From positions 434,001 to 498,000 of the forward strand of contig CP142737.1 in the NCBI GenBank assembly GCA_036630325.1: a DNA stretch of 64,000 bases, given 5' to 3'. The stretch comes from Vairimorpha necatrix. Lineage: Eukaryota. Position numbers and translations under genes: made by a program. Below, one piece after another: positions 1-64,000 of the stretch; position 1 is the stretch's first letter; each line of letters starts with the position of its first letter. The notes under the pieces were generated by a model that was not told the DNA's origin, did no database searches, and worked only from the letters and a program-made list of their open reading frames with translations.

Positions 1-84
1 TCAAGTTAAATTTTACAAAATAAAACACAATATATTTAATCAAGACAATTATAAAACAATATTTTTTAAATAAAACTAATAAGT

Positions 85-1479
85 TTATTTCTTACCTTTC
101 TTGGTTTCAGTAGCTTTCTTCTCAATCTTCACTCCATACTTCTCTAATTCTTCATCACTACATAATGACGCTATACTTCCAATACAGACTATATTATTAC
201 TATCTCTTAAAGCAAATCTACCTAGAGATGGGAACTCTGAGGCCATTTCCATGACACAAGGCTTTTGTGGTACTAAAACGACCATGGCATTATCTCCTTG
301 TTCAATTCTCTCTGGGTTGTCTACTGGCGCAGTATCTTTTGGTGATTTCTTCTTTAAAATATGTTGTACTTTAACTGGTACATGCATTATTCCAAGATCT
401 AAAGTGGGTGTGTAACCCGCTGCTAGGCCTTTCTTCTTGTCTACTACTACTATTTTAGCAATACACCCTCTAAAAAGTTGTACTGGTTTATTTTTAGCAT
501 CAGAGATGACATTTCCTGGTTTGACTTGATTGAAGTCTCCTTTGGTGGCATTCTTGAATGCCACTCCACAATTCTCTCCACAATGAACTTTCTGCTTTGC
601 TTCTCTGTGGATTTCAAGTGTCTTAATTTCTGTAGTCACGCCTGCTGGCTCAATTTGCACTTGCATGTTCGGGACTGCGAATCCTGTGTCTATACGACCA
701 GTATAGACGAATCCTATACCAGAAATCTTATGTTTCTGAACTATAGGCATTCTTAAAGGTTTATCATTCATTCTTGGTGGTTCTTCTTGGAAATCAAGTG
801 CACCTTCTAAAGTATTTACTACTGTCTTAGTTTTTGGACATGTCCATCCTTTAAACCATTCAAATCTTGGACTAGATTCTACTAAGTTTATATTACAGAA
901 AGCAGATATTGGTAATATTATAGGATTCTTATCACTATGATATAATTTAGCAATTCTTAACATTTCATTTTTTATTTCTTGAAATCTTGTTTCTCTTCTT
1001 GATTCTTCTACTTCATCCATTTTATTAACACAGACTATTAATTTACTACATCCTAATACTGCTGATATTGTAATATGAGCTTTTAGGATACCAGTTTCCC
1101 CTACACAAGCTTCAAATCCTGTAGCAGGGACCATTACTACACCCACATCAGCTTGTGCTGCACCAGTGACCATATTCTTTATAAAATCTCTGTGTCCAGG
1201 ACAATCTAAAACATTTAGAGTAAATTTATTAGTAGGAATTTTAATTAAAGAAGTTTGAATAGTAATACCTCTCTCTTTTTCAGCAGCAGTAGTATCAGTA
1301 GCGTAAGCTAAGAAGAAAGAAGATTTATTATTATCAGAAGCTTCTTTCTTATATTTCTCAATGAGTCTTTTATCAATAGCTCCTAATTGATAAGCGAGTT
1401 GACCTACAGCAGTAGATTTTCCGGAATCTACGTGACCAATGAAGCAAACATTTAATTGTTTTTTATCTTGAGTCGACAT
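85..1479 (-). CDS. TEF1: Translation elongation factor 1-alpha
   Basis: GHVDSGKST P-loop, ERGITI, DCPGHRDF, NKMD, LGRFALRD; CCCCCC motif just before ATG. Confidence 0.97.
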   Translation of the reverse strand: MSTQDKKQLNVCFIGHVDSGKSTAVGQLAYQLGAIDKRLIEKYKKEASDNNKSSFFLAYATDTTAAEKERGITIQTSLIKIPTNKFTLNVLDCPGHRDFIKNMVTGAAQADVGVVMVPATGFEACVGETGILKAHITISAVLGCSKLIVCVNKMDEVEESRRETRFQEIKNEMLRIAKLYHSDKNPIILPISAFCNINLVESSPRFEWFKGWTCPKTKTVVNTLEGALDFQEEPPRMNDKPLRMPIVQKHKISGIGFVYTGRIDTGFAVPNMQVQIEPAGVTTEIKTLEIHREAKQKVHCGENCGVAFKNATKGDFNQVKPGNVISDAKNKPVQLFRGCIAKIVVVDKKKGLAAGYTPTLDLGIMHVPVKVQHILKKKSPKDTAPVDNPERIEQGDNAMVVLVPQKPCVMEMASEFPSLGRFALRDSNNIVCIGSIASLCSDEELEKYGVKIEKKATETKKGKK

Positions 1480-1691
1480 TTAGGGGGGTAAAAAAAAAGA
1501 TTCTTTTTATATAAAAAATTTTCAAGAAAAAAAAAAAAAGAAAACTAGATGTAATAAATTTGATAATAATATTATAATAATATTTATAATATTGTATTAG
1601 TAATATTGTATTAGTAATGTATAATACAGTATTATCAAATATTATCAAACTATGTTTTATCAAATATTATCAAACTATGTTTTATCAAATA

Positions 1692-2303
1692 TTATAATAA
1701 TACATTATTTTTATTATTATTATAGAAGATATTTTTTTTATTTATGATCTCTTGATATTTATTTCTCATCTCATTTACTACACTCCTCATATTATTATTA
1801 TAAATATACTGCTGTCTAACCATAACTCCATAACTTATTAAACTCCCTAAAGAACTCTTCCTTACTAAAAACATCAAGAAATTAATACTAAGACATATCA
1901 ACTCAGAAAACAAAGCCACTCTCCCTATCATGACATGTACTGTACTGAGAGACATACATAAGTCAAGAATAAACATATTCTCAAATACCTTCCTGTTACT
2001 TAAGACGAAACTTATCAAATTATAAATTCCCAGTAAGAAAAAAGGAAAAAGAAGAATATTAGAAGGAAGGAATAAGAAACAGACTAGACAGAAGAAATTA
2101 GACTCATTAAATAATTTAAAAAGATCTTTAGTCTTCCTTAAGCCTATGGAGTAAGAAATAAAAAGAGAGATAATATTAAGAATATGAGGGAAGGGAGATA
2201 AAGGAAGTCTGACAAAGAGAAGGAATAAGAAAAGGAAGTAATTTAAAACGAAGAAAAGAGTGGAGAGAGCCCAGATCTTCTTAAAGATATCAAGATTCTT
2301 CAT
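1692..2303 (-). CDS. Multi-pass membrane protein, Pom33/TMEM33 (UPF0121)-like
   Basis: 203 aa with several hydrophobic helices; pattern NESNFFCL..LLFPFFLL..SEL..Y..VRQQY resembles TMEM33/Pom33; CCC motif before ATG. Family call from recall. Confidence 0.55.
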   Translation of the reverse strand: MKNLDIFKKIWALSTLFFVLNYFLFLFLLFVRLPLSPFPHILNIISLFISYSIGLRKTKDLFKLFNESNFFCLVCFLFLPSNILLFPFFLLGIYNLISFVLSNRKVFENMFILDLCMSLSTVHVMIGRVALFSELICLSINFLMFLVRKSSLGSLISYGVMVRQQYIYNNNMRSVVNEMRNKYQEIINKKNIFYNNNKNNVLL

Positions 2304-2654
2304 ATGAGGGATAAAAAAAAAGGAAATAAATATGATATAGTAATGTGCTATAATAGTACTGTATATAATTATAATAGTATTGTCTATAATTATTATAGTA
2401 ATGGGCTATAATAGTTTTGTATTTTACATTTATAATTTATTAAAGTTTTGTTTATTTGGTCTATAAAAATAAAATTCAGCATAAACTGAAGAAGAAAAAC
2501 TAGTATTGAAGAACTATATTTATTTGGCATATTTACTCTATTTAAGATTTCTTAGATAGTTTCAGATCATTATCAATTGTTTCATCTTTCAGTTTATCAC
2601 AGATTCATCTTTTTACTTATGTACTAAATTAATGTGCGTATGGCTTTGATATTC

Positions 2655-2730
2655 ATGTTCTTATTGGTACATATGTTTAATTATGTTCTAATTGGTACAT
2701 ATGTTTGATTATGTTCTAATTGGTACATGA
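2655..2730. repeat. Intergenic 30-bp tandem repeat
   Basis: ATGTTCTAATTGGTACATATGTTT-type unit about 2.5 times; similar local duplications at 1640-1695, 2990-3075, 5600-5820 and 6885-6945. Confidence 0.75.
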
Positions 2731-3111
2731 AGATATTTAAGAAATGAATATTCATTTTCTTAATGATCATTTTATTCTTAAATGTCCTCATGTCCTTTCT
2801 TATGAATGAGCAGTTTTCTCCCAGTACATTTTTAGACTTGAATTATGAAGATTCCAATGAGATGGAATATTATTAGTCATAGAATCATATATATATAAAT
2901 ATGTATTATATGTTATAATATGTATTATAATAATGTATGTATTGTAATAATATTCTATGTTATGTATAAAGTATATATACTATAACTTTACAATATTACA
3001 ATACATATACTATTACAATACTATTACAATATTACAATATTATAATATACTATTACAATATTACAATACTATTTTACACTTTATTTGTGTTTATGATTTC
3101 TCTCTCCCCTT

Positions 3112-3678
3112 ATGAATGACAAGGGAGAAATAGAGTTCTTTGAATTCGTCCCTGTCCATTTCGTCAATGAACTGGAATCTGATATTAATAAACTCCTCAC
3201 CAATAACAAGTTACTCCTAGACGCGTCTAAGAAGAACATGTTCATCTTCAAGAACTTCGTCTTAAGAAACATCATCCACTTCCCTTCTTCATTCACATAT
3301 GAGAGAAAGAAGACTGATCTAGTAGTAGACTCAAATATCAATATAAACAAATATTATACAAATTTGTCTATAAGAGACAAATTAATAAATAAAATACAGA
3401 ATATATCTAAGGAGATACATAATATTAAGAATAGAAATAATAATATTAAGAAGATATTAGAGTATGAGGAGGATATGAAAGAAGCTACTAGTAATATTGA
3501 GAGTATAAAGAGACAGTATAATAAAATAGTGGAGTATGTGAGTAGTTTACCATTTATAGAAGTGGATGAAGATAATTTTAATTATCTTTTGGAGTATAGG
3601 GAAATAAGAAGTGAGATATTAAGAAAAGAGTGGGAATCAATAACAGAGAAATATGATATAAATCTACTAAATAAATAA
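3112..3678 (+). CDS. Kinetochore protein Mis12/Mtw1-like
   Basis: N-terminal EFFEFVPVHFVNEL and FKNFVLRNIIHFP match the Mis12 pattern (F..P..F...; F..Y.LRNI); C-terminal coiled coil; CCCC before ATG. Confidence 0.7.
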   Translation: MNDKGEIEFFEFVPVHFVNELESDINKLLTNNKLLLDASKKNMFIFKNFVLRNIIHFPSSFTYERKKTDLVVDSNININKYYTNLSIRDKLINKIQNISKEIHNIKNRNNNIKKILEYEEDMKEATSNIESIKRQYNKIVEYVSSLPFIEVDEDNFNYLLEYREIRSEILRKEWESITEKYDINLLNK

Positions 3679-3786
3679 ATCTACTGAATAAATCTAATAA
3701 GTAAATAATGTATTATATATGTATATAATTCTATATAGTACATTATATAATTTAATACATTGTTAATATCGCCTTTAATATAAGTT

Positions 3787-4191
3787 TCATAATAGTTTAT
3801 TTAGGTCAGTAAACCACTCTAAATATGTATTTCTAAGTGGCCCTATTATCAGGACTGTATTACTCCCTGATGCTATTTGTGTCCTCCCCGCGTCATGTAT
3901 CTTACTATACTTAATCTCGCTATTATGAGCTCTCCCTGCTAGATCTTCCATCTCTTTACTACTCGCTTTATAAATTACAATACTAGACTTCTCCCAGTCA
4001 CTATAATTCAGTCTATAAATATTAGAAAAGGCATGTGCTATTTGGGAGATGATCTTGCCTTTTGACATCTTAAGAGAGGAATTAATAAGGAAGATTGTAG
4101 TAGAAGGAGAAGATTTGGACTTCCTTAATGAGAAGTAAACGAGAAGAATCAGAAATATAAAAACTATTCCTATAATAAGAAGGCCCTTCAT
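3787..4191 (-). CDS. PTH2: Peptidyl-tRNA hydrolase 2 with N-terminal membrane anchor
   Basis: LKMSKGKIISQIAHA and IHDAGRTQIASGSNTVLIIGP motifs; start placed at the ATG at 4191 (preceded by CCC) rather than 4209. Confidence 0.92.
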   Translation of the reverse strand: MKGLLIIGIVFIFLILLVYFSLRKSKSSPSTTIFLINSSLKMSKGKIISQIAHAFSNIYRLNYSDWEKSSIVIYKASSKEMEDLAGRAHNSEIKYSKIHDAGRTQIASGSNTVLIIGPLRNTYLEWFTDLNKLL

Positions 4192-4338
4192 TGGGACTAA
4201 AAAAAACATACAATAAAAACATATTATAATTATACAATAGAGTAGTACATACTTATATTACATACTTATATAATATAATATTTATATAAAAAATATATTA
4301 TATATAAAAACATTTTAGAAAACATTTTAGTAATTATT

Positions 4339-5313
4339 TTATTTAGAAAGTATTACATCATTGATCCAGTCTTTTAAACATGACTGAGGAGCCCAGTCTA
4401 TAGAATTCCTCGGATTACAATTACACTCTTTTTGTCTACTAGGAGACGAAGGACAATGATTAAAAGGCGGGTGCTCATACCCAATATCCTCAAAAAAGTG
4501 TATCTTACTTTTATCTAAAAACAAACTTAAAGCTAAAGTGTGCACAGGAGCATCACCCCATCTCTCATAAAAAAACCCACCACTCTTATCCAAAAAATCA
4601 AAATATTTTTTATAAACTTCTGATCTCCAAAAATCAAAACTAGCAATCTCGAAATTTGACCAATAATGACATCCATTATAAGTCATCTTATTATCAACTA
4701 CAAATTTACTTATAACAGGATTACCTATTAAAACTTTATTTTTCATTATAAAATTTATAGTTTCTTTATATAAACTGGGTATAGTCTCCATAAACTCTTT
4801 AATTGTTATTACAAACGAGTAATCTTTATTATTTTGTCTTAAATATGTAAATGGGTCATAATTTATCTTACAGTAGAATTTGACATCTGGTTCTATACGC
4901 CAATAATATCTGTATTGTTTTAAAAGTGGAATATTGAAAAATTTACCGGAGAAAAATCTACACATTTTTCTGTATGATAATGAGTCACCATAAATTATTT
5001 GTGCAGCTTTTAATATTTCCATATTTGTTTTTACTATATTCATATTTATGAATTTTGGGACTCCAAATTCATCTTCAGTAAGTTTACCAAATTGGACTGT
5101 GGTTGATATGATGCTTTTTATAGTATTTTTGAATTCTTCAGTGAATTCTTGATCATTGACCATTACATAAGGATATTTGTATTGTTTATTAAACATTTCT
5201 TCGAAATTTCTTAGTGTCCCGGATATTCCTTTTAGATCTGAGTTTCTACACAAGATGAAAATGACTGCATTTTCTTTAGTGTAGATTAAGTTTAAGAAGT
5301 ACAGGAAGATCAT
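4339..5313 (-). CDS. GT15 alpha-1,2-mannosyltransferase (KRE2/KTR family)
   Basis: SYRKMCRFFSG, YYWRIEPDV, CHYWSNFEI, GGFFYERWGDAPVH motifs; N-terminal hydrophobic anchor. Confidence 0.95.
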   Translation of the reverse strand: MIFLYFLNLIYTKENAVIFILCRNSDLKGISGTLRNFEEMFNKQYKYPYVMVNDQEFTEEFKNTIKSIISTTVQFGKLTEDEFGVPKFINMNIVKTNMEILKAAQIIYGDSLSYRKMCRFFSGKFFNIPLLKQYRYYWRIEPDVKFYCKINYDPFTYLRQNNKDYSFVITIKEFMETIPSLYKETINFIMKNKVLIGNPVISKFVVDNKMTYNGCHYWSNFEIASFDFWRSEVYKKYFDFLDKSGGFFYERWGDAPVHTLALSLFLDKSKIHFFEDIGYEHPPFNHCPSSPSRQKECNCNPRNSIDWAPQSCLKDWINDVILSK

Positions 5314-5847
5314 AAAACTAAATGTAAATATTAGTATTTATATAATATGTTTCAGAATATAAACAACCCTTAAATGATTTTGATATTGTATGTAATTAGT
5401 TATTATTAGTTAATACTAGTTAATGTAAGTTGTATTTAGTTGATTTGCATTTTGTTGTTTTGTATGTCTATGTTTTATTCGAGATTAGAAACATTGACTC
5501 ATACATAAGTACCTTAATATTTCAAGAAGAAATTGTCTTATTGTTTACTCTTAATATTTCTTTGCGCCATAATGTCTTCGTCTATGATATTATATAAATC
5601 ATTATATTTGCTATATAATCTTATTATATATTATTTGTTATATATATTCTTACTAATATATGTTATCTTCTATAATTTAATGTTCTTATTATATAATATA
5701 TTTGCTATATAATCTTATTATATATTATTTGCTATATAATCTTATTATATAATATATTTGTCATATATATCCTTACTAATATTTGTTATATAATCTTATT
5801 TTATATTATATTTGCTATATACTTTAATGTTCCTCCAATATGTTTTA

Positions 5848-6687
5848 TTATTCAGTTCTCTCTCTTATATATTCTAGTATGTCGAATCCCGGCCGGTTAA
5901 ATATTCCTTCTATCTCCATCTTTATATTATTCTCTAACATATATTCCATGTCTTCTACACATATGCCTTTCTTTATTAATGATCTGATTCTCTTTATATC
6001 ATTCTCAGTGAGTTCTAGTACATTCTCCTTGTTTATGTCTTCTCTTCTTACTCCTATCCTTTGTACTGTCTTGTACTTGGTGCATATTTCTACGCCGTAG
6101 GGGTCGAAGTCGAATATTCCGTACATTTTTATATGTTTGAGTTTATTCACGAGAGCGAGGGTATTGTGACAAGGGTAACCCTTTCCACAAATGAAGAGTA
6201 TGTCATCACTACTCTTTAAATTAGTATCATTTAATACATCTTTTGTATCTTCTTGATTTTTACTCCGTATTATTTTACTGAATATTGTGTCTTTCTCTAC
6301 TACTATTATCATTTTACTCTTACATTCTACTCTTTCTATCTCACTCATGTCTGGTATCAAAGAAGTCCCTCTACAATTTATAATTTCCTTATTATTTTTA
6401 TAAAAGACAATATTCCCATAATAAATCCCTTTAAGTGTAGTAGAAATTAATAAATCAGACTGAGTACATTTTAATTTGATACATGTCTCTTTAATAAGCC
6501 GGTCTACTGAAGACTGAGACTTGAATATTTCCACAGAGTTGTAGTAGATTTCTCTCTTGTTCTTCTTTGTATTAGAGAGAAGAGAGTTATTTAGTTCTTC
6601 GTAGAATTTGAGTCTCTGGAGGATATTTGGGAATTTTGAAATGTTTCTTAAAGTGTGTCTTGTTAGATCCCTAAGAAAATTCCTCAT
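5848..6687 (-). CDS. SPO11: Meiotic recombination protein Spo11 (TopoVI-A family)
   Basis: KREIYY catalytic Tyr motif, VVEKD, GKGYP, DFDPYG, MEIE. Confidence 0.93.
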
Positions 6688-6974
6688 TTATGCAAATTAA
6701 AATTAAAATTTAAATAAATGATTTGACATATAAAATAATTAAATTTTATAATGCATAAATGAGAAATTTAATATTTATCAAATCTTACATAATCCTAATT
6801 TTATAATATATACAATATTATGAAGTAAATTTAATTTTTAATGCATGATCAAAATTTAATATTTATCAAATATTACACATAATGCTTTAATGCATAAATA
6901 TTAAATTTTTCAATGCATAAATATTAAATTTTTTAATGCATAAATATTTATTTACATCCCCCTCTTAAAATAAA

Positions 6975-9900
6975 ATGGTCACAGGAGAAGACAGAAAAAA
7001 ACAAAAAGAAGAAAAAAAGAAACAAAAAATGGAGAAATTTCTAAACAAGAAAATATCTCTAATATCCACCAAGGAACACTCTAAACCCATCAAACTCACC
7101 AAAGGTTATGACCCGAAAAAAGTAGAAAAAAAGTGGTCAAATTTAGGAGATTTTTCTCCTGTAAATAAATCTAAGAAATTTGTCATGTGCATGCCTCCTC
7201 CAAATATAACAGGCTCCCTTCATATAGGCCATGCTATGATGGTATCAATACAAGATTCTATAGTGAGATATAAGAGACTTAATGATTACTCAGTGTTGTA
7301 TTTACCAGGGACTGATCATGCTGGAATAGCCACACAAAGTGTAGTAATGAAACAACTAACTAAATCTAAACAAAGTGAAAATAATATTGATAGAGATCAA
7401 AATAAGTTTGATCAAGTTAAATTAGACAATGATAAATTTGATAAATCTTTTAATATTGATAGAGATACATTTATTAAAGCCACTTGGGATTGGAAAGAGA
7501 AATATGGTAATAGAATTATAGAACAGTTTAAGAGACTTGGTACTAGTTCTGATAATACGAGGATGAAGTTCACAATGGATGAGAAAATGAATAAAAGTGT
7601 AAATGAAGCCTTTTGTAGATTTTATGAGAAAGGGTTAATTTACAGAGAAAATAAGATAGTAAATTGGTGTAGTAAATTAAACACTACTCTGAGTGACATA
7701 GAAATAGATCATGTGAGTGTAAAAGGAAATACAATTATAAATGTAGATGGTAGAGAATATGAATTTGGAGTAATTTACAAAATCAAGTACCCAGTACAAT
7801 ATATCAAATATAATGAACAAGCCAGTCAAGGCATTTATCAATTTAATGAAGACATACATCAATTTAATGAAGGCTTTTATAAAGAAGATAGTTTATATTC
7901 TTATGGTTATGTGATTGTGGCTACTACTAGACCTGAGACAATATTAGGAGATACTGCTTTGTGTGCTCATCCTAATGACTTAAGATACAATAAATATAAG
8001 GAAATTATCCCTATAAATCCAATTACAAATAAAAAGATGAAATTTATATTTGATGAGGCAGTAGATAAAGATTTCGAAAGTGGAGTATTAAAAATCACGC
8101 CAGCTCATGATCCCGTGGATTTTGAGATAGGAAAAAGGCACAATTTAGAACAGATCAAAATATTTAACTCTAAAAATGAAATCATAATAAATGAACAGAA
8201 TAAGAAATCATCTCTGTGTGGATGTAAAAGATTAGATGCTAGAGATAAAATACTTGAAATATTAAAATCAAGAGATTTATTCATTGAGAAAAAGCCTCAT
8301 GAACAAACCTTGCCATTTTGTTCAAGATCTAATGATCTTATAGAACCAATTATCAAAGAACAATGGTGGCTGAAATGTGAAGAAATGTCTAAGAAAGCGA
8401 TAAATGTAGTGAAAAATGAAGAAATTAAAATATTTCCTAAGGAATCTAAAGAAGATTGGTATAGATGGTTTGAAAATCCAAGAGACTGGTGTCTCTCAAG
8501 ACAATTATGGTGGGGACACAGAATTCCAGCCTATAAATTTAAAGAATCATCTTATGAAGAATTGTCTTCTAAAGATTTAAATTATACAGATTCATCTTAC
8601 AAAGACATAAATTATACAGACTCATCTTACAAAGATATAAATTACAAAGATTCAAGTTACAAATCATATATTGACAAATCATGTATTGATAAATCATGTA
8701 TTGATAAATCATATATTTGGACAATAGGAAGAACTAAGAAAGAAGCAGTAGAGAAATTTAATAAGAAATATAATACAAATTTAGATGAATCTAAATTTGA
8801 ACAAGACGAGGATGTCTTAGACACTTGGTTCTCTTCAGGCCTCTGGCCTTTTGCCACTTTAGGCTGGCCTGAAGAGACAGAAGATTTCTCAAATTTCTTC
8901 CCTACTAATTTATTAGAAACAGGTAAAGACATTTTATTCTTCTGGGTAGGGAGAATGGTAATGATGTCTCTAGAATTAACTAATAAGATCCCATTTGAGA
9001 ATATCTTACTACATGGAATAGTAAGAGATGCTAATGGTAGAAAAATGAGTAAAAGTCTTGGGAATGTAATAGACCCTTTACATATTATAGAAGGAGCAAG
9101 TTTAGAAGATTTATTAGAAAATATGAGATCAGGGAATCTTAGTAAAGAAAATCAGAAGAGTGCTGAAGAAATAATAAAGAAAGATTATCCAAATGGAATA
9201 GAGTGCTGTGGAGCTGATGCATTAAGATTTACATTATTGAGTTATATGAATGGGATAAATGATATAAAATTAGATATAGAACGAGTAATAGGAACAAGAA
9301 GATTTTGTAATAAAATATACAATGCATCAATATTCCTTAAGAAAGTACTTAAAGAAAATATATTTTTAAATTACTCAAGAGATGATGATGATGATATTAA
9401 AAAAGATGATGTCTCTAATGATGTCTCTATTAATGTCTTAAAAGATGATGCCTCAAAAGACGAAAATAAAAAATATGATGTCATACATGATAATGTCATA
9501 AAAGATGATGTCATACATGTCATACATTATGATAAATTATTAGTCTGGTTAATACAAAAAAGAAATAAAGTAATAGAAATTACTCATGAATCCTTCAGAG
9601 ACTATAAATTTATGACTGCTGTCCAGTCAATCCATAAATTCTTCTTATACGACTTCTGTGATATTTATATAGAAATAGTCAAGAAGATCAAAAAAGAAGA
9701 ATATATAAAAGTCTTATTTATAGTCTTCATTGACTGTATAAAGATATTCAGTATTTATATGCCATTTATAACTCAAGAGATTTATAGTCAATATTTCAAG
9801 GAATCAATCAACGAGACAAATTTCCCAGAAATAATTAAGATAAATTGTGAAGAAATAGTTAAAACAAATTTTGAAGAAATTTTGAGTAAAGTTAAGAATA

Positions 9901-10007
9901 TAAGAAACCAAGAGAAGGAAGATATAGAAGTAGAAGGGATAGAAGAAGAAGATATAGAATATATCAAAGCATTAGTACCTCATATCAAGAGTATAAATGG
10001 AATATAA
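6975..10007 (+). CDS. VAS1: Valyl-tRNA synthetase
   Basis: PPPNITGSLHIGH, GTDHAGIATQ, ATTRPET, DWCLSRQLWWGHRIP, DVLDTWFSS, KMSKS. Confidence 0.97.
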   Translation: MVTGEDRKKQKEEKKKQKMEKFLNKKISLISTKEHSKPIKLTKGYDPKKVEKKWSNLGDFSPVNKSKKFVMCMPPPNITGSLHIGHAMMVSIQDSIVRYKRLNDYSVLYLPGTDHAGIATQSVVMKQLTKSKQSENNIDRDQNKFDQVKLDNDKFDKSFNIDRDTFIKATWDWKEKYGNRIIEQFKRLGTSSDNTRMKFTMDEKMNKSVNEAFCRFYEKGLIYRENKIVNWCSKLNTTLSDIEIDHVSVKGNTIINVDGREYEFGVIYKIKYPVQYIKYNEQASQGIYQFNEDIHQFNEGFYKEDSLYSYGYVIVATTRPETILGDTALCAHPNDLRYNKYKEIIPINPITNKKMKFIFDEAVDKDFESGVLKITPAHDPVDFEIGKRHNLEQIKIFNSKNEIIINEQNKKSSLCGCKRLDARDKILEILKSRDLFIEKKPHEQTLPFCSRSNDLIEPIIKEQWWLKCEEMSKKAINVVKNEEIKIFPKESKEDWYRWFENPRDWCLSRQLWWGHRIPAYKFKESSYEELSSKDLNYTDSSYKDINYTDSSYKDINYKDSSYKSYIDKSCIDKSCIDKSYIWTIGRTKKEAVEKFNKKYNTNLDESKFEQDEDVLDTWFSSGLWPFATLGWPEETEDFSNFFPTNLLETGKDILFFWVGRMVMMSLELTNKIPFENILLHGIVRDANGRKMSKSLGNVIDPLHIIEGASLEDLLENMRSGNLSKENQKSAEEIIKKDYPNGIECCGADALRFTLLSYMNGINDIKLDIERVIGTRRFCNKIYNASIFLKKVLKENIFLNYSRDDDDDIKKDDVSNDVSINVLKDDASKDENKKYDVIHDNVIKDDVIHVIHYDKLLVWLIQKRNKVIEITHESFRDYKFMTAVQSIHKFFLYDFCDIYIEIVKKIKKEEYIKVLFIVFIDCIKIFSIYMPFITQEIYSQYFKESINETNFPEIIKINCEEIVKTNFEEILSKVKNIRNQEKEDIEVEGIEEEDIEYIKALVPHIKSINGI
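8570..8718 (+). repeat. In-frame 30-bp and 15-bp tandem repeats inside ValRS
   Basis: Encodes KD(L/I)NY(T/K)DSSY x3, then KS(Y/C)ID x3-4. Confidence 0.9.
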
Positions 10008-10576
10008 TAAAAATATTCTTTATAATTTATATTGTATTTTATATTTATGCATTTTTATTTATATTTTGACTATTTTGAGTTTAGCATAAATAAAATGCGA
10101 CATGGACATATGGGGTAACTAAAAGTATATAAACAACAAAGATGTGGAAATAAGAATAGATCAAACTTATCAGAATAGATGTCACATCACAAGAAAATCT
10201 ACAGCAAGAAAACGATAAGTTAAGAAAATAATATGTCCTTAAGAACGAACTCATTATAAATGAATTCAGAAAAATCTATACGTAGTTACTTGGACAGTCT
10301 TGTGACTAAGTCTCACAAGACTTATTAGAAGAGTACACCAAGATGATCACGCTAGAAAGCATTCCTCTGGACTACCGAAGCCAATGTGGAAAAGATTATA
10401 AGCTTAGACTCTACCTACGAGCAAAAGACGCTAACATGCAACTTATACTTGTAAAATTGAGATTAAGCACGCCATATTAGATTTGATCATTTTATATGTT
10501 TAAAAAATACCATATTTATAATATCTTGTCTTTCTAGTGGATTGTAAATCATCATTTCTTAGCCCCCTTTCTGATT

Positions 10577-11566
10577 ATGTTCGTCTCCTCAGATTTAAGT
10601 TCTGTAATCGTAGACATAGGCACAGAGACATTCAAAATAGGCTACTCTGACAAGGAATATCCCATGCACTACAACTCATCCAAGACATTCAAGAATGACT
10701 TCACTTCTCCTGTACAATCCTCCACTATCCACAATATTGACTCTTATATCTCACTTATGACTTCTCATTTGCCTCTTGACACTTCTTATCTTCTAATAAG
10801 TGAAAACACATTTGAAGATGAAAATATTAAAGAGCGAATACTCAGTGAAGTCATGGAGAAGAGTCTCGCCTCTTCTCTTATGTTCTCTAAAAGTAGTATA
10901 CTTGACACATTCTCGTATGGGAAGACTACTAGTATAAATATAGTAATAAGTGGAGGATCTACACAGATAGTAAGTGTAGTAGATGGGTATATAACATGTA
11001 GGAAGAAGATAGAATATGGATGTGAAGATATAAGTAAGAAATATCTAGAGAAAATTAATAAAGAGAAAATAAAACAGAAGTTTGATTCAATTAATAAGAA
11101 TGGATGTATTAATGATAATAATACTAATGAAGGATTATTAAATTTTAAGAAATTAGAATACGCTAGATTTAAAAAAGAAGATTTCTATAAAAAAGAAAAC
11201 AATATTCAACAATTTCTTTATCTACACGATAAAATACTAAAAATTACTGACTACTTAGAAGACATTCTCCAGTCAAATTCACCTGATAGAAAATTCGACT
11301 TATTAAATAATATCTTGATATCAGGAGGAGGAAGTTTAATACCAAATATCACCAATCTATTAGAGAAAAATATAAGCGAGAAAATATCAAAAAACAATTT
11401 CTGCATTTTTAACCAGCCAAGTCTGTTTCATACATTTTTTGGTGGGGCAGTTATGGGGAATATAGGGAGTTTTAAAGCACTGAATATAGGGAAAGCGGAT
11501 TATATAGAATGTGGAGTGAATATCTTAAAAAGGAAGAATTATTCATGGGTACTTAATAAACCATAA
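10577..11566 (+). CDS. Actin-related protein (Arp4/Actl6-like)
   Basis: VIVDIGTETFKIGY, ILISGGGSLIP, FFGGAVMG actin-fold motifs; CCCCC before ATG; subfamily is inference. Confidence 0.8.
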   Translation: MFVSSDLSSVIVDIGTETFKIGYSDKEYPMHYNSSKTFKNDFTSPVQSSTIHNIDSYISLMTSHLPLDTSYLLISENTFEDENIKERILSEVMEKSLASSLMFSKSSILDTFSYGKTTSINIVISGGSTQIVSVVDGYITCRKKIEYGCEDISKKYLEKINKEKIKQKFDSINKNGCINDNNTNEGLLNFKKLEYARFKKEDFYKKENNIQQFLYLHDKILKITDYLEDILQSNSPDRKFDLLNNILISGGGSLIPNITNLLEKNISEKISKNNFCIFNQPSLFHTFFGGAVMGNIGSFKALNIGKADYIECGVNILKRKNYSWVLNKP

Positions 11567-11801
11567 AGTATTTTATATTTATATTATTAGATTATAATCA
11601 AAAATATCGATAGTGTAAAAAAATTTGAATTTTAAAAATTTATTATATTTTAAATTTAATATTAAAAATTTTCATATTTAAAATTTTCTATTGTAACAAT
11701 TTTGACATATTTAAAATTTTTATATTTAAAATTTTCATATTTAAAATTTTTATAGTAAAATTTATTACAAATTTTATATAAAATCGACTACTATAATAAT
11801 T

Positions 11802-35314: not shown

Positions 35315-38300
35315 GTGATATAAATATATTAATATTCAAATGCTATATTGAACAACATATATGATTCAAACATAAAAAAATTTCATTTAACATATATATA
35401 TATATCATGAATATCCCCATAAAACTATAGATTTCAATTTTTCGGTGAATTGATGTCGGTGAATTATCCTAGAACCGAAATCTATTTCATTTCTGCATGA
35501 ATACGAACTTCATAGAGGAATTTCTACCCTATATTACAGTATAAAGCGTTATTACTATATAAACAAATCTTTAAAGAAATACCATAAGCCAATGTAAAAT
35601 TTGCGGAATTTATAAAAATAAGCATCCTAATAAACGTATCATTGGTAATATAGTATCATAAAGAAAATTTGAAAAGGGGAGTAACGATATTTTTGGTCCT
35701 TAAAGTCTTGATAATTTTATTACTTCAGAAAGGAAAGAGGTAGTATATATACTTACTATGACAGATAAATATTCCCGATATACAAAACTTAATTTCTTAT
35801 GCACTATAAATTTGGACTCGGTGTATATATGCTTTGAAAATTGGATTACAACTTTTGGAAAACCAACATCTATAATATCAGATAATGGACGCCAGTTTAT
35901 AAGTAAAACAACGAAAGATTATTTAATAAAAGAAAAAATTCTACATATCTTGATACCCCCATACACACCAAGCTCTAATGGTGTATCGGAAACAATAAAT
36001 AATACAATTTCATTCACTCTGAACTTTAACAAATATTTAAATATACGAGAAGTCGTTATAAAGGCAGAAAATCCGATTAATTATAATTATAATAAAACGA
36101 TTAAATCTTCTACATTTTCAATCATTAATGGATTTAACATTTATGACCAATTACAGAGAGATTACAACCATATTAGTATCTTAAAAGAAGAAAAAATCTA
36201 TTTGGTAAAAGTTGGAGACATTTGTAGAGAAAGAATATGTAATGCTAAAAAATTAGGACAAAAATGGAGCAAGAGGAAGAAGGTATTAGGTGTCGGCAAT
36301 AAAGAACTGGATCAAACCGAAATGAAATAGTAGATGGACTCATATTAAGAACATTAAACTCTATGGGGGCAGAATATGGTATTATAACCACATGGAAACG
36401 TTCATTTTCCCCAAAAACAAATTTCTTTAATATTTTTAAAAAAAATTATTGTTGTTTCCCAACAAAAAGGAAAAGGAGGTGCAGACAAAGGACACAAACA
36501 TTAAACAATTTATTGTTAAACAAACAAGGCCCAAGGAGCCTATTATAAGTACCGTACTAGAAGCCTACTTTCAACGAGGGTCCATCCCTCGTAACCACTC
36601 AAGCCCCAAAAGGATCGTAATTTCTTCTTACTTTTAGGAACTGGTAATCCTTGAATGCTTTTCATTTTTTCTCCATCCACACTTATTCCCTCTTTTAACA
36701 CAACATGACCTAGGATTTTTATGTGGGTATTTTGAATTTGCACTTTTCCTTTTTAAGTTTTAGTCATACTGAATTGAGCTTTTCTAGTACCCTCTTCTCA
36801 TCTCTCCTATGATCTTTTCCATTTTACTATAAATTAGTATATCATCTATATATATTGCAACAAATTTGAATAAGAATTCTTTTAAAATGTTATTCATCGC
36901 CCGCTGAAATGCAGCAGGTTCATTAACAAGCCCGAATGACATTTTTGTAAATTCAAATAATCCTTCTCTACAGGCGAAGGCTGTTTTTTTCGATATCACA
37001 CAAGGCCATATCAATTTGATGATATCCCGATTCTGCATCCAATCTTGTGAAGTAAGTAGCTCCCTCTAATGCTATAATAAATTCTTCTACTCGTGGCATT
37101 GGGTATGCATCTTTAATAGTCGCATCATTCAATCTTCTATGGTCCACACATGACCTGTGGTCTCCATTCATTTTTGGAACAATAATTATCGGACTTCTCC
37201 ATGCACTTTCACTAGATATTATGATTTCCATGTTCAATTATTCTTTTACTATTTTAGAGGCTATATCTTCTTTCGCACCACCTAACTTGTATAATTTTCC
37301 AAGTATTGGTTTATCATCTTTGTGATGATCTTGTGGTAACCTATGGCTTTACGCTTTGTCACTAACCCGGATTGGATTTCCATTCTATTATCCCCAGATA
37401 TCAAATTTAATTGTTTTAAACAGTAAATATGTCCTATGATACATGGAATAGTAATATCTCTTGTTATAATAAATTTATTTCAAATATCAACCCACTAACC
37501 AATCTTTATTTTAATTACTTTTTCTGCAATGATCTTTATTTTCGATCCATTTGCTGCCCAAAGCTGTTGTTTAGAACGATTAACAGCGGGTTTGTTTTTC
37601 AAAAGCTCTAGTCTAATTAGATTTATATCAGCTCCTTATCGATGAGCACTTTAAACTTAGCTCGTAAATCGTTTAAGGACGCTTTCTGAAGCGTAGTCCT
37701 ACTAACCTCGAACTTTGGAACAGAGCAATTATAAAAAAATTCCTTTAGATCTACCTTCTTTTTGACTTTTCTTGTCTTCTCTTATATCACTATAAAAACT
37801 ATATAATTTACATCCTGACACTATATGGTCTTTTCCCGCGAATCTAACACCTTATTTAGCCGTTACTCACAGGATCCCCTTAATTTTAAAGTGGTCTTTG
37901 CAACTTTTCGCTTTTGCATTCCTTTAACCTCCCCTGCGAAATTATTGTATAACATCTATCTTCCTCAGCGCTAACATTACTTAGGGCTTTGTATATATAT
38001 ATATATATATTCGTAAAATAATATGTCCTACTGATTATTAAAACTATGTTTGCTATATTGTTTTATAATCCTTTCAACACAAAGGCAATCAATATGCCTT
38101 TTGGAACATTCCCCCTTCGCGCCAATCCCGCCATCTTATCTAAATAGTTGACGAGAGATCCAGCATGATATTGGGAGCCATAAGTTTATCTATGGTCACT
38201 TTCGTCGCCATGTTACCAACAAACCTTTCTTATAAAATTGTCAGTCTTTCAAGTTAAAGGCCAATTGGCTGGGGGATTATCCAATCCCTTGCCTCTTTTT

Positions 38301-38930
38301 TATGCAAACATTTTTAACAGGAGTACAAGTTTACCCTCACGTACTCTCTCAGTCTTCTCACATCTAATAATTCCTCCAAGAATTGCTGTATATCATCTTT
38401 CTCTTCATTTCTGAAAATGATAAAGTTCCTGGCGTTGTCGCCAAATTGTTGGAATGAAAACATGGGCTAATTTATTATAAAATATTTAAAGAACAACATT
38501 CAAATATTTTAGAATGGACGCTGCCGAATTCGTCATGTGTTACACTTCTTACCCTTTTCATTATAAAATTTTCTTGATTATCAAAATCTATTAAAAGTAA
38601 TCCGTATAGTCAACAAAGATAAATGTGTGGATCCAATTATATATTGTAGAAAATAGACATGTTGTAATATGGAAAAAAGTAATCAATAATTCTTTTGATT
38701 AGCAAGGTTGCATAGGGAATTAAAATTAAATAAAACTTAAGATAGAGCATTGAAAATACTTTTTATCAGGTATTGACTGGACATCATAAATTATAAAAAG
38801 CAATTTAATCATCTATACCATATGTATTTGCCATTAAAATGCAGAAAATAACTTATAATAACAAAAACTAATGTGATCGGATAATCCCACGTTTTTGCAA
38901 AACATAAGTTAGCATATTAATCAAAATATA

Positions 38931-40141
38931 GGCGCTACTTCATTTTCTTGCCCCCCCCCCCCAGAAAAAAAATTATTTAGAAGAAATTTTATTTATTCCA
39001 ACCTACGAAGTTTTAAAATTTTTATATAAGCACACCTATGATCATCATTATTAAAATAATTGATATTTTTTTTCCAAGCGAATTCTTTTAGAAATAAATT
39101 TATCCTATGCCTTTTAAGCCCCATTCTCGATCTATATTCATTCTTCAAATGGGACCACAAATTTTCTATATTATTTGTGTGGTCTCCTTCCGCATTTATA
39201 AACCCAAGCGATTGATTTACTTTGTAATGTTCACTCCCAAAATTTCTAGAGGCTGGGGGCATAAAGGGTATCCATCAGAAATTATAATAGAGCCACGTTT
39301 TACTCTGTGTCTAAAAAACTCTTCAATAGTACCAGATTGTCGATTCGGTAGCAATTCAAGAACAAATTCTCTACAGTTACCTTCTACTATGCCGCCTATA
39401 ATCCATTGAATTCCAGACATGGAATCCAAAGTTGAAGGAGGATTGGATACAATTTCCCCGTTGCATATGGCGGTTTAATCAAATTGTTCATAACAGAAGT
39501 TCCTCATATTTGGTAGCTATCATCGCTTTTAGAAGCAATGACTTCCATCACTGTATCCTTGATTTTAATATATGAATATTCACATATTTTGCAAAGATCT
39601 ATTGCTTGGTAAGTAGTATAATTTAATACCCAGCCATAGAATGTTCTAAGAATTTTGTGAAATTGAACGCTTATCCCTTTAAACATCGTACCATTTTTAA
39701 GTGAGCTCTTCGAACTACACTTTTTATTAACACAACGATAAGCTTTACCGTCAATTTAGCCGGAACATCCATTAATGTTCATAAGAACAGTTCGTTCTGA
39801 TGTCGAACAATGTCTGCAAGCAATCGATCTTTTTAGAAGACTATTATCTAAAAAAAAATCAATTACTGCTTCATTGTGCCTAAAGCACGCATCTTCGCAG
39901 ATATTTAGCTCCCGAATAGCTTCCTTTAAATTTCTTATTAAGGATTAAAAAATTAAAATTTTTTAACCCCTTAATGAGGAATCTGAAGGAGGCATTTAAA
40001 AATTCTCAAATCGACAAAAAATACCTTAACTTCATTTTCTTGCCCCCCCTAAAAAAAAATGTTTAGATTTGAAAAATAACACGATTTTGTATTTTTTTAT
40101 GTATGTTTTTTTTAGGGGGGGCAAGAAAATGAAGTAGCGCC
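38931..40141 (-). mobile_element. Merlin/IS1595-like DNA transposon, full length, disrupted transposase
   Basis: 27-bp TIR GGCGCTACTTCATTTTCTTGCCCCCCC; 8-bp TSD AAAATATA; WIIGGI, IISDGYP, HTNNIENLWSHLK motifs in broken frames. Confidence 0.93.
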
Positions 40142-41814
40142 AAAATATATATATATATATAGAGTTCGTATTTTCATTAACAGACCTATGATGAGTAAAT
40201 ACTCAATGAAAGTTCATAGAGCATACAGCACGAAATATAGATCATATATCTGTAATCAAAATATTATACTGAAATTTCAACATGAATCAAAAAAATTTAA
40301 ATCCGCCTACGGCTAAATTCTACGACACCATGCAAATAATATATTACTTCTATCTATTTGTTGCAAACCAATAATTCATACTTAAAGGAAAAAAAATATT
40401 ATGTCAAATTTATTCGGTTTGCTTTTTACAAATAACATTATAATGTCTAAATTTAATTCTTACGTTGTGATTCTATCGATACAAAATTTCTAAATTGGCG
40501 GGAAACGAACTCCTTGCGTTAAAATTTATACACATAAAATTAATGAATTCCCCAGTTAAAATACTTTAATAGAGACGAGTTTGACATATATAATATAATT
40601 TGAAGAGATTTTTTTTATTATAACTTATAATTTGCTTTTTTGATTTTACTCTTTGTAAAATACACACTAAAAAGAAAGATTATTTGCTGGTGTTTCATAT
40701 TGTCATAATCAAGAATATAGGTCCAAATTTTCCTATACTAGATAAATTTCCAAAAGGATTTATTAACTTCCGAATTGGAGAAGTTCATAACATTTCTTAA
40801 AATCTGTAAATAGCAAGATCGGCGAGTAATATAAACATATGAAATAGTAAAAATCATTATAGTATTACATTCTTTATAAAGAAATAGAACTTCTATAAAA
40901 AAATTGATAAAAAAGTCCATAAAGTATCTTTATAAATCTTGTAAAAATAATATATACTCTAATATTTTTGAATAAAAAACCTAACTGTAAATCTCATAAA
41001 GATGCTTAGAGAATTATCCAACAAATGTGGTCGAATATGGAAGTTTGATTATATGAAAAGACAAAAAGATGTGGTTAACATGTATAACATTTAACATGTT
41101 ATAATCTACTTTCACGAAGTTAAAAATATATACGTGACTAAGTATAGAAGATCTTATTTTAATTGATCAGAAATAAAGTCGAGACGAAAATATCTAAATA
41201 TTTTAAAATACCCCGATACCAGGTATTTCTAATTTGACAAGAAGAAAAAAGAAAGGACATTGGAGAAGCTGAAATTTCAATCAGGATAGACTTACCATAG
41301 TTGTGAATGAAGAGTTAAGAAATATTATTCTTTTACTTTAAGAAATGAATATGATCATTTAATAGTTTTAGAGAAGACACAGGATGAAAAAAGGTCAAGT
41401 TACTACTAAAGAACGATAAAAAAAAAACTAAAAATTAATTTTTTTTCGAAGAATACATCCAATATTTTTCGCTACAAAGGCGTTGGTGTATCTCCTTTTG
41501 GAACAAAGATTAGAATTACGATCACAAAAGATGCTAGAGAGGAATACGTGGGCAGACTCTAAGTGCACTGGCTAAGAATATATTTGCTAAAGAAGTGGTA
41601 TGTTTATGAGAATAGTAGTATGTCAAAAGATTTTATAAGCATTTATCATATTAGTATTAAAAATTGAAATTCAAAATTTATAAGCGCTCCTAAATATAAG
41701 TGCTATCAACATCTAACATCTAGGAAAAATGCACAATTATATGAATTATTTAAATCTTTTTCAAAATTAAAAAAAATTTACAAATGTATTAACAATAGAA
41801 GAGCTTTGTATATT

Positions 41815-44601
41815 AGGTTGGTGTCTATATACTATATAAAAAATTAACCCCTTTCGCTTGTATACTCCCTCAACATGGCACTCGGTATGGAACTGAAAAT
41901 GAAAGGATTAATATTCAAAATTGTTAAGACCAAGGCAGACTTGAAATATTGGAGTTACAGTATAACCCCCATTATATTATCCAAGACAAGGAGAAGATTG
42001 AAATCTTCTTATGATTTTTGAGTGGGAGGCCCAAATTCTACTTACACAAATAGAAAAATCTATAAATGTAATATGAAGCAACTAAAAGGGGAATTGAAAA
42101 AAATGACAGAGAAAAATTACACTTTTTAAAGTACTAGAAGCTAGACAAAAGTTGAATGAACCAGTGAGAGAATGACTAGCAAGAGTTATAACTATTGCTT
42201 ATGATTCGGGCATTAGGAAGAAATCGCCAATTAAATAATTTTAAGGACATTTTATTATAGAAGGATTTGTAACATTTAGAGACTACTTTTCCAACCAGTC
42301 TCTATTCGAGGATTACTCTAATAAGATAGAATTATTAAGGAGGAAAGAATACTTAATGAAAAAAGGAAAATTTGGAAATAAAAAATCCATTGGGTTAGCA
42401 TTAAGCAAAAAATAATCAACAAATATGTTTCAGAAGAGAACAAAATATGTACTTAAAAAATTATAATTAACAATCTACAAACACCATTAGGAGAAGTCAA
42501 GACAACGGTAGTATGTATTGCAGGCGATAAAATATATGCAATAGTAGATATTAGAAGTAATTGTAATTTAATTAGTTGGAAGCTGGTAGAAGAAAAGATA
42601 TTTCTTAACAACAAAATAAAAGTGACTACTAAAACTAATATCTTTGGACAAGAAAACACTTTAACAGAGTAAGTAGAAATAACTTCACCTTATATAACAT
42701 CCAAATAACGATCAACTTCAACATTATGACCAATATTCAGTTCATTTTTTTGATTGAACCCCTAACTATTGTAAATGTAAAAAAATTGAGACATGAGATA
42801 GGTGAACTTGAGAAGAAGGGTTGTAAAGTATTTAAAGTAAACCATCAGAAGGTTCTAATAAAATAATAGGCACAATAAATACAAAAGAAGTAACCTGAGT
42901 CAATGTTAAAAAAAAGAAATATACCAAATGGGGCATAAAAGGTAACTGAAAAGCAATAACAAAGCTATTAAATTCAAGTTATATAAAAAGACAACCTAGC
43001 CATGATGCAATCATGCCCCCAGTAAAAACCCCCGATGAAAATATAGAATATCTGTTACAACAGATGGTTAAATAAAATCGTAGAGGACAATTTTTACTCG
43101 ATCTCAAAAATAAATGAAACTATCGATATGACACAGAGCAAAAAGATTTTCACAGTATTAAACCTAACGGATAAATTTTTCCAAATTAAAATTGATTCTA
43201 AGGATAAATTTAAAACATCCCTTTATTTAAGAACAATTTGTATCAAAGTACTAAAATGCCATAAGGTTTAAAGAATTTACCTGCAATTTTTCATAAGATA
43301 ATGGACAACATCTTATGCGATTCATGAAAACTAAATAAAAGGCCTATATAGACGACATAATTGTATATGGCGATCCCGAAAAGAGCTGATCAGAGCTTTT
43401 TAGAAGTTCTACAATAAGTTATAGGAAAAAAATGCATTATAAATGTACAAAAGTAAACTTTTGCCATCTAAGATCAACGAGTCAACTCAAAGACCAAAAA
43501 GAGAACATCAGAGAAAGATTTTAGATTTTAAAGTACCAAAAATAAGAAAAACCTACAAAAAAAACTAGGATTTGCTAATTACTATACAAAATATATCGCA
43601 CGGCTAGCAACAGTTTCGCAACCATTATATGATGCACTTGATAATCTTTAAAACAAAGATTAATTATAATGGAATGAAGAATGTGAGACGCATTTTGCAA
43701 CATAAAACTATAGATAAATTCTGTCATAGCAACAAACGTAACAGACTTTACAAAACTTATTGTTCTTACAATAATTACTGCTATAACGGAATCAAGTGCG
43801 GCTTTTAAGAATTTAAAGTTGGTGAACTTATGACTATTGATTGGGGATCTTAAAAAAACTGCCTGAAGCGAATAAAATACTTATTAACTATGAAGGAATA
43901 TCTAGCAATGGCTTGGGGAATAAAGCACTATAAACTATATCCTTGGACTTGGTTTAAAACTAATAATCAAATACACTGCCCACACAGTTCCTAAACTAAA
44001 CATATATTTTATAATATGAAATTAGAACATAGGGTAAAAACTTTAAAGCTTTGTATGATATTCCAAATATCATAAAAATAATTTATAAATATTTCCCGCC
44101 AAATTCTTCCAGTTTTCCCTCCAACATTTATTTAATAATTTTATCCGGAGAGGGGTACGGAGTAATGGAAAGAAGATCTTATATTAATAATAAAAATATT
44201 TTACATACTTTCCTAAGTGGTGGATACCACACTTTGGTTCCCCGATACACTACAAGAAAGGCACAAAAATCATTGAGGCCGATGTATCAAATAGAACAGA
44301 TGAGCATTCAAACCGAACTAACGATTTGAAGTGCCCAAAAGATGAGCTCATCGATTCTAAAGGTACACAGTATTATTAAGTAAATAACACAAAAACAAAG
44401 AACATATCGCCAGTCGAAGATAGGCCAGCGCTTCCTGAGGATGCATATAAAAAGTTACAAACTATGGTGGAAGAGATACAATGCTTCATGCTATAAAAAG
44501 AAAATATCAATGGCCCAAATAAAACGAATCAATTGTTCAATATCTTAAACGTCGTAAACCTTGTCAATGTAATCAATAAAAGACACAAGGAGAAAAAAAA
44601 T
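41815..44601 (+). mobile_element. Heavily decayed Ty3/Gypsy element related to the 63-bp-LTR element
   Basis: ..CTCAACA-TGGCACTCGGTATGGAA junction near 41870-41892 matches the LTR/PBS at 55468; RT remnants 43.0-43.4 kb; RNase H remnants (EYLAMAWGIKHY); limits approximate. Confidence 0.75.
44054..44231 (+). mobile_element. Solo LTR (type G)
   Basis: TSD CTTTG; 5' hairpin TATGATATT-CCA-AATATCATA (start reads TA, not TG); ends TACCACA; internal GGGGTACG-ATG frame. Confidence 0.8.
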
Positions 44602-45133
44602 GGTACAATACCGTTTGGAACCCGCATTGAAAATTTGAAAGACCCTTTATACAAAAAAAACCAAAATTTTAAAAACAGATGAGTTTTTTATATGGAAAAA
44701 AATTAAAGTTCATTTATAAAATTTGAATAATGCATAAATGACGGTTGCCTTACTTGTTTTGTTTGCTGTATAAATGCGGCTTTTCTCCTTGAGGTAATGC
44801 AATATAATATATCATCATGTTCTATTGTGGTTACTGATCAATGGAGAACATATGTTGCTGTACAGATAAATCGCGCTGATAAGCACAGGACTATGAACCA
44901 CGTCGTCAATTTCGTTTACTTATACGATCCCGAGACACAATACCAAACAATAAAGAATTTGTTTTCGTTTCAAGAGATATATTTAGTAAGAATAAAATTA
45001 ATAGGACAACACTATGAGTACCTTTTATAGTTCCTTTGTCTTATAAAATACCCCAAACCGATGTAATAAAAATCATCTTTTTTGATTCAAAATAAATTTT
45101 AAAGTCTCTTTATATAATTTTTTTTATATTTAC

Positions 45134-48100
45134 TGTCAATTGCTTTATTTGTATTTTCCATCCCCTCTTTTGGAAATGGTTTTAAATAGTTTAAGTAGCC
45201 AATCAAATACGTCCATTTGTCGAAAGATGATTGGCTGGACTTGATGGGCTACGACACCCCCTCACTTAGTTTTTGACGTATCTCTTTTTACGTGACTTTT
45301 GTTAACTCTAAATTCTCCTTTGTTATTCATCGGCTTCACTAGATAAGCATCGTCAGATAAGATTTCTGATATTTTATACCCAACAAACATTTTGAGCTTA
45401 ATTTGTCTTTTCCGGGCAAACTTCTATAGATCATTACTGGTTCCCCGACTTCTAACTTTTCTTTGATGTCTCTTTTACCCTTAATTATGTCTTTTTTGTA
45501 TTTAATAAAATTTTTATTTCTTTTCTCTAGCAAGTGTTGTTTAGAATATCTTTTAAGAATTGTTCCAAGTTTCTTTTCTTTTTGTTTCTATCTGATGTCC
45601 ATATTTCATTATATACGGTGAAGTTCCTATAGCTCGATTAAACGAAAGATTTACAGCTAATGTTGCTTTTTTTAAGAATGGGCTCCAGTCACGTTCTCCA
45701 AATAATGACATTCTTCTTAATGTGTTTCTAAGAGTTTGATTTACTCTTTCGACTGCTCCAGTTGTCTGATGGTGTTAGGGAGAACCAAATTTCCATTTTA
45801 TATTATATTTTTGTTGTAGTGATAGTACTTCTTGATTACTAAATTCTAGTCCATTATCTGTCAAAATTCTCTCTGGTATTCCGTGCTTTTTTATTATTAA
45901 CTCTTCTACAGCACAATAAATTTCTTTTGAGCTTTTATTAGACAGTATTTTAGTCTCTATCCATTTCGTGTAGTGGTCAATTGCTACAAATACATATTTT
46001 GATCCAGTACTTTCATACATTTTCCCAAGTAAATCAATTTCCCAGAGTTCATTGGGTCTTTCCGATATGATTACTTTATTTTTAGTTTTAATTCTTGGTC
46101 CCCTCGACATAAGGCATATTGTACATTGGGCGCAAAATATTTCAATCTCTTTATGCATATTTTTCCATGCGTAATTTTGCAAAATCATAAATTTCATAGT
46201 ATTCGCGGAGCCATGGCCAGAGATCTTATGATATTCTGTCAAAATCTGTTTCTTATCTTCTACACTAAGTATTTGTGTATTTATGTGGTTTACTTGTTCT
46301 TGTTGAAAAAATCTGCTGAATCCATCCGCTATATTATGATCTCCTTTTACATGTTCTATTTTAAAGTCATAATCGGAAAGTTTTAATGACCATCTTAAGA
46401 GTCGGCTTGATAGGTCTTTTGTTTGCATTAGATAGACGAGTGCTTTATGGTCTGTTCTAAGGGTAAACTTTTTCCCTAATAGATAATGTCTAAAGTGACC
46501 TATTCCTTTTATTAGTCCAAGTAATTCTTTATCTGTTACTGAGTAGTTTTTCTGACATTTGTCTAGTCTTTTACTATAAGCCGCAATCATTTTTTCTTCA
46601 CCTTGTCCGTTATCCTGTAATAGAACGGCTCCTATTCCCGAATCTGATGCATCCGTCATGAGTATAAATTCCTTTTGAAAATCGGGCTGAGTCCTGATAG
46701 TACTTTTCCCCATTTCCAATTTTGTATTGTTAAAAGCTTCTATTTGCTCACTGTTCAGATATATCTTTTTATTTGAGCTTTGTTTTTCTCCCTTCAGTAC
46801 ATCATATAGTGGTCCAGTGAGGGTTGCTATATTTTTTATAAAGTATCTGCAATAATTTATAGTCCCCAGAAAGCCTCTAAGCTCTTTTATAGTGGTAGGT
46901 ATTGGGTAGGACTTTATTTGACTAATTCGTTCTGGGGCAACTTTTATGTATCCACTTCCTATGATATTTCCGAGTATTTTAATTTCATTTTTATAAAATT
47001 TACATTTTTTTAGGTTTAATGATAATCCGGCTGCTCTAATTTTACCCAATGCTATTTGTAAATGTTTATCATGCTCGTCTTTTGTTTTAGAATAAATAAT
47101 TATGTCATCTAGGTATGGTATGATAAATTTTCTATTTTCGCATCTGAAAATATTGTCCATAGCACGTTGAAATGTAGCCGGAGCATTGCACAGCCCAAAC
47201 GGCATCCTATTGTACTCATATAAACGACCTTTAAATGAGAAAGCTGTTTTCTCTTTGTCTTTTTCCTCCATGGGGAGCTGTTGAAATCCACTTGTGGCGT
47301 CTAGGATTGAAAAGAATGAAGCTTTGGAACAAGTATCTAAAATTTCGTCGATTCTGGGTGACATATAGGAATCTTTTATTGTAATAGAGTTCAAACCTCT
47401 ATAGTCTATACACATTCTCCAGGTTTTATCTGGTTTTGGAACCATGACTATCCTACTGCACCAAGGGCTTTTACTATCTCTAATTATGCCCAGCTCTAGT
47501 AATTTTTGGATTTCCTTTTCAATTATTTCCTCCTGCATAATTGGTATTCTACCATTTCTTTGACAGATTATTTTACCGCTATTAACTTGTATATTATGTT
47601 TCCCCGCTGTACATAAATTAAATTCTCCTATTTCGGTCTTGAATAAATCTTTATATTGTTCCTCGATTTTTGTTTTATTTAGTTCGTTGCAGTATCTAAC
47701 TTTTTTGTGGTTATCTGGTGATATTTCTGTAAATATCTCAGTGACTAAGCTTAAATTTCTTTTAATTACTTCAGATCCTAGAATTATGTATCTTGTATCT
47801 TGCATTATTAGTGGTGAGAATGTTATAGTTTTGTTTTTTATTTTTATCGTAACGTTCTTTAACTGTCCGATAATTTTTAGTGTATTATTACCTGCTCCTT
47901 TAACAATTCCTGAATATGTATTAATATGTTTATGCAGATCAATTGGTATATCTGATTGTCCGATGAGTGACACATCTGCTCCAGTATCCAATAAAACACT
48001 TTTCTTGTTATCAAAGATATAACCTTCTACGAAAAAGGGATTATCGCTATTTATAACTCTACATAAGGAATAAAAAATATCGTCGTTTATTTCGTTATCA

Positions 48101-49031
48101 TGTTTCTTTTCTTCTTCTTCGACTATGTTGATGCTACCAGATGATTTTCTCTTTTCTTCTTCAATAAATTTAGATAATTTTTTGCATTCTCTTGTTGCGT
48201 GGAATCCTTCTCCATGCACGATGCAATGTTTTTTGTTTAAGTGAGAATTTCATGATTGTCTCTCTCTGATAAATGACACCTTGTCATGTTTTTTGTTATA
48301 TGGTGTCTCTCTGCCATGTTTTTTGTTGTTAATTGGCCCTCTGCCATAATTGTAATTGAATGATGGTTTACGTCCGTATTCTTCTACTCTAGACAACATC
48401 TTATCTGGATATGGAATCCATGCTATTTCTTCCGCCATTTGGACAAATACTTCCCACGTCTCGGCCGATTTAGAAGCTTGGAATAATAATGATTTTATTT
48501 CAGGTGGGGATTTGTTAATAATCATTTGAAATAAAGCATTCAAGTAAATTTGTTTTCTTTCAGAGATGATCGTGGCTTGTGTCAACATTTTAGAGAAGTC
48601 TTCCCTTGTTTCTGGTATGGGGAGAGAGAGAAATCGGCTCAATGTTATGTCACTATCTTTATTCGCTCCAAATCTGGCCTTCAACATTTTTATAAAGTCT
48701 GCTAGGCTTATTAAGTTCATCTTTCCTGCTAAGACTTGAGATGCCCAGGATAAAGCATTCCCTTTCATTTTAAAAATAAGCGCTTTTTTTATTTGTTGTT
48801 CTGTCCACTCAGAGACCTCTCCCAACATCATTATATCTCGTATCCAGGTGTTTACATCTTCACCTGGCTCCCCGGAGAAATAGTTTGCATTATTTGCAGT
48901 TGTCGCCATGTCAATTGCTTTATTTGTATTTTCCATCCCCTCTTTTGGAAATGGTTTTAAATAGTTTAAGTAGCCAATCAAATACGTTCATTTGTCGAAA
49001 GATGATTGGCTGGACTTGATGGGCTACGACA
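45134..49031 (-). mobile_element. Ty3/Gypsy LTR retrotransposon (123-bp LTRs)
   Basis: LTRs 45134-45256 and 48909-49031 with one mismatch; TSD TTTAC; PBS TGGCGACAAC; purine tract AGTGAGGGG before the 3' LTR. Confidence 0.96.
45260..48936 (-). pseudogene. gag-pol of the 123-bp-LTR element
   Basis: Gag and pol in one frame separated by TGA (48250-48252); LDTGA, YLDD, MTDAS, integrase core; TAA at 45775 and later frameshifts; 3' limit approximate. Confidence 0.9.
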
Positions 49032-49786
49032 TTTACTTTTTTTTAATTTTAAATGCAGGGTTCAGACGGTCATGTATCGATTAAAGTATATTTAGAGATT
49101 CTACAATGTTGGATTTTAATATCGAATCAATATTTGATTTTGTAGTATCTTTCTGATTAAATTTAATTTAAATTCTTTCTAGTATAATTATATGTACACA
49201 GATCTATAGCTATCATTTCTTTATTTTAATTCTTTGAAAAATTAAAGAATGATGCGAAAAAAACAATAAACATTCATTGTGTGTTGTATGGTACAAAAAT
49301 AACATACATATAGTCACAACAATAGAGATTCATCAGGAATTTATTCTTTAAAATATCATAGACGTACAGAACTCAATAATTAACTAAAATTTATGTTGTC
49401 AACTAGCACAATAATTTCTTTAAATAGAATTAAGGATAAATACCGACAATATCAACTTGGTGGTGGGAATCGTTTTTCATAACATCACTTATTTTACTTT
49501 TGTTATCATGTTAAAAAACATGACTTGTCATATTTGTCCTGTTAAATTTATATCTACATTATAATCTTTTGAATTAATAAATTTGTTTCATTGTTTATGT
49601 TTGTGTGCGATATTGTTAAAGTTCCATTGTAAAATTGTTTAAGTTTGTTTGCAATATTGTTTGAGTTTGTTTGTAATATTGTAAAATTGTTTGAGTTTAT
49701 ATGTAAAATTGTTTAAGTTTGTTGATTAAAAAGTTATTTAAACAAACAAATAAAACTATAAATAAAGAAAAAAATTTAACCCCAAT

Positions 49787-51223
49787 ATGTTTTTCGTGAA
49801 CTTGCTCATTGTTTTCATTAAAACAATAAGACCATTTACTGCTGTCATTGCAGAAGGAACATGCGAACAAATACCCGAAGATATTTGTAAGGCTGTAGGT
49901 AGACGAGGGGTTGTAGCTAATTCTACAAATATCAATGCCATGGTAAACTTATTGAATAAAATGAACATTGAAAAGGCCTATGTATTCGGGTGGGAAGATT
50001 GCCCCGAGACCATGGTATTGTATTCTAATGGAGCTCTTGTCCCATACATCAAAGACAGAATCAGTAGTAAATACGCAATGTGCATAGGTGATTGTCCATG
50101 TAGACCTAAAATACTAGGTGAATCTACTAAAGAATGTTGTGCTATTAAGGAAGAGAGACCTAAATCATGTTGCGGAGCAAAGAATGTAGAATCTAAGACC
50201 TGTTGTAGTACAGATAAAAGGGCCGAAAGTCTATGCTCGTGCAATCAGATGCTAGTCAACAAATCTGGTTTTACAATGAAAAACCAACCTCACGTGTCGT
50301 GTTGTAATACGCAAGAAACAACATCATTCTGTAACATTAAAGATCAAGAAGGTAAAATGACAGAATCCAAAAAGTGTTTTCTAACTCAAGAATCAGCGCC
50401 CCGTCAATTTGAAAGATATAAAGGTTCATGTTGTTACATTGACAAGAGATCGTGCTGTAAACAGACACGACCGAGAGCTTGCACTAATGATCGTAAAAAT
50501 AATTGTAGATGTCATTTAAATAAAAGACCGTGCTGCAGTTATGATTATAAACAGCATTGTTTTAAAACAAAAAGATGTTGTATTGATAAAAACTCATACA
50601 ATGATAAGTATCATAAGCGACGACCTTGTGATAATCGCTCATATTGCTTATCCTCAAGATCATGTTGTGATAATGAACACTACGAAGAATCTCATGGATC
50701 AAGACAAGAAAGCGAGTCTTCTTCGGACATTTATATTCAGAGCTCGGAAGAATATTGTGACGTGAAAATAGATAATTGCTTAGTACCTCCTACTATCGAA
50801 CATAATGAATATTTTCAAGAATTTTTTTATGCCGATGAAGAAAGAAAAAATAAAACGACGACAATAAAATCAAAATCTTTTGAATTTAAGACAGTCGAAG
50901 ATGGAAATATTTCTTTAGCAGAAAATGAACACACATATCAACACACAAAAAAAGAAATAGTAATTGACAAATGTGATGGTAAACTGTTGAAAATCCCTAG
51001 AAAATTATATGATCCATTCCTACTCTATCAAATTACTAGTAAACTCAGTTCCAAGCATCGTATGCCCGTGTGTCTATATATAACTGACGATGATTTATTA
51101 TTTGTGATGATAAATCATAAGATGTATCACGTTGACATAACATGTAGAAAGTTAGTACTTGAAGAAGTATGTAATAAAGATAGGGAAATGCTTCAATTGC
51201 ATCTCATAAGATTTAGAAATTAA
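49787..51223 (+). CDS. Secreted Cys-rich spore-wall protein, EnP1/SWP30-like
   Basis: Signal peptide; CCCC before ATG; C-terminal PRKLYDP..LSSKHRMPVCLY..LFVMI resembles the EnP1 C-terminal domain as recalled; central CC-rich region. Confidence 0.7.
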   Translation: MFFVNLLIVFIKTIRPFTAVIAEGTCEQIPEDICKAVGRRGVVANSTNINAMVNLLNKMNIEKAYVFGWEDCPETMVLYSNGALVPYIKDRISSKYAMCIGDCPCRPKILGESTKECCAIKEERPKSCCGAKNVESKTCCSTDKRAESLCSCNQMLVNKSGFTMKNQPHVSCCNTQETTSFCNIKDQEGKMTESKKCFLTQESAPRQFERYKGSCCYIDKRSCCKQTRPRACTNDRKNNCRCHLNKRPCCSYDYKQHCFKTKRCCIDKNSYNDKYHKRRPCDNRSYCLSSRSCCDNEHYEESHGSRQESESSSDIYIQSSEEYCDVKIDNCLVPPTIEHNEYFQEFFYADEERKNKTTTIKSKSFEFKTVEDGNISLAENEHTYQHTKKEIVIDKCDGKLLKIPRKLYDPFLLYQITSKLSSKHRMPVCLYITDDDLLFVMINHKMYHVDITCRKLVLEEVCNKDREMLQLHLIRFRN

Positions 51224-51520
51224 ATAAATACTTAGTGTAACATATTTTCTCAATACACAAAAAAAAACACTTTTCTTCAACACTTCTTTTTTTTCTGATA
51301 TATTACTATTAAAGTAATGACTTAAAAGTTTGAATTTGAATCTTATAATAATGTGTCTTTGTAAAGAACTCATGTCGTTTACAAGCGTGAAATATGCATT
51401 ATTTATTTTTTATGAAAATCATTATTAATAGATGTTGAGAATAGTAGACATAAGGGGTATTTAATAATATTATAGCTATTTATAGTTATTCAACATCCCG
51501 CCCGAAAATACGACTGCGGT

Positions 51521-52076
51521 CTACTGATCTTTTTTAAAATTTGGCTTTTTGAAACATTTTTTGATTCATGTCCCTGTTGTTTACAAAAACTGCAACTTTT
51601 CTTATTGGTGAGCTTATTCATTCTTGTTCTGCTTGTAAGTATTTTAGAAGTGTGAGCCAAAAATTCCTCCATATCAGTGTGTAGGCTTAACATCATGTGA
51701 CTTCCACATTTCCCATAGCAACAGTAAGGCTTAAATATTTTATTATCATTTTATCCGTGGCTCCGAGCCGTTTTAAGTCCTTTCCAAGTCTGCCTAGATA
51801 TTCAGTTACTGTTTCAGTGCTTTTCCTTGTGTTTGCACATACTTTTAAAACGGTGTCAGCTGTGAGTTTTTGGTCTTCGGCACATTTTTCGATGCCCTTC
51901 CATGTTGTAAAACCTTCTTGTAATATATACTCTCCCAAATCTGTACTTGCATTCCTAATTATATAATTGAATTTTTCTTCGTCTTTTAGATTGGACTGCA
52001 GGTTCAAGAGTCTTATTTCCATATTTAAAGTTGATCTACATATACTTTTAGTTCTTTGACTAGTTTCTGTTTCCAT
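51521..52076 (-). pseudogene. Second Gag-like gene with CCHC knuckle, downstream of pol
   Basis: Own CCC-ATG; RKSTETVTEYLGRL gag-like motif; CSFCKQQGHESK(K)C after restoring two 1-nt frameshifts. Confidence 0.75.
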
Positions 52077-52125
52077 TTAAGGGTAATAAATAAAAATTTA
52101 TGTATTTTGGTTTTATAACAAGCAA

Positions 52126-55100
52126 TCATATAGTTGGTACTGATTTGAGCTGAGAGTGGCTCTTTTTGATCAGTTTATCGTTTACTTTTACTAAGTAAGA
52201 GTCATTTTCTAACACTGTATGTATTATTCCCTCTTCAATGTATTTATCGTTGAGCTTGTCCTGTGCCTGCATTGGATTTTGTTGAATAAACACTTGTTCT
52301 CCAATTTCAAATTTTTCACGTGGAAGTTTTTTAAATTCTTTTCCGTATTTTGAATCTTTTTTATTCAATTCTTTCAATGTTTTATTATCAGGATCATCCC
52401 ATGCTTCGTTCGGGGTACAACCTATTGCTCTATTAAATGTATTGTTAATTTTATTTTCTACATCATATAAAATTTCTTCTATTGTTTCCTTTTGATTACA
52501 TTCTATTTTTTTTAATGCTTGCCAAATTTTCCTATGTAATCTTTCTATCCTACCATTAGACTGATGCTTGTCTATAGATATTTATGGTAATTAACTAACA
52601 TATTAGACATGATTTCTTTTATAGTTGTAGCTGTAAATTCTTTTCCATTGTCTGTAATAATTTTCTCAGGAACTCAATCTCTTTAAAAATTTCTGTTATT
52701 GCATTTCTACAAACGCTAGCTTTCTTTGATTTTAAGGGTTTAATCATACATCTACGTGTAAAGTAATCTATACAAGTCATAAGTGTCGTCTTCTAATCAA
52801 TAAACATTAGGTCCATTCCAAATATTTCTAACGGCCTTTGTGTTTCTACAAATTCTTCACCTCCTAAGCTTTTTTGATCGTTTCGGACACATGATTCACA
52901 GTTTTTTATATAATTTGTTATTGATTCTGTCATTTTTGGCCAATAATAGTTCTTTTTCAATTCGTAAGTCATGGCACTTATTCCACCATGCACGGTGTTT
53001 ACTTCGTGTGCTTTATATAAAATGTCTTTTCTTTCAAGAACTTCGGGGAAATATCTAATTTCATTTTCATTTACTTTATAGTACCACTTCCCATCCGAAG
53101 CGATTAATACTTTTTTATTTTTAGTTCTAAGTTCTTCAACTCCTTTTGGATCCTCATAAATCCTGCTAATTGCATCGGCGTCTTAGTTCTTTGCCTTTTC
53201 GATATTCAATTTCGAAATTGTAATCCTGTAATTTTTCTCTCATTCGTTCTAGTCGTAGGTTTCCAAAAATGTGTTTATCTTTCATAGATAAAATTGCAGA
53301 ATGATCTGTTATTACTTTAAACTTTTTTCCTCGTAGATAATAATCAAAGTGTGTAATACTCCAAGCCATCGCCAGAAATTCTTTTTCTATAATTCCATAT
53401 TTTTTCTCAGCATCTGTCAGTTTCTTTGATGCCCAATCTACTACTGCAATTTCGTTATTGTGTTCTTGTTGTAGGCAAGCACCGATTCCTGTATTTGATG
53501 CGTCGGTGGATAGTATAAAGAGTTTGTCGTAGTCAGGAATATGTCTAGCAATTTTACTGTTGATTCTTTCTTTAATAATATCAAATGCTTTTTGTTGCTC
53601 TTCCTTCCATATAAACTCATTCTTCTTTTTAAGTAATTCATAAAGCGGAGCAGATATTGTAGCTAGGTTTGAGATAAACCTTCTGTAATAATTGGCTAAT
53701 CCTAGAAATCGTTGTACCTCATTAATTGTAGTTGGTACTAAAATCTAATACCTTTTTTGATGTTGTTCTATTGGATATTGTTTCTTTCCATCGATCATCA
53801 TTCCTAATAATTTAATAGTTTCTTGTTTAAATTGTAATTTAGTTGGGTTAACCTTGAAGTTGTTTTTTTCAAGTATCGTCAAAACATTAGCTAGGTTATT
53901 GTCATGTTCTTCTTCTGTTGTTCCAAAAATTATTATGTCGTCTAAATAGACGCAACAAGCTGTTTCAAGGTGGTTTTCTAGTAATCTATCCATTATCATT
54001 TGAAACATGCCAGGTGAATTCTTAAAGCCTTGTGGCATCCGTGTGTATTGATATAGTTTATTTTTAAAATAAAATGCAGTTTTATATTTATGTTCAGGTT
54101 TCAGGTGTATTTGATAGTAGGCATCTGTCAGATCTATAACTGTAAAAAAAATTTTGCCTCGCGTGGCATCTACTATGTTTTGAATTACAGGTATTGTATA
54201 GTTGTTATCTTCAACTAGGTTATTCAGAAATTGCATATTGTTTGTAATTCTAACAGTGCCATCTGGTTTTAATACTGGTCTTATGGGATTACACCAAGCT
54301 GATGTCGAACATTCTATATATCCTTGTTCTAATAATTTGTTAATTGTTTCTTGTGCTCCTTTCATTAGGGCCTGTGGTATATTTCTGTATTTTATATTCA
54401 CTGTCTTACCTATCGGAGTGTTTATCTCACACATTATATCCGTGTATCCTTTACTTGTCTTTCCATCAAAAACCTTTGGAAATTTTCTTACAAGCTCCGA
54501 AAGTTCATTTTTAAGTTTTTTTACTTTATTTAAAGTTGGCCTGCCGATAACTATATCTTCATTGGAATTCTTAAAAGCTCCTACATAACATTCCTGAGTA
54601 AGTATAATATCATTGATTTTTAATGTTACCTCTACCTTTTTAGTCAGTTCTGTTACTACCCCAAACACGTTTTTTATTGTTGTATGTTCACAGGGCAATG
54701 CAATAAGTCCTCTTTCTTCTACTTTCTTTTCATTGATAATGTTTACACCTGATCCTTCATCCATAAAAGCGGAGATATTTACACTGTTTAGTTTTATCTC
54801 AGTTACATTATCACTTTTGTTATTATCTATAGGCTCTTTTACTAATTGATTAAATTTTTTCATTTCAGTTTTGTCAGTTTGTTTAATGGGTTCTTTATGT
54901 CTTGGCTCTGAAACGCCTTTTCTTCTCATTACTGTCTCTCTATTAGCTCTTATCTTTTTTACAGTTTTCTTAATATATTCCACTTCATCTTATCTTTTAG
55001 TATCATTTCTTTCTCTTTGTAAATATTACGTTCCATCAAACATTCTTGGATAATCAACATTGAATCTAAGTTAACACATGTATTCTTAATAAGCATTTTA

Positions 55101-55486
55101 GTAAATTCTTGAGGCAAGTTGGCTGCACTTGCCAGGGGAAGAACTCTTTTTATCCAAGTTGCTGTTGCTTCATTATATTTTTGTTTTGATTTTAAAATTT
55201 TCTCTAAAGCATTCCTTTCCATGTATTTTTTAATTCTTCCCTTAAATGTTCGCCATGTAATTTTTGTAAAATTTTCTTTGTTTGTGTATAAGAAATAAGC
55301 GGCTTCATCGTCTGAAAATAATAAGACGGTGTTTATTTTTTCCTCATCTACAATTATATTTTTGTCTTTAAAATATATCTCAAACTTCATGCAATCTACA
55401 AGTGCACTTTTTTAACTTAAGTTGGGTGCTTTCATCCTTATATACGAGTTTTCCGTACCGGGTGCCATGTTGAGAATAGTAGACAT
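52126..55486 (-). pseudogene. gag-pol of the 63-bp-LTR element, several frameshifts
   Basis: Fragments 54959-55390, 53745-54983, 53166-53369, 52793-52993, 52126-52377; ATG at 55486 in the LTR is in frame with 55390 across one TAA. Confidence 0.88.
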
Positions 55487-56739
55487 AAGGGGTATTTAAT
55501 AATATTATAGCTATTTATAGTTATTCAACAATAGAGTTTATTTCTAATTGATATTTGCTCGAACAAACATAATAATACTAATCTACATAAAAACTTTGTT
55601 TAGCATATTTTTACTAAAATTTATCTTAATCATATTTTTTTTTTTCTTGGCTTATATACTTATAAAATCATTTTTTTGTTGTAAAAGGTCTACGTATTAT
55701 TAGACGTAAAATTTTATGAGTTTAGAAGGATTTAGAAATGATATATTTATTTTAAATCATCAATTTGTATTTTGTAATTGACAATTCGTTATGTACGGTA
55801 ATATATCAATTAAATTTAAATTTTATGTTTTAATTCGTTTTGAATGAGTTCTACGATATATTTTATGATATATTTCGTAGGGACCAGGGTATACATCATA
55901 TCATGAGACTTAAAAGCATCGGCATTAGAGTATAGTTTTTTGTACTTACAAATTGGGATATGATACATTTGGATTCATTTCACCTTAGATCATTATTACT
56001 ATAAGTCACATCTATGTCAGATTAACAAACTCTGATTAAACTTTCTATTTTTATACAAACCCATTTTTGTGGCTATAAAGTCAATGATGGCATCATATTT
56101 TTTATATATCTACTTCTACTATATTACACCAATAATGTTAAATGGTTTTTATTTTTTCGTGTTTTAAAACACACCAATTTTATAACTTCATACTTATTGT
56201 GTCATTAAGATTTAATCTAGTTGAGATTCTCAAACTGATTTTTCGAAGAGCATGTATTATATTTTTATACATCTTTATTCGAATTATGTTTTTGTAAAAC
56301 TTAAATCCAATATATCATAAAGACATTTTTTAGAATTTTTTTAACATTTCCACAAAAAAAAACGAAAACATATTACTCATAAAAATGTGTATAATTAGTA
56401 TAAAACAATTGAACCTAAAACATTTAGAAGCTACCCCATTATTGTTTTTAGGTTGGTATGGTTTAATTTTCTATTTAAGTTTTGCTTAGATGTAATTTAT
56501 ACTTTTTTAGAAACCATGATCTTTCCTTTTTAAATTCACCCAGCACAGGTAGAAGTTTAAATAAAAAACAAGAAGAAGAACGAATCAAGTTGATAGCGTT
56601 ATAAAAAAAAGAATGCATACGCTAGTGTACTTTTAAAATATTAAGAAAAAACAATAATTAAAAATTAAAACAATAATACTTATATAAAAAAAATATGAAA
56701 GTAACAAATTGAAAATTCATCCAGGATATTTCAAATTTT

Positions 56740-56815
56740 TTAAAAGGATGCAAAGGTCTTATTGAAGATGATGAAAGTCGATTTGTACAAAGGAAATTAA
56801 AATACTAGTAACGGT
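56740..56815 (+). mobile_element. Tiny Merlin-like transposase remnant
   Basis: IEDDESRFVQRK resembles the VEIDESKF.KRK motif; nothing else recognisable. Confidence 0.3.
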
Positions 56816-58822
56816 AGTGTCTTACACGATTATTGATTTTATATGATGAATAATGACTACTTTATTCAAGAAAAACTTTATAATATGAGAAAATGCATAA
56901 ATGTTATATGTAAATTGATATTGGAAGTCCAGCATAAGGTGTTTATGTTTGTCTGGACAATACAATGTAAATTAATCCTGTTTCTAAAACAAATATTTTT
57001 TTAAAAATAATCGAATCGGCTCTGTATGTCTGAAAAAAATTAGATAAAAAAGATATTGCAGCAATTTGTATTTCGGAAAGATTTTTAACCCGAACCACAT
57101 AAATCTGAACTCAAATAGGAAGTTTAAGCATCCTATTAAATGCCTGAAACCGATAGGGTGTTTAGACAAACAACTATGTACATTCTGTTATTGTTTCTCA
57201 CTTCTTCGTATTTCAATGTTTTGTATGTTACTCAAAAGCCAAATATCTATAATATAATTATCGCCAATATAAAAATAATCCAGAAAAAAATTATAATTTA
57301 TAATATAAAAATCCATAATTCAAATTCTACTATACTGTAACATATTGACGTATAAATTTTGAAGAGCACGAAGTTTACACATTTTATATGGCGTATAATA
57401 ATTTCGCATAAATGAAATTAATTATAGTTTAAAATGAAGTACCAGATTTTTTACGATAATAAAGACCTAAAAACATTTTGGATTGGTTTTAATCTAAATG
57501 AAAATAGAATCAGATTCTACTAGTGTTTTATTAGAAATCAAAACTCAGTTGTAAGTTCTGTATCTCATACATTACGACTTTAAGATTAACGATACAATGA
57601 TTTCTTTAAATATTGAAACCATATTTAGTTGTCATTGTTTATAGCAAAAATAAATTAAGCTTATAGAAAACGTATGAACTGTAAAATACGTAATATGTTA
57701 TTGTTCAAACACCACAGTATATATGCAATTGAACTAGAGCTAGAAGACTGCAGTGAGACATGATACAGACAAAATACATAAAATGAATTTGGAACCCAGA
57801 GAAAATTTAGATAATAAAGTACGGAAGAAGAAATAAGCCATTATAGCCTAATTCTAATGTTTTTTGGGTCGCTTCGCAAAAAACCTAAAGCCATGAGACA
57901 ATTCTCAATTGTATATTTTTTTTATTTCACTTATCTAATGCAAAAATTATTTTCATATTTAAATTTATAATCGGAATCTATTTATTTTATATTTATACGA
58001 CTGTTTTTGATAAAAAAAATTTCTTTATTAAATCAAGAGCCTATTTCTAAAAAATTATTGTTTTCTTTTTTTAGACATTAAAATGCATTTTGTTAATATT
58101 TTCTAATTTTTTGTTGGAGACAATATATCCTGAGAGACACAAAAACGTTTTACAAATTCAGAAACATAATCTTATAAATTTAAATTGAAGTTTTCACTAA
58201 ACGGGGGTTACTTGTAAATATTGTTAATTATGGTCAAATTAAATGGATCCACGAGAGTTAAAATAATTTAATGTTTATTTTTTAGACATATCCAAGTTAA
58301 AGGGCATTTATTTATAAAATATATCTTTGGATATTCAATCCACAACAGTTATTCTTATGTTTTTTGGTTTAAAACATATTTTTTTTAATGAGAAACAAAA
58401 TATTTTGGAAACATATGTTTTTTAATATATTCTTGCTATAGTATCCGATCAAATATTGACGAAACATATTTTTACAAGTAGAGATTTGTTTGCCTGCATA
58501 TATCATTAAAAACATTTATAAAGAAGGGATGAGATATTAATTTAAAAAATTTACAATTCTTGTAACAGCTACATCGATTTCCCACATTGGTTATATACAG
58601 TTACAACACCTCTTTAAGTAAAATTATATGTAAATGTCTTAAAAATTATCCCCCCAAAAAAATATTAATCTTTTTGTCGCGGCCAAATAAGGGGCCTGGT
58701 CATGATGGTATGTTGATTTATAATTTTTAAATGTGTTTCATCGTTTTATATATTAATTTTGTGGCTCAATGTTCATATTTAAGAAAATTTAATGATTTTG
58801 TTTGAATTTATCTCAAGCTAAC

Positions 58823-59034
58823 TGCCATGTCTTGCGGTACCTTGTTGGTTTTTAAAAAGGAAATGTAAATAGATTTACAAGTTGAAGAGTAATTCATATT
58901 TATTTAAAAATAATTTTCTTAAATAGTTTTTTCTGAATCAAATCAAATATAATTGGTTACACGAGTACCAATTAAAACATTGATCTGAAACAACTATTTC
59001 CTTGAGTATAATTGGTCATAGTGAGGGTATGACA
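58823..59034 (-). mobile_element. Solo LTR of element A family
   Basis: Matches LTR 16584-16796 except for a 1-nt G deletion; TSD CTAAC. Confidence 0.96.
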
Positions 59035-59434
59035 CTAACAAAATATACCTGTATAATTATATATTTTTGTAGGGCTACTGTCATGTCATAATGACATATC
59101 ACATAAAATAAATCTGTCAAACATCTTATCACTGATCGGCAAAAGTCAATAAAAAAAACTTTAGAAAGATATTTATTATGTAAGATACAAACAATTAGTA
59201 TTCTTGTAAAACGTTATTAAATTAAAAATAAAAGAAAGGCATGTAATCTAATCAAGCAAGGCCAATAAAGCTTTCAGTAAGTTAAGCAATAAAAATATAT
59301 TTTAAGAGCATAAATACTTTTACTAACATAAATTAATATACAATTATATATGATGTAATATTTGTAGTATACATCACAAACTCACCTTGGAAAAGGTTTA
59401 GAATATTTTTATTATGTATAAGTCGACGTCAATT

Positions 59435-59714
59435 TGACATCTATCATCATATAGATGTCAAGTTACTTATTTATTTGTTGACCCAACAATAAAACAAAAC
59501 AAATGTGCAATAGACAATATAATTTTATTTCTGAGAAATAGAAAATAGATCATTTAATTATCAGAATAATCATAGTTTAAGATAAATATATAAGTTGTGT
59601 TCATGTATAATACTGTAGTATCATGTAGATTCAACTCTTTATAAAGCATCATTTAGAATCCATGTTTTTTTATACAATTTTTACACAATTATAAATGTTG
59701 CTAATCTCAGGTCA
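59435..59714 (+). mobile_element. Tentative solo LTR upstream of rDNA
   Basis: Starts with hairpin TGACATCTAT-CATCAT-ATAGATGTCA; flanked by CAATT on both sides (alternative right end at 59685). Confidence 0.4.
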
Positions 59715-59950
59715 CAATTTTGATCAGTGAATCAGTGATTAATCAATCATTTGCTGATTTATTAAAATAATTTTTTACCCTTGTAAAATTTTATTTCATC
59801 CAATCTGATATTATATCATTTATTAAGTATTTTTAAACAATTATAGTTTTCATATTTTATATTATAAGAATTTGTATTAAGAAATATATTTATTTCTAAT
59901 ATTTTCATAAATACTGATTAAAATCAAATATATTGATTTTTAATACACAA

Positions 59951-61195
59951 CACCAGGTTGATTCTGCCTGACGTAGACGCTATTCCCTAAGATTAACCCA
60001 TGCATGTTTTTGATATGGAAAAATGGACTGCTCAGTAATACTCACTTTATTTAATGTATTAAATTAGTATAACTGCGTTAAAGTGTAGCATAAGACATAT
60101 ACAGTAAGAGTGAGACCTATCAGCTAGTTGTTAAGGTAATGGCTTAACAAGGCAATGACGGGTAACGGTATTACTTTGTAATATTCCGGAGAAGGAGCCT
60201 GAGAGACGGCTACTAAGTCTAAGGATTGCAGCAGGGGCGAAACTTGACCTATGGATTTTATCTGAGGCAGTTATGGGAAGTAATATTCTATTGTTTCATA
60301 TTGTAAAAGTATATGAGGTGATTAATTGGAGGGCAAATCAAGTGCCAGCAGCCGCGGTAATACTTGTTCCAAGAGTGTGTATGATGATTGATGCAGTTAA
60401 AAAGTCCGTAGTTTATATTTAAGAAGCAATATGAGGTGTACTGTATAGTTGGGAGAGAGATGAAATGTGACGACCCTGACTGGACGAACAGAAGCGAAAG
60501 CTGTACACTTGTATGTATTTTTTGAACAAGGACGTAAGCTGGAGGAGCGAAGATGATTAGATACCATTGTAGTTCCAGCAGTAAACTATGCCGACGATGT
60601 GATATGATATTAATTGTATTAGATGATAGAAATTTGAGTTTTTTGGCTCTGGGGATAGTATGATCGCAAGATTGAAAATTAAAGAAATTGACGGAAGAAT
60701 ACCACAAGGAGTGGATTGTGCGGCTTAATTTGACTCAACGCGAGGTAACTTACCAATATTTTATTATTCAGAGAAGATTTTCGATCTGAGAATGATAATA
60801 GTGGTGCATGGCCGTTTTCAATGGATGCTGTGAAGTTTTGATTAATTTCAACAAGACGTGAGACCCTTTTATTAATAGACAGACACAATCAGTGTAGGAA
60901 GGAAAGGATTAAAACAGGTCCGTTATGCCCTCAGACATTTTGGGCTGCACGCGCAATACAATAGATATATAATCTTTATGGGATAATATTTTGTAAGAGA
61001 TATTTGAACTTGGAATTGCTAGTAAATTTTATTAAATAAGTAGAATTGAATGTGTCCCTGTTCTTTGTACACACCGCCCGTCGCTATCTAAGATGATATG
61101 TGTTGTGAAATTAGTGAAAACTACTTGAACAATATGTATTAGATCTGATATAAGTCGTAACATGGTTGCTGTTGGAGAACCATTAGCAGGATCAT
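59951..61195 (+). rRNA. Small-subunit rRNA, microsporidian (~1245 nt)
   Basis: CACCAGGTTGATTCTGCC start, GTGCCAGCAGCCGCGG, TTGTACACACCGCCCG, AAGTCGTAACATGG, GGATCA end. Confidence 0.98.
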
Positions 61196-61234
61196 AATAA
61201 GTTAAATTTAAATTAATTAGTAATTATTAAATTT
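61196..61234 (+). other. Single short AT-rich ITS
   Basis: About 40 nt, almost all A/T, between SSU and LSU; limits approximate. Confidence 0.8.
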
Positions 61235-62828
61235 ACCCACACATGGGATCAATAGGATACCATAACGATGAAGGTCGTAATAGAATACGAAAGTATATTA
61301 TTTACCTAATTAATATATTTATAATGTATTGATAACCCTTTGAACTTAAGCATATCATTAAAAGGAGGAAAAGAAACTAACTAGGATTTCTTTAGTAGCA
61401 GCGAGTGAACAAGAAATAACCCTCCATTGTAATCCTTAATTGGAGTTGTAAATGGTTTATTCTATTAATTATATTCATAGAGAATATTATATTCGTTATT
61501 AATAGAATAGAATAATGTACTTGAGTAGAGCTGCTTGGTAGTGCAGTTTGAATAAAGGTAGAATGAAATATCTAAGGTTAAATATAATGGTATACCGATA
61601 GAAAATAAGTACTGCGAAGGAACTTGTGAAAATGTGTGGAGTTTAGCCTTATTTTTAAGGACCCGTCTTGAAACACGGACCAAGGAGATTATAATTATAG
61701 CAAGATAAAAATTAAATTTTTTAATCTTTATTAACTTGATTAGTTATAATTATAAGACCCGAAACACAGTGAACTATACATGTTCTGGTTGAAGATAAGC
61801 AACAGTTTATTGGAGGACCATAATCATTCTGACGTGCAAATCGATGATTTAAGATGTGTATAGTGGCGAAAGACCAATCGAACTGTGTGATAGCTGGTTC
61901 ACAGCGAAATGTCTCTCAGGACAGCAGTTATTATTATATAGGACATAGATGTAGGACACTGTTATAGTTTTTTAACTATGAGAAATCTTTAATTCTATGG
62001 AATTATATAAATTAAATTTATATAATGAATCTATTGTATAACTAGTGGGCACATGATTGTAAGAATGATGTGCAAAAAGGGATGAACCTTATGAAACATT
62101 AAATATTCTAAATAGTAGATATTATACCATAAATATGATGAATACATTGAGACAGTAGGGCGGTTGTTATGGAAGTAGAAATCCGCTAAGAAACGTGTTA
62201 CAACGTACCTACCGAATGTATTATTGTATAAAATGGAAGAAGATTACTACTTTTATGAGATGTTTCTAATAAATATTTAGGTAGCTGTGCAATTTGTTTG
62301 TATTGAAGTATATATGTGAGTATATATAGAAGAAACAAATGAGCCGATCTTGGAGGCAGTAACAATATATTTGTATAGATATAGACTAGGGTTTTCAATT
62401 ATTATTGAAGTGAATCGGTGTTATTTATAAAAACAAAAAAGATTAATAATTCTTTATTAAATTATTATAAGGTAACTTGATAATGACAGTATATTTCAAT
62501 AAATTTAAGATAAATGAATTAAATTTTATTTTAACTATGGATTGTCATGATAAGAAATAGTTAATTATATATACTTGATAAAAATAAAATAATTTTAACC
62601 GTACCTATACCGCATCAGGTGTCTTTGTATCATAACAAATATTTTAAATTAAAGTAAGTAAGGGAATTCGGCAAATTAGATCTGTAACTTTGGGATAAAG
62701 ATTGGCTCTAGCATGCTAGAACTTTTACTATGTAAGGAATCTGACTGTTTATTAAAAACATAGCTTTTTGTATTTACAAGAAGTGAATTCTGCCCAGTGC
62801 ATTTATTGTTAAAGTTGTGTAAGCGAAT

Positions 62829-62881
<53 letters not shown>

Positions 62882-62980
62882 TTAATTGGTGACGCGCATG
62901 AATGGAGCAACGAGATTCCTACTGTCCCTACTTACAATTTTGTGAAACCACGAGACAAGGGAACGGGCTTGTTATTTATC

Positions 62981-63012
<32 letters not shown>

Positions 63013-63447
63013 TTAGTATGTTTTAATAAATATTCGGTATATTGTAGAGAGGTGGGAGAAGTATTGTGAAACCACTAGTATGTTTGAATATTTATTTATT
63101 AGAATATATGGGGAGTTTGGCTGGGGCGGTACAGCTGTTAAAAAGTAACACAGCTGTCCTAAGGTAGATGAATGATGGATGGTAACCATCAGTTTATTAT
63201 AAGGGAATAAATCTGCTTTACTTTATGCATATGACTGTATTTAGTAGGGAAACCTTGGCCTAGCGATCCCAATTACATTCATTATGTATTGGGTGATTGA
63301 AAAGTTACCACAGGGATAACTGGCTTGTAGCAGGCAAGCGATCATAGCGACTCTGCTTTTTGATTCTTCGATGTCGTCTCTTCTGATCATCGTAGTGTAT
63401 ATGTTACGAAGTGTTGGATTGTTCACCCGGTAATGAGGAACGTGAGA

Positions 63448-63489
<42 letters not shown>

Positions 63490-63715
63490 TAAGTATTTTT
63501 GAGTGAACTTTGATAGTACGAGAGGAACTCTAAGTGATGACCACTGGTAGTGCGATTAACTATTAAGTTATGTTGCTTAGCTACGTCGTTTCGATTAAGG
63601 CTGAAAGCCTCTTAAGCCTGAAGCGTAGCTCAAAGATACATTTAGGAGAATACTACTCTTTTAAGCAGAACTGTAAGAATGAAGGTGTATGCCGACATTT
63701 TGAGGTTACTGCTTT
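61235..63715 (+). rRNA. Large-subunit rRNA with fused 5.8S
   Basis: GAACTTAAGCATATCA, ACCCGTCTTGAAACACGGACC, GGTAGCCAAATGCCTCG, CAGGGATAACTGGC, sarcin-ricin loop AGTACGAGAGGAAC; ends approximate. Confidence 0.97.
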
Positions 63716-63747
63716 TTTTTGTATGCATAGTAGGTGTTGTATACTAT

Positions 63748-63910
63748 AAGAGAGCGTACTTTATGTCTAGATTTGGTACCCTTACAAGAGAGCGTCCACG
63801 TCGCGGAGGGTGGGACCGATGTTTTTTTTAACTAGGTGCAAATTTCTAACCCTCCATAAGAGAGCGTCCACGTCGCGGAGGGTGGGACCGATGTTTTTTA
63901 ACTAGGTGCA
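63748..63910. repeat. GC-rich ~70-bp direct repeat downstream of LSU
   Basis: AAGAGAGCGTCCACGTCGCGGAGGGTGGGACCGATG(T)nAACTAGGTGCA at 63786 and 63858; partial copy at 63748. Confidence 0.9.
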
Positions 63911-64000
63911 GATCTCTAAGTCTTACCAACCTTCGGCTGCTGGTTGGTAAGTAGGGTCAGCTATACTCTAGGGGTGGGAGACCCATTGCTGGTGAGAAGG

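Follow-up and report, generated by a model that had tools for sequence, protein, structure and literature searches.

In retroviruses and LTR retrotransposons, Gag is needed in large excess over Pol. The available extract of one paper describes this surplus as a requirement (PMC5580714), and frameshifting, read-through, splicing and Pol turnover are the routes described in the available extracts of three (PMC5580714, PMC7175516, PMC12786077). According to these extracts, Copia, EVD and BARE1 form a spliced gag-only mRNA, Ty1 and Ty3 use frameshifting, and Tf1 and Ty5 combine a single ORF with Pol turnover. All of them face the same Gag:Pol problem with one gag gene each, whereas the clade described here carries a second, diverged gag 3' of pol. 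Saccharomyces Ty1 also uses an internal promoter, of the kind proposed below for Gag2, to make the Gag relative p22-Gag (Ty1i). According to the part of the source available, p22 comes from the same gag in truncated form and acts as an inhibitor of mobility (PMC5834202), while Gag2 has a full capsid gene of its own downstream of pol. Plant env-like aORFs (PMC7264820) and bdelloid ORF3s (PMC5408684) share position and strand with the second frame (ORF2), and are likewise kept in lineages and lost in some members. The extracts of these papers give them an env-like, enzymatic, coiled-coil or unknown origin and describe none as a capsid paralogue.

The microsporidian elements of Parisot et al. (2014; PMC4202319) resemble the clade in one gag-pol frame, the order PR-RT-RH-IN, a length of about 4 kb and an ORF start in or next to the LTR. 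They have a single ORF per element, whereas the polyprotein is not the sole ORF in three clade members, the copy described below and the relatives L001 and L002. By arithmetic on the published table, none of the 51 A. algerae consensus elements for which an LTR length is given has room for ORF2, which counts against the layout proposed here. The LTR-PBS junction word of the clade was not found in the supplement of that paper. A gag-pol-gag element was not described in any title or abstract start found in the literature search, whose coverage left out most subscription journals.

The window analysed is a stretch of 64,000 nt from Vairimorpha necatrix (contig CP142737.1). Its minus strand harbors a 4,098-bp Ty3/gypsy copy at 51433..55530, flanked by LTRs (Table 1). 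The copy is dead; its decay amounts to three in-frame stops and six frameshifts. The two 63-bp LTRs are identical, as the earlier note had stated, and end in TG...CA; the 64-nt match from a repeat comparison includes one base of flank common to both. The ATAGA target-site duplication was confirmed on both flanks (chance of a given 5-mer of this make-up, 0.002). Ends of this type with a 4-6-bp duplication are those of Ty3/gypsy (Metaviridae-type) elements. Contigs from two public runs (two studies) represent the empty site: they join 51426 to 55530 and skip 4,103 nt, the element plus one copy of the duplication. The PBS-like 9-mer TGGCACCCG is the same in 5/5 clade members; a sixth, which is decayed, differs at one position. 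It starts with TGG; the 64-kb window contains no tRNA gene for comparison. Gag-pol starts at an ATG inside the 5' LTR, and an in-LTR CCC..ATG also occurs in L001, L002, L005 and L006. The LTR had been called unusually short, which does not hold: lengths are 59-69 bp in 5/5 of the clade, and LTRs of 45, 50, 73 and 90 bp have been published for microsporidian elements (A. algerae, 4 of 51 listed; PMC4202319). Short LTRs are thus not new.

Table 1. Features of the Ty3/gypsy copy, in window positions
Feature	Position	Strand	Evidence
TSD ATAGA, right copy	55531..55535	+	flank match; empty site in public-run contigs
5' LTR, 63 bp, TG...CA; TATA-like word, CCC, gag-pol ATG (55486)	55468..55530	-	
PBS-like 9-mer TGGCACCCG, adjoins LTR, gag frame reads through	55459..55467	-	
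Gag1: predicted capsid-fold domain, no zinc knuckle; in-frame stop 55414-55412, frameshift near 54990	54990..55486	-	
Basic linker, PR (DEGS 54761), RT (YLDD 53948), RNase H, integrase; 2 stops, 3 frameshifts	52126..54989	-	
49-nt spacer, AAATTT (from 52099) and CCC before ORF2 ATG; putative microsporidian-type start signal	52077..52125	-	
ORF2 / Gag2: about 185 codons, predicted two-domain capsid fold and CX2CX4HX4C knuckle; frameshifts near 51698, 51556	51521..52076	-	
Polypurine tract, short, GGGCGGGA	51496..51503	-	G-runs at same place in L001, L002, L005
3' LTR, same sequence as 5' LTR	51433..51495	-	repeat comparison
TSD ATAGA, left copy	51428..51432	+	flank match

Gag1 and pol form one frame in the relatives. 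At the 54990 break, other copies in public-run contigs differ from the window copy by one base. The PR-RT-RH-IN order was recovered by Pfam on pieces of the window copy and in relatives; protease and rve stayed below the Pfam cut-off in the broken window copy. The 5' Gag carries the claimed related motif QKYNEATATWIKRV and, as also claimed, no knuckle pattern in any frame. The knuckle is absent from 12/13 polyproteins checked, the exception (P0027) lying outside the clade. The first 16 structure matches listed for the Gag1 model are capsid-type (best Z 7.9). A crude scan of three elements for a conserved, in-frame -1 slippery site downstream of Gag1 was negative; of GTAAGT donors, L005 has one, the window copy and L002 none.

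Behind pol, a separate start preceded by CCC had been proposed. The distance is right, with 49 nt between the pol stop and the ATG, but the CCC is not adjacent (CCC-TTAA-ATG). The predicted length of about 185 aa after repair of two frameshifts is sound: the 556 nt to the stop at 51521 run through three frames and lack two bases of the full count for 185 codons and a stop. Both the ETVTEYLGRL motif and the knuckle (first Cys 51594) were located. In three elements the spacer measures 49, 57 and 17 nt. A CCC in the 15 nt upstream of the start codon was found in 3/3 ORF2s, 7/9 host genes and 5.6% of 2,382 ATGs. An AAATTT-like word precedes 3/3 ORF2s vs 0/5 gag-pol starts, figures to be read against a background of 25.5%, shorter gag-pol windows (34-51 vs 60 nt) and the relatedness of the elements. 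In microsporidia, an AAATTT-like signal marks highly expressed genes, according to the available part of PMC2803860. Judged by its words, the AAATTT/CCC spacer may therefore act as a promoter of ORF2.

An exhaustive protein search gave 14 hits. Two of these, P0007 and P0012, are long, bacterial-looking repeat proteins and were dropped, leaving 12 stand-alone ORF2 relatives. Two come from microsporidia identified by name, and all 12 are unplaced proteins with no DNA context. The named hits of the analysis lead to Nosema granulosis, Pancytospora philotis and Enteropsectra breve. A word-based protein search found nothing with ORF2 and four proteins with the alignment, and no relative emerged from viral contigs scanned with ORF2, with pol or with the pol alignment. 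A profile built from the 12 unplaced relatives alone finds the ORF2s of the window copy, L001 and L002 at 88-136 bits. Frames of 161-196 aa are intact in 10/12 relatives. The full knuckle occurs in 5/12 and in L001, is absent from L002 and is frameshifted in the window ORF2.

The earlier note had asked for structure prediction of both Gags, and the predicted models of a Gag2 relative and of Gag1 match retroelement capsids. The Gag2 model is that of the relative P0001 (32% identity, E 1.4e-14; pLDDT 87.8). The first 16 of the 50 matches listed are capsid-type domains, and both lobes are aligned (residues 6-159). With a best Z of 8.4-8.6 the fold scores are moderate, and Foldseek gave no match at E<=0.001. 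In the Atlas, shared-feature counts are low, at 101-124 of 256. Pfam Retrotrans_gag matches weakly in 2/13 members (best E 0.0068). A match of the ORF2 profile to annexins among PDB sequences (E 8.6e-7) was rejected because no annexin appears among the 50 matches listed in the structure comparisons. The signal or transmembrane segment of an env-like protein was not found in ORF2, for which a capsid fold is predicted instead; no 19-residue stretch exceeds 1.03 on the Kyte-Doolittle scale in 15/15 sequences.

Gag1 and Gag2 are homologous: HHalign gives 94.5% with a score of 52.7, against 12.2 for the reversed control and 31.1 for the best of 60 block shuffles. They form separate groups in the tree (support 97/92), and a topology that pairs each Gag2 with its own Gag1 was rejected. 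Homology and separate grouping fit one old duplication. Gag2 would thus stem from the lineage's own gag, and the knuckle would have been lost from Gag1 afterwards. The polyprotein P0027 of Nosema granulosis (KAF9760719.1) has a Gag that aligns with full-length Gag2 including the knuckle (HHalign 91.9%). Unlike in the clade, this knuckle-bearing Gag is fused to pol. Among named single-Gag lineages, P0027 and P0026 stand closest to the clade in the RT tree.

The proposed gag-pol + gag2 layout is very likely real: capsid folds are predicted for both proteins, two distant elements show the same arrangement, and no separate ends delimit ORF2. L001 and L002, with 46-62% pol identity, share with the window copy a short LTR, a knuckle-less gag-pol frame, a CCC-preceded ATG, ORF2 and a polypurine tract. 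The layout is present in three of four clade members with a readable pol-to-LTR interval; the comparison leaves out L003 and L004 (distant, GC-rich) and L006 (ends before integrase). In the fourth, L005, gag-pol is intact and the two 67-bp LTRs are identical, but of ORF2 only the last ~12 codons remain. The expectation that ORF2 always lies between pol and the 3' LTR therefore fails. Either ORF2 is dispensable in cis, or the L005 contig, which has no TSD, is chimeric. Two contigs of public run X2, with about 84-88% identity, run from the end of pol into ORF2. One contig of run X1 departs from the element at 52111, just past pol, which counts against the layout, as do two other single-ORF elements in the window that have no ORF2. 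A further clade member in the window, at 41873-44612, is decayed and has no 3' part, and a search with the LTR-PBS pattern returned 15 loci, none matching gag-pol or ORF2. All members of the clade are most likely microsporidian.

The clade probably consists of compact Ty3/gypsy elements with Gag split between two genes. The LTR promoter would yield genomic RNA, translated with no stop or frameshift into a single Gag1-PR-RT-RH-IN polyprotein; the single frame is seen in relatives. Fusion in one polyprotein would set Gag1 and Pol at a 1:1 ratio. Downstream of the integrase stop, the host-type start signal would drive transcription of a short mRNA with its 3' end in the 3' LTR. This mRNA would encode Gag2, predicted to hold both capsid domains in full together with a knuckle or a basic tail; Gag2 would be the main shell and RNA-binding protein. 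The Gag1 capsid domain would be kept to carry Pol into the same particle. The subgenomic RNA would contain no PBS and hence be no template, and Gag2 could serve, in trans, copies without ORF2. Bulk capsid/nucleocapsid production by ORF2 from an internal promoter is considered reasonably probable on the sequence features given. The full reading, with a chance only slightly above even, is an old microsporidian Ty3/gypsy lineage with a duplicated gag, a knuckle-less capsid domain on Pol as packaging tag, bulk capsid-nucleocapsid from a host-style gene behind integrase and particles of two paralogues, an undescribed Gag:Pol solution.

Gag2 may instead be a copy-number control factor like Ty1 p22, an internally promoted capsid relative that poisons assembly. 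The precedent of a Gag-derived inhibitor from an internal promoter (PMC5834202, in the part available), the loss of ORF2 in L005 with its identical LTRs and the predicted capsid fold retained by Gag1 agree with this. It is nevertheless unlikely: p22 is a C-terminal fragment, one lobe within the same gag, while the Gag2 model spans both; the knuckle sits in Gag2, not Gag1; and Gag2 is kept as a separate intact gene among elements of only 46-62% pol identity.

That ORF2 is a dispensable accessory paralogue (e.g. an RNA chaperone, or a helper mainly for deleted copies), with Gag surplus by Pol turnover as in Tf1, is judged rather improbable. Intact frames in 10/12 relatives, and a capsid fold predicted with both lobes, point to selection for assembly. 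The loss in L005 and the variable knuckle are nonetheless in its favour, and one ORF gives Gag surplus in Tf1 and Ty5 (PMC7175516, available extract). Contig depth in run X2 also favours it, being lower over RT/RNase H than over ORF2 or the 5' end, although depth is not a measure of copy number.

Structural Gag2 might also be translated from genomic RNA by re-initiation or internal entry past the pol stop, with no promoter of its own. Short spacers are compatible with this, and microsporidia often make read-through and multi-gene transcripts, according to the extract of PMC2803860. However, a stop-start overlap occurs in 0/3, the CCC and AAATTT-like words are constant despite varying spacer length, and re-initiation would be expected to yield less Gag2 than Pol, not more; we doubt this route strongly. 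That ORF2 is peculiar to this copy, as an env-like gene or as a piece of another element that was nested or captured, is very improbable and largely refuted: the copy is decayed and the BLASTP match between the window and L001 ORF2s is not significant, but ORF2 has no repeats, ends or TSD of its own, lies at the same position in L001 and L002, is homologous to the clade's own Gag1 and is not hydrophobic beyond the Kyte-Doolittle maximum given above.

If bulk production of Gag2 is true, a conserved second gag in the env position is a further route to Gag surplus, and the capsid gene would be naturally split into Pol-tethering and shell-building copies. A family of small microsporidian 'hypothetical proteins' (e.g. 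NGRA_2595, PAPHI01_2787) is probably transposon capsid.

The element is a genuine Ty3/gypsy element whose lineage carries, behind the integrase, a further capsid gene paralogous to the first; this architecture is well supported, and the function proposed below for the second gene is putative. Pfam detected the reverse transcriptase (RT), RNase H and integrase zinc domains and, weakly, the protease in gypsy order, and no gag-family match for either Gag piece of the element. Contigs from two public sequencing runs of two studies (X1 and X2) carry the empty site, joining 51426 to 55530 and skipping 4,103 nt, which equals the element plus one copy of the target-site duplication (TSD).

Features of the window
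Feature	Position	Strand	Description
Gypsy element	55530-51433	minus	4,098 bp including its two 63-bp LTRs, which are identical
TSD	both sides of element		ATAGA
ORF2	start 52076	minus	49 nt after pol stop; start context AAATTT...CCC-TTAA-ATG
Cysteine-rich ORF	49787-51223	plus	478 aa; repeated CC motifs; no Pfam match at cut-off; element insertion site ~210 bp behind its stop
Gypsy family, 222-bp LTRs	16577-20781	minus	one in-frame stop in RT; pol stop inside 3' LTR, gag ATG likewise in LTR; no ORF2
Solo LTR	58823-59037		99.5% identical to the 222-bp LTR
Third gypsy family, 123-bp LTRs	45134-49031	minus	no ORF2
Same-clade member, heavily decayed	41810-44612	plus	PBS-like junction 41873; gag-pol remnants; 3' part missing
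Decayed gypsy pol fragments	15600-15900, 28100-28800, 30600-31550, 35500-37300

The window copy is dead, with three stops and six frameshifts. Its ORF2 extends over 556 nt in three frames, 2 bases fewer than 185 codons and a stop would take. Over 4,309 nt, the seven closest long contig records show 65 substitutions relative to the window copy (1.5%). Of the six frameshift places, five coincide with one-base indels against the contigs, among the indels listed (53 more are unlisted): at 54990, 52674, 52580 and 51698 in both runs, and at 51556 in one X2 contig. Other copies thus appear continuous at these places. The identical 63-bp LTRs are compatible with 1.5% divergence (probability 0.15-0.38); LTR identity says little about the age of the element. 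Contig depth in X2 was 148-428 at 51422-52291 and 55250-55597 (ORF2, pol end and 5' end) and 0-20 across much of RT/RNase H. Internally deleted copies retaining ORF2 may account for this contrast, contig depth not being copy number.

The close clade comprises ten polyproteins at 45-60% identity, eight of them with a full N-terminus and encoded as single frames (1,003-1,136 aa). For four members, the loci L001, L002, L005 and L006, the DNA sequence was available. L002 is a whole element of 3,949 bp with identical 66-bp LTRs and one frameshift in the RT of its gag-pol, which is followed by 17 nt, AAATTT...CCC-ATG, a 162-aa ORF2 without a knuckle, the PPT and the LTR. The permuted contig L001 runs from the pol end through 57 nt to an ORF2 of 183 aa that has a knuckle, and on to PPT, 59-bp LTR and gag-pol. 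The gag-pol plus gag2 layout described in the earlier note recurs in both, in the order of the window element. L001:1-3383 contains one LTR, around which the sequence is circularly permuted; the contig may be several copies collapsed in assembly, a tandem, or a circle with one LTR. Identity to the window element is 46-62% by segment in pol of L001 and L002; in ORF2 it is 32% for L002 and pairwise not significant for L001.

In L005 gag-pol is intact and the two 67-bp LTRs are identical. Only 85 nt lie between gag-pol and LTR, and they end in KNKKCETPKAI-stop, matching the L002 ORF2 end QNKKKSKTQKAI-stop. In the RT-RNase H tree L005 is nested beside L002 (support 100/100), and a grouping of the three ORF2 bearers, named after the tree was seen, is rejected (AU p 0.0245). 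The best reading of L005 is that ORF2 was deleted, or, given the lack of a TSD, that the contig is a chimera of the assembly. With L006 left out because it ends too early, ORF2 is present in three of four testable elements (window, L001, L002). Apart from one loss, the clade has kept the layout; that ORF2 always lies between pol and the 3' LTR does not hold for L005, which keeps only the ORF2 end.

An exhaustive protein search with ORF2 yielded 14 matches, none a gag-pol-sized polyprotein. Twelve of them stand alone, begin with Met, measure 121-196 aa and align from the same start as the window ATG 52076; two long repeat proteins were left out of the family. The complete CX2CX4HX4C knuckle is found in five of the twelve, CxxC alone in one and neither in four, and two are short. 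A profile built from only these twelve unplaced relatives scores the ORF2s of window, L001 and L002 at 88-136 bits. ORF2 is a real gene family.

Structure prediction, proposed earlier for both Gags, agrees with the capsid reading. For the stand-alone ORF2 relative P0001 (AlphaFold model, pLDDT 87.8), capsid-type domains took the best 16 of 50 rows in a VIA comparison, including MOAP1 (Z 8.4, rmsd 2.4 over 88), Arc (Z 7.7) and Copia (Z 7.7, rmsd 5.2 over 136). Foldseek placed dArc1, Arc, HIV and Copia capsids at the top ranks, with no match at E<=0.001, and retroviral Gags ranked first in a viral structure library. The model of window Gag1, the capsid domain fused to Pol (pLDDT 71.1), likewise gave capsid-type domains in its best 16 rows (top Z 7.9). 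In the ESM Atlas, Retrotrans_gag clusters made up 24 of 30 matches for ORF2 and 20 of 30 for Gag1, with scores up to 0.92 and 0.94 and low shared-feature counts. Both proteins look like capsids in these models; for helical proteins such Z values are middling, and the claim rests on the agreement of the match lists.

Profiles of Gag1 and Gag2 aligned at 94.5% in HHalign (E 7e-8), and at 90.5% minus the strongest bridging sequence; controls reached 0.2% (reversed) and at most 39.2% (60 block shuffles). For the other two gypsy families of the window, Gag scored 8% and 3% against Gag2. When 27 sequences are placed in one tree, the Gag1 and Gag2 sets separate (support 97/92), and pairing of each Gag2 with the Gag1 of its own element is rejected; this fits a single duplication before the clade spread. 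The Nosema granulosis polyprotein KAF9760719.1 (P0027), which the RT tree places outside the clade, carries one knuckle-bearing Gag that aligns with all of Gag2 (91.9%; without the knuckle 47.8%, 100 shuffles at most 2.4%). The simplest path would be a CA-NC-pol ancestor, a duplication and then knuckle loss in Gag1; capture from a sister lineage is a possible alternative.

LTRs measure 59-69 bp in all five clade members (the L006 start was placed by eye), and each holds CCC and then ATG, a few codons ahead of the PBS. That the LTR-PBS junction encodes no Met in one relative makes this in-LTR ATG the start of gag-pol. CCC within 15 nt before ATG occurs at 3/3 ORF2s, 7/9 host genes and 133 of 2,382 window ATGs. 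An AAATTT-like word lies upstream of 3/3 ORF2s versus 0/5 gag-pol starts (Fisher p 0.018, with unequal windows, 25.5% background and related elements). The accessible text of PMC2803860 describes, for microsporidia, CCC-like motifs directly ahead of start codons, 5' UTRs below 7 nt, and, at genes that encode ribosomal proteins or are highly expressed, AAATTT-like signals. For the internal promoter suspected earlier, such motifs stand at all three ORF2s; they suggest that a strong one may be present.

The arrangement consists of one gag-pol frame, a Gag1 that lacks the knuckle, and a further gene, separate from gag-pol, which has a capsid fold and start motifs of host type. Probably, though by no great measure, a subgenomic mRNA would encode Gag2, which would be made in surplus, co-assemble with Gag1-Pol and act in trans. 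Gag surplus otherwise arises by frameshift, read-through, splicing or Pol turnover, in the portions available of PMC5580714, PMC12786077 and PMC7175516. That Gag2 is a copy-number control factor is unlikely; Ty1i/p22 is covered in the available part of PMC5834202. A dispensable accessory role for ORF2 is slightly less probable still, and translation of Gag2 from genomic RNA is doubtful. ORF2 is not env-like, and a nested fragment or env is very improbable.

Microsporidian Ty3/gypsy elements are single-polyprotein elements with one ORF each in the accessible text of PMC4202319, a view repeated in that of PMC13174016, whereas the window element, L001 and L002 have ORF2 as a second gene. Additional ORFs are treated in PMC7264820 and PMC5408684, none a gag paralogue in the sections available. 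No gag-pol-gag element was found in the literature covered, mostly outside subscription journals. The 63-bp LTR, first thought unusual, is not the novelty: the accessible part of PMC4202319 gives microsporidian LTRs of 45, 50, 73 and 90 bp among 51 elements.

The window has a GC content of ~29% and few genes, among them ORFs which we take to be EF-1 alpha, Spo11 and valyl-tRNA synthetase of microsporidian type. Named relatives of the element proteins (Nosema granulosis, Pancytospora philotis, Enteropsectra breve) are all microsporidian, which points to a microsporidian host. The genome bins from which L005 and L006 derive carry the bacterial labels Erysipelotrichales and Clostridium; both loci are probably stray eukaryotic contigs.
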